Below are positions 1 to 64,000 of a stretch of DNA of 64,000 bases, piece by piece. The notes under the pieces were generated by a model. The model was not told where the DNA came from and made no database searches. It saw nothing but the letters and a program-made list of their open reading frames with translations. The number at the start of each line of letters is the position of its first letter. Position 1 is the stretch's first letter. Source of the DNA: Picochlorum sp. SENEW3 (Eukaryota); contig CP120453.1 in NCBI GenBank assembly GCA_034226945.1, forward strand, positions 496,001-560,000, read 5' to 3'. The position numbers and the translations under genes are program-made.

Positions 1-536
1 ATCGAGGCCATCAGCAGGACAAGGAGGCATACCCGTCGCAGCCTTTGACTTGGGCCTGTGGTACTGAGACATCTTTGCAGACACATGAGTGCGTTTGTAG
101 CTTTCGCATTGTTTGCAAAATCTTCCCTCATCTCCTTGATGAGGCGACTCTTATGAATCGCATAAAGTATGACTGTGTCGCAGTTCTTCTGTGTCTTGGG
201 CCTGTCTGCACAGATGTCGAGATCTGGACTCTCCTTTGCGACCGATCCGATGAATACTTGATTGACCCCTTGCACTGAGACTGGGACTGGACATTCAATT
301 TTAAATGCCATATGTGGCGGAGTAGTCGTGCCTTTCTGAAATTGCCTCATATCCACGAGATTCTCGAAGTCATGCCCACACATAATTCGAATCTCATTCG
401 GTTGCATGGAGGAATTCTCAGAAGATCTGTTGTCACAGATCTTCCCCCTCACATGTTCATCAAACTCACCGCAACATATCTTATCGTAAAGATCATCAGT
501 AGCCCAAGCGTTTTCACTGTTTGAAGACTGATGCAT
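1..536 (-). CDS. Hypothetical protein, runs off the left edge (not in ORF track)
   Basis: Manual translation from ATG at 536: MHQSSNSENAWATDDLYDKICCGEF...RLRRVCLLVLLMAS, about 178 codons with no stop to the window edge; no family recognised. Confidence 0.45.
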   Translation of the reverse strand, partial: MHQSSNSENAWATDDLYDKICCGEFDEHVRGKICDNRSSENSSMQPNEIRIMCGHDFENLVDMRQFQKGTTTPPHMAFKIECPVPVSVQGVNQVFIGSVAKESPDLDICADRPKTQKNCDTVILYAIHKSRLIKEMREDFANNAKATNALMCLQRCLSTTGPSQRLRRVCLLVLLMAS

Positions 537-1405
537 GTCGATTTCAAGCAATCAGTGGCTTTGTGCTGGCTCGATACCAAACTTGCTCGTGCGTGTGAAC
601 GAGTATACACTGCATTGGATACATGTTTAATTATCAACATAATATATTATTCAAAAGCAAAAGAATACTCTGTGAATAATGCATCATTTCCCAGCTTGTG
701 GGAAGTTTCGCGAGAACCAGAGAGGTGCGTACCAGACTATCCTTATGGAAGCAGCAGTTGATTGTGATTGATATCTTCTATACATATAATTTTAAAGGGT
801 ATTATTGCCTCTATGAAATGATTGATAGTATTATAGTAAAATAAAACACAAACCATCTTCTGGAGTGGATGATGGTGTAATAGATGCTCGTGTTGATTTG
901 CTGCATGAATGTCATGCAAGGTGTCGGCCTTTGTTCAGAAGGACACATTATTCGGGAATCGATCAAATAGCATGGACAAGACTACAATACCACGCAGTAT
1001 GCGTGCCTCCAATTCATATATTAAACAATAATTCTCTCAAAATAGTAACTGTTTATCGTCATCTCCTTTCTTCTCGTCGAGAGTAGCAGAGGAGCATATC
1101 GAGAGCAGAATATTCAAACCCAGCGGAAGTCAACCTTCAACCGAAACTCATGTACGTGCGATCATATGTCATTAGTATCACATACATATGACATATTGGT
1201 GTATATATTTCGCTAGAATCTGTTTTATCACTACAAACGGTTTCAGCCGTACCGAACTGCGAGCGACATCTTGATCAGACTGAATTCTATCACAACCGTT
1301 CCGCGGCGTATTCCATCTGATTTCTGATAATTTACATGTATAATATTCTCAATATGTAGAGGAATATCAAGAAAGATTGATTGCAACACGTGCTACTCCT
1401 CCTTT

Positions 1406-1927
1406 TCATACTATATACCTCAGGAACATGTCATTCTGATGAATAGCTTCTGTAATGAGCGATTGCTCTCCTTCACTCCCGTATATAGTACCGCGAGAAA
1501 GAAGGGATGCATGCCGCTCTGACAACTTGCCAAGGTTTCTCTTCCACCGATTGTTTTCAAAGGATGCAATGAATGCATACTGCATCATTGCATGCGTAAT
1601 ACGCCCCAACGCCATACGCTCTTCTTCTTCTTCTCTCTGTATAGGTGTTTCATGTCGACTGTCTGAGGCGTGTTGTTGCGCATCCTTGTTGTTGTCACTG
1701 CCGTGTTGGTCTTCTTCTTCTTCTTCTTCTTCTAGTCCTGCGTCGTGGTGGTGGCGCTGTCGTTCGTGGCTGTCGTCCTCATTGCTAGGTATTGTTGGAT
1801 TTTCTTTTGCAAACGTCACTAAATGCTTCTTTTCTTCGTCTTCTGATGCCATGTATCCATGTAATAATGAAATCTCTTGCGCTACTAGTGATTCATGGAA
1901 TTCAAAGTTCGAATTCGAATGGCACAA
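1406..1927 (-). pseudogene. N-terminal fragment of an N2227/carnosine N-methyltransferase-like protein, apparently truncated
   Basis: EEEEERMALGRITHAMMQY...RWKRNLGKLSERHASLL...AIHQNDMFLRYIV resembles the N-terminal helical region of CARNMT1/N2227 proteins; I found no downstream exon with the SAM-binding core in 600-1400. Confidence 0.5.
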
Positions 1928-2288
1928 ATACTCCCTCTGGGTACTGTTTCTACAATGTATATTATTTGCAATACTAATGATGATGCCGATATTGATTGTA
2001 GATGGATTGGAGAATACCGCCTGTTCATGCTTCTACATGCCCGGCACATTCATGTCTATAGGGATGGATCGCAGAGTCGTCAATTGACGATTTGCAAACC
2101 ATCCGTCCTTGGCGAGGGAAAGGAAGTCGTGGGTTCTACATACCTTCCGATAGCAAGCCTAGAAGTGTGTTTGAGGTACCACAAGGGCGTTATCCTTCTT
2201 CAATACAGTTGCCCATTTGCAACCTTCTAATACAGGTGCTGCATACAGGATTACACAGTATACGGCGCTTATTCTCAAGGAGATTTCC

Positions 2289-3278
2289 CTATTGAGAAGG
2301 TACATTTACCGGGTACCTCTCCTGAGGTATTGCTTTACCCTTCATCTTGACACGGCCTCGACTGCCTCCGTCCCAATCTGGCAGCGTCTTTTCGACAATA
2401 TACTTTTCTCCCTTTGTCGATACGACGGCTCCATCTCGAAATCGTATTTGAGCCTTCTTCTTATTCTTTCCTTCCTCGTCTCCTTTAGGAAATTTTAATG
2501 TCGTCGCTTTTCGAGTACTTGTCAATGGGTCACTCGGCACTGCCTGCAAGTGATACTTGGACACTATTGTCGCCTTCAACGCGTCATCCAGCAATGGCGA
2601 TGGAGGACCCTTTCTCGCCGCCTCTCTCTTCCTCTCAATATTCATTTCAATATCCAATTCTCCAGTACTTTGCATCTGTAAGAGCTTTTCTGCAGCCTGA
2701 TGCACATCATGTGAGCACAACTGCAACACTCTTTTGATGTACCGTCGTTGAATCTCATCATCATCACCAGCTTCTTCTTTGACCGCCTTCAACCCCAACA
2801 GAGACCGTAGCATGCTCACGTCATCATCAATCTTATTGTCTTCCGTAGGTTCTTCCTCCTCCTCTTTAGATTCTTCTAGGGAAGGGTCTTCCTTCTCCCC
2901 TTTAGATTCTTCTAGGGAAGGGTCTTCCTCCTCCTCTTGCTCCTTTCTTGTCTCAAGTTCTTCCTCTTCACTAGTACTCCCGTCATCCTCATGACCCCGT
3001 GACACATCTTCAGATTCCGTCCGCAGCAGATTGATCAAACCCTCCACAACCTCATCCACACCCCTCTCATTCCCATTCGAATCCATGACATGTTCCACCA
3101 AACCCCGCAACCCCTCCTCCAATGCCTCAACATCCTCCCTCTGACATTCTTCTAATGTATTAGACTCCAACAATGCTGTCACATAGTCAATAACGTATTC
3201 GTCAACAACCTCGTCCCGATCAGAGGCATGTTTCAGAACAGAAAGAACGCCATGTCGCAGTGACATGAATACCACCAC
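2289..3278 (-). CDS. CUE domain-containing protein (CUEDC2-like)
   Basis: N-terminal VDEYVIDYVTALL, CUE-like IKRVLQLCSHDVHQAAEKLL, and C-terminal LKATIVSKY...IRFRDGAVVSTKGEKY matching the CUEDC2 C-terminal motif. Confidence 0.7.
   Translation of the reverse strand: MVVFMSLRHGVLSVLKHASDRDEVVDEYVIDYVTALLESNTLEECQREDVEALEEGLRGLVEHVMDSNGNERGVDEVVEGLINLLRTESEDVSRGHEDDGSTSEEEELETRKEQEEEEDPSLEESKGEKEDPSLEESKEEEEEPTEDNKIDDDVSMLRSLLGLKAVKEEAGDDDEIQRRYIKRVLQLCSHDVHQAAEKLLQMQSTGELDIEMNIERKREAARKGPPSPLLDDALKATIVSKYHLQAVPSDPLTSTRKATTLKFPKGDEEGKNKKKAQIRFRDGAVVSTKGEKYIVEKTLPDWDGGSRGRVKMKGKAIPQERYPVNVPSQ
2864..2929. repeat. 36-bp in-frame tandem duplication in the CUE gene (EDPSLEESK x2)
   Basis: ctttagattcttctagggaagggtcttcct at 2864 and 2900. 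Confidence 0.9.
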
Positions 3279-3435
3279 GACTAGTACTACTCAATGCCTA
3301 TTACAATACTATTATTATCTTTATTTTACTACTACTACTACTAAATTAGATTTGAGGGAAGGAGCTGACCATGAGGCAACACACCCATCTGGTTGTTACT
3401 GCTGTGTGGCATAATACCTGTAATGTATGCTTTTA

Positions 3436-3766
3436 TTACTGCTGCTGCTGCTGCGGTTGGTCCTGGCCAAGATGGTCACCACGGATCTCTGACCTATACA
3501 CTGCATTCAACCTAGCAAATTCCTTTCTATGATGGAGGCATTCCAAGTAATCATCCCTAAAATCTTTGCATTGTTTTGGGTCATCTGCCTCGGACATACA
3601 GGCTGAGAAATCCATCCAAATAGGGTAGCATCTGCGTATCGGATGATATACGAATAATAGTATTAGAACGGGATGCGTCTAGAGAAGCAAAAACTGGAGC
3701 AGAAGAGAAAGAATCGGTACCCACATACCTCCCGGGTTTTCCACCAATCCCGAATCCGCTCGACAT
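3436..3766 (-). CDS. NDUFS5: Mitochondrial complex I 15-kDa subunit (NDUFS5); exons 3766-3729 and 3631-3436
   Basis: Spliced product [55 protein letters not shown], a twin CX9C motif typical of plant NDUFS5; intron GTATGT...GCAG 3728-3632. Confidence 0.9.
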
Positions 3767-3883
3767 GGTAGATATGTATGCAGTGGTAATAAGTAACGTT
3801 GATTTTGTTTTAAATAGTAGCAGGTTTTGGATTTGGATTTCTCGATGGATCGTCACGAGAAGGCATGGGATTGTGACCTGGAT

Positions 3884-3913
3884 CGGTGGGTACCCACCGG
3901 TGCACCGGTGGGT
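3884..3913. promoter_or_regulatory. Overlapping perfect palindromes in the divergent NDUFS5/RBBP5 promoter
   Basis: cggtgggtacccaccg (3884-3899) and acccaccggtgcaccggtgggt (3892-3913); regulatory role inferred from position only. Confidence 0.45.
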
Positions 3914-4054
3914 TTGATGGGATGCTCATTTTCAATGCATTGAAGTCCATATGGATTTATTGTTCTATATAAGGAATCGGTGTGATTTTGAAAATGCCCA
4001 TTCGACGACAGGATCTGCGATGAGTGGAATATATGTATATAATAGATCATCAAT

Positions 4055-5491
4055 ATGGAGTATGATGATGGTGTGGAGGCTGTGCCTGAGCGTATAGAGG
4101 CCTGTTTCGAATGTCCTCCATCTTCTTCATCTTCTTCTGCTGCGTATGCTTCGGAGGATAATGGGGCGCTTGTCGCAAAAATGGTGTCCATGGATATACA
4201 TGAGAGATATCTTGTGACTGGGTGCGAGGATGGACGGATTATTGTGTGGGATTTGGAGAGGAGAGGCCTGGCGTGTGAACTGCGGGGTGAGCATACAAGT
4301 GCCGTGGGGCACGTGTTGTGGGGCGATGGTGGGGAGTATGTGGTTGCTGCTCATGATACAGGTGTCGTAGTGTGCTGGGATGTCAGCGAGCGAACGGTTT
4401 TATGTCAAAGGGATGGGTTTGTTGGTGTGAGGAATCTGTGCCGATGGGGTGGTTGGACTGGTGGGGTGATGAGGTGTATTATATCGACTGTCGACGGTGT
4501 ACAGTGTGTCTCAGTGATGCATGATATTGATGAAAAGACATGGTGTATTCGAGTGGTACCTTTTCATGAGGCTGCCGGCTTGCCCGAGGCATGGTATCTA
4601 GAGACACACAAGCAGCAGCAGCAGAAAGCTGGGAAAGGAAAAGAAAAGCCTACAGAGCAGGGGAGTATTGTAAAATATTTAGAGGTGAAGGAGAAGAGTG
4701 GGAAGTCTCCTTCAGGGGCTACATCAGGAAGAAATGTACCACACGTGTATTCGAATGAATCGTTTATTGCTCTCTATTTGAAAAAGACGGGGAAACTGGA
4801 GGTGTACAGGGCAGGCGATGCATCACGTGTGGGGACGTTCATGCTCAAAGAAGGAACGCATGTGTCGGACGTGTGCTTTATGGCTCCTGATAGTACATCT
4901 CGGAAGGATGATGAATCGTCAGTGTCACCATCATCATATGCTGTGGTTTCCTGCGCACACGAGTACATTGTGGTGTTGGACTTGAATGCAGAGACAGAAA
5001 ATCTCGCGGTGGCATGTCAATTTGATTTTTCTCTTGCAGGAAAATCTGATAAAAAGAAGAGGCGTCATACGTGGGCATGTTCCTGTGTGTCACCCAAAGG
5101 CGGGTTTATTTTTAGTGGCATGACGATGCATGGTGATACTCAGCAGTATATTGTGAGTTGGAATCGTGTCGCCAGCCGAGCAGAGAATGTACTCAAAGCA
5201 CCACAGGGAAAGCCTGTGTCTATCTTGTGTCACCCCGACCCTAGGCCTATGCAGCTTTTTGTCCTGTGTGATGATGGCAAGGTATATGTATGGTGCTCCA
5301 TCATCTCTCAACGTTGGAGCATCTTTCAACCTGAATTTGAGACGCTGGAATGCAATAGAGAGTATCAGGAAGCTGAGAATGAATTCGATGAAGACATGGA
5401 TGTTGAACTTGTGGGTGAGGAGCACAACAGAGGTCATCAGCTGCTGTATGATATTGATGATGATGCAGATGCCTCTATTGATGTGACATAA
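4055..5491 (+). CDS. RBBP5: WD40 protein, RBBP5/SWD1 (COMPASS subunit)-like
   Basis: YLVTGCEDGRIIVWD WD repeats; C-terminal WSIFQPEFETLECNREYQEAENEFD matches the RBBP5 WSAFAPDF..L..N.EY.E.E.EFD motif. Confidence 0.8.
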   Translation: MEYDDGVEAVPERIEACFECPPSSSSSSAAYASEDNGALVAKMVSMDIHERYLVTGCEDGRIIVWDLERRGLACELRGEHTSAVGHVLWGDGGEYVVAAHDTGVVVCWDVSERTVLCQRDGFVGVRNLCRWGGWTGGVMRCIISTVDGVQCVSVMHDIDEKTWCIRVVPFHEAAGLPEAWYLETHKQQQQKAGKGKEKPTEQGSIVKYLEVKEKSGKSPSGATSGRNVPHVYSNESFIALYLKKTGKLEVYRAGDASRVGTFMLKEGTHVSDVCFMAPDSTSRKDDESSVSPSSYAVVSCAHEYIVVLDLNAETENLAVACQFDFSLAGKSDKKKRRHTWACSCVSPKGGFIFSGMTMHGDTQQYIVSWNRVASRAENVLKAPQGKPVSILCHPDPRPMQLFVLCDDGKVYVWCSIISQRWSIFQPEFETLECNREYQEAENEFDEDMDVELVGEEHNRGHQLLYDIDDDADASIDVT

Positions 5492-6059
5492 TGATTGCGT
5501 TTGTTAGGTATGAGTGTAAGGCTGTTATAGGCGACCATCAAGAACATTTGAATGTTTGTATCAAAGAGATCGTCTACAAATATGATGCACGCAACCATGC
5601 CTCGTCTGGTCACCAATGGCCTGGCAAGGTACAAGGGCCTCATCTCATTGCAATGTGAGGACAGTTTGAATGTTGACTTTCATTGTAGCACCAATGGCTG
5701 CTATATGTGACCATGAGATCCCAAAGCTTTGGGATGAAGGCATTTTTGAGAAGGAGATGCCAGTCATGACAGGAATGTTATATCTGTGAACAATCAAACA
5801 TCTGGATGTCACAGTGCTACCATAGAATAATATTCTCCAATATTCAAATATTCTCCAAAAAATCCATATATCTTATTGAATATCCATGAATGTATACTAT
5901 TCATGAGAGAAAGAAGGCAGTTGTTCGAGGAAAATGATCTCAACATTCGAATGTGTTCTAATTGCAAGAAGGAAGCCTTTATGCATGAATATTGAGCCAT
6001 TCTAATTTTAAATTTTTATTTGGACGAATTTGTGAGAGTGATTGGAGTTTCAGGCGAGA

Positions 6060-9000
6060 ATGTCTGTTGGACTGAAAGATTTTTTGCCTGGTTGGTTGTC
6101 TGGGCAGGACGGTCAACAACTGAGGCGTGTGGCTTCCATTGGGGATGGAGAGATCGTTTCAGCGGCGTATGGTACGTCAGATTGTACTGTATCCTTGTAT
6201 GGACGTCTCTGGTAGGATTCCCCAGCGCTATGGAATCATGTACTTGAATATTTGGTTGTGCAGATGTGTCACAGGACATGTGGAGGCATGATGTTGTTGT
6301 GACTGCAGAGTCACATCAAACGTGCTCGTTGTCGGCTGAGTACCGGTCATTTTTGAGCAGCATAGCAAGGAAACTGGCGTCGAAAGAGGCCAATGGATCT
6401 TCCCTCCTGATGAACCTAGGGCCGGTGTGGAATGATGTGCTTGATTTGAAAACATGTGTGTGGCAGATGCAAGACTGTGTGTGGGAGAGTCCATCGGGGT
6501 TGGGGATATGTCCATTGGATACTTTAGCGAGCATTTGTGGTAGAATTCATGAGCATATGGCTCGGATAAAGAATCCTATGGTCATTCTGCATGCTCATAC
6601 ATGTACTGGTACTGGGTCCCAGGTTGCTTATTTCATTGCTGTGGCGCATCATATATTCTCAGCTGGCGTGGACTCCGTGGGTGATGCAGTGCTATTGATT
6701 CAAAAGCATCGAAATGTTTTGTCAATGGATTCTGCCTCGATCGTGGGTTTGCTGCCTGCCCAGAAGCGATACTGTGAATATTTGTCCTGGATTTTGCATC
6801 ACCCTCACGTGGTTCCTGATCATGGTGCCGACTATTTGTTGACTCGTGTGAGATTTCGCATGCTACAAGCTTTTCATGTTCAGCCAGGGGGTGAAGAGGA
6901 AGGCTGGAGGCCAGAACGGTTGCTCATGGGCGTGTACTGTGGTGGGAGGCAGGTGTGGTCAGGTGGGGTGTGCCCTGGATCCATCGTGGATGATGGCGAT
7001 ACATTAGATTTCAATATAGAAGGAACAGAAGAGTATGACAGAGGTGTTTGTATGTCTGGGGATGTGGTGATTGCAGTCTGGTTCAATGATCACAAGTCGC
7101 GTTGGACGCCTCCTCGACTGGCATATGCTTTTCATGCATCATTTATGGCATGTGAAGAGGAGGGGCATGAAGGAAAGGTGCGACTTTTCGCAAGGCATTT
7201 GGATACACCGGATACGTCGATGAGCTACCGAGATCTTGCGGAGAAGGAAGGATTTTGGATGGAGATGGAGTTTGAGAGCCTCAGGAGGACTGCTGGTGTG
7301 TCTTCCATAAGGGACGAGTGGGTCGAGACCATGAGGCAGACTGGCGGTCATTTGAAATTGCGTGATGGTCATATCCATGCTGACCCAATGAGACGTGTCG
7401 TGGCTGAAATGAAGAGCGCTAATGGGCTTCAAAATGGTTCTGGCGACACCAATGTGCTTGTGGTTGAAGAGCATGAAACAGAAGAAGAAGGGATACCTCG
7501 TACTGATCCCGAGATGTTCAACGAATGGAATGATAAATGCCAACAAGCGCTGGCGGATTTAAAGCTGCATTTATCAGCAGCACGGGGGCTGTTTCCTGAT
7601 GATGACAATGTGGTCAGAAACACTATTGAGGAGCCCAATGAGGAAATATCAGATGGAGCTGGGGATGAAAATATGCAGAATAGCTACGCAGAATCGCTTT
7701 TAGTAGATCAGGAAGGATGCAAGGTATCTGATGCATCATATGGAATATCTGGGTTTTCAACAGGGGACAAATCCCTAGCACCTTCACCTATGCCTGGTTC
7801 TAGTGGAGGAAACAAATCTCCAGTGCCATCTCCACCACCCATGCCTGGTTCTTCAGCTGGTGCAGGGAGCAAGTCTCCACCGCCACCTCCACCTCCTATG
7901 CCTGGTTCTTCAGCTGCTGCAGGGAGCAAGTCTCCACCGCCACCTCCACCTCCTATGCCTGGTTCTAGTGGAGGAAGCAAATCTCCAGTGCCATCTCCAC
8001 CACCCATGCCTGGTTCTTCAGCTGGTGCAGGGAGCAAGTCTCCACCGCCACCTCCACCTCCTATGCCTGGTTCTAGTGGAGGAAGCAAATCTCCAGTGCC
8101 ATCTCCACCACCCATGCCTGGTTCTTCAGCTACAGAGAGCAAGTCTCCACCACCACCTCCTCCTCCTATGCCTGGTTCCAGTGGAGGAAACAAATCTCCA
8201 GTGCCATCTCCACCACCCATGCCTGGTTCTTCAGCTGCTGCAGGGAGCAAATCTCCACCACCACCTCCTCCTCCTATGCCTGGTTCTAGTGGAGGAAACA
8301 AATCTCCAGTGCCATCTCCACCACCCATGCCTGGTTCTTCAGCTGGTGCAGGGAGCAAATCTCCACCACCACCTCCTCCTCCTATGCCTGGTTCCAGTGG
8401 AGGAAACAAATCTCCAGTGCCATCTCCACCACCCATGCCTGGTTCTTCAGTTGCTGCAGGTAGCAAGTCTCCACCACCACCTCCTCCGCCCCCACCAATG
8501 TCTGGATCAAAAGGAGACGGAGCAACAGCAGAGATGGGCCCTGTTTCAACTCCTGGAAAGCCCAAGCCACCTACCCAAGGATTGCAGACACCTAAAAATG
8601 AGGGACCAAAGTATCGTTCCATCTTTTGGAAAAAGAGTTTTCTGCGTGGAGGAACAGTATGGTCTGATATCAATCCAGTTCTGGATTTGAATAAAGTAGA
8701 AATGGACTTCTTGCACGAGTTGTTTGTTGCCAGAGAAGCAAAGCAGAACACCCCTGTGTCGCAGTCAAAACCTGTGGCATCAACCCCAGAATTCCAAATT
8801 GTGCAAGATTTGACGAGAGCAAATAATATTTCCATCATACTGAAATCCTTTGCTTTGTTTGGTTCGCCCTCGGGGATAAAAGAAGCAATCCTGCAAGGCA
8901 GTGAAAAGCTGTCAGAAAGACACCTGGAGCAGCTCAAACAGATGATTCCGAGACAGCAAGAACTCGAAGCAATCAGTTGCTTCACGGGCACAGTATCTGA

Positions 9001-9928
9001 TCTACATCTTCCAGAGCAGTTTCTCGTGAGCATGGCAAGTATTCCAAGGCTCGAAAGAAAATTGAATGTTCTAATGTTTCAGAAACAATTTCAGACTCTC
9101 ATTGCTGGAGCCAATAAAGGAATGACTGCTCTTTCCCAGTCGTGCGAACGAATCAAACATTGCGAGAGACTCAAAATAATCCTATCATCCATCCTAGCTG
9201 CAGGAAACATTCTAAATGCAAGCACGATGCGAGGCGGGGCCTCTGCCATCAAGTTGGAGAGTATTCTCAAACTTGCAGATGTCAAAGTCGTGAACAAATT
9301 CGACAAAGGAAAGCTCGTAGATGGAGTCCAGGTACCACCAGTGCAGACATTTTTAGACTTTGTTGCCTGGAAAGTCATGTGCTCGGATGCAGATTTGGAT
9401 GAGGATGGTATCAAACAGGCAGCCCATGAGGGATACCTTGCAAGAGATTTGGGAGTGTTGAGACAAGCGGTAGTCCTCATGGAATCAGATGTGAAGCAGA
9501 ATATCGACTCATTAGAAAAAGGAATGAAGTTAGTACAAGACGAAATGAACTTGGAGGAAAATGCCGCATCCAGCGATAATGTTCCAAATAGACAGTCCTC
9601 ATCCCAATCTCCAGCCGATGCAGCTGCCAGCAGTGCTGACATCCCAGGCGCCAAAGCAGCGTCGCCTTTCCTCACCATGGTCCAGGCATTCGTGAAACAA
9701 GCAGAAGAAGATATCGATCAGATCCGTGCTTCCGCCAAGAAGACCACTGCAGCCCAAGAAGAGATTGTCTCCTGGATGGGAGAAACTGGCTCCCTCGATG
9801 CCCCAGAACTTTTGAGAGCAATCCTCCACTTCTCCAGAGATTTTGATGCATCCTTCTCAAAGGTCTTCCGCATGCTTGGAATTGAAGGCGTCCGCGAGTG
9901 TCGCAGCACCAGGCAGGCAGAAGAGTAG
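6060..9928 (+). CDS. Class II-type formin (PTEN-like/C2 - FH1 - FH2); exons 6060-6171 and 6264-9928
   Basis: PAQKRYCEYL PTEN-like motif, SGDVVIAVW...AFHASF C2 motif, polyproline FH1, FH2 motifs RANNISIIL, IPRLERKL and ILAAGNILN...AIKLESILKLADVK; phase-compatible intron GTACGT...GCAG 6172-6263. Confidence 0.9.
7785..8500 (+). repeat. Near-identical coding minisatellite forming the formin FH1 domain
   Basis: Alternating units PMPGSSGG(N/S)KSPVPSPP and PMPGSSA(G/A)AGSKSPPPPPP, combined period about 117 bp. Confidence 0.95.
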
Positions 9929-10193
9929 AAGTACCCTCCTACAACTCCTTTGGACAAGGAAGAGAACTGGTGCGCATCCCGTGGCGGCTCCATTCCGACC
10001 GGCCCATCCAAGCAACACTCTGCCGAGATGCTATCCTGCCACCCACCACCACCATCAGGATAGATGTTGGGCGAGATCCAATAAGAATCATCAACAATAG
10101 TGTAAAAATTCTAGGACAACATCCGAACGACCCTGTCCTAATCAGAGACACCGTCGTCTTTTCAGCAGCCGTACGCAGGGAACACCACATACA

Positions 10194-10958
10194 ATGAAGG
10201 TGCTCGCAAGCAGACAATCTGTGGCAATGCCCCAGAGAATGGGTATAATTTCTTCAAAGAAGCCATTAGAATCTGGATTCATGACTGGACATGCTCCAGG
10301 ATTCAAGGGAATGCAGCTCAGACAGACAGTCCACCAGGTAGCCTCCTGCCGCAACGTCACCGTCATGGCCGCAAAAGGTATGCAGCATAGCACATTGTAC
10401 TAGATTGGATATATAAATACAATTCATAGAATCTCCTTGCCCCTGAATGCCTAGGGTCCAGCAATCGAGCCGGCTCGAAGCATCTCTTCAGTGAAATGTG
10501 CTACAACTCACAGTTCTCTGACGATGAATTCAACATGACATGCAGTATCTGGATATATCAAACTTGCCATTCCAGCAGGAAAGGCCAACCCATCTCCACC
10601 AATCGGTCCAGCCTTGGGAGCACAGGGAGTAAACATTATGGCCTTTTGCAAAGAATACAACGCTGCCACACAGGATAAAATTGGCACCATCATTCCTGTC
10701 GAAATCACAGTATACGAGGATAGAAGCTTTACTTTTGTTCTGAAAACACCACCAGCGTCTGTCTTGTTGAAACAGGCTGCTGGCGTAGCTAAAGGATCCG
10801 GCACACCAAACTCTGCCAAGGTTGGATCAGTGACACAGGATCAGCTCAGGGAGATTGCCACCACCAAGCTTCCAGATCTCAACTGTACTGATATCGACGC
10901 AGCCATGAAAATTGTAGAGGGAACAGCCAAGAACATGGGAATTACGGTCGACGCATAA
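10194..10958 (+). CDS. RPL11: Plastid 50S ribosomal protein L11; exons 10194-10377 and 10546-10958
   Basis: Transit peptide plus [38 protein letters not shown]...; GT-AG intron 10378-10545. Confidence 0.95.
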
Positions 10959-11167
10959 CCATAATAGTACAGTATTCTATTTCTTTTCACCAGATGTAAA
11001 TAAGTTTATTACATGTGGAATACATGGCACATGCGCAACCCATGAATTGTAGTACTCTTTTTTTTGTTTAATGATAACTAAATTGTGCCATGATGAGAGG
11101 AGGAAAACGAAAATGTTGAGGGCGTGATCTTCCATTCGAAAATCTGGCCAGGAAGAGAATCAGCACT

Positions 11168-12331
11168 ATGCGACGCAAGGACGATTCTGATGTGGTATCA
11201 CAGATAACAAGTACATTGTCAGGACCATGGAGCGCCAGCAGTGTCGCGGGCATGCTCACAGTGGAGTCGATAGGCAAGCTTGTAGCGTCTGGAAAACAGT
11301 GGGACGCCATGGACCCTTTAGTGAAAGCGAGGCTGCTTATAGCCCCATTATTCATGAGAAAATCAGATTTAGATGCGATTCGTGATGAATTAAGGAAGAT
11401 TCAGGGGATGGCCAAGTTGGATACAAACGAATGGGTGTCCATGCTTGCAATTGCAGTTGACGGATATGATGGTCGCATTCATACCGACAAGGTGCTGCAG
11501 AGTATACCCATAGTTAAGGAAACTCTCGATGAGGTGATTGAATTGGCTGGATCGATCGATCCCATGGCGTATAGGCCAGTGGAGGAGGAATACTTGACAG
11601 ACAGCATCTTGTCAGACATGGGTGCGCCTGTGCGTTGTTCAATCGAACGAGAGGGGGATGATACTGGCCATACGCATTTCAAGGTGAGAGATCCAAAAGA
11701 TGTGGTTGGCACAGAGATGCCAGCGCAGCATTCAAAGCCACCACTGGGGAGCAATGGGTTTGACAGGAAGCGAGATAGAGGTGCTGGGCTGGTTCCCATG
11801 GATTCTAAGAAACTCAAGTCGTCTTCCTTGTTTATCAATCCAAAGTCAAAACCTCTGAGTAGGCAGTTGCAATCAAAGCAGGCGGTGCAACAACACCAAA
11901 AGAAGAAGAAGGCTGCAGTGCTTGACATTACTGCCATACAGCAGGCACGAGCGGTCAACGAGCAGCGTCGGAAAGATTTGGAGACACAAAAGGAGAAGGA
12001 GAAAGAAAGGCAGGCGAAAGAGCGGGTGGACAATGCATTGGCTGAGAAACAGGCAAAGGAAGAGAGAAAAAGAATGATGAAGGAGGCAGAGAAGAAGAAA
12101 AAGGAGATGCAGAAACAAAAGGCAAAGGAGGAGCGAGCCAGGGTAGCAGAAGAAGCAAAGGCTGCGAAAAAGAAGGAGGCGTTAGAGAAGAAGAAGAAAA
12201 AGCCGACGGTGGAGCCAGTGGACCCAAGCGATGTACGAGCTGCTCTGGAAAGAGCAGGGATCAGGGCTGATATTCGTTCAGTACATGAAATTCAAAACCC
12301 TGACCTTCGATCTGACCAAATGCATAAATAA
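11168..12331 (+). CDS. Negative elongation factor A (NELF-A)-like N-terminal domain plus charged coiled-coil tail
   Basis: Colinear match by eye to the NELF-A N-terminus: W.A.SVAGML, VKARLL, IQGMAKLDTNEWVSML, YRPVEEEYLT, THFKVR. Confidence 0.7.
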   Translation: MRRKDDSDVVSQITSTLSGPWSASSVAGMLTVESIGKLVASGKQWDAMDPLVKARLLIAPLFMRKSDLDAIRDELRKIQGMAKLDTNEWVSMLAIAVDGYDGRIHTDKVLQSIPIVKETLDEVIELAGSIDPMAYRPVEEEYLTDSILSDMGAPVRCSIEREGDDTGHTHFKVRDPKDVVGTEMPAQHSKPPLGSNGFDRKRDRGAGLVPMDSKKLKSSSLFINPKSKPLSRQLQSKQAVQQHQKKKKAAVLDITAIQQARAVNEQRRKDLETQKEKEKERQAKERVDNALAEKQAKEERKRMMKEAEKKKKEMQKQKAKEERARVAEEAKAAKKKEALEKKKKKPTVEPVDPSDVRAALERAGIRADIRSVHEIQNPDLRSDQMHK

Positions 12332-12409
12332 ATTAATAAATAATGTACAATTGTGATACGTATTGATGGATGCTTGCTTGAATCTGTGTATCTGCTGTAT
12401 CACTTGAAC

Positions 12410-13915
12410 ATGTCGAGAGCACTGGAGACTGTCCGTCATGCCGCAATACGGGCATTTTATCGCCATGTCGGTCATCGCAGGTGTTTTGGAACATTCGAGA
12501 GAGGAAATTTCAAAGTACTGGATGAGAAGGATGTATCTTATTTCAAACAACTGCTGGGGGCTGGCAGTGTTGTCTACCAAAATGCATTCGATTTGGAGGG
12601 GTATAACAGAGATTGGTTGGGGAAATACCGAGGAAATAGTAGCCTTGTGTTGAAACCAAAGTCTACGGATGAGGTCTCTCATGTTCTAAATTATTGTCAT
12701 GAACACAGCATTGCACTAGCACCTCAAGGTGGGAATACAGGTTTGGTAGGTGGAAGTGTTCCCGTCTTTGACGAGGTTGTCCTGTCCATGTCGAGAATGA
12801 ATACTATTCATGCATTTGATGAGATCTCTGGCGTCGTGGAATGTGATGCGGGATGCGTGTTAGAAGATATTGATCAGTTTTTGCTCCAGAAAGGATATAC
12901 TGTTCCCCTCGACTTGGGTGCCAAAGGGTCTTGTCAAATAGGCGGTAATGTTGCAACGAATGCTGGAGGATTGAGATTTCTACGATATGGTAGCTTGCAT
13001 GGCTCGGTGCTGGGGCTGGAAGTAGTATTACCAAACGGTGAGGTGCTGGACCAGAATACCTCTGTGAGGAAGGACAACACTGGATATGATCTGAAGCAGC
13101 TCTTTATTGGTTCGGAGGGAACGCTTGGTGTTATCACCAAAGTTGCTCTCATGTGTCCTCAAGAGCCGAAATCAATTCACCTGTGTTATTTGGCATGTCC
13201 AACATTTTCCTTGGTGACTGAGGTATTGAAGTTGGCAAAGAAGGAATTGGGTGAGATATTGGCAGCATTTGAATATCTCGACCAGGAGTCTGTAGATATT
13301 GCCGTAGACACGCTGTCTTTACGGAATCCTCTGGGTACAAATGATGAACGAATGTATTATATTGTATTAGAAACGCGTGGCAGTCACCATGGTCATGATG
13401 CAGAAAAGGTGGAACAGTTTCTGGAATTGTGCATGAGCAAAGGGGTTGTGTCTGATGGGACGATTGCGCAGGATGCAACGCAGTCAAAAGCGATATGGGA
13501 ATTGCGAGAGAGTGTGACTGAGGCATTGCGGGTGAAAGGAGCCACATACAAGTACGATGTCTCGGTTCCAATTTATCAGATGGATGACGTGGTGCAGGAG
13601 ACAAGGGAGCGTTTGAGAAACCAGCCTGATTGCTTGGTTGTCGGGTATGGGCATGTCGCTGACAATAATCTCCATCTGAATATATCCGTCCCAAAGTATT
13701 CTGACGCAATTCGTGACATGTTGGAACCATGGATTTATACCAAGGTCACATCATTAGGAGGGAGCATATCTGCCGAGCATGGCATCGGGCAGATGAAATC
13801 TGCTGCATTGGCACGAACAAAGCCAAAAAATGCATTACATCTAATGCGAGATCTCAAGAAAACAATAGATCCTAAGGGAATAATGAATCCGTACAAGATA
13901 TTTACTACGTTATGA
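12410..13915 (+). CDS. D2HGDH: D-2-hydroxyglutarate dehydrogenase, mitochondrial (FAD-linked oxidase)
   Basis: PQGGNTGLVGGSVPVFDE, DLGAKGSCQIGGNVATNAGG, RKDNTGYDLKQLFIGSEG, SISAEHGIG; first ATG at 12410 with an Arg-rich presequence. Confidence 0.95.
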   Translation: MSRALETVRHAAIRAFYRHVGHRRCFGTFERGNFKVLDEKDVSYFKQLLGAGSVVYQNAFDLEGYNRDWLGKYRGNSSLVLKPKSTDEVSHVLNYCHEHSIALAPQGGNTGLVGGSVPVFDEVVLSMSRMNTIHAFDEISGVVECDAGCVLEDIDQFLLQKGYTVPLDLGAKGSCQIGGNVATNAGGLRFLRYGSLHGSVLGLEVVLPNGEVLDQNTSVRKDNTGYDLKQLFIGSEGTLGVITKVALMCPQEPKSIHLCYLACPTFSLVTEVLKLAKKELGEILAAFEYLDQESVDIAVDTLSLRNPLGTNDERMYYIVLETRGSHHGHDAEKVEQFLELCMSKGVVSDGTIAQDATQSKAIWELRESVTEALRVKGATYKYDVSVPIYQMDDVVQETRERLRNQPDCLVVGYGHVADNNLHLNISVPKYSDAIRDMLEPWIYTKVTSLGGSISAEHGIGQMKSAALARTKPKNALHLMRDLKKTIDPKGIMNPYKIFTTL

Positions 13916-13921
13916 ATGCAC

Positions 13922-16369
13922 TCATGTGTGTTGGACAAGTGGTCCGAATATATCTCTGCAATTTGTAAATGTACCCTTTTCTCTCTCCGGCCAATATTCA
14001 CCATTGAACTCGAACGACAACTCCCTTGATGAAATATGCCGCTTTGAAGAGCTTCTCCTCGAAAAGTCGACTTCTTCGAAATTGATAGAAAACCACCTGG
14101 GCTTTAATGGAATGCCTTCATCCGCAGCCTTGCGTGCTGCCCGCTGTTTGTGCTCCAATCTCTGCTTCTCTGCATTAGCCTCCTCCCACATACCACGCTC
14201 TGTGAAAGATTGATCAGGCCGTAATCTACTATCTGTGGGTGCCAATTTCTCTTGCAGCCCTGGGGTAATTTCATTCAATTGAATCGCAAATGAAGTGAGG
14301 TTGTACCTTGTGGGGTTCTCTGGAGGTGGGTTCTTCTTCCACAGCGATTGTCGCTTGTTAGGACCCCATAGTACATGCACTTTACTATCCCAGTGGCCCG
14401 AAAGTTGTGGATATTCTAGTTTTTGCCCACGAGATTCGATAAATCCTTCAACTTGGCGGGGAACTCTGTCAAAAAGCATGCCTGTTTCTTTGAATCGAAT
14501 CTTCATCACCATGTCTGAGTTTGTATTGTGAATCTTCATAATGCCACCATGATCAACATAAATTTTACCCAAAATCAAGTTGTTAATACTGGTCGTCACC
14601 TTGTTCCAAAAGTATTGATCCCCATCATCAAAATCCAACCTGAGAACTCCCTCTGGCTTGAGCTCTATAGATCTCCCCCAGAATTTGCTCTTCACCTCGG
14701 CATCTCCTTGGTATGTCCATCCTCTTCCTTCTGCGTAGGCAGCTATAATGGTTGGGTGATGGCTAACCTTTTCTGATATAAATCGAAATCCTTTCTCGAC
14801 ACTAACCAATTCATACGTCTCCCCCAGCAGTGGATTGAACGGCTTTGATGTCCTTCCAACTGTGGAGGAGTACGGGCTAATTGCAAAAGCTGCCACTCGC
14901 ACAATTCTCTCCAAAGACCCTTTGGGGTACATGTAGGCTTCGTCCAAAAGCTCACTGTATTCCAGATCCTCAGCAGTCTTCTCCAGTGCAGATAGAGGCT
15001 CGTTAAAATACACTGGCAAGCACACCCTCGTCAAGTCCTTCCCCACCATTTCTTTAATCAAAGACCAAAGAGAAACACTCCTCTCTTGCTGCTTTGGAAG
15101 GGGCAGGGCTGCCCTACGCTGAGGAGCCTCTCCCTCTTGAAGCATCCAGGCAGGGGTGGGCAACTCCTTCTTTGCTGCATCAATGCCATGCTCTTTTCCG
15201 CCGTCGTCCCATTTCTCACTCTTTGTTGCAGACTCCATCAACGTGGGCTGCCGCTCAAGACCGTCCTCATTCAAGCTACATACTGCATCAAACTCTGCCA
15301 AATCACCCAAACTTGTGTGCCTGCTATGATAATGCTCATGCGCATCAACAAACGTCTCACACTCGAAAAACTCTTCATCAGATGACATTTGAGGCTCTAA
15401 ATTCCGCGCTGATTCCTCTCGCATATCCATAGTTTCGTCATCCTCCTCTCCATACGATGATTCCTGTGGCGACTCATTCCCTCGAGCTTGTTCAGTCATC
15501 AATCTCCCTTCCACAGCTGCATTCGTTTCCAACTGCCTTTTCTCATTTTCCAACCGATACACAATATCCAACAACGTCTTTCGCTTGGAAAATTCCGAAT
15601 CAGCCAAATCATGATATCTGGTATGCATATCAGTCACCAGTCCCACCACATATGTTATCAAAGACTGCGAGCCTCCCAACTCTTCAAGCTTTTGCCGTAT
15701 ATGTTCCGTCTGAGACTTGAAATAATCCTTGGAATGAACCGTCGAATGCTCATCAATACGAGACATCTGGCGCTTCTCCAAATCCATCTTGGCTTCCTGT
15801 ATCGCATCAATCCACACCCACCTATCATCCTGCGTTTCGCTGCGAAGTTCCAACACACTCGTCCCACTATCAACATAAAATTTGGTCACATCCGCCTTCG
15901 ACTCCCTCACCTGGCACACCTGCACGTGCATCTCTGCCTTTGGCTTCAACCCTTCCCCAGCCACACCATGACCATTCATCCTCTGCTGCTCCTTCTCCAA
16001 CACACCAATCTGAACCCCCACAAGCACAACATCCCCTTGACTCCTTAACCGATCCAATACATCAACCACAGCCACCCTATTCGGCCCATACACTTGATAA
16101 TACTTCAACACCCCTTGTTGCAACACAAACAGCCTGGGCCTCCATCCAGCAGCAAGATTCACATACTTTTGCAATACACCAACAATGATCTGTACACCAA
16201 AATCAGATGCGTATGTATCAGTATTCGACGTATATCCCCATCCTGGCGGATGAGATGAGTTGGCTGGGATGCGACCAATCCTTCTCCAATAATAAAGCGC
16301 ATATCGTACCTTATTCTGCTGCCTAGTATATCCTATAGGACTCAATCTGGTATTCTGAGAGGCATCCAT
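13922..16369 (-). CDS. Oxysterol-binding protein-related protein (PH + ORD); probable intron 16309-16190
   Basis: PH GVLQKYVNLAAGWRPRLF, FFAT-like EEFFECE, DLTRVCLPVYFNEPLS, KPFNPLLGETYE, EKVSHHP, PTDSRLRPDQ. Confidence 0.93.
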   Translation of the reverse strand: MDASQNTRLSPIGYTRQQNKVRYALYYWRRIGRIPANSSHPPGWGYTSNTDTYASDFGVQIIVGVLQKYVNLAAGWRPRLFVLQQGVLKYYQVYGPNRVAVVDVLDRLRSQGDVVLVGVQIGVLEKEQQRMNGHGVAGEGLKPKAEMHVQVCQVRESKADVTKFYVDSGTSVLELRSETQDDRWVWIDAIQEAKMDLEKRQMSRIDEHSTVHSKDYFKSQTEHIRQKLEELGGSQSLITYVVGLVTDMHTRYHDLADSEFSKRKTLLDIVYRLENEKRQLETNAAVEGRLMTEQARGNESPQESSYGEEDDETMDMREESARNLEPQMSSDEEFFECETFVDAHEHYHSRHTSLGDLAEFDAVCSLNEDGLERQPTLMESATKSEKWDDGGKEHGIDAAKKELPTPAWMLQEGEAPQRRAALPLPKQQERSVSLWSLIKEMVGKDLTRVCLPVYFNEPLSALEKTAEDLEYSELLDEAYMYPKGSLERIVRVAAFAISPYSSTVGRTSKPFNPLLGETYELVSVEKGFRFISEKVSHHPTIIAAYAEGRGWTYQGDAEVKSKFWGRSIELKPEGVLRLDFDDGDQYFWNKVTTSINNLILGKIYVDHGGIMKIHNTNSDMVMKIRFKETGMLFDRVPRQVEGFIESRGQKLEYPQLSGHWDSKVHVLWGPNKRQSLWKKNPPPENPTRYNLTSFAIQLNEITPGLQEKLAPTDSRLRPDQSFTERGMWEEANAEKQRLEHKQRAARKAADEGIPLKPRWFSINFEEVDFSRRSSSKRHISSRELSFEFNGEYWPEREKGTFTNCRDIFGPLVQHT

Positions 16370-16744
16370 GGCCTTTTCTTTGACGAGAGACGTGAACAAA
16401 TACCAGGAAAATGACTCGTCGTTCCGAGAGAAACCCAACGACAATGGAGGCCTATTCTGCACTATAATACATAGTATCGAATCAAATATGGCTTACGGGA
16501 TTTGGCTATGAATATAGAGTATTCGGAAGACGTCTCAACCGCCATCAACCTTGACCAAGATCTCCATGAAGAAGAAGAAGAAGAACTCTTCTTCTAACAA
16601 TGTATCAGATTGTTCTTACACGTCTTGATTTGATTCGATTCGATTATATAGTATACCATTCGTTGTCTTCTTCATAGATTTCGTTTCTATGTTCTCACGA
16701 TTGAAGAGGATTGGAAGGATACTTGTGCGGATGCAACACCTTGT

Positions 16745-17039
16745 GTACACCTGAATATCAGGTCATCATAGTCTCATCTCCTTGTCATCAATCGTGCGCG
16801 ACACAAGCTCTGTGGATGTATCCTCAGGCATACAAGGAATGAATTTCTCAGCATAAAAGGTAGATATCGCATGAACATCAACGCCACCAGTGCTCACAGG
16901 GACGTGGTTCACAAAGGCCCCCTGACCCGCTTCCACCATGCATGGTCTTGCCGACATTCTTGAGACTGAATTCGTACTCCTGATGCTTTTCCCACGTCTC
17001 TTCGATATGCTTTCGTGTTCTACTGCTTTTGTTACTCAT
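16745..17039 (-). pseudogene. Frameshifted, truncated SnoaL/NTF2-like domain of the type found in dienelactone-hydrolase-associated proteins
   Basis: Three reading frames join as MSNKSSRTRKHIEETWEKHQEYEFSLKNVGKTM / MVEAGQGAFVNHVPVSTGG...FYAEKFIPCMPEDTSTELVSRTI...RL / DDLIFRCT. Confidence 0.7.
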
Positions 17040-17288
17040 TAGTATTAGTATTGTGGTATCAAAATCTCTGATGACAGCCTGGCATCATGTATGTATGTGA
17101 TGCGACCAATTGGTCCTTGCAAGGATCACGTCAAGAAGAAATCTTGCAAGATTTCCCCTTGCAAGGAGATCTCCGCGGAGATCCTTCTTCTTAATCTTAA
17201 ATAGACATTTAGGTATTATTAATACTCGTGTGTCATGTTGGCTGTATTCGTCTTGATGCGCAATACATATAGAAAAATAATAACAATA

Positions 17289-18452
17289 ATGGAATCCACA
17301 ACGTTGGAGGAAGACTGTCCAGCGAGGCGGCAGGTCACAGAGGTTGTGACCACGCACGCATCGTCTCATGACATGATGACATATAACATTTGGACGCATC
17401 GAGGATATCGAGGAAATACACGGCGGGAGGGTCGAGGTAAAATCATCAAGTCTGATTATAGATGTCATTCGGCTCTGGACTGCGGTTGGACGAGGGGGGA
17501 AAGGGCTGGGAACAGGTTTATATGTTTGTATTTTGCACGAGGCTTGTGCCATCATGGGTCCAGCTGTAATTATGTTCACCGGGTGCCTGATGCTGATTTT
17601 GAGCTATACCATAGGACACAGCCTCAGTATGATATATTTGGGAGGGATAGGTCGTTGGATATTGATGCAAGTACAAAGGGTGCTGGGAGTTTGAACAGAG
17701 ATTGCACAACACTGTACTTGTACTTGGGGGCATTGGCATCTCTTCCTGATGAGACGGTGGAGAAGATGGTTCGTGACGATTTTGAAGAATGGGGTGAGAT
17801 TGAAGAGATTAATATAGTGTCTAAAAAGGCTGTTGGGTTTGTGAGGTATATTCTGCGGTCTGCATCAGAGTTTGCCAAGGCTGCAATGCATCAGCAGCAG
17901 TTGCGAGGGGATACGACGACGGGGACGGTGTTGGATATTCGATGGGCTCATGATGATCCAAATCCTGTGGCTATAGCGCGGGTGAAGGCGAAGCAAGAGA
18001 ATATGTTGGCAGATGCGTACATGGCAGCGATTGAGAGGCTTCCAGCTGAAGAGCGGGCAGCCAAGCTGCAGGAGATTGCTCTGTCGCAAGCGCATACAAA
18101 GGATGCCGTGACGTCTGCGTATCCGAATACATCGCATCAATATGAGATGATTGGCCATTACGATGCACGAACAGGGGAAGAAGAAGGCAACCAGGAGGAT
18201 GCTATAGAAGAAGAAGAAGAAGCATCAGCATCAGAAGAAGAGGATGATATTAACAGGTATTTGTCACCAGACGAGCTAGAAGAGACGGATGCCACACATA
18301 GAATAGCAGCAGCAGCAGTAATAGGTGATGCAAAGAAGAGAAAGGTGGGTGATGGATATGAGAATCATCATGCATCTCCCAAAAGCAATGGACAATCAGA
18401 AGGCCAAGATCTTTTATTGGGTGGTATTTTGGCCAATTATGAGTCCGACTGA
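17289..18452 (+). CDS. CWC2: Pre-mRNA splicing factor Cwc2 (CCCH zinc finger + RRM)
   Basis: PARRQV, YNIW, D.GWTRGE, ICLYFARGLCHHGSSCNYVHRVP, DIFGRDR, RRM, RWAHDDPNP. Confidence 0.9.
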   Translation: MESTTLEEDCPARRQVTEVVTTHASSHDMMTYNIWTHRGYRGNTRREGRGKIIKSDYRCHSALDCGWTRGERAGNRFICLYFARGLCHHGSSCNYVHRVPDADFELYHRTQPQYDIFGRDRSLDIDASTKGAGSLNRDCTTLYLYLGALASLPDETVEKMVRDDFEEWGEIEEINIVSKKAVGFVRYILRSASEFAKAAMHQQQLRGDTTTGTVLDIRWAHDDPNPVAIARVKAKQENMLADAYMAAIERLPAEERAAKLQEIALSQAHTKDAVTSAYPNTSHQYEMIGHYDARTGEEEGNQEDAIEEEEEASASEEEDDINRYLSPDELEETDATHRIAAAAVIGDAKKRKVGDGYENHHASPKSNGQSEGQDLLLGGILANYESD

Positions 18453-18535
18453 CCCAATATTTTGTATTAAAAAATTAGAATGCATGAGACTATGTAATAC
18501 TACGTTGTTGTATGCGGTAGAAGAGTAATCTGAGA

Positions 18536-21500
18536 ATGCCAAAGCTCGATATCCTGTCGTACATACCTCAGCCACCGAAACCTGAACAATTTGATTGCGT
18601 CAAGGTATTTCACGATCGGTTAGTGGCATATCCATGTGGTTCATCGGTTGTGATTAGAGATGTACGTTGAAGGTGTCTGAATTCAAGTTTCATTTCAGTT
18701 CAGTTGTTTTCGAGTCTCATCTGGCGATTGAGCGATGGGAATCAATTGGTTTGGTGCAGATTGAAACATTAGAACAGAAGATTGTTCTTGTGAGCGGTCA
18801 TATTAATTCTAGAGTCACAGCATTGGACTGGTACGGTTGCCTGCCTGTATGGGGGGTATCGACAGGGCAGGAGATGAGTGTGGGGGTTTGTATGCAGGCA
18901 TCCAATTGGTTGTGGACAGGCGGTTTCTGGAAATTTACCATTGTTGTTGGCTTCTGGAGATGCGCTGGGGAGAGTTGTTGTGTGGGATGTTGGTATAGGG
19001 GAGCCTGTGACTGTGCTGGGGGATGCAGGAGCAGCGTGTGGGTTGAAAGAAAAGGTTGGCGTGGCGGGCATAACCTGGGTGACGGCGGGACATATCGTCG
19101 CTGTGTTGTTAGAGCATGGTCATTTGGTCATATGGGATTGCAAGAGTGCGTGTCATCGTCGTTGGAATATAACATTATTGTGTGTGTCATAGCCTTGTGA
19201 TGTCTTGCAGATGGAAATATTGTGTGGCAGAAGGATTTGGGGAGCGATGAATACTGTGATATTCAGACAAATCCTTGCGATGCTCGGCATTTGATTTTAA
19301 ATACGAAAGAGGGAGTATTCAGCTCTCTGTTTTTGAAATCTTTTCATGCTGATCAGGCAGCATTCAAGAGGTTTGAGGCTGAGATATCTCCAGGGGGCTC
19401 TCTGCATTGTTGGATGCCTGGTGCACACGACCTTGTAGTTCTTTTGCTACAAAGAGAGGTGGGTGTTATGTGATGTTTGTCGGGAGAGAGAGTCTCCCGC
19501 TGTGTGTGCATGTTGATTGATTCATTCATCTGGATGGTATGTACATGTTTGTGCAGATGATTTTTTTTGATGTTGACTTTGGACTGTCTCTCGGCTCCAT
19601 TCGACTTCCACGAGCAATGCCCGACTTTGTCAAAATTATCGGAGGGTTTGGGCATGCGACGAGTGGTAAGCATTTCTTCGTGAGAGGATTGGATGTTATT
19701 CTGTGTCATCATGCAGATGGGTCGGTGTCGACATGGAAAAGGAATGGTTCGACGCTGGAGTACGCCATGATAAGCCACTACGATCTGATAGATCGTGTAT
19801 GTACTTCCATTTCCAGCCAAGTGTCTTCTGATGCACCGATTCCGAAAACATTTGAATTCGTGACGGCGATATCAGGACCAAAGCGCCATTGTGATACATG
19901 CATTGATATGAACAAGAGACCATGGTATCCCAGCAATATTTATATCATTGGAATGTCTAGCAGCGGTTCTACATGGAAGTGGGAGCTAAATGCTTCAATA
20001 GAAGCACCGAATGTTGTTTCGATGGATGAAGGAGCATCGAATAGGGCAACATCGGTTGCAGACTTTCGTGGTTTGGGAATGCTTCATGGCAATGTGGAAG
20101 CATCTCCTTTGCTGGCAGTCGGAACAGCGGGAGGACATGTGGAGATATATGATGTGAAAAGTAGAGGAGGGTCTTTTTACTCGTCCTCGCTGGTGAAAAA
20201 GTTTAGGACTGGGATGGCTTCTGCAATACATGGAGTGGCATGGCTTGGAACATCAAGTCGTGTGATCCTGTACTCTGTGATGGAAGAAGGGAACGGGTCT
20301 GATAAAGGCACGGTATTGTATAATAATATCGTGCAGATGATTGATATATCTGACGGAAGGATAGAAACCATAAGGAATACACGTGATGTTGGCAAGATTA
20401 TTGGGTTAAAACCTTCCCCATCAGGGGCATACTTTCTACTTCAATCTTCCGGTATGCCTAGTGAGATTTGGACAGCCTTGATGAAAGGCGGGTCAGCGCG
20501 CGTGAGGGAAATTAATCTCGACTTTCGAGCGGCAGAGTGGGTCCCGAAAGGTTTTGGAGTCTCTGAGAATGCGCAAATGAGGAGAAAGAATCCTGAATTG
20601 GTTCATGTTGATTTTTCATCCAGGAATGATCTCTTTGATGGGTTTGATTCTCTACCAGAAGATATGCTGAGCTTTACTCTATCGGATTCTCGACTAGGTA
20701 TTTTACTCGTGAAAGGCAAAAAGATACAGGACACCAGGCCTGTTGCTCCAAATTGGGCGCCCTTGGTCACAGGGGAATTCCAGGTCACGTGTTGTGCAGC
20801 AGCCGGAGATTATGTGTTTCTTGGGGGAGCTGATGGAACACTCGCCAAATGGAATATTCGGACTGGTGAAACTATAGCAGTGGAGACAGGTTGTGTGAAG
20901 ATCATTAAAATCGATGTGTCAGATGGGTCTGCTGAGGATGGCCTTACATTGGCTCTCCTGTCATCTTCCCGGACTTTTGCAGTCCTCTCCATGGAGCCAG
21001 ATGGCAAGTTCAAGTCATCAAAAATAACATGGGTGAGTGGATACTCAAGGGTTGGATACGTAGATGATATTATATGGAAAAAACTACCACATGATGAAAC
21101 AGGGCTGTATCGGAAGACATTAATGCTCCGTTTGAGGGAAGGCGGTGTGTGCCTCATGGATTTTGCGAAATCATCTACAACCACTGGAACACTGATAACA
21201 GATCCCAGACATATGGAATGTCCGTTGATTCTTCCTGCGTCGATTCGACACCTCCTCTGCGTCCTCATCCAGAGTGGGGCAAAGCATGAGCATTTTGCAA
21301 GGGCACTTGCATCAGAGAGTGATGCAGAGAGCATTGAGGAATCACTTTGGAATATTCTGCCAAGCGCAAGTTTACAACATATATTGGATTTTAAATCGAC
21401 AGAGTTGCATCAAAGAGAAGTTCATCATGATTCCATGCAATCTCCATCAGGACATTCTGCTGATGAGATGCCTCGAGGCAGTTTAGCAGAGCTCCTGAAG

Positions 21501-22793
21501 TCTCGTGCAAACCTGGGTGAAGATTCAAACCCAGGCAGTCCTCTGTACCCAGCAAACACTAGAAATTCGACAGACAAAGCAGCATATGAACTGGGCTATC
21601 GAACGACGGCGGCAGGCAGCATGGGAGAAGTGTCACAAACACTGCACTCCATCAAAGGATCTGTCAAAGACATTGCTGTGGCAGGAAAAGAAAAGGTTCA
21701 AAAATCTTTGGGACAGAGAGAATCCTCGAGCAGTACACCCCCTCATATTCAGCCTTTCATTCACGTTCAGAGTCCTACAAGTGCTACCAAACACACCCCA
21801 GTAGCATTGCAATCTCTTGTGGATGTTCTGAAAGTAGCAGCCCAAATGCAGGCTAGCGCGCCTTTCCCATTGGGGCACCTAGAGAAAGCATTCATGGATT
21901 ACATCGATAATTCCATCGATATCTTCTATGTACAAGCATATCGAATGGCTCTCGCTGCACGTGTCGAATGGAATGCAGAAGAAGAGGAGTTTTGGTTGGA
22001 TCTTCATACACATCTCTCAGATAAAAATGCATCACAGGACACTTCCGAGTCGGTCTACAATCTACTGTGGTCCACAGGAAAACAAAAATCTCTTTTGAAA
22101 GAAATAGCAAGCTGGCATGCAGCCATTCCTCGGGCGAATATAGAAGGATCAGAATCACTTGTTGAGAAGACAGTTGTGGAACAAATTTGCCTTGGGGATG
22201 TAGAGACTGCAGTAAGCATGCTTCTTTCCTCGCCCCCCGATATATCAAAGCGTTTCTATAGAGATGCGCTGTGCTCATTGGGCATGGCATACGCCTGCGC
22301 CACGGAGAAGCTTCAACTTCCTGCTGATGACCTGGCAACATCTCTCTTTGTCCAGGCAGCCCGGGTCATTGCTATGAATGCTGCAACGGCAGGAGATTCC
22401 CTTGTCAGCGTTCCGCTTTTGTATGCCACATCCAAATTTGAAGAAGTCGTAGACGTATTACAACAGAATCAGCTGTGGACCTGCTCCGCAGCTTTATCAG
22501 CCGAGAAACTGTCTGCAGATGCCCTCAAACCCCCACTCAGAGACTTGGCCTACCACATGGCCAGGAAACAGGGGCTCATCTGGCCAGCAATTGGAATACT
22601 CATCGGCACAGATCAATACGATGAGTCACTCACCCTCATGCTTCAATGTCAGATGTATGGTCGTGCCCAAGGTCTTGTCAGTGTCCTTGATGAGTTTGAG
22701 GTGACCATCTCTGAAAAAGTCAGAGATCAGGTCACAGAAGCATTCACCTCTTTCGTGAATACCCAGCTCGATTCCATATACCAAATTTCGTGA
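18536..22793 (+). CDS. WDR11: WD repeat protein 11-like; 5 exons, introns about 18662-18759, 18831-18897, 19146-19210 and 19460-19557
   Basis: Exon 1 LVAYPCGSSVVIRD, VTALDWHP...LLASGDALGRVVVWD, C-terminal VEQICLGDVETAVSMLL...FYRDAL; phase-compatible GT-AG introns. Confidence 0.8.
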
Positions 22794-22900
22794 TATTTAT
22801 ATTTGTAAGTCTAAAGAGCACAATTGATTAGTATCGTTCACAGCAGAACGGCAGGGTTCGAGAAAACAACATGTGTTAAAGTTTGCAATTAATTCCAACG

Positions 22901-23456
22901 ATGCTGTGCTATACGCTGTATATTTTCGATCGACACGGATCCTGTCAATATTATCATGAATGGTCAAGGCCTAGAAGCGTACTTCAAGGGGCTGGGAGCA
23001 TGCAGGAAGAATTCAAACTGTTGTTTGGTCTTGTGTGGTCTTTAAAAGCTCTCAGCGCGACAATAGACCCATCTCGGTACGTACCTGTCAATATTTATAT
23101 ATATTTGCTGAAGATACAGGTTGAGACATCATGATATATATATACCTCCTTGTCGCAGTGAGGAGAAGAGGCAGATGGGAACTCCTCTGAGGATTGGAGA
23201 AGGATGTAGCTTTTCTTCCTTTTGCAGCGATACATACAAGCTTCACTTTCATGAGACTGTGTCGGGGATGAAGTTTATATTGATGACAGCGCCTCATGTG
23301 GGGGATTTGGTGGATTGTATGCAGCACTTGTACTCTGGGTTGTTTGTAGAGCATGTGGTGAGAAATCCAGAGTATGTCCCAGGCAAACCCTTCTTGTTCG
23401 AAAACTTTACACTAGCACTAAACAAGTATATGATGTCATTGAATATGATACAGTAA
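22901..23456 (+). CDS. TRAPPC1: TRAPP complex subunit 1 (Bet5, sybindin-like); intron 23077-23158
   Basis: YTLYIFDRHGSCQYYHEW, KLLFGLVWSLK, YKLHFHETVSGMKFILMT, VEHVVRNP. Confidence 0.92.
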
Positions 23457-23468
23457 CAATATAATGTT

Positions 23469-24626
23469 TTACGCATTGTCCCACCAGATGGAGACGCTGG
23501 CTGATGGTGTCAGGGATTTGACATAGTGAAAGAATCCCCGGGGAATGAACAACGCATCTCCTGGGGCAAGCGTGCATTCCACACACGGTACATGTGTTAG
23601 AGGATTATCATCCTTGTCTAGATCAATTGTACTCGTGTTATGCGTGAGGCCATCCGTATCCAGCTGCAAGTTTGATGCATATTCTGGTGCATACAACCTC
23701 AGGTACTTGTACCCAACAATCTGGCAGAACACGTTATGGTGCGGGTCAGAGTGAATGGGCGTGACTGTGCCTGCTGGTCCTATCCATGCATTGATAGAAA
23801 CAACATCTCCAGTAGCGTGACAATAATCTGGGATGATGATGTCCCGTTTGAGCTCTGGTATCTGCTCCAACAGCTGATGCTGTGCAAGATACACAAGATC
23901 ATCACGGTCCCTGTCCGTCATATGATTCAGGAATTTCGAAAATGACATCAGTGTTTGCGTCCATTCCGGGGCCATATAATCTTTTCCCACTTCCACAGGA
24001 ACCGTCCTGTACATTGCTATCGATTTCCAGTATGCTCTACTGTTCCAACGGGTGTATGCTGGCCAATCAACCCCCATGTGTGATATCACCACAGGTTTTC
24101 CCCTTGATATATAGTCCATGATAAATCCATCCAAGGCAAGATCACTATACTCTACCTTTTCCATCATCCCTTGAGTTGCGGGGCTTGCAGCGGGGGGATC
24201 CTTTATGGCAACCTCCCCCTGCTCAACCCATACATCACCATCATCATCACCATGCACCGCCGTTCTAGCCGAGGAACCCTTCAATATGGCAATCATGTCA
24301 TGCGTCATCGAGCGAAATCGATCTCCACCGAGCAAGAGACCCATATCAAACATGCGAATGCTTTCTTCCTTGCTTTGCCCTTGTGACTCATACAACAGGC
24401 CAAGCAGAAGACATGCACCGCCGTATGCATCCCTCCACACGGGTGATACCTCACACCATGTACCTGTATGTATCTTTTGATAACAAACCTCCTGCAACGC
24501 TTGCATATCCGCCTGGTTCACATCACCCTCTCTCGGCCATAGGTGTGAGACGAGTGGGCATACTTGATCCAGTTCCTCCTTGACACGACACCATTCCTCC
24601 GAATCCAACACATGTTTCATCAACAT
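23469..24626 (-). CDS. JmjC/cupin_8 protein, JMJD5/KDM8 (JMJ30)-like
   Basis: YQKIHTGTWCEV, RTVPVEVG, YLAQHQLLEQIPELKRDI, NAWIGPAGTVTPIHSDP, GDALFIP..FFHYV. Confidence 0.92.
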   Translation of the reverse strand: MLMKHVLDSEEWCRVKEELDQVCPLVSHLWPREGDVNQADMQALQEVCYQKIHTGTWCEVSPVWRDAYGGACLLLGLLYESQGQSKEESIRMFDMGLLLGGDRFRSMTHDMIAILKGSSARTAVHGDDDGDVWVEQGEVAIKDPPAASPATQGMMEKVEYSDLALDGFIMDYISRGKPVVISHMGVDWPAYTRWNSRAYWKSIAMYRTVPVEVGKDYMAPEWTQTLMSFSKFLNHMTDRDRDDLVYLAQHQLLEQIPELKRDIIIPDYCHATGDVVSINAWIGPAGTVTPIHSDPHHNVFCQIVGYKYLRLYAPEYASNLQLDTDGLTHNTSTIDLDKDDNPLTHVPCVECTLAPGDALFIPRGFFHYVKSLTPSASVSIWWDNA

Positions 24627-24650
24627 ATTGGAATAATAACAGTAGCTTGC

Positions 24651-25112
24651 TCAATCTGTATGCTCCTTTGTCGTGCCCTCCACAGGCTGTGAAGGATGCA
24701 GAAATGCCTGTTTCCTCTCCACACCCCCACAAGCCAATCCCTGCACCCTCAAAGATACCACTCGATCTATTCTATCTTTTACAATCTGTGGATCCACACC
24801 AAAAAGCAAATCATCCAAGCCACCGAAATCCTCGTACTCTTGTACGTCATCAGCAGTCCCCACAAACCGGTTGTTCACATGTAATTGAGGCAACGTCACA
24901 GTACAGTCGCTCTGCTCCAGCATACGAAATCTATCCAAAGGATTATCAGACAAGTCCACTTCTTTATACTCGACACCCTTGGCACGCAAAAGATACTTCA
25001 TACGACGAGTATCAGAAGACACTTTGGCATTCCCAGCACAGGACGTTGTAAACAGCACAATACCCTCATCCGAAGAGCCCTCTTCTCCTCCTAGACTATT
25101 ATTCCACGTCAT
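24651..25112 (-). CDS. SH3BGR-like/glutaredoxin-fold protein (no CxxC)
   Basis: LFTTS...LLRAKGVEYKEVDLS...LPQLHVNNRFVG..DDVQEYEDFGGLDDLL. Confidence 0.8.
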   Translation of the reverse strand: MTWNNSLGGEEGSSDEGIVLFTTSCAGNAKVSSDTRRMKYLLRAKGVEYKEVDLSDNPLDRFRMLEQSDCTVTLPQLHVNNRFVGTADDVQEYEDFGGLDDLLFGVDPQIVKDRIDRVVSLRVQGLACGGVERKQAFLHPSQPVEGTTKEHTD

Positions 25113-25233
25113 TCATACACATAATACACGGAAATATTACACCTGGCAGTCGAGGAAGAACAGAAGGATTTTAAAATAGGATGGTTTTTTCTCACGATTT
25201 TTAATTCTTAATGTAGGAGTACGATCAGGTCTC

Positions 25234-26682
25234 ATGGTCCTGCTGAGGCATGCTGGTGTCCATTTTTTGGTTTTATACATTAAAGCAATAAAATCCTTGG
25301 TGCATGGAAGCGTGACTGGTCGGTTTCCTTTCGTGCTGCACCCCAACGCATGTCTCTGTGACATGATTCAAGGATTACACAGGAATTCCCGTAGCTCGAC
25401 TGCAATTGGCGGTGAAACGCCTTCTGATATGTATGGGACGGCGACGCATGTGACAGGGGTTGAGCAGAGGGACGATGATGCTGGGGATGATGTAGAGCAG
25501 AGCACAGGAACCATGCCCAAGGGTAAATCTGGGGTTGGGAGAGGGTGGATGTTGAGTGCCATGTCGATGGTTTTACTGGTTGTGCAAGGGACCATGATGT
25601 CTGTTGTTTTGAGGTACTCTAGAATTCAGGAGGGGTCCATGTATCTGCCATCTGTGTCGGTGTGCTTGGCAGAGGCCATCAAACTCTCCATATGTATAGC
25701 ATATTTGCTCATCATGGGGGATGCAAAGATTGGGAAGCAGCTTCCAACGCACCAGAAGCAGAGTGGGGATGAGGATGCAAAGCTTTTGACGTATAGAGAT
25801 TGGAAAGCATTGATTCAGGATTCTGTTCCAATGGCATTGCCGGCGTCCATGTTTGTGTTTCAGCAGGTTTTATTGATATGGTCGGCGACGTATTTGGATG
25901 CGGTGACGTATCAGATATTTAATCAGGCATTCAAGTTGGTACCAACAGCAATATTTGCGAGAGTTCTGTTGGGCCAGAAACTAAAACCAATGCAATGGAT
26001 GTCTCTTCCTGTTCTGGCATTTGGTGTCATATTGATTACAACGAATAACAATAGTAGTAGCAGTAGTAGTAGTGGGGTGGATGGAAACTCTGTATTATGG
26101 TATGCTGCCATGGTGGCATGTTCGCTGGCTGGGCTAAGCAGTGCATTTGCTGGAGTGTACTTTGAAAAGTATGTGAAGGGGAAGCTTGCGGGGAGTTTAA
26201 TACGGCGAAATTTACAACTAGGTATATATGGCGTCCCTTTCTCATGCATATATGCGTTTATGAAGGATGGGCAGAGTATTCGAGAGAATGGTCCTCTGTC
26301 TGGGTTTGGGCAATCTGCATGGGGAGTTGTGTGGCTCCAAGTTTTTGGCGGATTTATCATTGCCCTAGTCGTCAAATACTGTGATAACATTTTGAAGAAT
26401 TTTGCGTTGGCAGGGTCCGTGATTCTGACTGTATTGGTCTCTATTCCATTGTTCAACCAGTGGCCATCTTCCTTCTTCTTGTTTGGAGTGACTGCTGTTC
26501 TGTTGAGTGTGTTCATGTACGGAGGTAGCATGAAGGTTCCAAAGCAGTTCAATAATATATACATACGTGCTAGACAACTGGCCATGGAACATCCCTTCAA
26601 GATGCTGTTGATGAATGTATTATGTGGAGCAGGGTTATTTTTGGTAGTCATGAGGAATAGCAGTCTCAACACGTTTACCTAA
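25234..26682 (+). CDS. Nucleotide-sugar transporter, SLC35A family (true start uncertain, probably downstream)
   Basis: VLRYSR, AEAIKL, LDAVTYQI..AFKLVPTAIF, SAFAGVYFEKYVK, RNLQL, GGFIIALVVKYCDNILKNFA; multiple TM segments. Confidence 0.9.
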   Translation: MVLLRHAGVHFLVLYIKAIKSLVHGSVTGRFPFVLHPNACLCDMIQGLHRNSRSSTAIGGETPSDMYGTATHVTGVEQRDDDAGDDVEQSTGTMPKGKSGVGRGWMLSAMSMVLLVVQGTMMSVVLRYSRIQEGSMYLPSVSVCLAEAIKLSICIAYLLIMGDAKIGKQLPTHQKQSGDEDAKLLTYRDWKALIQDSVPMALPASMFVFQQVLLIWSATYLDAVTYQIFNQAFKLVPTAIFARVLLGQKLKPMQWMSLPVLAFGVILITTNNNSSSSSSSGVDGNSVLWYAAMVACSLAGLSSAFAGVYFEKYVKGKLAGSLIRRNLQLGIYGVPFSCIYAFMKDGQSIRENGPLSGFGQSAWGVVWLQVFGGFIIALVVKYCDNILKNFALAGSVILTVLVSIPLFNQWPSSFFLFGVTAVLLSVFMYGGSMKVPKQFNNIYIRARQLAMEHPFKMLLMNVLCGAGLFLVVMRNSSLNTFT

Positions 26683-26726
26683 CAGTCCATGTACATACAT
26701 ACTATACATTTTAATTTGTTATATAT

Positions 26727-28046
26727 CTATGCTGATGTGACCGGTTCTGCCTGGTGTCTATTTCGCAACTGACCGCAGGCCGCTGCTGCTTCCAACCCTC
26801 GAGTGACTCGAATGCTGGTCCGGACTCCATTCTTCTCGAGAATTTCAACAAATTTCCGGACCCCATTTCTTGATGGCCTCTTGAACTCGCTATCATCAAC
26901 TGGATTCCATGGAATGACGTTGACATGGCTCCTCATATTCCCATTGGCTCGTAATAACGCTGCAAGCTCCTCTGCATGCGCAGGGTCATCATTCACGCCA
27001 TGTAGGAGCGTGTACTCAAACGTCACTCGCCGACCCGTCATTTCAAAGTACGCACTACAATCCCTCATCAGAGCGCTCAATGGGTATGATTTTGCGCTGG
27101 GAACAATCTGCTCTCGCAACCGCTGGTTTGGTGCATGGATAGAAACTGCCAGCGTGGATTGGGTATCATACTCTGCAAACGCACGGATTGTATTCGGAAT
27201 GCCAACAGTCGAGATGGTGATGTGCCGGGCTCCAATATTCAAATCTTTATTTAATGATTGATGTGCTCTCATCACAGAAGGTAAATTGAGCCCTGGGTCT
27301 CCCATCCCCATGAATACAACGTTGGAAACACGCTCCCCAAATGCCTCTCCAACTGTCAGGACTTGGTCGATAATCTCATGTGGCAGGAGATTTCTGGCAA
27401 ACCCACCCTTCCCAGTCGCACAGAATGTGCACCGCATGGGGCACCCAACTTGAGACGATACACACACAGTAAGTCTGTTCGATCCATCCGCAGGAATGCC
27501 AACAGTCTCCACCACATATGAATCAAAGAGTTTTAAAAGAAACTTTCTCGTTCCATCCTTGGACACAACTTCATGGTGAATCTCTGACCGCCCAGTCTCC
27601 ACACCCTTGGATATGAGGGTTTCCCTCCATGACTTTGGAATAGTTGAAATATCTCGCACATGCCGGGTTCCTTTCATCACAGCGTCCTTTAGCTGCTTTC
27701 CCCTGTAGGCAGGCTGCCCATCCTCCAAAGCCAGCTGCTCCAACTCTTCCTGAGACTTCCCCAGGATAACCTGACCCACCCCGTACTTCTCACCGAGTCT
27801 TGATATCTTTGATGCATCTTTCAAAGCCTGTTCCACTGCCTTTTGGTCAGCTTTGTCCCATTCACCGTCAGTCACGTCAGGTCTTCTCGGTGGTATTGTA
27901 GGCATGTGTTCAACCTCACTCGCGTATCGGCGCATACCATGGTGAATAATACGATTTTTTTGATTCAGAATTGCAACATTCCATGCGCAATGGATGCGCT
28001 TCAGCGCTCCACCCGCATGCACATTTCCAATGACATGTGAGTTCAT
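26727..28046 (-). CDS. rlmN: Radical SAM RNA methyltransferase RlmN, organelle-targeted
   Basis: CVSSQVGCPMRCTFC, NVVFMGMGDP, ISTVG, VTFEY, AACGQL. Confidence 0.95.
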   Translation of the reverse strand: MNSHVIGNVHAGGALKRIHCAWNVAILNQKNRIIHHGMRRYASEVEHMPTIPPRRPDVTDGEWDKADQKAVEQALKDASKISRLGEKYGVGQVILGKSQEELEQLALEDGQPAYRGKQLKDAVMKGTRHVRDISTIPKSWRETLISKGVETGRSEIHHEVVSKDGTRKFLLKLFDSYVVETVGIPADGSNRLTVCVSSQVGCPMRCTFCATGKGGFARNLLPHEIIDQVLTVGEAFGERVSNVVFMGMGDPGLNLPSVMRAHQSLNKDLNIGARHITISTVGIPNTIRAFAEYDTQSTLAVSIHAPNQRLREQIVPSAKSYPLSALMRDCSAYFEMTGRRVTFEYTLLHGVNDDPAHAEELAALLRANGNMRSHVNVIPWNPVDDSEFKRPSRNGVRKFVEILEKNGVRTSIRVTRGLEAAAACGQLRNRHQAEPVTSA

Positions 28047-28557
28047 TCTACAGTTTACACGTATTCTTTCTGAATTCCAACAGTTTAGGTTTCAAAATGC
28101 AGTGTATTAGAAGACAAGATCGCCCCAGCGACCGGGTCCTTATGGTGGACCCACTACCCAGGGCTCTGTGAATAGAAGAAATAGAAAGTGCTCATTTTAA
28201 AATTTCAACGAATAATACAAACTGATACACCCAGAATCCATGTTCGAAGTCTCAGTTGCTGATGTTGCCACTGTATATCAACTACACTATTGTAACACGT
28301 GTACATTAAGGCCTGTGCTGTCAGAGTATGCAGCATAGTTCGTATCTGACTACGGTGTAGACCAACAGCCGACCGGAGTCAACTCTCGGTCTCAGATTCC
28401 TGCGGACGTTTGGTCAACGGGAATTTGAATTTTTGAATTGCGCTGAGTATCCCATTCCCATCACCACCGGGCACGTATTCATAAAAAAGTATATTAGTGA
28501 AATACATTTTGCACTGGTGTCGTGGCACGAATCGGGCACAAGCAGTGTATTCGAGTC

Positions 28558-30855
28558 ATGGCACGTACTTTTTCAAGCGATAAACTTGGTCGAGGTCTTG
28601 CGCCAAGAACAGCTAAAGTTCCTGGTGCATTAAGAAAGCTGACCCCTGTCAGATACGTTATTGTTGGTGTAGTGTCAGCCATACTGATACTAGGTGTACA
28701 TGTAGAAAGACAGTATTGCTCTGGCCTCGTGGGGGAGATTTCACTCAAATGGCCTTTCAGAGCCATCGCAGTATCGCAAGGGCAGAGCGATGATTTCGTT
28801 GACACATTTAACGACACGAGTCGTCGCGAGGATACACAAAAGATTTTGAATGTGGGAGCATCGTCTTGGGAGTACCGAATTGACAGCCACTTGCAAGCTG
28901 CTAACAAGTGTCGGATTGTAACTCTTGGTAGCCCCACGTTTAAGGCGCTCGAGGATAGCAAATCCTTGAGTGGTCTTGCTGATATTCTTCGATCTCTGCT
29001 GTTGATACCGGTTGATTCAACTGTGGTGTATGTTGGGCATGGAGACACTGGAAACAGTTTGAAGGAGCTGATTTCTGTTCTGCAGGAGAAAGAGGAATGT
29101 ATCCTGAATGTCCGGCTAGAAATTGTCTCCTCAATGGATGAATATGCAAAGAAAGGAATGTACAAGAGTGCCACGTTAGTGATCCTTGATGACCCATGTC
29201 CAAGGGGAAGTGTGTCCTCCTTGGGCCATATTCTCAGGGAAGGAGGCAGGGTATTTGTGGGGGCAAATGTCACTCAGTCGTGTGCTGAAATCAAGGATCG
29301 GTTTGTTCAAACTAAGAATCACCAGATATTTATCAATCCCTTTTCCAACCCGTCCTTTCCTGAGATTTGGGAGACTCTCCTGGTATCCACTGTAATGGCA
29401 ATGGATCTGGAAGGCTGGAAAACACTTTTCAAGGGCATGGGACACATTGGAGAGGTGAGGCTAGAGTTGCAAACGATTCATAGTTTACTCTACCAAACAT
29501 CAGTGAAAACCCATGTATGCGAGATTGGTTTTAATGCTGGGCATTCAGCAGTCATGTTCCTTTCAGCAGGAAAGAATATTCGTTTGACAAGTTTTGACAT
29601 GGGAAAGCTGCCTTGGTCTTCAGATATGGTGGAAAGAATACATCAACTCTTCCCTGGTCAATTCACATACATTAAAGGGAACAGCCGCGAAATCATTCCA
29701 CAGTACATGGACAAATTGAGATCTGGTTCAGTTGACAGATGTGATATTATGTTTGTTGATGGAGACCACTCCTATGAAGGAGCAAGGATTGATTTTACTA
29801 ATTCGATACAAATAATGTCACAAGAAAGCCTATTGATTGCTGATGATTACTCAAAGAGCTTTCCAGGAGTGATCAAAGCTTGGAAAGAGCTTGAAGAAGG
29901 AAAAGACATGAGCACATTGAAAATTATTAAGCCAGATCGATTGTACAATGGATTTCACAAAGGATGGTCAATTGGCAGTGTTTCGACTCAGTTGAAATCG
30001 GCTTCGAAATCAGCAGAGCAGATACATGTTGCCACGACGCAGTGTGGAGATGATGTGCAGCTGCTGCAATCACTCGTAAAGTCCTTGATCCTGTCGAGTA
30101 ATTTCAATGATCGCATAGTATTCCACCTGGTTGCCAATGGAATCCCTGAAGATGTACTAGAGCATATCAAAAGCACACTTGAATCTGCAAGAATGGAGTT
30201 TAGACTTCACAAACCCGTCTTGTTTCACAGGAAAGTACAATTATTCAGGCCTTGTGCACTAGATCGCTTGATGCTCCCTGAATTACTGCCGGACGAAAGC
30301 CATGTCATATATTTGGATCGGGACACTCTTGTTATGAAATCTTTGGACTCTTTATACCGACAAAGGTTGTCCATGGATGGTAAAGCAATGGGGATGGTTC
30401 CTGAGGGACGCGGGCGGTACAGCAAAGGTCAGGGAAAAGAGAATGCCTTCAAGACATATTTTGGTACGAGGGGATTGAATTCTGGAGTAGTCCTCATGAA
30501 TTTGGATTTGATGAGGCAGAAGTCGATAACGAGTCAGATGTTTGCTCTCATCCCAGAAATTGAGGATCTAACCTTAGGGGATCAGGACTTGATGAACTAT
30601 TATTTTGCAAAGCATCCAGACATGTTGACACTTTTACCATGTGCTTACAACTATCGCGTCACTGGAGATGGAAAACAAGAGTGTGAATGCTATGACATTG
30701 AAGATGCACAAGATTATGCCGAGTGTGAGAGGAGAAACAATGTTGACGATGCAGTCATACTGCATGGAAACAGACATACATTCTTGAGAGGTGACAACAT
30801 CTTACGTTCGATTTGGGATCAGATCACTGCTACGGAAGTTTCATCATCTTCTTAA
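28558..30855 (+). CDS. Type II membrane fusion: degenerate methyltransferase-like region + class I SAM methyltransferase (Methyltransf_24-like) + GT8 glycosyltransferase (GXYLT-like)
   Basis: TM YVIVGVVSAILILGV; VCEIGFNAGHSA and DIMFVDGDHSYEG; GT8 RPCALDRLMLP, YLDRD, LNSGVVLMNL, GDQDLMN, PCAYNYR, ILHGNR; single ORF. Confidence 0.8.
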   Translation: MARTFSSDKLGRGLAPRTAKVPGALRKLTPVRYVIVGVVSAILILGVHVERQYCSGLVGEISLKWPFRAIAVSQGQSDDFVDTFNDTSRREDTQKILNVGASSWEYRIDSHLQAANKCRIVTLGSPTFKALEDSKSLSGLADILRSLLLIPVDSTVVYVGHGDTGNSLKELISVLQEKEECILNVRLEIVSSMDEYAKKGMYKSATLVILDDPCPRGSVSSLGHILREGGRVFVGANVTQSCAEIKDRFVQTKNHQIFINPFSNPSFPEIWETLLVSTVMAMDLEGWKTLFKGMGHIGEVRLELQTIHSLLYQTSVKTHVCEIGFNAGHSAVMFLSAGKNIRLTSFDMGKLPWSSDMVERIHQLFPGQFTYIKGNSREIIPQYMDKLRSGSVDRCDIMFVDGDHSYEGARIDFTNSIQIMSQESLLIADDYSKSFPGVIKAWKELEEGKDMSTLKIIKPDRLYNGFHKGWSIGSVSTQLKSASKSAEQIHVATTQCGDDVQLLQSLVKSLILSSNFNDRIVFHLVANGIPEDVLEHIKSTLESARMEFRLHKPVLFHRKVQLFRPCALDRLMLPELLPDESHVIYLDRDTLVMKSLDSLYRQRLSMDGKAMGMVPEGRGRYSKGQGKENAFKTYFGTRGLNSGVVLMNLDLMRQKSITSQMFALIPEIEDLTLGDQDLMNYYFAKHPDMLTLLPCAYNYRVTGDGKQECECYDIEDAQDYAECERRNNVDDAVILHGNRHTFLRGDNILRSIWDQITATEVSSSS

Positions 30856-30988
30856 TTATCAGTGAATTTCAAGATTCGTTCAAATCTACAGAATTTTAGA
30901 CTTGTCAATTATTAAACATGCGCCGCTTTCCATAGGATTTTTCAAAGTCGGTAATTGAAATCTCACAATCGTTGATCCACCCTCGCAG

Positions 30989-32420
30989 TCATGTACGCAA
31001 TGTATGAATGGCTTTTCGGGCTTCATCCAAGACCTGTTTCAGACAGTCTCCACTGAGATGCTTTATTTCTGGAATGTACAGTTTCAGTTCTTTCTCTTCC
31101 TCTTTCGTCAATCGATTCCTCTTCAGAGCACCGCCTCCTTGGTGTTCATCCTTCTCCCAATGGTGAATCAATTCTTGAACGAGATCATCCTTGGTCAAGC
31201 CATCTGCCTGAATCCACCTGAATTTCTCTTCTTTCCTAAACCAATGCATTTGTTTGTGGCAGAGTTGGCGTGATGCTGTCTGTATATCTTTGGCTAAATC
31301 AATCTGCATTAGAGATGGCATCATCGTATGTATCAGAACAGTGTCATACATCATTAGTCTATATAGATGATTCACGTACAATCTCCTTCTCAGCAAGGTC
31401 GTTGACATCACGAGATGCCCATCTGTCTAAAAAGAGCATCGTTTGTCTATATCCAATCGCACGAGTGGCGCAGTTGGAGTCTGCTTCGGCGACAGGACAC
31501 AGTTTCTCTGCCGTCTCAGTGATCAGTCCATGTGCCAGCATGACCTCCACTCTCTCATCAATACGCCGGTACAACTGAATTCTTGGCCTTACGAGGAAAA
31601 AACACCTGAAATCATACTCGGGACTCGCACTATCATCTCTATCAAGTTCTGCCAACGTCTTTCCGGGAGCTTGCAGGAGTATATCAACAACCCGGTTCAT
31701 TCTGTACCAGTTGTTGACTTCCTGATGCAGCAGTCTATCAGCAGTCTCTGAATCTCCTAACGACCGAACCAAGTCTACACCAGCCTTCCACTTGTCTTCT
31801 ACAGTCAACGGCGAACCCTCGCCCTGTGCCACCTGCGCCTTTTCAAAACACGCCTCCAGAGCTTCATGGGCCTTGGCCTCGCTCTCTTTTGTTGCTGTCG
31901 GTGTCGAAGGCTTTCCAGACACCAACCATCTCAAATAAAATCCTGTGCCTCCAACAACGATTGGCGTTTTATTCCTTCCAAGTATGTCCTCTATTGCTTC
32001 CTTTGCCAGATGGTAAAAATACCCTGCACTAAATTCTTCTGTTGGATCCAAAATATCAATCACATGATGAGGAATCCCTTCCATCTCCTCCTTTTTTATC
32101 TTATCCGATCCAATATCCAAGCCTCTATAAACTTGAACAGAATCCGCACTGATAATCTCTCCATTCAACTCTTTTGCCAACTGAATGGATGTTGCCGTTT
32201 TCCCTACAGCAGTGGCACCTGTGAGCACCAAAACCTTTTTGGGCACGGTGCCCTCCTCCTCCTCTTTCCCATCGTGTACTGCTCTCATGCGTACTCCTTC
32301 CGTCATGAGCGTGCTTGTACACTGTGTATACCGATGGACAGGCACTCGTCTCACCAATTGAGGGACGTGTACTGTTGCTGTAGGCCTTCTCTGAAACACA
32401 AGAGCGAACAGTAACCGCAT
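30989..32420 (-). CDS. miaA: tRNA dimethylallyltransferase (bacterial MiaA/IPT9 type); intron 31379-31304
   Basis: GATAVGKT, ISADSVQVYRGLDIGSDK, VVGGTGFYL, RAIGYRQ; exon 2 ASRQLCHKQMHWFR. Confidence 0.93.
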
Positions 32421-32438
32421 GAATCCGTCGGTCGAGAA

Positions 32439-32460
32439 CTATATATATATATATATATAG
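32439..32460. repeat. (TA)n microsatellite upstream of miaA
   Basis: ctatatatatatatatatatag; a similar TA run occurs near 34113-34128. Confidence 0.85.
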
Positions 32461-32847
32461 TATCTAAGAAAGAAGTTCAATGATCTGATGAAAGAAATCG
32501 TTGCCCTGGATTATACAGTTAAAAACACTGTCGTCACATGCCGCATGTGCATCATGCTCCATGCGATGCTCGGTTCCGGTGGATGATTTCTATCCTTTCG
32601 ATGACTTCATGAGATCCATATCTATCTATTTGGATGCACAGGTAGATGGAATCAGCCAATGGTTTGATACACTCAGTGACTGAGGACGGCTGTATGTAAT
32701 TAATTAAGTACTTTAAGTACAACAGGAACAGTTTTTCCTAATCAAAGAAACCCCCCCAAGGTGTATTGTATTCATGGGATATTCAAATGACAATGAATAG
32801 AAATATCGAGGAACGCATGTAAGAAAAGAGCAGCACATCTGCTCTAC

Positions 32848-34041
32848 ATGGCTGGTGTTCGAATCCAAAATCATTTTTGTAACGAAATGCAGCAACAACA
32901 ACAACACCGAGCAGTGTTCCGTCATCCGTCGATGGTTGGATGTCCATATAGTGTACTTTCCGGTAGATATCGGAGACCATTTCACCATACCATCAATGTA
33001 GGATTGAGCTCAGACCTTGGGGGCAATAGCTTGGGTTGTGTCGTGTGTCAGGCCTCTGCTGACGATGATGTGTTGATTGAATTCCGAGACGTTCATAAAT
33101 CATTCGGTTCCAAGCATATTTTGAAAGGAGCATCGTTTAAGATTCGACGGGGAGAGGCAGTAGGCATCATTGGATCATCAGGGACTGGGAAATCAACAAC
33201 TCTTCGCCTTGCTGCTGGTCTGTTGGAAGCAGACTCTGTGCGTGTGCTGCATGTCTGGCGATACCTCAACACTATTGACACGTATAATATGATATGATGT
33301 ATATTGTAGGGAGAAATTTTAATCAAGGGGGAAGCTCGGCAGGGTCTTTTGTCGGATGATGATACATCAGACAAGCTCAAGCTGGGGCTTGTCTTTCAGA
33401 GCGGAGCCCTGTTTGACTCTCTCAATGTCAAACAAAATGTTGGATTTATGCTATATGAGCATACAAATATGCAAGAAGAGGAAATTAGTAAAGCTGTGGC
33501 GGATAGTTTATCAAAAGTAGGGCTGAGTGGTGTGGAAAATCTGTATCCTGCAGAGCTCTCTGGTGGTATGAAAAAGCGCGTCGCGCTTGCTCGAGCCATC
33601 GTCACGGATAATTCATCTACTAATACAAATGTGGAGCAGATGATCATGTACGACGAACCTACCGCTGGGTTGGATCCTGTTGCTTCCACAGTTATTGAGG
33701 ATTTGATTCGAAGCATGCATGATCCAGTATACATGAAAAAAGACGATAGGAATCCAGTAGAGGTGAGCAATGCGGCTGTACTACAGCATAGACATGGGCC
33801 GTATGAAAGTGAATACCATGTGAACCACAAGGTTGAGCCTCAGGAAGGATGTGGTGTGTCCAGCTATGTTGTGGTGACACATCAGCACTCGACCATTCGC
33901 CGGTCCGTTGACAGACTAATTTTCCTTCACGGAGGAACAGTTGTATGGGAAGGTCCGGTGAGCGAGTTTGACACCACCCCAGAACCCATTGTCCGCCAAT
34001 TTGCATCAGGAAGTCTCAATGGCCCAATTGTCTACATGTAA
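32848..34041 (+). CDS. TGD3: Plastid ABC ATPase TGD3 (MlaF-like); intron 33238-33309
   Basis: IEFRDVHKSFG, GSSGTGKST, FQSGALFDSL, LSGGMKKRVALARAI, YDEPTAGLDP, SYVVVTHQHSTIRR, FASGSLNGPI. Confidence 0.93.
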
Positions 34042-34141
34042 TACATTTCTTGCTCAAGAGCATTTCCTTCTCTTGTATTATTACAATAAAATCAAGATGA
34101 TCTGTTCCTACGTATATATATATATATATGTATGTATTCCA

Positions 34142-34753
34142 TCATGATGACGAGGGCGCTGCTGTATTCACAGCAGGGGCAGCAGCAGGTGCGTCGTCCT
34201 TCTTCTGCTGTGCAGTTGTCTGAGCATCAATAAATGGCTTCACAATATTCTCCAAAGCCGGTATATCTTTTAACTGATTCGCCGCCATGCGCAACGCATC
34301 CTTGATGAACATGGTATAGAGCAACTTGGCTCCATAGAATTGTGGCACAACCAACCATGCAAGCAGGGCAGTCTTGAGCAGGCCATACAAAGGAACCCAC
34401 ACCAACACCACCCACAAAAGCTTCTCCACAATGTTGATAAAACTATACACCACCCAATACGTCAACCACTGCTGATCATCCTTGGCTCCAGGAGACTCGA
34501 TCGCCTCAAAAGACTTGAACGTTGGATATATGACACCTACTCCTAGTCTGCACAGTATCATGCTCACGAATCACAAACACACCAAATACCCGTTGTTTTA
34601 TGTTCCATGAAACATATATAACATAGATTCGCAGGAATGCGCGTGGTATACGACAAGGCGAGTTTGAAACCCACGAGATCAAAAGACAACGTACTGTGCC
34701 AGGGCCACCAGGGTTGAGAAGCCTGGAATAAGTTTCAAGAGCAGACCAATCAT
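34142..34753 (-). CDS. HVA22/Yop1/REEP (TB2/DP1) family membrane protein; intron about 34694-34548
   Basis: Spliced MIGLLLKLIPGFSTLVALAQ-LGVGVIYPTFKSFEAIES..DDQQWLTYWVVY...PQFYGAKLLY. Confidence 0.88.
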
Positions 34754-34925
34754 TCTGTGTATTGTTTTGACCAAATAAGGATGCCTCGGAGTGTTCTATG
34801 GAAGAAAAATGACAGGATGGACGTGGCCCAGAGGCGACTACTTTCTTATTCTCTTTATTTACAGAGTGCTTGAGGGAGACTGTGATATGCTGCCGATGGT
34901 CGACAATGTGCCATAGTGTAATACT

Positions 34926-37900
34926 ATGGTTGACATATCAAGGGATATTGATGGGGTTGTGAGCATTTCAGAGGCCACATTTGGGTTGCACCCACCAGCC
35001 CAAGGTCCTGAGAGTGAAGGCTTTGTTCGGCAAGTGGCGAGTATACAGTGGTCATTGCTGAAGAGGACGAATATATACTTTTTTGATATTGATTTTGAGC
35101 GGTTGGATGAAGGATCGAAGCGATCTGAGGAGGTGCATTTGGCGGTGTTGGTTTTGAAAGAATGCATGAAAGCACAGCTGTCGAATGATTCTGAGGGCGC
35201 CAAGGGCATGTATATGTCTATATTGGCGTTACAAGCGATCCAAATGGTTCATGAATATTCGGAATGGGCAATGGATATGGATCGAGTTGAATGGGAGTGG
35301 GCAGTTGAACGAGTCTTGTTGAAGGTGTTGTCGTCTCAGGAGGTGTTGGTTCGATCCACGGCGTTTTTGGAAATGGTCGTGGATTCGATTGCTCCAAAGA
35401 TTGTGGGTGGGAGTGCATGTTCTAGCTTGGCGTGTTGGAATGTTGCGAAGAATGTGTTGGCTTGTGTGTCGAGAGTTGAGCAGGAGGGTGTTGATATTCG
35501 GTATGAGCTCATACCGTCAGAGGTCGGGGTGTATATATCGTCCATTTGCGTCAAGAGAGCTGTCGAGACTAGAATGAATGACGAAAAGGCTGGAAGGAAT
35601 TCGTGTGGTGAATTGATTGGGTTTCTGGAGTGTAGCTCTGGACAGGCATTCTGCCAGATTATAGACCTTGTGAAGAAGCAAAAGCGACGTGATGAGGCTC
35701 CTCCGTTGAGTCTGATGAAGGCTATTGTAGATTCATGTAGAGAGTATGATGAAAATGTATATGTGAGCTTGCTACGACAGGTCTGGGATCTCTGTACGTA
35801 TTTGTGGAAGGAGGGCAAGGCTGCTGAGGAAATTTCAATTCTGGTTCAGTATGTCAATGCCATGGTGGCGTCGGGACGTGTGCTGTCCTATGATGACAGC
35901 CATGTTTGGGATTTATTGTATTGGTCGCTTCTCAGTAATAAGAATGTCGTGAAGAAGCGCGGTCTTTTTGTTCTGGAGCGAATGGTTCAAGGAATGCCAG
36001 AAGCAATGGCAGTCAGGTGGCAGCGTTTTATTCAGGTATATTTGGGGCTTGATGATACATCGTTGCACCTTTTCAAAGAAAATTGGAAGGAAATAGATCG
36101 CTTACATCCCGAAGATGACTCTGTTGAGAGGCTCCCGTTCAAATTTATTGAAATGGCTTGGATGTTGGGAATCCGTCACTCACAAACAACATGTCAAAAG
36201 TTGGCCCTGGTGACATTCCTCACTCGAACATGGAGCACCCAGGATTTGACATTGTTGAAAAAAGGTTTTCTAAAGGATGTGCTGATCCCAGTATTGGGGC
36301 AATCGTCTGTATATCGTGGTGCTCATGGGGAAGAGATTGAGCAGCATCTTGATGGATTCTTTCAGCAGTGGGGTGCTGCCGTGTTAGAAGAAGGAGATGA
36401 CTCATTCTGCGAGCTTGTCAGCTGTTTCTTAGAGGTATTCTATGGTACAAAACAGCAACATACATCAATGCTTGTTTGTGCTCGCTTGCTAAAGGTCATG
36501 GGCACTGCTTCTGACAGACAGTCCATACAAGCCTCTCCTGGGTTTATGGAAAAGGTTGTCCAGGCATCGGAATCACAGAAAGTATATGGCTCCAATCATG
36601 TGGCGATTACATGCTACGAATCTTTGTTTGTTTTATGCGCAAAAACAATGAGGATAGGCTCTACAAAGGAGGACGTTTGGCTGCTTCTGAAGTGGCTGTC
36701 TCCTATTCCCAAAGGACTGATTCAACCAGGAGGGACGTTGCACGAATGCGCTGTGAAGGCTCTTGAAAATATTGTGAAGAAAGATGAGGTGCTGGAATCT
36801 TTTTCAGGACTGTATGGGGACTTCTGTGATTTGGATTTTGCGGAAAGAGCAAATATCAAGATATTCAATGCCGCTGCCAAAGCACTCATGCTCATAAGCT
36901 CATTTCATCCTGGAATACTCGAGGCTTTGCAAGGCTGGAAGTCGTTTGAATGCACAATGACGTCATATGGTGAGTGCTGGATGCTTAGCAGTATTTTAGA
37001 TATGGTTCTCCCTCTGAGGGAAGGCAATACTGTTGGTCCTACTGCATTCAATGAATACGTTTGGGGCCAACGTGGACAATTCCAACGTCTTCTGATAGAC
37101 ATCACTGACAATATAAGATGTCAAATAAGAGAAAAGATATCGCCTGGTGAGATAGAAGCAATGTATGCTCATTGTCATGAGCAGGCTGGTCTGCAACATG
37201 AGGAGAAGGATCTGGAGGGTGCAAGTCTGGAGCCATATTTGCTTTATTCTTTTCGGCAGTTTAGGGAAACTATCGTACTCAACGCTAAAGTTTTGAGACA
37301 GAGTATTCAGATCTTGATCATGCAGAATGCACGGGAAGACTTGAGCAACATATCCAATCTTCTGCATGAAGCTGCTGAGACTCTAGTGATGAAATACAAA
37401 GAAATCCTAGTTGTCCACGAGTATCAACACCTCAAGCCTCATTTGCGGGAGTTATGCTTTTATGAGGACGCCATACTATTGTTAAGGCTTATGGAAGGGT
37501 TAGGAGACTGTTTGCGTCTAGTTCTGGACAAGGAGGACTACTCTTGTGGGAAGTTGAGCAGACTTAGAGCTGATATTCTCGACTTGTGCCTCGGAAATTT
37601 GGAGATATTTCATTGTCGAGATTCAACAAGGGGCAATATTATTAGTCATACAGAAGTCTTATCTTCGAAAGAGATTCGGAAGACTTCAAAAAGTATGAAA
37701 GCTCCTACAGTCGAGGACTGGTTCACATTATGTTCTTGGAGAGTGATTGATGTATATTTGACAGCATCTGAGCTCTCAAACGTCTCCATTGCCAGGATGA
37801 TAGGTTATGCAATCTCCGATTTGCAAAGCATCCCAGATGGAAGCAATAAGATAATTCCAATAATTCACTGTCTTCGAAGCATCATCCCTGTGACACTAAA

Positions 37901-40055
37901 AAATGATTCAGTGAGCACTCAATGCAGGCAAGTATTTTGCGAACTGGGTTGGGAAGATATGCAGCCAGAATGGTGGACAAGAAACAATATCGTGAGTCTC
38001 ATTGGCCGTAGCCTTCTGGAGGTTCTCAAGGGGCAATCAAGGAAAAAGACTGGCATATCTGCTGCTGTCCTGACAACCATTGTCCATCCTGATCTTTTTA
38101 GTCCAAGCATGCTCGAGATAGACTACGTCATGGAGATGCACAAGATTGGGGGAAGCATTAATTCTCTCGTTAAAGACGCAGTCGAGTTGGGACAGCGCTT
38201 TAATCGACTCTTGGTTCAAATCTCCTGTCACCTTGGTGCACTTCTTGCTCGTGCACCTTGTCTTGGTATCCACTATTCTGATATTCTTCAGGATCTTTGT
38301 TTGGTCGCGTTCACCAACGACTCTAGCTTTCTAACTTTACGGGATGAGATTTTAGATTCGGTGACAGCGGCTGAGACGTCGTTTGTCCTGACGTCAGTGC
38401 CCCCAGAAATTGCAAGAACATATGCTCAGACTGAGTGTGCTCCACGAATTGCAACATTATGTCTCTTGCATCACTGGGTTGAGAGCGGTATTGATGGAGA
38501 TGTGGAATCAGAGCAATCTGCAATATTCATGTGGCAGAAGCTGTACAACTTTTCATGCACAGACGAGGACGTTTCACAAACGTGTTACATTCACTATGGC
38601 AGTGTGCACAAGAAGAAAGTTCGAGTCTGGCAGGCATTGACAATACTTGCACCAATCATCCCAGACAAAGATATAGAGTCGTCATTTGAAAGTATTATGC
38701 AAGCCATGGATTCCCCAAATGCAGCTACTGTGAAACAGTATCAGGAAATTATTGGGGCATCATTGGTACTAAGGAAACCAGAGATCATCCGCAATGCAAT
38801 TTTCCCTGCAATCAGCGATTATACCAGTCAACGTAAAGAAGCCAATACATCATTTTTCGCCATATTAGGAACAGTTATAATGCATTTGGACCCTGACGCG
38901 GACATCATGAATGAGGAGAGCAATACAATGGCCACATCTGAATGGAAGTCCCTGCTTCTTGACTGCTGTGAAAACCTCTTACCATGGTTTGGGGCTTTTC
39001 CGCACGCAAACAGAACTTTTGCACAGTTAGTGCTTTGGAAATTGATTACTGTGTATCCTTGGGTGGTTGAGGAGAAACCTTATTTGAGAAAGCTCCGGTC
39101 ATTTTTTGAAACGAATACAGATTTGCACAGGCTCAAAAAAAGTCTTGGAACAGCTACGGAGCATTTCAATATTTATGAGGCTGTACGCCCTACAGGAATC
39201 ATTTGCACGGGCGACTCAATAATGGGAAGAGCGCAGCAGTCTCAAATGATTGAGAATGCACCACTCCCCATGGTTTTTGCTCTACAAGAGTACCTCTCCT
39301 CCCAGGTCCAAGATACTCGGCACCGCATACAAGAGAACACCAAAAAGGCAAGCGCGATGGATTTCGACATTGGTATTGAAGAGAGCGTTAAATCTTCAAA
39401 AGGTTTCTGGCAGAGGAAAATAACACCTCTCGACCAGACATCTGCAGCTCTAGTGGATCCATGGAAGGTTGCCTTGGGGACCAGTTCCCTGTCAAACGCT
39501 CAGCAATATTCGGGCAATTCTTCCGCAATCGACACGTTTGAGAGCAATCTAGACAATGAAAATACGAAAAAGGAATACAGACAAGATATCATAGTCGTCG
39601 CTTCATTGATTGATAGGGTTCCAAATTTGGCAGGTATCACCAGAACTTGTGAAATCTTCAGAGCAGCAAAACTGGTTGTGCGCGATCTATCCGTGCAGAA
39701 TGACCCCGATTTTGCCAGCATATCTGTCTCAGCTAATTCATGGATGCCTCTCGAAGAAGTCTCGACGGAAAACCTGGCATCCTATTTGCAAATGATGGGG
39801 GCACGTGGGTACAAGCTTGTTGGTCTGGAGCAAACTGAAAAGTCAGTCCTTCTCCCAGAGTACTCATTTGATGCTAGTAAAACTCTGCTTATTCTTGGCG
39901 CTGAGAAGGAAGGCATACCAGCAGACATCCTGGAACTGCTCGAAGATACCATTGAAATACCCCAGCTGGGTGTCATTCGAAGCCTCAATGTCCATGTCTC
40001 TGCTGCCATTACCCTGTACGAGTACACACGCCAACACCAAGCACGAAAGCCATGA
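34926..40055 (+). CDS. TRM3: tRNA Gm18 2'-O-methyltransferase Trm3/TARBP1 (helical repeats + SpoU domain)
   Basis: 1709-aa ORF; HKKKVRVWQAL; SPOUT motifs VASLIDRVPNLAGITRTCEIF, LGAEKEGIP, IPQLGVIRSLNVHVS. Confidence 0.93.
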   Translation: MVDISRDIDGVVSISEATFGLHPPAQGPESEGFVRQVASIQWSLLKRTNIYFFDIDFERLDEGSKRSEEVHLAVLVLKECMKAQLSNDSEGAKGMYMSILALQAIQMVHEYSEWAMDMDRVEWEWAVERVLLKVLSSQEVLVRSTAFLEMVVDSIAPKIVGGSACSSLACWNVAKNVLACVSRVEQEGVDIRYELIPSEVGVYISSICVKRAVETRMNDEKAGRNSCGELIGFLECSSGQAFCQIIDLVKKQKRRDEAPPLSLMKAIVDSCREYDENVYVSLLRQVWDLCTYLWKEGKAAEEISILVQYVNAMVASGRVLSYDDSHVWDLLYWSLLSNKNVVKKRGLFVLERMVQGMPEAMAVRWQRFIQVYLGLDDTSLHLFKENWKEIDRLHPEDDSVERLPFKFIEMAWMLGIRHSQTTCQKLALVTFLTRTWSTQDLTLLKKGFLKDVLIPVLGQSSVYRGAHGEEIEQHLDGFFQQWGAAVLEEGDDSFCELVSCFLEVFYGTKQQHTSMLVCARLLKVMGTASDRQSIQASPGFMEKVVQASESQKVYGSNHVAITCYESLFVLCAKTMRIGSTKEDVWLLLKWLSPIPKGLIQPGGTLHECAVKALENIVKKDEVLESFSGLYGDFCDLDFAERANIKIFNAAAKALMLISSFHPGILEALQGWKSFECTMTSYGECWMLSSILDMVLPLREGNTVGPTAFNEYVWGQRGQFQRLLIDITDNIRCQIREKISPGEIEAMYAHCHEQAGLQHEEKDLEGASLEPYLLYSFRQFRETIVLNAKVLRQSIQILIMQNAREDLSNISNLLHEAAETLVMKYKEILVVHEYQHLKPHLRELCFYEDAILLLRLMEGLGDCLRLVLDKEDYSCGKLSRLRADILDLCLGNLEIFHCRDSTRGNIISHTEVLSSKEIRKTSKSMKAPTVEDWFTLCSWRVIDVYLTASELSNVSIARMIGYAISDLQSIPDGSNKIIPIIHCLRSIIPVTLKNDSVSTQCRQVFCELGWEDMQPEWWTRNNIVSLIGRSLLEVLKGQSRKKTGISAAVLTTIVHPDLFSPSMLEIDYVMEMHKIGGSINSLVKDAVELGQRFNRLLVQISCHLGALLARAPCLGIHYSDILQDLCLVAFTNDSSFLTLRDEILDSVTAAETSFVLTSVPPEIARTYAQTECAPRIATLCLLHHWVESGIDGDVESEQSAIFMWQKLYNFSCTDEDVSQTCYIHYGSVHKKKVRVWQALTILAPIIPDKDIESSFESIMQAMDSPNAATVKQYQEIIGASLVLRKPEIIRNAIFPAISDYTSQRKEANTSFFAILGTVIMHLDPDADIMNEESNTMATSEWKSLLLDCCENLLPWFGAFPHANRTFAQLVLWKLITVYPWVVEEKPYLRKLRSFFETNTDLHRLKKSLGTATEHFNIYEAVRPTGIICTGDSIMGRAQQSQMIENAPLPMVFALQEYLSSQVQDTRHRIQENTKKASAMDFDIGIEESVKSSKGFWQRKITPLDQTSAALVDPWKVALGTSSLSNAQQYSGNSSAIDTFESNLDNENTKKEYRQDIIVVASLIDRVPNLAGITRTCEIFRAAKLVVRDLSVQNDPDFASISVSANSWMPLEEVSTENLASYLQMMGARGYKLVGLEQTEKSVLLPEYSFDASKTLLILGAEKEGIPADILELLEDTIEIPQLGVIRSLNVHVSAAITLYEYTRQHQARKP

Positions 40056-40161
40056 GTATTCTTTCTACAGCAGATGACTATATATTACATTATTTATTTT
40101 CAGGAATGAATATGTATAACAACAACAAGGCACATAGAATATATATTTTGCTCTACAGAAT

Positions 40162-40779
40162 CTATGGGCTCATGGGGTCACCTCCATGGCCCTCACTATC
40201 TTTACTACCGTATAATACATGCTGCTGCTGACCTCTCACTCGTCTAACTCTCTTTCCTATACTAACAATATCATTTGCATCACTAGACCGGGCTTTACTT
40301 CGTTTCTGTCCCCGTCTACTCCCAAACACCACAGCATCCTGTCCATTTTTCTGATCACATCCTCCTGACAGCACAATATCAACATCCACCTCCCCACCAA
40401 AGTCTGCATACGCCATCTTAATAGCTTCATTTTTTCTATGCCCGGGTATGGTGTACTGCGCCCAGTTACCGACGCCATGCCAACACACTAGACCTCTGTC
40501 CACCAAAGTCGCCAAAGCCACCTCAAACACGCCCTTGTGCATTCTCTGCACATCCCCTCCGTCATTCACCAGCTTCTTTAGCATGTAATGCGCTAGTCCA
40601 TGGCAGTGTGCGTTCAACAACACACGCAGAAGCTTGGCAATCACAGTCTCCACGGCACCAGAGTCATCCAACGAACTCTGATACATCCTACCAGAATACT
40701 GATATTTTCTTCCCACGTTCATTTCAAATATTCTCAAAAATCGGCGTGATAATCCACCAACAGACCAATAGAGATACAA
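40162..40779 (-). CDS. Hypothetical protein, possible winged-helix plus basic tail
   Basis: 205-codon ORF (start uncertain); VFEVALATLVDRGLVCWHGVG...QYTI resembles a wHTH recognition helix and wing; basic RRGQKRSK. Confidence 0.45.
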   Translation of the reverse strand: MYLYWSVGGLSRRFLRIFEMNVGRKYQYSGRMYQSSLDDSGAVETVIAKLLRVLLNAHCHGLAHYMLKKLVNDGGDVQRMHKGVFEVALATLVDRGLVCWHGVGNWAQYTIPGHRKNEAIKMAYADFGGEVDVDIVLSGGCDQKNGQDAVVFGSRRGQKRSKARSSDANDIVSIGKRVRRVRGQQQHVLYGSKDSEGHGGDPMSP

Positions 40780-41201
40780 ATTGTTACAGTTCCATGTGAC
40801 AACGACAAGTATTCGAGAGTCGTTGTTACGGGATTCTTGGTGCTATACTACCATATATATCTCATTAAATTAACACAGACTGTAAAATAATAGCACCATG
40901 AGACGGATAGTGGACAAACAAATAGGACACGTGCTGATGAGGAAAAACAGGACACAACGAAAAAGTCCGTATTTAGATGGATTAAACAAATTCTTCGTTT
41001 CGTTCAACCGAAACGGACACCCCTTCTTCCGGCACCAAATTCTGCACTCGGTGAGCCAGGGACAGGGTTTCCGCCCATTTCCTATCGACCCCCTTCCAGT
41101 TTTTACTACTACTACGAAGTATGTCTTGAGACATTTCGTTGTATCACATTCAGTGGTTTCTTTGAAGAGACGAGGGTGAGGGCGCGTGAGGAAGATTCAG
41201 C

Positions 41202-41984
41202 ATGCCACCCGTGACTCGGTCTCAAACACACCCAGCGAAACGAGCCAAAGTCTGCCTGAACCCAAAGCATTCCTCGCACGTTGATGGTTCAAAGAGGAAT
41301 TCAAGGTCTGAGAAGGGCTCTACCTCATTGGTAGCTACGTTGGTTGCTCTTGCGTGTGAAAAGCAGTACTTTGAGACTTGCAAGTGTGCCAATTGGGATC
41401 CTGAACTTTTATTCACCATTTACAATATGTGGAAAGCTGGTGCTATCACAACAGAAGATGTTCGCCTCTTTTCAAAAAGAATTCCAGAGAAATTAGAGGT
41501 ATCAAGGTCAAGTTTTAGATTCCTCAGCTCATCTCTTTTGGGATGTACACGTATACTGAGGTGGAACCAGATTCTCATTCTACAGAAGAGTTCTCGCAAT
41601 TTTAGAGACAGCCCTCGCTGTGTAGAAGCATGGTACTTGCTTATTTCCTTGGTCAGGGACCCCCTAAGGGATATCACATTCACTGCGTGCCACACAACAT
41701 TTGGCTTGACCCTTCACCATCTCAAGCATATTACAACGTATAGGCAACAGCCCACAATGGATTCTTATCGGGGCAGCAAATCCTCAGAGACAGGCACCGT
41801 TGTCTATCCCAGTAACAAGTATATCTATCAAACAAACAAACCAGTCATGCGGCTATACAAGCTTGGAGATGTGTTCAGACTGCTCATTCAGGAGCACGGG
41901 TCGTGGGCACTATTGATGCAGCATTTGAGTTCAATCGATAAAAAATTGTCAGCCTCAACCGTGGACCAGATGCCTGTCCCATGA
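41202..41984 (+). CDS. Hypothetical nuclear protein with an XPA C-terminal-like domain
   Basis: NLS-like PAKRAKV; DITFTACHTTFGLTLHHL...VMRLYKLGDVFRLLIQEHGSWALL parallels XPA IT.T.A...Y.L...L...M.LY....V......GS...L. Confidence 0.55.
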   Translation: MPPVTRSQTHPAKRAKVCLNPKHSSHVDGSKRNSRSEKGSTSLVATLVALACEKQYFETCKCANWDPELLFTIYNMWKAGAITTEDVRLFSKRIPEKLEVSRSSFRFLSSSLLGCTRILRWNQILILQKSSRNFRDSPRCVEAWYLLISLVRDPLRDITFTACHTTFGLTLHHLKHITTYRQQPTMDSYRGSKSSETGTVVYPSNKYIYQTNKPVMRLYKLGDVFRLLIQEHGSWALLMQHLSSIDKKLSASTVDQMPVP

Positions 41985-42006
41985 CATGCCATTCGACTCC
42001 AAAGAA

Positions 42007-42140
42007 TGATGCTTGGGCCGAGTAGCAAATCGCCCAATATTGGGTCGTGCCCATTAATGGGCACGGTCGACATGGATGGATCACATCGTATCGGAGTGAC
42101 GTAAGTCACTCCCGTCGACGGGTATCCAACGAGAGCATCA
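42007..42140. other. Cluster of palindromes/hairpins enclosed by a long-range stem
   Basis: tgatgct 42007/agcatca 42134; cccaatattggg 42033; cgtgcccattaatgggcacg 42046; ggagtgac-gtaa-gtcactcc 42093; cccgtcgacggg 42111. Confidence 0.7.
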
Positions 42141-42284
42141 CCAGTGCGCGAACAGTAGTTGATGATATCGTTGTAAAATATGAAATTTTATTTTCAGAGA
42201 AAAAAGACAACATCTTGATCCGTTAATTTCTACAAAACGGACATAACCCCTTGAGAAAAAAAAGTGTAACAGTCGCCACGTGTC

Positions 42285-42917
42285 ATGAGCCAATACTACC
42301 TGCTCTTTGCTTTTTTCGTGACAGTTGTCAGTCTGACGCAGGCCAGCAACACCTGTGTGAATGATGTTACAAAGTTCACCGTAATTGGAGATGTACAGTA
42401 TGAGCTCGGAAGTGAGAAACGTTTGCCGCTCTCTGTCCGTACTTGTGTCGTTGCGCGATAGATTCCTCGTATCACGGCTGGACGATCCGTACATGTTTTG
42501 ATTGTGCAGGCTAATGAAACAAAGTATCAGTGCGGTGAGATGGGTTCAGAGCTCAGGCCTGACTCTGCCCAAGCAGATCTGGATACCATCCTTGCTTCTG
42601 CCATGTCACAGAGCTATTTGCCACAGCTGAACAGCAAGCCAGAGAATTGTTTCAAGGATGGCAATTCCTACTGTTGTGAAGCAGGAGTGAAGTATTACAA
42701 CCTCATGCATGTCAAGGGATGCATTCTGAATGATGGGGAGAGGGTTCAGGATGGCAAGTACAAAATCACAGCAAGGTCTGATACTGTGGGGAAAGTGGTA
42801 ACATATGGCAAGTTTTCTGTCGTAGTGAACTACGGGTGCAACCAGGAAGCAAGGCAAAAGGTCGCTGCTCTTCGTTTCAACGGAAAGATTTTCCAGCGCT
42901 GCAAGGAGTTTTCATAA
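42285..42917 (+). CDS. Secreted hypothetical protein (about 185 aa, 8 Cys); exons 42285-42434 and 42510-42917
   Basis: Signal peptide MSQYYLLFAFFVTVVSLTQA; phase-0 intron GTCCGT...TGCAG joins it to ORF 42498..42917. Confidence 0.7.
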
Positions 42918-43263
42918 AGACACGGAGGCATATTATTAGTTTCAATCGAGAGTGACATGCATCCTGGTATGTCGTCGTTGTAACATCTTTAATATCAATC
43001 AATCAGTCAGTCAAGGTCATTCATCGGGCCAATGTATGCGCGCATTGGTGCAATCCCATTGACCAATCCATCATGGATTTGAAGAAGAATGTTTCAAAAT
43101 ACGGTTCAACCGCAGTACAACGCGTTTGTAACGAGCCTTGTCAATATCCCTTCGATGCGCCTATTCAATAGCACACTATTTAATAAATCTTCAACAAGAA
43201 AGGAGATCGCAGAAAGAAAACAGTCACAGAGTTCATGGTGTCGTCAACAACAACAACAACAAC

Positions 43264-43830
43264 ATGATTCGTGGTTGCGTTAACATACTAGCGGCGATTG
43301 TATCGCTCTGCGTATCTCTCCTTGCTCTTATTATAGTTATTTTCGTATCTGTGAAATTAACGGATGTCACGTTCGATGGCGTGAATTACGACTTCCAGTG
43401 TCTGTTGGGGACCAACACGTCTCTTGAGACCTTTACCTCGAACAATTGTCTCATGCTGCAGATTCTGGGTGGACTGACTATTGGTCTAGGTCTATTGATT
43501 GGTATCATTCAATGCTATACCTGTAATCTGTGTGGATTGGGTGGAATATTGGATGGGATCTTTTCTTTGTGTGGGTCTGGTGCCTGGGGATATGCAGCAG
43601 GGGTCATCAATCATGCAGTGGATTCGAACGGACAGTTGAGGAGCGAGTACGAGCAAGGTAATTTAGACGTAAGCTCAGTGGTCTTTGACGTATCGCAAGT
43701 GTCGTCCGATGTCGACACGACGAATAATCAGAGAAATGCAACGCGGATCATGTGCTGGATTGAGTTTGGTTTCTTTTGCTTCTTGCTTTTTGCAAGCATA
43801 CTGAAATGCTGCCCTGGTCGTCACAAATAA
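43264..43830 (+). CDS. Four-TM membrane protein (MARVEL-like topology)
   Basis: Four hydrophobic segments, Cys pair in loop 1 (QCLLG...NNC); first ATG at 43264. Confidence 0.7.
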   Translation: MIRGCVNILAAIVSLCVSLLALIIVIFVSVKLTDVTFDGVNYDFQCLLGTNTSLETFTSNNCLMLQILGGLTIGLGLLIGIIQCYTCNLCGLGGILDGIFSLCGSGAWGYAAGVINHAVDSNGQLRSEYEQGNLDVSSVVFDVSQVSSDVDTTNNQRNATRIMCWIEFGFFCFLLFASILKCCPGRHK

Positions 43831-43834
43831 ATAT

Positions 43835-45445
43835 TTATATGTAATCTCGCAGTATATTCAATATCACAATCTCTGTCGAGTTGAGTCCTTTGATGGTGGT
43901 TTTCTTTCGTGCCTTGTTCCTCCGTTTCTTGTGTGCATTCCTGCGTTCCTGTATATACTCATCTGCTGATATGCTAGGCAGCATAGCGTCCTGCGATACA
44001 GTGTCTCTGTGCAATTTTAATATCGTTGCTGCCATCTCTACGGCATTTCGTGGCAATAGGCACGGGATGGTCGTGTTATCTGATGAGAGGAGTCGCTGAG
44101 ACACGCTGTCAATATCCTCTCTCCCAGCACTGGTGTGGGTTGTGTCCGACGCGACTGCATCCTCTCTATGTAGACATAGAGGCGCAAACAACATCGTTGT
44201 CCAGAATATAGAATCAACAGGAGCATCCACTCGAGCATATGCATCCATCCGAGAAAGCATCGAGGTGATGACATCCCTATCCACCTCTGCATGGTGTGGC
44301 AGCATGAGTTCCATCATACCATACGCTGCAAGCAACGAAAAGCTCTCTGCCGCAGATCCATGGGCCATCATTGCATTCAACTCCATCTGCAGCCTTCCAT
44401 GTGAGAGAGATGTGATGTCGGTCCGTCGTGCCAATATTTCCCGCTTTGTATCTTCATCAATTCGCAAACCTAATCTTGCGGCAAGCCGAAGCGCACGAAG
44501 CATCCGTGCAGGATCCGAGCTAAAAGAGACATCAGGAGACTCAATTGTACGAAGCGTCTTCGTCTCACAATCCTCCACGCCACCAACATAATCAAATAAA
44601 ATCCTTGTGAATGGATCATACAGGAGAGCATTCATGGTAAAATCTCTCTTGATGGCATTCTCCCTCCGAGCCATGGCCCATGTAGGACCACCAGCAAACA
44701 CGCCCCCACCCGTGGAATCCACATATTTTGATCGAGATGCATATGCAGCAAGGGTCGCATAATCTAGCGGTATGTGCGCTGGGTCTGCATTCGTACTAAA
44801 ACTGCTCACCTCAATCACATGCCCTCGACCCACATGCACGTGACAGATTGGGAAATTCCTCCCCAACAGAAATGACCTTTTAAATAACCGAGCAACTTGA
44901 GACGGATCCGCACTCGTCAATATATCCACATCCTTTGGCACCTGTTGCTGCATCAGAACGTCCCGCACTGTGCCCCCAACTACATATGCTTCATGACCAT
45001 GCTTCCTCAACCCCATCAACACATGCCATGCTTCAGGAATAATACAGTGATCCCTAATACCATGATCACTATCTTCAATGATCCGAGCTTCTTTCATCAT
45101 CACTGTGCCAGCCTTGTCATATAGAGATGAACCAGCATCCCCATGAGGAGAAGAAGAAGAATACCTAGGCTTTGTGTCCCGACCATCACCGCTGCGAGAT
45201 GAGTGATACCATCGCCTCCTCGTCACAACTACATCATCATCCTTCTTCCTCCGACCCCTCCTCGGTCGAGTCCTCTTCTTCGAATGCCTGCCATCCGAAC
45301 CCCCAGAGGAACACACAACTCCCAAACCCGCAGGAACCCTTCCACCACAACGAGACCGACACACACCATTCGTCATCAACATTCTCATCGTATTTCCCCA
45401 ATAATGTACAACCATAGTCGACATTCCATCAATCAATAAAAACAC
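43835..45445 (-). CDS. Class II nucleotidyltransferase, bacterial-type poly(A) polymerase (PcnB-like), probably organellar; start uncertain
   Basis: YVVGGTVRDVL..PKDVDI, LLGRNFPICHV PAP-signature-like, KRDFTMNAL, DPARMLRALR. Confidence 0.85.
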   Translation of the reverse strand: MFLLIDGMSTMVVHYWGNTMRMLMTNGVCRSRCGGRVPAGLGVVCSSGGSDGRHSKKRTRPRRGRRKKDDDVVVTRRRWYHSSRSGDGRDTKPRYSSSSPHGDAGSSLYDKAGTVMMKEARIIEDSDHGIRDHCIIPEAWHVLMGLRKHGHEAYVVGGTVRDVLMQQQVPKDVDILTSADPSQVARLFKRSFLLGRNFPICHVHVGRGHVIEVSSFSTNADPAHIPLDYATLAAYASRSKYVDSTGGGVFAGGPTWAMARRENAIKRDFTMNALLYDPFTRILFDYVGGVEDCETKTLRTIESPDVSFSSDPARMLRALRLAARLGLRIDEDTKREILARRTDITSLSHGRLQMELNAMMAHGSAAESFSLLAAYGMMELMLPHHAEVDRDVITSMLSRMDAYARVDAPVDSIFWTTMLFAPLCLHREDAVASDTTHTSAGREDIDSVSQRLLSSDNTTIPCLLPRNAVEMAATILKLHRDTVSQDAMLPSISADEYIQERRNAHKKRRNKARKKTTIKGLNSTEIVILNILRDYI

Positions 45446-46104
45446 ACGTCATTGTGACATCACATGCGCATGGCAATCTAATTCCAATTCGAACCCTTCT
45501 CTTCTTGTAAGAAGGGCGATTTCATGAAAATATATTTACATGAATTGGAACTCATCAACGTATGTGGTCACCCATGCAGGGAATGCCGCATCATGCATGA
45601 AGCAAGGCGAATGAGCATCCACCAGCTCACCGGAAGAAGCACCTCTCCAGCCATTGTACATGTGAATGTCAAACAATTGCATGGATGGAGGCATCGCCTT
45701 AGCTAAGATCCTCTCATCCGGATGAGATATGTGGGTTTCAAGGTTTATAAAACTGGAAATCCCGGTCGGGGTGTGTCGTAAGTGGGATGCCCGCGTGATC
45801 ACATCATGATGAAGAGGCCCTCCTCCTCTCATTCATGTTTCTGACGCCTTCCGGGTAGAGCAGTTTTTGAAAAACGCAAGATGTATTAAAATGTGCGGAA
45901 TGGTAGGAGAAGAAATCAGTAATCTTTGAAGCAGACCCAAAGGTACGTGCCATGATGGCCCGTGTCGCTCAGGCTGGCCAGCCTTGGGTGGGTGAGGCCC
46001 GCTGGGCAAGCCGCGTTTACGAGTGTCCACTTGCTGCGCATCGTCAGTGCATTAAACTTGCATCTTTGTGCATTTTTCATTGCGAAATCTTGATTGCAGG
46101 TGAA

Positions 46105-46497
46105 ATGCGAGTCTCCCTTGTCCTCATGTTGGTCGTCCTGGCCCTGTTGGAACTCTGCACAGCAGCAGGAGCATATTCGATATGTCCTAACGAGGAGCGA
46201 CCCATAACCTGCTGCAAAATCCTTCGAGAAGTGAGAGGTAGTGCTCCATTCCCTTGGCTTGTCAGATACATTTGTGACCGCTGTGACCCAGGATTTGTCC
46301 CTTCTGCAAACAGGGAGCAGTGTAAACCAGGCAATGTGTGCAAACCTGGCTATGGACTGATTCCATCCAGGACTGATACTTGCCACCGGTGTGCTGATAA
46401 TAATTGCAAAGAGTGCTATGAATCGTTCCTGACGTGTACGAAATGCCAGCGTGGTTTTTCATTCTACCAAGGATATGATTGGGAAGTATGTGCCTGA
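46105..46497 (+). CDS. Small secreted cysteine-rich protein (CxxC/furin-like repeats)
   Basis: Signal MRVSLVLMLVVLALLELCTA; 14 Cys after the signal including CDRC, CHRC, CKEC, CTKC; probable 5'UTR intron about 45943-46099. Confidence 0.75.
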   Translation: MRVSLVLMLVVLALLELCTAAGAYSICPNEERPITCCKILREVRGSAPFPWLVRYICDRCDPGFVPSANREQCKPGNVCKPGYGLIPSRTDTCHRCADNNCKECYESFLTCTKCQRGFSFYQGYDWEVCA

Positions 46498-46952
46498 ACA
46501 CAGAAATGACATGGCATTTTTCACTAGTGTAAGCCACCTCTCAAGGCAAGGTTCAGTTACTTTTATACTGCATTATACTTTTTTATCAATGTACGAAACA
46601 CCAATCCATCAGTCACCACCACCACCACCCCTGTCCTGAGTACCCGGATCAGGCAATTTATTCTTGTGTGACAAATGACAGGAAGAGAAGGAGCAGCATG
46701 TGGTCTGTTTGGCACAACAGTCTCGCTGTATTCACTGATCCATTCCTACCAGAGCTAGATCTAAAGTAGTTGTAGTAATACACTATCTAGGCATTGCAGG
46801 AATACCAAAGAAGAATCTTCCGCGTGTCTTTCGGCGAACGGATGCCCCGAGTTCTTTGTATCTCATCCACGTCGTTTTCTTTCTTCTCCTTCCCCATTGA
46901 GTTGATAGATAGCTAGATAGATAGTTTATTTGGATGATATACTAGTGCAATA

Positions 46953-48155
46953 ATGGTTGATGAGGGGATACCTGTGGCTGCTGTCAACGAGCACGCGACG
47001 ACGTACACAAGCACGGCGGATACAAAGGTGGCAACGCCACCTCGTGGGATGGGAACACCTGGACCGATGAAGGCGCATGGTGGGGAGGAGAGACAGTATG
47101 ATCAGGGGAAGATCCATGTGTGTCGTCCTGAGAAGGCGGTGCACCCGCCGATGGATCCAGAGGCGTTTTATAGTCCTGATCACAAGAAGGAGCGGAAGGA
47201 GCGGGAGGAACGACGGTTGGTGTTGAGGGAGTCTCGGAAGAGGATTGAGCAAGTGGCTGTGAATCATTTTTGGGAGATTCCTGGTCGGCCTCATGTTGTG
47301 TATTCTGTAAAGGATTATCGCCGGGATGATGTACACGAGGGGCGTCGTGCGGCAAGAGATGAGCTTCCGTTTTTATTCAAAGCATTCGAACAGGGGCAGG
47401 CACCTCCTCCGAGGCCAGGGACGAAAAAGGCGGATCAGCCACGCGCTGCGACAATCCACGAGTATTTAGATTGGACAGTGACGGCGTCTATTCCTCAGGA
47501 TCCGGATGAACTGGATTTTGAGGGGTTTCGGGTCTTGGCATTATATCCAAGAAACAAACTGCTCTGGCCACCGCCATCTGAGCCGTATAATACAGAAGTT
47601 CCGCTGCAGTATCCTGAGATGGGTGCTCCCAAACCACCAGTGCCGCATTTGCAGGTGGCGACCAAGCCTGTCTGTGCTGCGACGGTGCGTATTGGCCCTG
47701 GATGGTTGGAAGTTCCATTCTATGCAACGCAGGAACATCGTCGGAATAAAGGGCATGGGAGGGCCCTGTTAGAAGCTATAGAAGACTTGTGTCGTAGTCT
47801 GAATATTAAAAGAATATTACTGTGCTCAACGGATGACCCAAAGGTGAAGGGAACGTGGTCTCATTTAGGGTTCAAGTTTACCTCGAAGGCAGACTTGGAT
47901 GCCATGGGCGTGTCCAGGCATGACCTATTGCACATGGATAATACGGTACAGATGCATAAAGAGGTCTCAGATGTGCGTCCATGGGCATCTGTGATGATGA
48001 AGCATACGACCTTCAAGCATAGGTTGTATTATATACCGAATGGGGGGAATGCTCCGCCTATTTCTGATGAGATTCTGAGTGGGCAGTATTACAAGAATCT
48101 GCGCAACATGCCACCACCGAAAAAGCCATCCAAGAGGCCAAAAAAGCGAGGATAA
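46953..48155 (+). CDS. GNAT acetyltransferase resembling the IDM1-type C-terminal GNAT domain
   Basis: LDFEGF, VCAATVRI...EVPFYAT..HRRNKGHGRALLEAIE...TWSHLGF; basic C-terminal NLS. Confidence 0.75.
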   Translation: MVDEGIPVAAVNEHATTYTSTADTKVATPPRGMGTPGPMKAHGGEERQYDQGKIHVCRPEKAVHPPMDPEAFYSPDHKKERKEREERRLVLRESRKRIEQVAVNHFWEIPGRPHVVYSVKDYRRDDVHEGRRAARDELPFLFKAFEQGQAPPPRPGTKKADQPRAATIHEYLDWTVTASIPQDPDELDFEGFRVLALYPRNKLLWPPPSEPYNTEVPLQYPEMGAPKPPVPHLQVATKPVCAATVRIGPGWLEVPFYATQEHRRNKGHGRALLEAIEDLCRSLNIKRILLCSTDDPKVKGTWSHLGFKFTSKADLDAMGVSRHDLLHMDNTVQMHKEVSDVRPWASVMMKHTTFKHRLYYIPNGGNAPPISDEILSGQYYKNLRNMPPPKKPSKRPKKRG

Positions 48156-48239
48156 TGGTCGTATTAGTATTATATTTAATATAGTAGTATCTATGAACAT
48201 GTATCTATCAGTATCGAGTAGAATAGAGGACATGTAAGA

Positions 48240-51200
48240 ATGCCACCGAAACGGAAGAAGAAGAAGCAGACATCACAGGCGAGGATAGGGCTCAAGGTGG
48301 ATGGAAATGAAGCTTTGAAGATTTCAAAGGATATTGAGGAGGGTCTGGATGTGTCAGAAGAGAACTTGATGCGGTTATTGGATATTGGTTCAGCTTGTCC
48401 GAATCAAAATTCTGCAACGACCAAAGGCGGTTGCAAGGTATGGGGTGATGGGGTGTTTTTAGTTTGACATTTTGATTGTTCTATCTGAATACATGATATG
48501 ATGGGAGATGGCTGCATATATGTGATGTGAGGAGAGTCTGGTATCCTAAGAGTTGTGTAACATGGTGCAGGGGTTGGCGAACAATCCATGCTGTCTGTGC
48601 GGGATTATTCCATCCAAGGACTCGTATCGAATGCAAGGATTGTGGTCGAAAACAGCGAGCAAGAACATTGATCCAACTCTGCAGGATGCAGATCCTACAT
48701 CGTGTGCTCGGAGGAGCACTGTGTCTCCAGTTGGTCTGACCAATTTGGGGAATACCTGTTACTTCAACAGCGTGATTCAGTGCTTATTTGCTATTGATGA
48801 GTTCAAATATGCGATATTAGAGGCTTGTATGTCTCATCTCGAGGGGAACGAGGTATTGCAGAGGCTTTGGTATGTGTTCATGAGTGACATGTGAGTTTGC
48901 ATATCAAGGCAGTGTATGTACTGATGCTCATGTGTCCTGATGTAGCGATATATTTGTCACATTGGAATGTGGTCCCAGGAATTACGTTGATCCAGAGCCG
49001 CTTATATCAGCACTCCGGTTGGACAGCTCTGTACAGCAGGATGGTCAGGAGTTTATGAAATTGTTTCTGACATTGCTGGAAACTGCGTGTGAAGCCATCC
49101 CCATGCTAGGACAGAAGATAGCATCCATGTTCAAAGGCAAATCTGGGTATCAGACGAGATGCCTGTCATGTGAGAACTTGTCTCACAGTAGCAATCGTTT
49201 TGATGATTTTTGTGAATTGGATATTCCAATCAAAGGGTACACGAGTCTAGAGGAGTCAATGGGAGCTCTTCTTGCTCCAGAGATTTTAGAGGGTGACAAT
49301 CAGTACTATTGCGATCATTGTGGTCAGAAGCAAGATGCTGCTCGGCAGTTGATTGTGAAGGATCTTCCGCCTGTTTTGTGTTTGTCGTTACAGAGATTTG
49401 TCTTTGATTTACAGGTTTGTGACTTTGTGTGCATAGGCAGCCTGTTGCATTCTTTCATTGATTCGATACCTGTTGTGCAGAAAATGGATAGGGTGAAGGC
49501 TTCGGATAAATTTTCCTTCCCTGTGGAGATTGATGCCTACATGGTGACGCATGATGCTCAGACAAAGGGGATCATGTACGATTTAGAGGGTATCTTGTTG
49601 CATAAAGGTCCTAGTGCCAGACAAGGCCATTATGTGGCACATGTCGCTGTGAGTAGGAAGGGGAGTAGGAGTTCAAAACCTGTCTGGTATCGATTTGATG
49701 ATACGGTGGTAACAAAACTAGACAAGGGGTCTGCTGGTCACAGTGACCATGGATGGAAGGCGAAACCAACTCTGCAACCTAGTATCAAACAGGGTACAAG
49801 CTCAACGAAACCAAAGGGAGACGGTGAGATGAAGGATCATCATGATGTAGATTTAATTGATTTATCTAGGGATCAAGATGTTGATGGTTTAATAGTCGAG
49901 GAAAACCAGCGGAAAGAGTCGGTGGAGGATGTCAAAGATGTTGTGAGTAGCAATGCATACTTGCTCGTGTACAAGAGGCGGCCTTCATCATCGTTGACTG
50001 GGAAGCGTGTTGCTAAAAATACTGAGATATTGGAATGGTATGTTAATTCTTTATGATTCTTTGCTTTATAGAATGCGATGGTAAACCTCGGGATGTGTAC
50101 TGCAGGCTGGACAAGAAGAAAGGAGAGATGCTCAAAGAATATGAGGGGCAATGCCAGCAGCATCAAAAGATTGTCGAAGAAGCTCGTGGACAAATCGAGG
50201 CGCGGAGAGATATTGTTCGAGATATTGTGGATTCATCCAAGACCGTAGAAGGCTCTGGCCGCTTTATTGTTGCCAGCTGGCTGCAGAAATGGGCAGATGC
50301 AGAGCCACGCGAATCGATATCAGAGGTAAACAACGATGCCCTGTTGTGCAACCATGGTAAGCTTGATCCCTCTCGAATTCAGGCTTCCAAAAGGTTAGCA
50401 CCAGATGCATGGGCCAAGATAGTATCGCTGCATGGAGGCAGCCCAGAATTGGGATTGGGGGATATCTGCAAAGCGTGCTTGAAAACACAGTTGGATTCCA
50501 TTGTCACTCAGGAGGATGTTGCTGTGAATAGAGAAAGGTTCCTGGAATTGAGCCATTCGATCAATTTGGAGAATAAATCATCGACTGATGAAGAAGAAAA
50601 TACGGATACCGCATTATATTATGTAGGAAGACATTGGCTTCGCAATTGGAGAAATAGAAAAGGCTTGTCAATGGGTGGCACGTCACCCACAGAGACATTG
50701 GTATGTCCTCATGGTAAACTAGTACCAAACTATCCGGACAAGCCAAACAAGCGAGTTGCTATACCGGAAGAGTTTTGGAATTATCTTAAACGTTCTTGGT
50801 TCGCAGCAGTGGCCGATAAGGATAGGAAATCGAGATTCAAAAAGGCAGAGAGTGGTGGCAATGTTGAGAATGGCAAGAAACGAAAATTGGAGGACAAGGA
50901 ACAAGGAACAATTTCAAAATCGGTGGATCATGACAGAGATTTGAATCAGGGGATATCAAAGTTAGCTGAGTTTCCATCCCACTGCAATGAATGCCCAATA
51001 TGCAAAGAGCAAATGTTGGAAGAATTGAGTGTCAGTGTGGAGATTGGGGGTAGGAGGGACCAGGAGCGAAACGTACTCAGGCATCTCGTAAGCACTCCTC
51101 AGAGCATTTCTCTAGTATTAGATGCATTGTACAAGCTAGTGCCATCCCTTTTTATGCAAGAATGGAGAGAATATATTGCAGCAGGTCGATCGGTTCAGGG

Positions 51201-52113
51201 AGCAATCGAGCCTCCAAAACTAAAGCCATGCATGGACTCTGTCGCATGCCTTTCGCACGCATGTGATTCAACTACGAGAATATGTTACCAAATACCACAT
51301 GTTGTGAATAGACGAGGGCGATGGATGGCGCTGAACGAAAAAGGCTCGGCCTTTGAAATCATCAGTGAAACTGATTGGTGCGAATTGTGGAAACTTTATG
51401 GGTCAAAGGATATTCCATTTGGGCCTCAGGGCATTTCGGTGTACCTATCACCAGATCAAGATAATAATTCAGGTCAAAATGGGGGTGGATTGACAGACAA
51501 CGACATCACAAAGCCTTCTTCAGCCCAAGATGCTACCAGCAACAAGGCCACATCAGTGCACCTCGCGACAGCTATAGATGTCTGTTATGAGTGTATTAAA
51601 GAACGATCGGATGCCATCAGAGCCTCTAAATTGAACTTCGAGGGGAAAGAAATATTGATCGAGATTGTATTGGACGAAGACACTGCTGTTCGTGACACTG
51701 CACAGCAAGCATGTGACGAGGTACCTGCCAATCACCAACAGCACATCCCCCATGAATCCCAGCCCCACGTTCTCAGTGTGAAAGAGAGAAAATCTAAACG
51801 AGCGAGAAAAGGTCGCTCACCAGTCATTGTGGATTCTACAACGACACTTGAGAATTTAAAATTGAGAATATTTGAGGCACTTGGGGTGCATCCAGGAAAT
51901 ATTCGTGCATTTGCCAAGGGGAAAGAGATGTTGGATGCATCAAAATCCATGATGGACTACGAAATATTTCCTCTGGAGGAAGTGCGAATTGTTGACACGC
52001 ATTTGCACGACTCGGAGGATCTGGCATCGATATTTCCAGACGGCGGGGGGGCTTGGGGCAAGTCAGATGACCAAGAGAAGGAAGGCTTTACTGGCACGGC
52101 CTTGGTTGGATAG
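48240..52113 (+). CDS. UBP26: Ubiquitin-specific protease UBP26/USP48-like; introns about 48438-48570, 48870-48945, 49415-49480 and 50038-50105
   Basis: Cys box GLTNLGNTCYFNS, QQDGQEF, His box HKGPSARQGHY...WYRFDD, DUSP-like CNHGKL/CPHGKL, C-terminal ubiquitin-like region and EGFTGTAL. Confidence 0.9.
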
Positions 52114-52231
52114 TTTCATTCGTGAACAAATCATCTCTCTCTCTATTTCAAGTCGAAAAATACCATTAAGTAACAATATTTGTCATTCATACATGGATGT
52201 GATTCATGCAACATAACGAGAGTGATATACA

Positions 52232-53440
52232 TCATTGATCCTCCAGGTTGCCGTTTTGAGCTGGCCCTTGCTGCTCCTCTGCACCATCATCGTGCTCTTC
52301 GTGTTGCTGCTGTCGGTGCTGTCTCCCTCTCCTCCCTCCCCCTCGATAATGATGTCTTCCAGGATGCCGACCAGGCCTTCTATATCCACCTTGCATTGGA
52401 GGCATCTGCATTCCAGGATATGGTTGAGCCAGGACCATACCGTCAGGCCCAACGGGAACGACACCATACGGCATCGCCATTGGATACTGTGCAAACGTTG
52501 GGGCCCCAGCATAGCCATACGGCATTGGATACGACACAACATTCGGAGGCATGGGCTGCTGACCATTCATATACTCTGCAGGAGGAGCTGGATACATTGG
52601 TTGCTGTACATATACTTCGTACGGTTTACTCCTCATGAAATCCGGATCAGCCATATCATTACTCTTATTCCTGATTCTTGCTTTTCCTTGTTGCTCCAAA
52701 TATTCTCCATTTTGCTGTTGCTGTGGAATACCATAGGGATATGGCATTATAGGAATCATCCCTTGCTGCATCACATCCCCACCATACCCCCCAAATATTC
52801 TTGCACGCGCCCTCTCATACATCTCCTCTCGATCCTCACGTGGGCCATATCCGTTCTGATGATAGTCATCTGCATGACGTGGAGGGCCACGATAGTGCTG
52901 CTGCTGCTGACCTTGCTGCTGCTGACCTCTTGTCAGTATCCTGGGCTGCCGATGATGATGATGATGTTGCGTCGGCCCCTCCATCGTCACTTTTAAATCC
53001 CTCAACACAACCTCTGGCCTCTCCATCGCACCCCCTTGCCGCGACGCAATGATACATGAATGAGCCCCCTCACCACCCTGAGCCACCCTCGTCGCCAAAC
53101 CCCAATGCTGCGCCGTCCTATGAACCAACAAACGCTCAAACGTCGTCCCATTCTCTTCAAACCTCATCTCTTCCTCATCCAATTCCACCACAAACTCCTC
53201 CACTTGCTTCTCTATATCAATAATCCTATTGCGGTGTCTATAGCTACATAAAGCGTTATACAAAACCTCATCGCAAGGCAGCGTGCCATTCTCCTCCTCC
53301 TTCGCACCGGAATCACCATGATCTTCTCGCAATGAAAGATTCTCCACAAGCCCGTCCAATCCGTTCGTACGACCTGCTTCGGAACTGTCATTCGGACATT
53401 CGGAAGATTCCTGCACCACCTTCCTCTCTCTGCCGTTCAT
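52232..53440 (-). CDS. R3H + SUZ domain RNA-binding protein with a Q/P/Y-rich tail
   Basis: TFERLLVHRTAQHWGL (R3H), DREEMYERARARIF (SUZ), DMADPDF. Confidence 0.85.
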   Translation of the reverse strand: MNGRERKVVQESSECPNDSSEAGRTNGLDGLVENLSLREDHGDSGAKEEENGTLPCDEVLYNALCSYRHRNRIIDIEKQVEEFVVELDEEEMRFEENGTTFERLLVHRTAQHWGLATRVAQGGEGAHSCIIASRQGGAMERPEVVLRDLKVTMEGPTQHHHHHRQPRILTRGQQQQGQQQQHYRGPPRHADDYHQNGYGPREDREEMYERARARIFGGYGGDVMQQGMIPIMPYPYGIPQQQQNGEYLEQQGKARIRNKSNDMADPDFMRSKPYEVYVQQPMYPAPPAEYMNGQQPMPPNVVSYPMPYGYAGAPTFAQYPMAMPYGVVPVGPDGMVLAQPYPGMQMPPMQGGYRRPGRHPGRHHYRGGGRRGRQHRQQQHEEHDDGAEEQQGPAQNGNLEDQ

Positions 53441-53888
53441 CCTGTTACATATAACACTATTGAATAAATCAATACAGACTGACTACTATCGTACAAATAC
53501 GGAATACTCTAAGATTCATTCGATCACTCTAGACAATCATCAGGAAGACTCCACGATGACCGAGACGCATATATCACAATATGCGTTATACTTCATAGTA
53601 AAACCACACTGCAGTGGTATAGTTAAGATTTGTATAGGATGGTCGTCAGCGGAATGTCCATCAGGAAGAGTGGTGGTGGGCACGTCTCTCCGATGGACAC
53701 ACATTCGGGATTCAAAGCACTTTTTTAAAAATCTAATTATGGCCATGGTTGACCTCAAAAATCTGTGGCATTGGTTTAGAATTCCATGCAGAATATATAT
53801 TGTAGGTATTGCATAAAAACTAGTGTATCTGGAAACGACGTGGTCGGAACAGGACGAGGAAGAGGACCAAGGTTCTAGAAGATTAGAC

Positions 53889-54954
53889 ATGGGAGTGATT
53901 ATTGAGGAGATATTCGACGACTCTTCAGTGGAGGAAGAGCAGCCTCGTGGTGGGAATGGGAATGGAAATGAGCACGATACTTGTCGGGAGAAGGGGACGA
54001 CGTCTCGAATTGTAGAGGCGTATGAGCAAGGGAGTGATAGTGTGGGTCCCACTACAACCACTGATACTGCTGCTGCTGAGGAAGAGGACTGGGTCGAGGT
54101 TGAAGAGCCCTCGTTTGATGATGAAGAGGGTGCTGATGGCATCAATAGTGGGAGACGCGTGCAAGAGAATGGTGATGATGATGAGTTGTTAAATCCATAT
54201 ATTCATTTTAATCAAGGGGATGAGGATGTGGAGGAGGTGATATCTGAGGAGGAGAGGAAGAGAAGGATGGAGGAAGCAGAGGAGTATCGAAAAGAAGGAA
54301 ATAGATTATTCAAGGAACAAAACTATATAGAAGCATTGGTACGTGATTGGGTGTGTGAGGATGATGCAAGAATCGCCATCTTTATTTATTCTCAATGATT
54401 TGCAGGAGTTGTATACAAAGGCATTAGAGGTGGCTCCTGTGGAGCCGAGAAAGAAACCCTCTGTAGCAGCAAATAATGCGACCGATAACAAGGAAGAGGA
54501 AGCAGAGTCAACAGAATCAACACAGTCACATCAGGACCATCGACAGAAAGTCTCTGTGTATTTTGCAAACAGAGCAGCGTGCCAGATTGCGTTGCGTGAT
54601 TATGAAAGCGCCGCAAATGATTGCTCAGATGCGATTGATTTGGACCCAACGTATCTCAAGGCGTACATGAGACGAGCTACGGCATTTGAACACATGGAAG
54701 AGTATGATCGTGGACTTAAAGATGCAAAGCATATCCTAGACTCGATTGATCCATCAAATGCATTTGCGAGAGCATATGTAACTCGCGTGACGCCCTTGGC
54801 GGAGAAGAAACAGGAGCAACTCAAGGAGGAAATGATGTCCAAGCTCAAAGACTTGGGCAATTCCTTGCTTGGCAACTTTGGACTCAGTCTGGATAATTTC
54901 AAAGCAGAACAAGATCCAGAAACTGGGTCGTATAGTGTCAAATTCTCTCAATAG
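53889..54954 (+). CDS. TTC1: Tetratricopeptide repeat protein 1; intron 54339-54405
   Basis: Acidic N-terminus, KEGNRLFK, YFANRAAC TPRs, EMMSKLKDLGNSLLGNFGLSLDNF..QDPETGSYSVKF. Confidence 0.92.
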
Positions 54955-55131
54955 TGATTGAAACAGTGGTTTTGTGTGTGTAATCAAACACTGGATGCCA
55001 CAACATCTCAAGAAGAGATCTGGAAAGATCTCATCCACCATTCTAGAATCCTCAAGTAGTCTCGGTGCCCCGGGCAGAGGTATTCTCAAAATTCAACACC
55101 TGATACTTGACAAAAATATCATCGAATCACA

Positions 55132-55839
55132 ATGCAGACCTGCACCGTTAAGTCCACCTTTGCCCCAGTGCGTGCCGCTCGTGCCACCCGTGCCACTCGT
55201 GTCGTGTGCATGGCCAACATGGAGTCTGTGAAGAAGGCTGCTGCCGGTTTCGGAGTCGGACTTTGCTCTTTGGCTTTGACCGGATCTGCCTTCGCTGGAG
55301 CCGACGTGAAGCTCGGAGCTGACAGTGGTACGTTCTTGTTGAAGGAGGATGATGATGTGTGAATGTGGCTGGTGTTGTCGTCCCCCAGATGACGCGATCT
55401 GTGCATCTATAACTATAAAAATAATGTGGATGAATTAATGGGTGATTGCGGGGTTGGCGAGATCGTCCGAGCCGTGGAGGCCCTCTCGAGCGTGTATCTG
55501 GTTGTGGATAAGCCTCGAGAGTGACTGGATTGTCTTAGGGTATTTAGGGTCTAACGTGCCTGTGATGATGCAGGAGCTCTCGTGTTCGAGCCATCCACCG
55601 TGACCATCTCCAAGGGAGACAGTGTCACCTGGACCAACAATGCTGGATTCCCACACAACATTGTGTTCGATGAGGATGAGGTTCCAGCTGGAGTGAATGC
55701 TGATGCCCTCTCCAACGAGGACTACCTCAATGCTCCAGGAGAGACTGTCACCAGAAAGTTTGACGTCGCTGGAGAGTACGGATACTACTGCGAGCCACAC
55801 CAGGGAGCTGGAATGGTCGGAAAGGTCATTGTACAGTAA
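55132..55839 (+). CDS. PETE: Plastocyanin; exons 55132-55327 and 55574-55839
   Basis: Bipartite transit peptide ending [42 protein letters not shown] copper ligands. Confidence 0.98.
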
Positions 55840-56001
55840 GTAAGTGCGCGATAATGTCCATCTCGGCGTCGTACCATGGCCCATGATGGGATGCATGTAT
55901 GTGACAATGCTCTGATCATCTTTTACAACTGCGCATGTAAAAGGAAATAAACCCATTGTATGGATTTCTACACAAATATGATTTACATATGCATACTACA
56001 A

Positions 56002-57274
56002 TCAAACAGTAAAGACGATGCCATCGAGAATGCGCGACTTTTGGTCCTGAGCAACGCATTCTGAAATCCACATGATGTTTCGGATCTCTTGCTCCCGCAG
56101 TGCCATGTAGCTGTGGAAAAGGCCAAAATGGAATTGTTGCTCGAAAGAATTCACCGATCGTCGGACTTCTTCATCATACAACATTTTATCTAGTATATGT
56201 GCTTCTCCATTCCCGATTCGAGAGAAGATGGATGCATACTCTGGCACACGCTCCATGGCTGCCCTAACGCTATCAAAATCATCAGCTGCTGCCAACTCTG
56301 CCTGGCCGTGTGGATACAACAACCCATGCCTCGAGTATAATTGCCGCCTATCATCACGAGTTAATTCTGTACCGATCGAATTGAGGGTAATGTTCAATGC
56401 TCGTCTATCTGCTTCAAATGCGAGGGTCTCTCCCATGACCTGTGCGGTGGTCCCTCCCAGCGAGGCACAAAACTTGGCAAAATCGTCCAAATATGCTTTA
56501 TACAGCGTGTTACGCAAAATCTCTACATTCATCTCATCCAAATCCTCCGAAGACAGGTTCTCTGAGAAATATGGAGCGAGTGGGGTATCCACCAGAACCA
56601 ATCTGTACAAATCCCTGACATTCTGGGCGACAGCCAAAGAGGCCAGTGAATCAAACATACCCAAAGGATGACACTTTTCCATCAACTCCCCCACATCGCG
56701 CTCATGAAGAGTTCCAGTCACAATGAGCACGACATTGTCAATCATATGCCCATACGTACAGTAATCCAAGAATTTCCCTAGGGGCTCTCCAGCATTTTCT
56801 CTCAGGTATGTCCAATCATCCACCAATTTTCGCGTACAAGCATCCACCAAATTCGTAGTCATAAGAGGAGAAGGCTGGTTCTGCACATATTCCCCAAAAT
56901 CCGTCCCTGTGAGATATAATTTGACGTCCTCCAGGGTATCACATTGAGCTAGATTGTTGTAGTCCGCCGTTGTCAACAGACCCAGTTTGTGCCCTCGCAC
57001 GATTGCTTCTGCAACAATGTTTTTATATACATAAACAGATCAGTATGGATATCACAGAGAGGTTTTGAGTAGAAGCGACAGGGAAAGATCATCATGTTCA
57101 CGTGAGATTTCCAACCCTCAAACGACGTTATTGGGTTCCTCCACACCATTAATTATTTCACTATTTATTAAATCAATGTATTGGAAGCAAAATATTTGGC
57201 CAACCGTACGTACCGAGGAAACCGGACTTGACATTAAAAAACGACATTTCTGCCGTTGTACTTAGCCACGACAT
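56002..57274 (-). CDS. VHA-d: V-type H+-ATPase subunit d; exons 57274-57214 and 57008-56002
   Basis: Spliced FNVKSGFLEAIVRGHKLGLLT...; GHMIDNVVL, KCHPLG, EILRNTLYKAYL, EQEIRNIMWISEC. Confidence 0.96.
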
Positions 57275-57706
57275 GGTATACTTTTACCTGTATCGCACTG
57301 TGCTAGAAGCATATAAATGCAGAAAAATAAAAAGTGATTGGGTCTACTGACCATACCAGCTGTGTACAGACATATGTCAGCGGCAGGAGAGGTGCGCCCA
57401 TCCCCTGCATCGTATGATGCCACTCTGAGACCATGCATGAGGCAATTGCCATGGTATCCAGTGATGATATCACGACACATAGTGGTAAGGATATACAGAA
57501 AACCAAATATCCCTCACAGGTTGTGATCATCAGCAGCAGCATGACGAAAAGAAACAAGGCACTGGTGGTGGTGGTGGTTGTACATCATCGGGGAGAAGAG
57601 GGCTGTATAAACGACCCATTTTGACCACCATCCATCGCACAGATATGTGTGTATATCCAACACAAAGACATGCATGTCTATGCGAAATACAGTATTATTG
57701 ACCGAA

Positions 57707-58654
57707 ATGTCTTTCCAGGAGAAAAGTGGTACTCAAGGGTATAGGGATCTCCATGAAAGCAGGCCTCTGTGGAGCTCAGTGGAGGAGGAGGATGAAGACA
57801 TAAAGAAGAACACATTCAGTGCTCATTGTCCCAATGAGAGTGAAAATAATGCACAAAAATGGCTCAAGATATGGGTATGTGTCTTGCTATGAGCCGTTTC
57901 GTTCCTGTTCATCCCAGAAATCATCTTCTTTTCCAAGTAGGCAGCAGCAGCGTGTTTGGCAAGGCTGGTCATCCCTTCTTCCATCGTATTAGTGGTGTAT
58001 ATCGTGACAGATCTATACAAACTCGATCCAAATATATTATATGGTGTATATATTCTATGGGGCGTTTCTGGATTCCTTGGGCTGTCTGGAATTGTGTGTC
58101 TCCTGTCAGGGCACATGGCCATGCTGGCTGCACACCTCTGCATGTCATGCATACTGACACCAGTGGCGCTCGCTTCCTATACATCTTGGTTCTTTTCGAT
58201 GTATCAAATATGCCAGGATCACCAATCATACGCAGGATGCTCAGCGTGGCAGACTAAAAACTATGCATACTACATGCTGTCTTTTGTTGGTGTAGTCTTC
58301 TGCATCCCGTCGAGTGTGGAAGCATATATATCCCTAGCATTGGTGTATAATGAACATATGTGTCAAAATATGAAACGTATAGCTCGGGAGAAATCTCTGC
58401 AACACATGGTTGATCAGCAAACAAGGTTGCTAGCAGCAGCAGATACACCCACAGTGACACCAGAGACCCTACGCTCATGGGTATCAGAACTCCTCATGAG
58501 TGGGGATGTAGCATGCAGGCAATCAGGGAATATGTGCATGACAGCACTGCGACGGAGGGGATATAAACTCAAAGTCATCACAGATCCGGCGGACCTCTGG
58601 AGTCCATATCCTCATGATGTACCACACCAATTGGTTCATAATGAAGTTGTGTGA
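57707..58654 (+). CDS. Hypothetical multi-pass membrane protein; probable intron about 57875-57940
   Basis: Hydrophilic exon 1 ending WLKIW|GTATGT spliced in phase to ORF 57956..58654, which has about 4 TM segments. Confidence 0.6.
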
Positions 58655-58940
58655 TACTGATGCTGCTCCTCTTTATAGTATCGATTTGACATGATCCCAT
58701 GGTATTGTAGGAATGAAGAAAATGTAGATATATCCAATGATACGACGTGTTTCGTATTACAATATGTTGGTGCAGCATGAATTTGCTCAACTCTTCTGAT
58801 ATTTTGCTGAAACCTTCCTTACAATCAACTCTGCAATAGAATATTACAAGTTTTGTTTCTTCTATTGTTACATAAGTATGAATGATAGTTAGTATTTCAA
58901 CCGTTGGCATTTTTTATCAAAGCTTGATTACATGTAGTAG

Positions 58941-59472
58941 CTAGCTCCGCAGAGGAGGGGAGATGAGAATCACCCCATCCCCTCTCACAAACAGGAAAGG
59001 CAGCATTCGCTTTTTCGTCTGCATCAAACATTCAATCGATCAAATATTTAGTACCATGCTGCTGGAACAGCATGCACGATGTCCATGGGTAAAGCATACC
59101 TGAATAATCTCTTCAAATGTCTCCTCATCAATCTCCGTCTTTGTCACAGTCTCCTCCACGTCCCCTAATATTATGTTCAAATGCTGATCATATGCCTATA
59201 TAGACACACATATGGATCACTCAGAATTCGGCATGTATATGAGAACGACAAGAATCTGAGATTATTGTTTTAGATTCTAAAAAAAATCATGTTCAACCTG
59301 AAGCACGTACATGCAGCTTGCCTCGCAGTTCTCTATCCCCCTTCATTTTAACAAAAACATGCTCATCTAAACTTAATCGAACCAGATCAAGAGGCTCCTT
59401 GACGGTGACGTCGTCTTCTTGACCAAGCGCATCCGCTGCACTTGGCAAATTACCTTGCTGTTCCGCTGACAT
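58941..59472 (-). CDS. LSM3: Sm-like protein LSM3; exons 59472-59311, 59195-59100 and 59018-58941
   Basis: [42 protein letters not shown]...[30 protein letters not shown]. Confidence 0.95.
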
Positions 59473-60072
59473 ATTCACTGATCTCGTGATATAATTTTTA
59501 CAACAAATTAGCTATAGATTTTCTTCACATATCGTTGGGAAAGCGTGGATATTTCTTTCTTTCTTCTGCACATCTCTTCTTCTTCCTTGTTTTGAATTTT
59601 GCATGTTCCCAAGTACCCTTCTTCCTTCTCTTCTTCAACCGCATTCAGACCTATGGGTATTCTTTGTCGTCTTGACTGATCTGTTGATGAAATGGAGAGG
59701 ACGCGCATAGGGTTACATATATGCTCTGCGTATGCACATGTACAGAGTTGTCTGATGGGCTTCTTCTTCCTTGGAAGGATCCCCCCACACTGTAACATTG
59801 CCGCCCCAATGATTGTGACCTCGCCCATCAAATCTCCATCGTCATGGTGGCAATCATGATGATGATATACCATGGCCTAGAAGGCAGCATACGTGCCCCA
59901 CACCTGACTGACCAGATCAGGTCATCAATTCATGAATGGGTGGGAAAAGTCTACTATTCATGATGGATGGTTGGATGATCCAGGCATGATGAGTCTGATA
60001 CCACATCGACCATTCGTATATCCAAATCCAAACGAGTACTCGTGTTATTCTATAGAAGAATCTTCGAGTACA

Positions 60073-61131
60073 ATGCAAAGATCACTCGCATTGAACAAAA
60101 CAAGGGGACTGTTGCAGGGTAGTACAACGAGGCAGGCAAGTTTTTCGCAACAGGTCCAACGCAGAGTGGCATTGACTCCTCGTACAGTATTAAAATCCCG
60201 TATATCTGCAATGTCTGGTCAGAATGGAGGTCCTCAGAAGGCGACATTGGAGGATAAGAAGGCTCTTATCGACAAGGTCGATTGCTTCATTTTCGACTGC
60301 GATGGGGTGATTTGGAGAGGAGATTCCGTTATTGAAGGTGTTCCTGAAACTCTTGAGTACCTGAGATCTTTGGGGAAGCAATTGGTGTTTGTGACGAACA
60401 ATTCTACCAAGAGTCGTGCTGGGTACCTGAAGAAGTTTACAGGTCTTGGGCTCAACGTGAATGCTGAGGAGATTTATTCATCTTCGTATGCCGCTGCTGC
60501 GTATTTGGAAGCTACTAATTTCCCAAAAGACAAAAAAGTGTATGTTTTGGGTGATGTGGGGATTGAGGAGGAATTGGATCTCAAGGGAATTGCACACATG
60601 GGTGGGCCAGCAGATGCTGACAAAAAGGTGGAGCTGACTCCAGGAACGTATTTGGAGCACGACAAGGATGTGGCCGCGGTGGTTGTAGGATTTGATAGAA
60701 ATATCAACTATCATAAGATTCAGTATGCAACTCTTTGTATTAGAGAGAACCCTGGGTGTGAATTTATTGCCACCAACTTGGATGCGGTGACTCACTTGAC
60801 AGATGCCCAAGAATGGGCTGGAAACGGTGCCATGGTGGGGGCGATCAAAGGATCGACAAAGAGGGAGCCAACTGTTGTTGGAAAGCCTGCTGACTTCATG
60901 CTGGAGAATATTGCGAACAAGTTTAATTTGAAGAGAGAGCAAATCTGTATGGTTGGAGACAGGTTGGACACGGATATTCTGTTTGGAAAGAATGGTGGAT
61001 TGACCACTACTCTAGTGCTGTCTGGTGTGACCACGGAAGAACAGCTTTTGAGTCCAGAGAATTCAGTTCATCCAGATTATTACATGACCAAGCTTCCAGA
61101 ATTGTTGGAAGTTGCCAAGGTGACTGTGTAA
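60073..61131 (+). CDS. PGLP1: Plastid phosphoglycolate phosphatase (HAD IIA)
   Basis: Transit peptide from ATG 60073; FIFDCDGVIW, FVTNNSTKSR, GKP, MVGDRLDTDILFG. Confidence 0.95.
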   Translation: MQRSLALNKTRGLLQGSTTRQASFSQQVQRRVALTPRTVLKSRISAMSGQNGGPQKATLEDKKALIDKVDCFIFDCDGVIWRGDSVIEGVPETLEYLRSLGKQLVFVTNNSTKSRAGYLKKFTGLGLNVNAEEIYSSSYAAAAYLEATNFPKDKKVYVLGDVGIEEELDLKGIAHMGGPADADKKVELTPGTYLEHDKDVAAVVVGFDRNINYHKIQYATLCIRENPGCEFIATNLDAVTHLTDAQEWAGNGAMVGAIKGSTKREPTVVGKPADFMLENIANKFNLKREQICMVGDRLDTDILFGKNGGLTTTLVLSGVTTEEQLLSPENSVHPDYYMTKLPELLEVAKVTV

Positions 61132-61143
61132 ATGCTGTACATT

Positions 61144-61722
61144 TCATTTCGTTTGTGTAATCCATTCTTGTGTTGTTATGACATGCACGCCCATGTTCTT
61201 CATATCGAATAAATTAGCATTCTGTACGTCCATACTCGCCGATGCAGTCGCATCGGATAGCACCGTCACGGATGGAAAGTCCAACCCAACAGCATCCATT
61301 GCTGTCCCTCGAATACAGTTGGGTGTCTGCACACCGCACAGCACAATATGTTCTACGCCGAGTCCATGACGAATCAAGCTTTCCAAATTTGTAAACATGA
61401 ATGCGCTGAATCGCTTTTTACTGATCACATGATCTTCTGGCATGATGGTGAGGCCCTGAACAAGCTCTGCCCCAGGGGTCCCCTTCACAGTGGCTCCGTT
61501 GCCATTGGCAAATAAGTTTCTACGGAAGAGTTCTACATCACATCCAGATGGATGATGCTCCCTAATGACCCATATGATTGGTATCGACTGGCGTCTTGCT
61601 GCGTCAATCGCCTGAATAACGTTGGGAAGGCAAGCCATGGCTCCTTGGACACAGAGAGGAGCTCCAGGAAGGCAGAAATCATTCTGCATATCAATGCAGA
61701 TCAGCGCCTGGTTTTTACTCAT
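61144..61722 (-). CDS. Isochorismatase/cysteine hydrolase family protein
   Basis: ALICIDMQNDF, KKRFSAF, CGVQTPNCIRGTA, DATAS. Confidence 0.92.
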   Translation of the reverse strand: MSKNQALICIDMQNDFCLPGAPLCVQGAMACLPNVIQAIDAARRQSIPIIWVIREHHPSGCDVELFRRNLFANGNGATVKGTPGAELVQGLTIMPEDHVISKKRFSAFMFTNLESLIRHGLGVEHIVLCGVQTPNCIRGTAMDAVGLDFPSVTVLSDATASASMDVQNANLFDMKNMGVHVITTQEWITQTK

Positions 61723-61869
61723 AAATAATAATTTGATTTGAATGTATTCTGCCAGAGAAGGAAAAAACAGATATTGGCGAAAGTAAGAAGTGAAAGTGCC
61801 TCTGTTTGTTTGGGTACAAATGATTCTATTACATTCAACGACACAGTACTGTTATCCCATGATAACTGA

Positions 61870-63945
61870 TTATTCAAATGATGTGGTGTTTTTGGTGGGC
61901 ATTCGTGTCAAGACGGATGGGCGCGTTCCTCGATTCTTGCTTTTTGAATTCCGTCGTCTCTTTATTTCAGCCTGACGGAGTTTTTCCAACTGCAATCCAG
62001 CCTCTCTGCGGGTTGTGTTGCCAGCAATATCATCCCAATCGAATGCAAGGGATGAGTCTGATGTGACGCTCTTCCATGATTCGAATTCATGGATGAGCAG
62101 TTCTGTCTTGCCAGAGTTGGGGATGATGTTTGTGCACAAGGAACGGAGGACTGCTGGATCTGCTCTCTTTTGCTCTGGACTCCCTAGAATTAATCCATGT
62201 ACTCTCAAGCCAAGTTTATCTTTTGCTCCTGAAAGCTTACGCATAATTTCATGCTCAGGCTGGCGGAGTTCTCCATCGGAGACGAGGAGGATATCACTGT
62301 TTGCCCATTGGGCCTGTGTGAGCCTTTCCAGGCACATTTGGATTGGGGCATTGAAATTGGACCCTCCATTGAACGTTTTTTCCAGAAACTCCAAGATATT
62401 TTCTATGCTTTTGGCATCCATATTGAGTTCGAGTTCACGGACTTCTCGTACTCCAGCGAATGCAAAGACATAACAGCCTCGTTCTTGTATTTTGGCAGCT
62501 CTCATGCATTCCAGGGTGAGTGCCTTTGCCACAACCTCGCGTGGACCCCTCATGGATCCCGAGGTATCTACGCATAGAAGAATGGGTCCTCTATCAGCTG
62601 TTGGCCTGATCTCACGCCTATCAATATCGATCTGCGTGGGGAATTCACCCCACCCATCTCTCTCGTATGTTTGCAGGCTCTTCTCAACCAACTTTGCATA
62701 GAAAATCAGCTTTGATGCAGGTATTTTGATTCCACGAGCAAGCGTTGCTGCCTCAGATGGTAACAGTCTGGAGATATCATCACTACGAGTCAAACCACGG
62801 GTCTCCTGAGCTTCCAATGTTGTTCTCAGCAGTCCCATCCTTGCATTCATGTCCAGGTGTTGTGTTGGGGCTCTGCGCAGTGGCCCCCATCCCCCGCCTC
62901 GACCAAGTGATCGTACAAGGTCTCTTAATTCTTTTATATTTTCGAGTTTCTCACGTAATTCATCCATCTTCTGCCAGCCCTTTCGATTCCACAGATTCCC
63001 ATCCAATGAGAACTCCCCACTTCCAAGTAATGATTCAAAACCTTGAAACGCTTTGCCTGCCTTATTCATGGCATCTATTGGCTTTTTCCATCTCTCAACA
63101 AGTCTTAGCACAAGAGCTTTGGCCCACTGTTCTTGCACGGTCAACTGCATCCTGTCCTCTTGATCCAGAAAGGTGACAAGCACATCATCTTGCTTCTTCT
63201 TCTTTCTCTCTTCTTCTTCTTTTACTTTCTGCGCAGCAACAATCATTTCAGGTGTCATATTAGGGTTGCGGTATTTTTTCTGCTGCTCTTCTTGCTTCTT
63301 CCCAATCTCCTCTGCATTTTCATACGCGTGACCATGCTCATCCGTCTCCCTTTCCTCTTCCTCCTCTGTATATCCACGTGTTCGTTTGACATACTCCAGA
63401 ACAGTCTCTAATATACCTCGCAAAAGAGTATCTTGTATCATGGGATACTTTGCAGCGAGGGATGAAATACCCAGCACGGACAAATCCTTGATCAAAGAAG
63501 CACGCAATGGTTCCATGGGCCACTGGCAATATTCCTCCCGACCACGGAGGCACGAGACGCCTTCGGTATGCGACAAATATTTCAAGGCTGCAGAATCAGG
63601 AACAAGGCCATGCTCGAGAGAAATCTTCCAGGCCAGTACCCCCAATGCAGTGTCCTGAATAACACCCTCAGCATGCGCTTCTGTCACTGTGTCATCTGCC
63701 GTCTCCTGTGTCATGGATTCGATATGAGCGATCCGAAGAATCAGTGGCATTAGGTGTGCTGGAACCATGCCCACATCACCCAGTCCATGGAGAAGCGCTG
63801 AATGACCCTGATGCTTTTCTTGCAACACCGCAGGAGCGTCGGTAGAAGCAGCAGCCGTGAGCCTCCGTGACGACGGCGAAAGAATTTGGGACGCACGTGC
63901 CGACGTGGAGCAATTGATCAACAGAAATGCTCTTTTAGGATGCAT
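61870..63945 (-). CDS. ViaA (YieM)/CoxE-like VWA-domain protein with a transit-peptide-like leader
   Basis: LVRSLGR, RSDDISRLLPSE, RGPILLCVDTSGSM (MIDAS), E.VAKA, FLEKTFNGGSNF, DILLVSDGE; first ATG at 63945. Confidence 0.8.
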   Translation of the reverse strand: MHPKRAFLLINCSTSARASQILSPSSRRLTAAASTDAPAVLQEKHQGHSALLHGLGDVGMVPAHLMPLILRIAHIESMTQETADDTVTEAHAEGVIQDTALGVLAWKISLEHGLVPDSAALKYLSHTEGVSCLRGREEYCQWPMEPLRASLIKDLSVLGISSLAAKYPMIQDTLLRGILETVLEYVKRTRGYTEEEEERETDEHGHAYENAEEIGKKQEEQQKKYRNPNMTPEMIVAAQKVKEEEERKKKKQDDVLVTFLDQEDRMQLTVQEQWAKALVLRLVERWKKPIDAMNKAGKAFQGFESLLGSGEFSLDGNLWNRKGWQKMDELREKLENIKELRDLVRSLGRGGGWGPLRRAPTQHLDMNARMGLLRTTLEAQETRGLTRSDDISRLLPSEAATLARGIKIPASKLIFYAKLVEKSLQTYERDGWGEFPTQIDIDRREIRPTADRGPILLCVDTSGSMRGPREVVAKALTLECMRAAKIQERGCYVFAFAGVREVRELELNMDAKSIENILEFLEKTFNGGSNFNAPIQMCLERLTQAQWANSDILLVSDGELRQPEHEIMRKLSGAKDKLGLRVHGLILGSPEQKRADPAVLRSLCTNIIPNSGKTELLIHEFESWKSVTSDSSLAFDWDDIAGNTTRREAGLQLEKLRQAEIKRRRNSKSKNRGTRPSVLTRMPTKNTTSFE

Positions 63946-64000
63946 AATGCCATAATCACTACTCCAAAGGCCATGATGGAGCGATTTATACACACAAAAC

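Follow-up and report, generated by a model that had tools for sequence, protein, structure and literature searches.

NELF is the factor by which RNA polymerase II (Pol II) is paused in animals. The question raised by this locus is whether a small green alga possesses the NELF subunit NELF-A and, if so, whether its protein also retains, beyond the domain that holds its NELF partner, the piece with which human NELF-A docks on Pol II. The window analysed here is a stretch of 64,000 nucleotides from Picochlorum sp. SENEW3 (contig CP120453.1), and positions are given relative to its first letter unless otherwise stated. The feature under study is the following:

11168 to 12331, forward strand: NELF-A gene, one open frame from ATG to TAA, 387 aa, single copy in the genome.

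The frame encodes, with near certainty, a single-copy NELF-A orthologue. The value of the finding is carried by a motif in the tail of the protein, the likely equivalent of the human Pol II-docking piece, which may allow NELF in this alga to act as a brake on transcription.

The 387-aa frame could be aligned end to end with those of nine relatives (371–411 aa), stop codons are found throughout the opposite strand of 11168–12331 in a reading-frame check, and a family search of the genome returned one copy. The gene sits between a spliced rpl11 gene and a FAD-linked oxidase gene, with 209 nt between the upstream stop codon and the NELF-A ATG and 78 nt between the NELF-A stop codon and the next ATG. 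The assembly measures 13.9 Mb, and the neighbours are ordinary algal genes. The ribosomal protein L11 gene (about 10196–10958) contains a GT-AG intron of 168 nt (10376–10543), which is spliced in run X2, while downstream are housekeeping genes for the FAD-linked oxidase (12410–13915), an oxysterol-binding protein with a PH domain (13922–16369) and a Torus/CCCH/RRM protein (17235–18452). A formin with an FH2 domain and a long proline-rich repeat array is encoded further upstream, at 6278–9928.

A competing gene model concerns a stretch within the frame:

11792 to 11862, forward strand: GT..AG stretch of 71 nt, the removal of which reproduces a public gene model from a relative in its 228-aa length and its frame-shifted end.

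That 228-aa model lacks the tail motif described below, which is deleted when 11792–11862 is removed. The spliced form is a probable gene-model artefact: the donor, GTTCCC, is atypical compared with the donors at two other introns here, the unspliced frame is kept in nine relatives, a contig from run X2 spans the stretch ungapped, and no splice joint within the NELF-A frame was found in any of the contigs of four read runs (of 21 available). It should be noted that in run X2 the depth exceeds 20,000 over spliced rpl11 and is about 90–220 over the NELF-A frame; because the DNA flanking NELF-A is equally deep, the four runs do not demonstrate transcription of the gene.

The identity of the protein rests on its N-terminal part, which contains two features:

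11225 to 11611, forward strand: NELF-A N-terminal helical domain and start of the extended region, the NELF-C-binding part (aa 20–148), from Pfam, PDB and fold matches.
11675 to 11689, forward strand: HFKVR element (aa 170–174), equivalent to human HFQLK.

Residues 20–148 matched the Pfam family PF23553 (NELF-A_N) with E 3.9e-9 and 37.1 bits (cut-off 27), and residues 1–180 matched human NELF-A (5L3X_A) with E 1.8e-8; three of the four chains returned by the PDB sequence search were NELF-A, the fourth having E 0.64. When a profile of 35 green-algal homologues was compared with one of 29 animal proteins, the match had a probability of 99.7 and E 8e-27, covered residues 6–178 of the algal protein, ended at residue 178 and placed HFKVR on HFQLK. 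The AlphaFold2 model (mean pLDDT 75.5, mostly > 90 across residues 11–130) shares the fold of human NELF-A 6–182. Compared with 5L3X_A, it gave Z 14.2 and rmsd 5.9 over 167 aligned residues, against Z 7.7 for the best unrelated chain, and all five Foldseek matches at E ≤ 0.001 were NELF-A chains. The residues W21 (11228–11230) and W89 (11432–11434) align to human W24 and W89, the two tryptophans reported to insert into NELF-C (PMC4940160).

The extended region is conserved up to the HF element, whose two columns are H in 51 and F in 52 of the 53 non-animal homologues, and the model shows no helix between residues 150 and 254. Within this linker, the KSATLRAELL helix and the TTPLKGIP motif conserved in animals are not recognisable. 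An atlas comparison of the full protein, used for leads only, returned a cluster made up mostly of oomycete proteins (0.92), with NELF-A clusters at 0.85–0.86 and a low recognition value; the tail alone reached 0.77, likewise a lead only.

The genome also encodes the two partners with which NELF-A would form a complex:

G000 C4:893159-894889: NELF-C/D gene, genome search E 1.8e-59.
G000 C4:470646-471788: NELF-B gene, genome search E 3.2e-20.

The NELF-C/D product has 645 aa and matches the human chain over residues 37–590 (E 1.8e-26), while NELF-B, with one likely intron, matches its human counterpart with E 4e-28. The genes for RPB2 and for both DSIF subunits, SPT4 and SPT5, are present, as is an ELF1-family exon (E 2.6e-6) that covers the first half of the profile only. 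A generic RRM search for NELF-E returned 110 matches that were mutually indistinguishable.

The initial annotation, which had called the gene NELF-A-like from its motifs, was thus right about the identity, and the N-terminal motifs that it listed are present in the order given. The profile, Foldseek, NELF-B and NELF-C/D searches that it had proposed gave significant matches; the lack of a NELF-A match or of a NELF-C/D gene would have spoken against its idea, and both were found.

The tail, i.e. the part of the protein that follows the HF element, contains four features:

11822 to 11833, forward strand: SSLF linker motif (aa 219–222), recurrent in non-animal NELF-A.
11900 to 11938, forward strand: tentacle motif KKKKAAVLDITAI (aa 245–257), likely equivalent to human NELF-A 250–262, within the region of the RPB2-binding segment 253–266.
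11927 to 12190, forward strand: long K/E/R-rich helix, predicted (aa 254–341).
12224 to 12283, forward strand: clade-specific C-terminal helix, predicted (aa 353–372), distinct from the animal NELF-A C-terminal domain.

The tentacle motif is located just before the K/E helix and is the most conserved stretch of the protein in its clade. Among ten close relatives, nine of its 13 positions are invariant, compared with 50 of 130 in the N-domain, none of the 22 linker positions just upstream and five of 44 elsewhere in the linker. An algae-only profile gave one continuous alignment to human residues 24–286 (46.0 bits) in which VLDISA falls on LLDISE (from KLLDISEL), although the middle of this alignment is of low confidence, with the HF element out of register; against a near-identical entry the same profile scored 37.2 bits and the alignment ended at residue 155. 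Human residues 253–266 are the part of the tentacle modelled by cryo-EM on the RPB2 protrusion (PMC12359043). Because the human numbering of the profile alignment coincides with these residues, the algal motif is aligned to the RPB2-binding segment.

In a MAFFT alignment of 60 of the 145 homologues, i.e. those of at least 300 aa (the 85 shorter ones were dropped), the D253 column is Asp in 47 of the 53 non-animal sequences, ten of which are the algal protein itself and its close relatives; among the seven animal rows, the motif is present in five and gapped in two. Two rows, P0036 and P0104, were dropped for missing the HF element, 12 of 123 animal proteins without the HF pattern were likewise dropped, and the non-redundant sets exclude seven close relatives. 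A further alignment (A2), in which D253 is one of three invariant columns, consists of rows hand-picked toward motif carriers and is not counted as evidence.

Alignment-free sampling gave the same motif. With 45 non-animal tails as input, its score was 891, compared with 338–383 in 12 shuffles, and, when animal proteins were scanned with this non-animal motif, the matching site was chosen in 24 of 28. A motif trained on green algae only chose the animal site in 27 of 29 proteins at width 12 and in 24 of 29 at width 10, it being understood that the animal sequences count as one clade and not as 29 tests. As a control, no window of at least 8 bits was found with this motif in 27,820 residues from 51 other frames of the genome, whereas the animal median was 14.9. 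Carriers of the motif include Balamuthia, Pythium, Mortierella, Radiomyces, Basidiobolus and Pigoraptor, and the copy in Symbiochloris, a trebouxiophyte, is nearly animal-like (animal-only matrix, p 0.0005). On these sequence statistics, read through intermediate algae, residues 245–257 are very likely the homologue of human 253–266.

Two observations concern duplication or partial repetition of the motif. Homologue P0014 carries the linker and tentacle motif in two tandem copies, an internal duplication, and the start of the C-terminal helix of the Picochlorum protein (12212–12283) resembles a weak second tentacle motif (p 0.13 here, 0.014 in P0005).

The remainder of the tail is less uniform. 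The SSLF motif had a Gibbs score of 449, compared with 333–377 in ten shuffles, with many of the 45 sites poor, and it was aligned to human SVF in the algae-only profile alignment only. In many non-animal NELF-A proteins, a Ser/Gly-Leu/Met-Phe motif stands some 25–60 residues before the tentacle motif; it is poorly conserved in animals. Lys, Glu and Arg make up 58% of residues 258–347, and the predicted helix in this region may be either a coiled coil or a single alpha-helix. The animal C-terminal domain, searched for with an animal profile, is absent from the algal protein and from the green clade and present in nine of the 53 non-animal homologues, i.e. P0060, P0094, P0108, P0111, P0124, P0132, P0138, P0141 and P0143, which belong to fungi, amoebae and holozoan protists. 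This domain, for which no Pfam family was found, is shared by animals, fungi and amoebae and is unneeded for membership of the Pfam family. The earlier description of a K/E-rich tail in place of the metazoan C-terminus therefore holds as regards the missing animal domain and the predicted helix, but it had overlooked the conserved motif that precedes that helix.

The reading that we favour, with a probability of about 60%, is that of a NELF that docks on Pol II and makes early elongation slower. Algal NELF-A would assemble with NELF-C/D and NELF-B, dock on early-elongating Pol II and slow the polymerase, or hold it, close to the promoter. By analogy with the human structure, residues 7–175 would very probably bind NELF-C, whose pockets would receive W21 and W89, and we are equally confident that NELF-C would bind NELF-B. 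The A-C lobe would lie at the Pol II funnel and trigger loop, the position reported for the human lobe (PMC7111264). The motif would probably bind the RPB2 protrusion and compete there with TFIIF; in human structures the protrusion is also the binding place of TFIIF and Gdown1. Together with DSIF, the complex might lengthen the residence of the polymerase after initiation, to which we give even chances, and the pause would probably be weak or dispersed rather than of the sharp animal type. Release would not proceed via proline-directed NELF-A sites, because the algal protein has none: S/T-P sites number 0 in its 387 aa, 0–3 in close relatives and 17 in human NELF-A, where sites of P-TEFb and ERK have been mapped among or near them (PMC9719515).

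The alternative that survives best, although we consider it unlikely, is that the A/B/C complex binds Pol II for a job other than a promoter-proximal pause in this compact genome, such as the hand-over from initiation to elongation (TFIIF eviction) or the limiting of read-through between packed genes. Gaps of only 209 and 78 nt around the gene would suit such a job, as would the lack of S/T-P sites compared with the human protein, the clash of the tentacle with TFIIF in the human structure (ELOF1 preprint) and a pause residence reported to be 1–2 orders lower outside animals (Chivu, bioRxiv 2023.02.19.529146). The genome gave no match to HEXIM (PF15313), INTS2 (PF14750) or the cyclin-T2-like C-terminal family (PF21797), which might be read in the same sense, but these searches had no positive control and do not imply absence. 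In favour of a pausing role, pausing indices are reported to be higher in species with NELF-B and -C/D than in species without them (Chivu, bioRxiv 2023.02.19.529146).

It is also conceivable, though distinctly improbable, that the N-domain binds NELF-C while the tail motif has drifted or is a look-alike that makes no contact with RPB2, as the model of Chivu implies; it might, for example, be a nuclear import signal combined with a helix cap. The animal-only matrix indeed missed the site in the Picochlorum protein (best match elsewhere, p 0.56) and chose it in no more than half of the non-animal tails (26 of 52), and a motif trained on 30 distant non-animal tails found the site in 12 of 15 Chlorellales-like proteins and missed it here. 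As both the animal-only and the outgroup motifs miss this site, the link of the algal motif to the human one runs through intermediate algae. Opposite human K255 and E261 the algal protein has alanines (Ala250 and Ala256). The core of the motif comprises four residues, and a basic run adjoins it. A tail-to-tail profile comparison selected exactly the motif segment with a weak match (P 0.0057, probability 6.5%; 11 control pairs gave P 0.14–0.86). Furthermore, a 14-column green-only sampler converged on the charged helix, giving p < 0.05 in 18 of 29 animals and choosing the site in none of the 29; shuffle p-values are therefore too liberal and are not relied on. The HDAg-like Pol II-binding domain of NELF-A is, moreover, reported only in animals and Capsaspora (InterPro; Chivu, bioRxiv 2023.02.19.529146). 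What speaks against drift is that neither the position of the motif nor its order in the protein differs between green algae, amoebae, fungi, an oomycete and animals, that the Symbiochloris copy is close to the animal one and that conservation in the Picochlorum clade is strongest precisely there.

As to the origin of the gene, a 'Picre1' model from JGI comes nearest among named proteins (96% identity over residues 1–185), and the RPB2 of the genome is closest to 'Picsp_1' and Nannochloris entries; we take the codes 'Picre1' and 'Picsp_1' to denote Picochlorum. In a midpoint-rooted tree of 65 N-domains (P0036, P0104 and P0045 left out; five long branches), the protein falls inside a green clade of 36 rows (98/98) and, within the tree, in a clade of 22 rows with Micractinium (100/98); animals, fungi and amoebae branch separately. 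Named members of the green clade include Chlorokybus, Mesostigma, Cymbomonas, Tetraselmis, Coccomyxa, Symbiochloris and Prasinococcus, and vertical descent would be the simple reading of this nesting. That the NELF-A match is due to chance, contamination or transfer from an animal is scarcely credible, since identity to animal NELF-A of only about 24% is set against the agreement of four methods (Pfam, PDB search, profile-profile comparison and fold), the nesting among green algae, the ordinary algal neighbours and the location of the partner genes on another contig; contamination and animal transfer are ruled out by the tree and the partner genes.

The Chlorokybus and Mesostigma homologues (P0034 and P0090) are NELF-A proteins in which the motif core is present. 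The loss of NELF-A by land plants would therefore have fallen within the streptophytes.

A current model places the origin of the Pol II-binding part of NELF-A close to animals and credits it with sharper pausing. Should conservation of the RPB2-docking segment extend from green algae to humans, that origin would lie much further back, and land plants would have lost an anchor that worked. A bolder reading, which we put forward tentatively and with some doubt, is that the RPB2-docking tentacle is as old as the plant–animal split, that NELF-A/B/C with a Pol II anchor is ancestral and that a 14-Mb alga with very short intergenic spaces pauses without NELF-E, HEXIM or proline-directed phosphorylation. 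If true, it would overturn the view that NELF-A acquired its Pol II binding on the animal stem, and it would provide a minimal system for pause release. A small green alga with a single-copy NELF-A, together with NELF-B and -C/D, would offer a direct test of NELF without the animal additions.

Compared with human NELF-A (PF23553; 5L3X_A, 6GML_U, 8UHA_U, 9J0N_U), the algal protein has the N-terminal helical domain, the two tryptophans that bind NELF-C and the P-x-E-x-x-Y-L and HF elements. The linker is likewise disordered, and a basic stretch again comes after a hydrophobic-hydrophobic-Asp-Ile motif whose numbering is nearly equal (algal D253, human D258). Unlike the human protein, it has 387 instead of 528 aa, lacks a recognisable KSATLRAELL helix and TTPLKGIP motif, has Ala in place of K255 and E261 and, after the motif, continues as a charged helix of 88 residues without the animal C-terminal domain and without S/T-P sites.

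The presence of NELF-A in green algae is already known, and the gene is expected in this group; the initial annotation had itself allowed that presence might not be new. NELF-A and -C homologues have been reported in Chlorella variabilis and Dictyostelium, with most regions outside the core divergent (Vos 2016, PMC4940160), and Picochlorum resembles these cases in having NELF-A alongside NELF-C in a trebouxiophyte and in sharing the conserved core; the text passages of that paper on these homologues do not mention a tail motif. Similarly, Chlamydomonas Cre07.g357500 and Cre10.g454350 are listed with a NELF-A domain (2026, PMC13089224), a green-algal annotation like the present one, given there at the level of the domain; partners, tail and function are not analysed in the part of the source that lists them. 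No earlier report of an RPB2-binding segment conserved outside animals was found in the literature covered; Su and Vos 2024, Diao 2025, Vos 2018, the supplementary material of Chivu and the supplements to the figures of Vos 2016 lie outside that literature and may already show it.

The closest comparison is with the unicellular NELF described by Chivu (bioRxiv 2023.02.19.529146), according to whom NELF-B and -C/D are widespread, ancestral in eukaryotes and lost in land plants and yeasts, while NELF-A is called more recently derived, with apparent unicellular homologues. As in those organisms, NELF-B and -C/D are present in Picochlorum with a NELF-A homologue. Unlike in that account, however, the segment modelled on RPB2 appears to have been kept by green algae and amoebae as well as by early-diverging fungi and an oomycete, and such conservation would sit badly with a Pol II-binding region restricted to animals and Capsaspora. 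The two can nevertheless both hold, because the other animal motifs of the region are missing, and it may be the missing KSATLRAELL and TTPLKGIP elements that cause domain scans to pass over the non-animal proteins.
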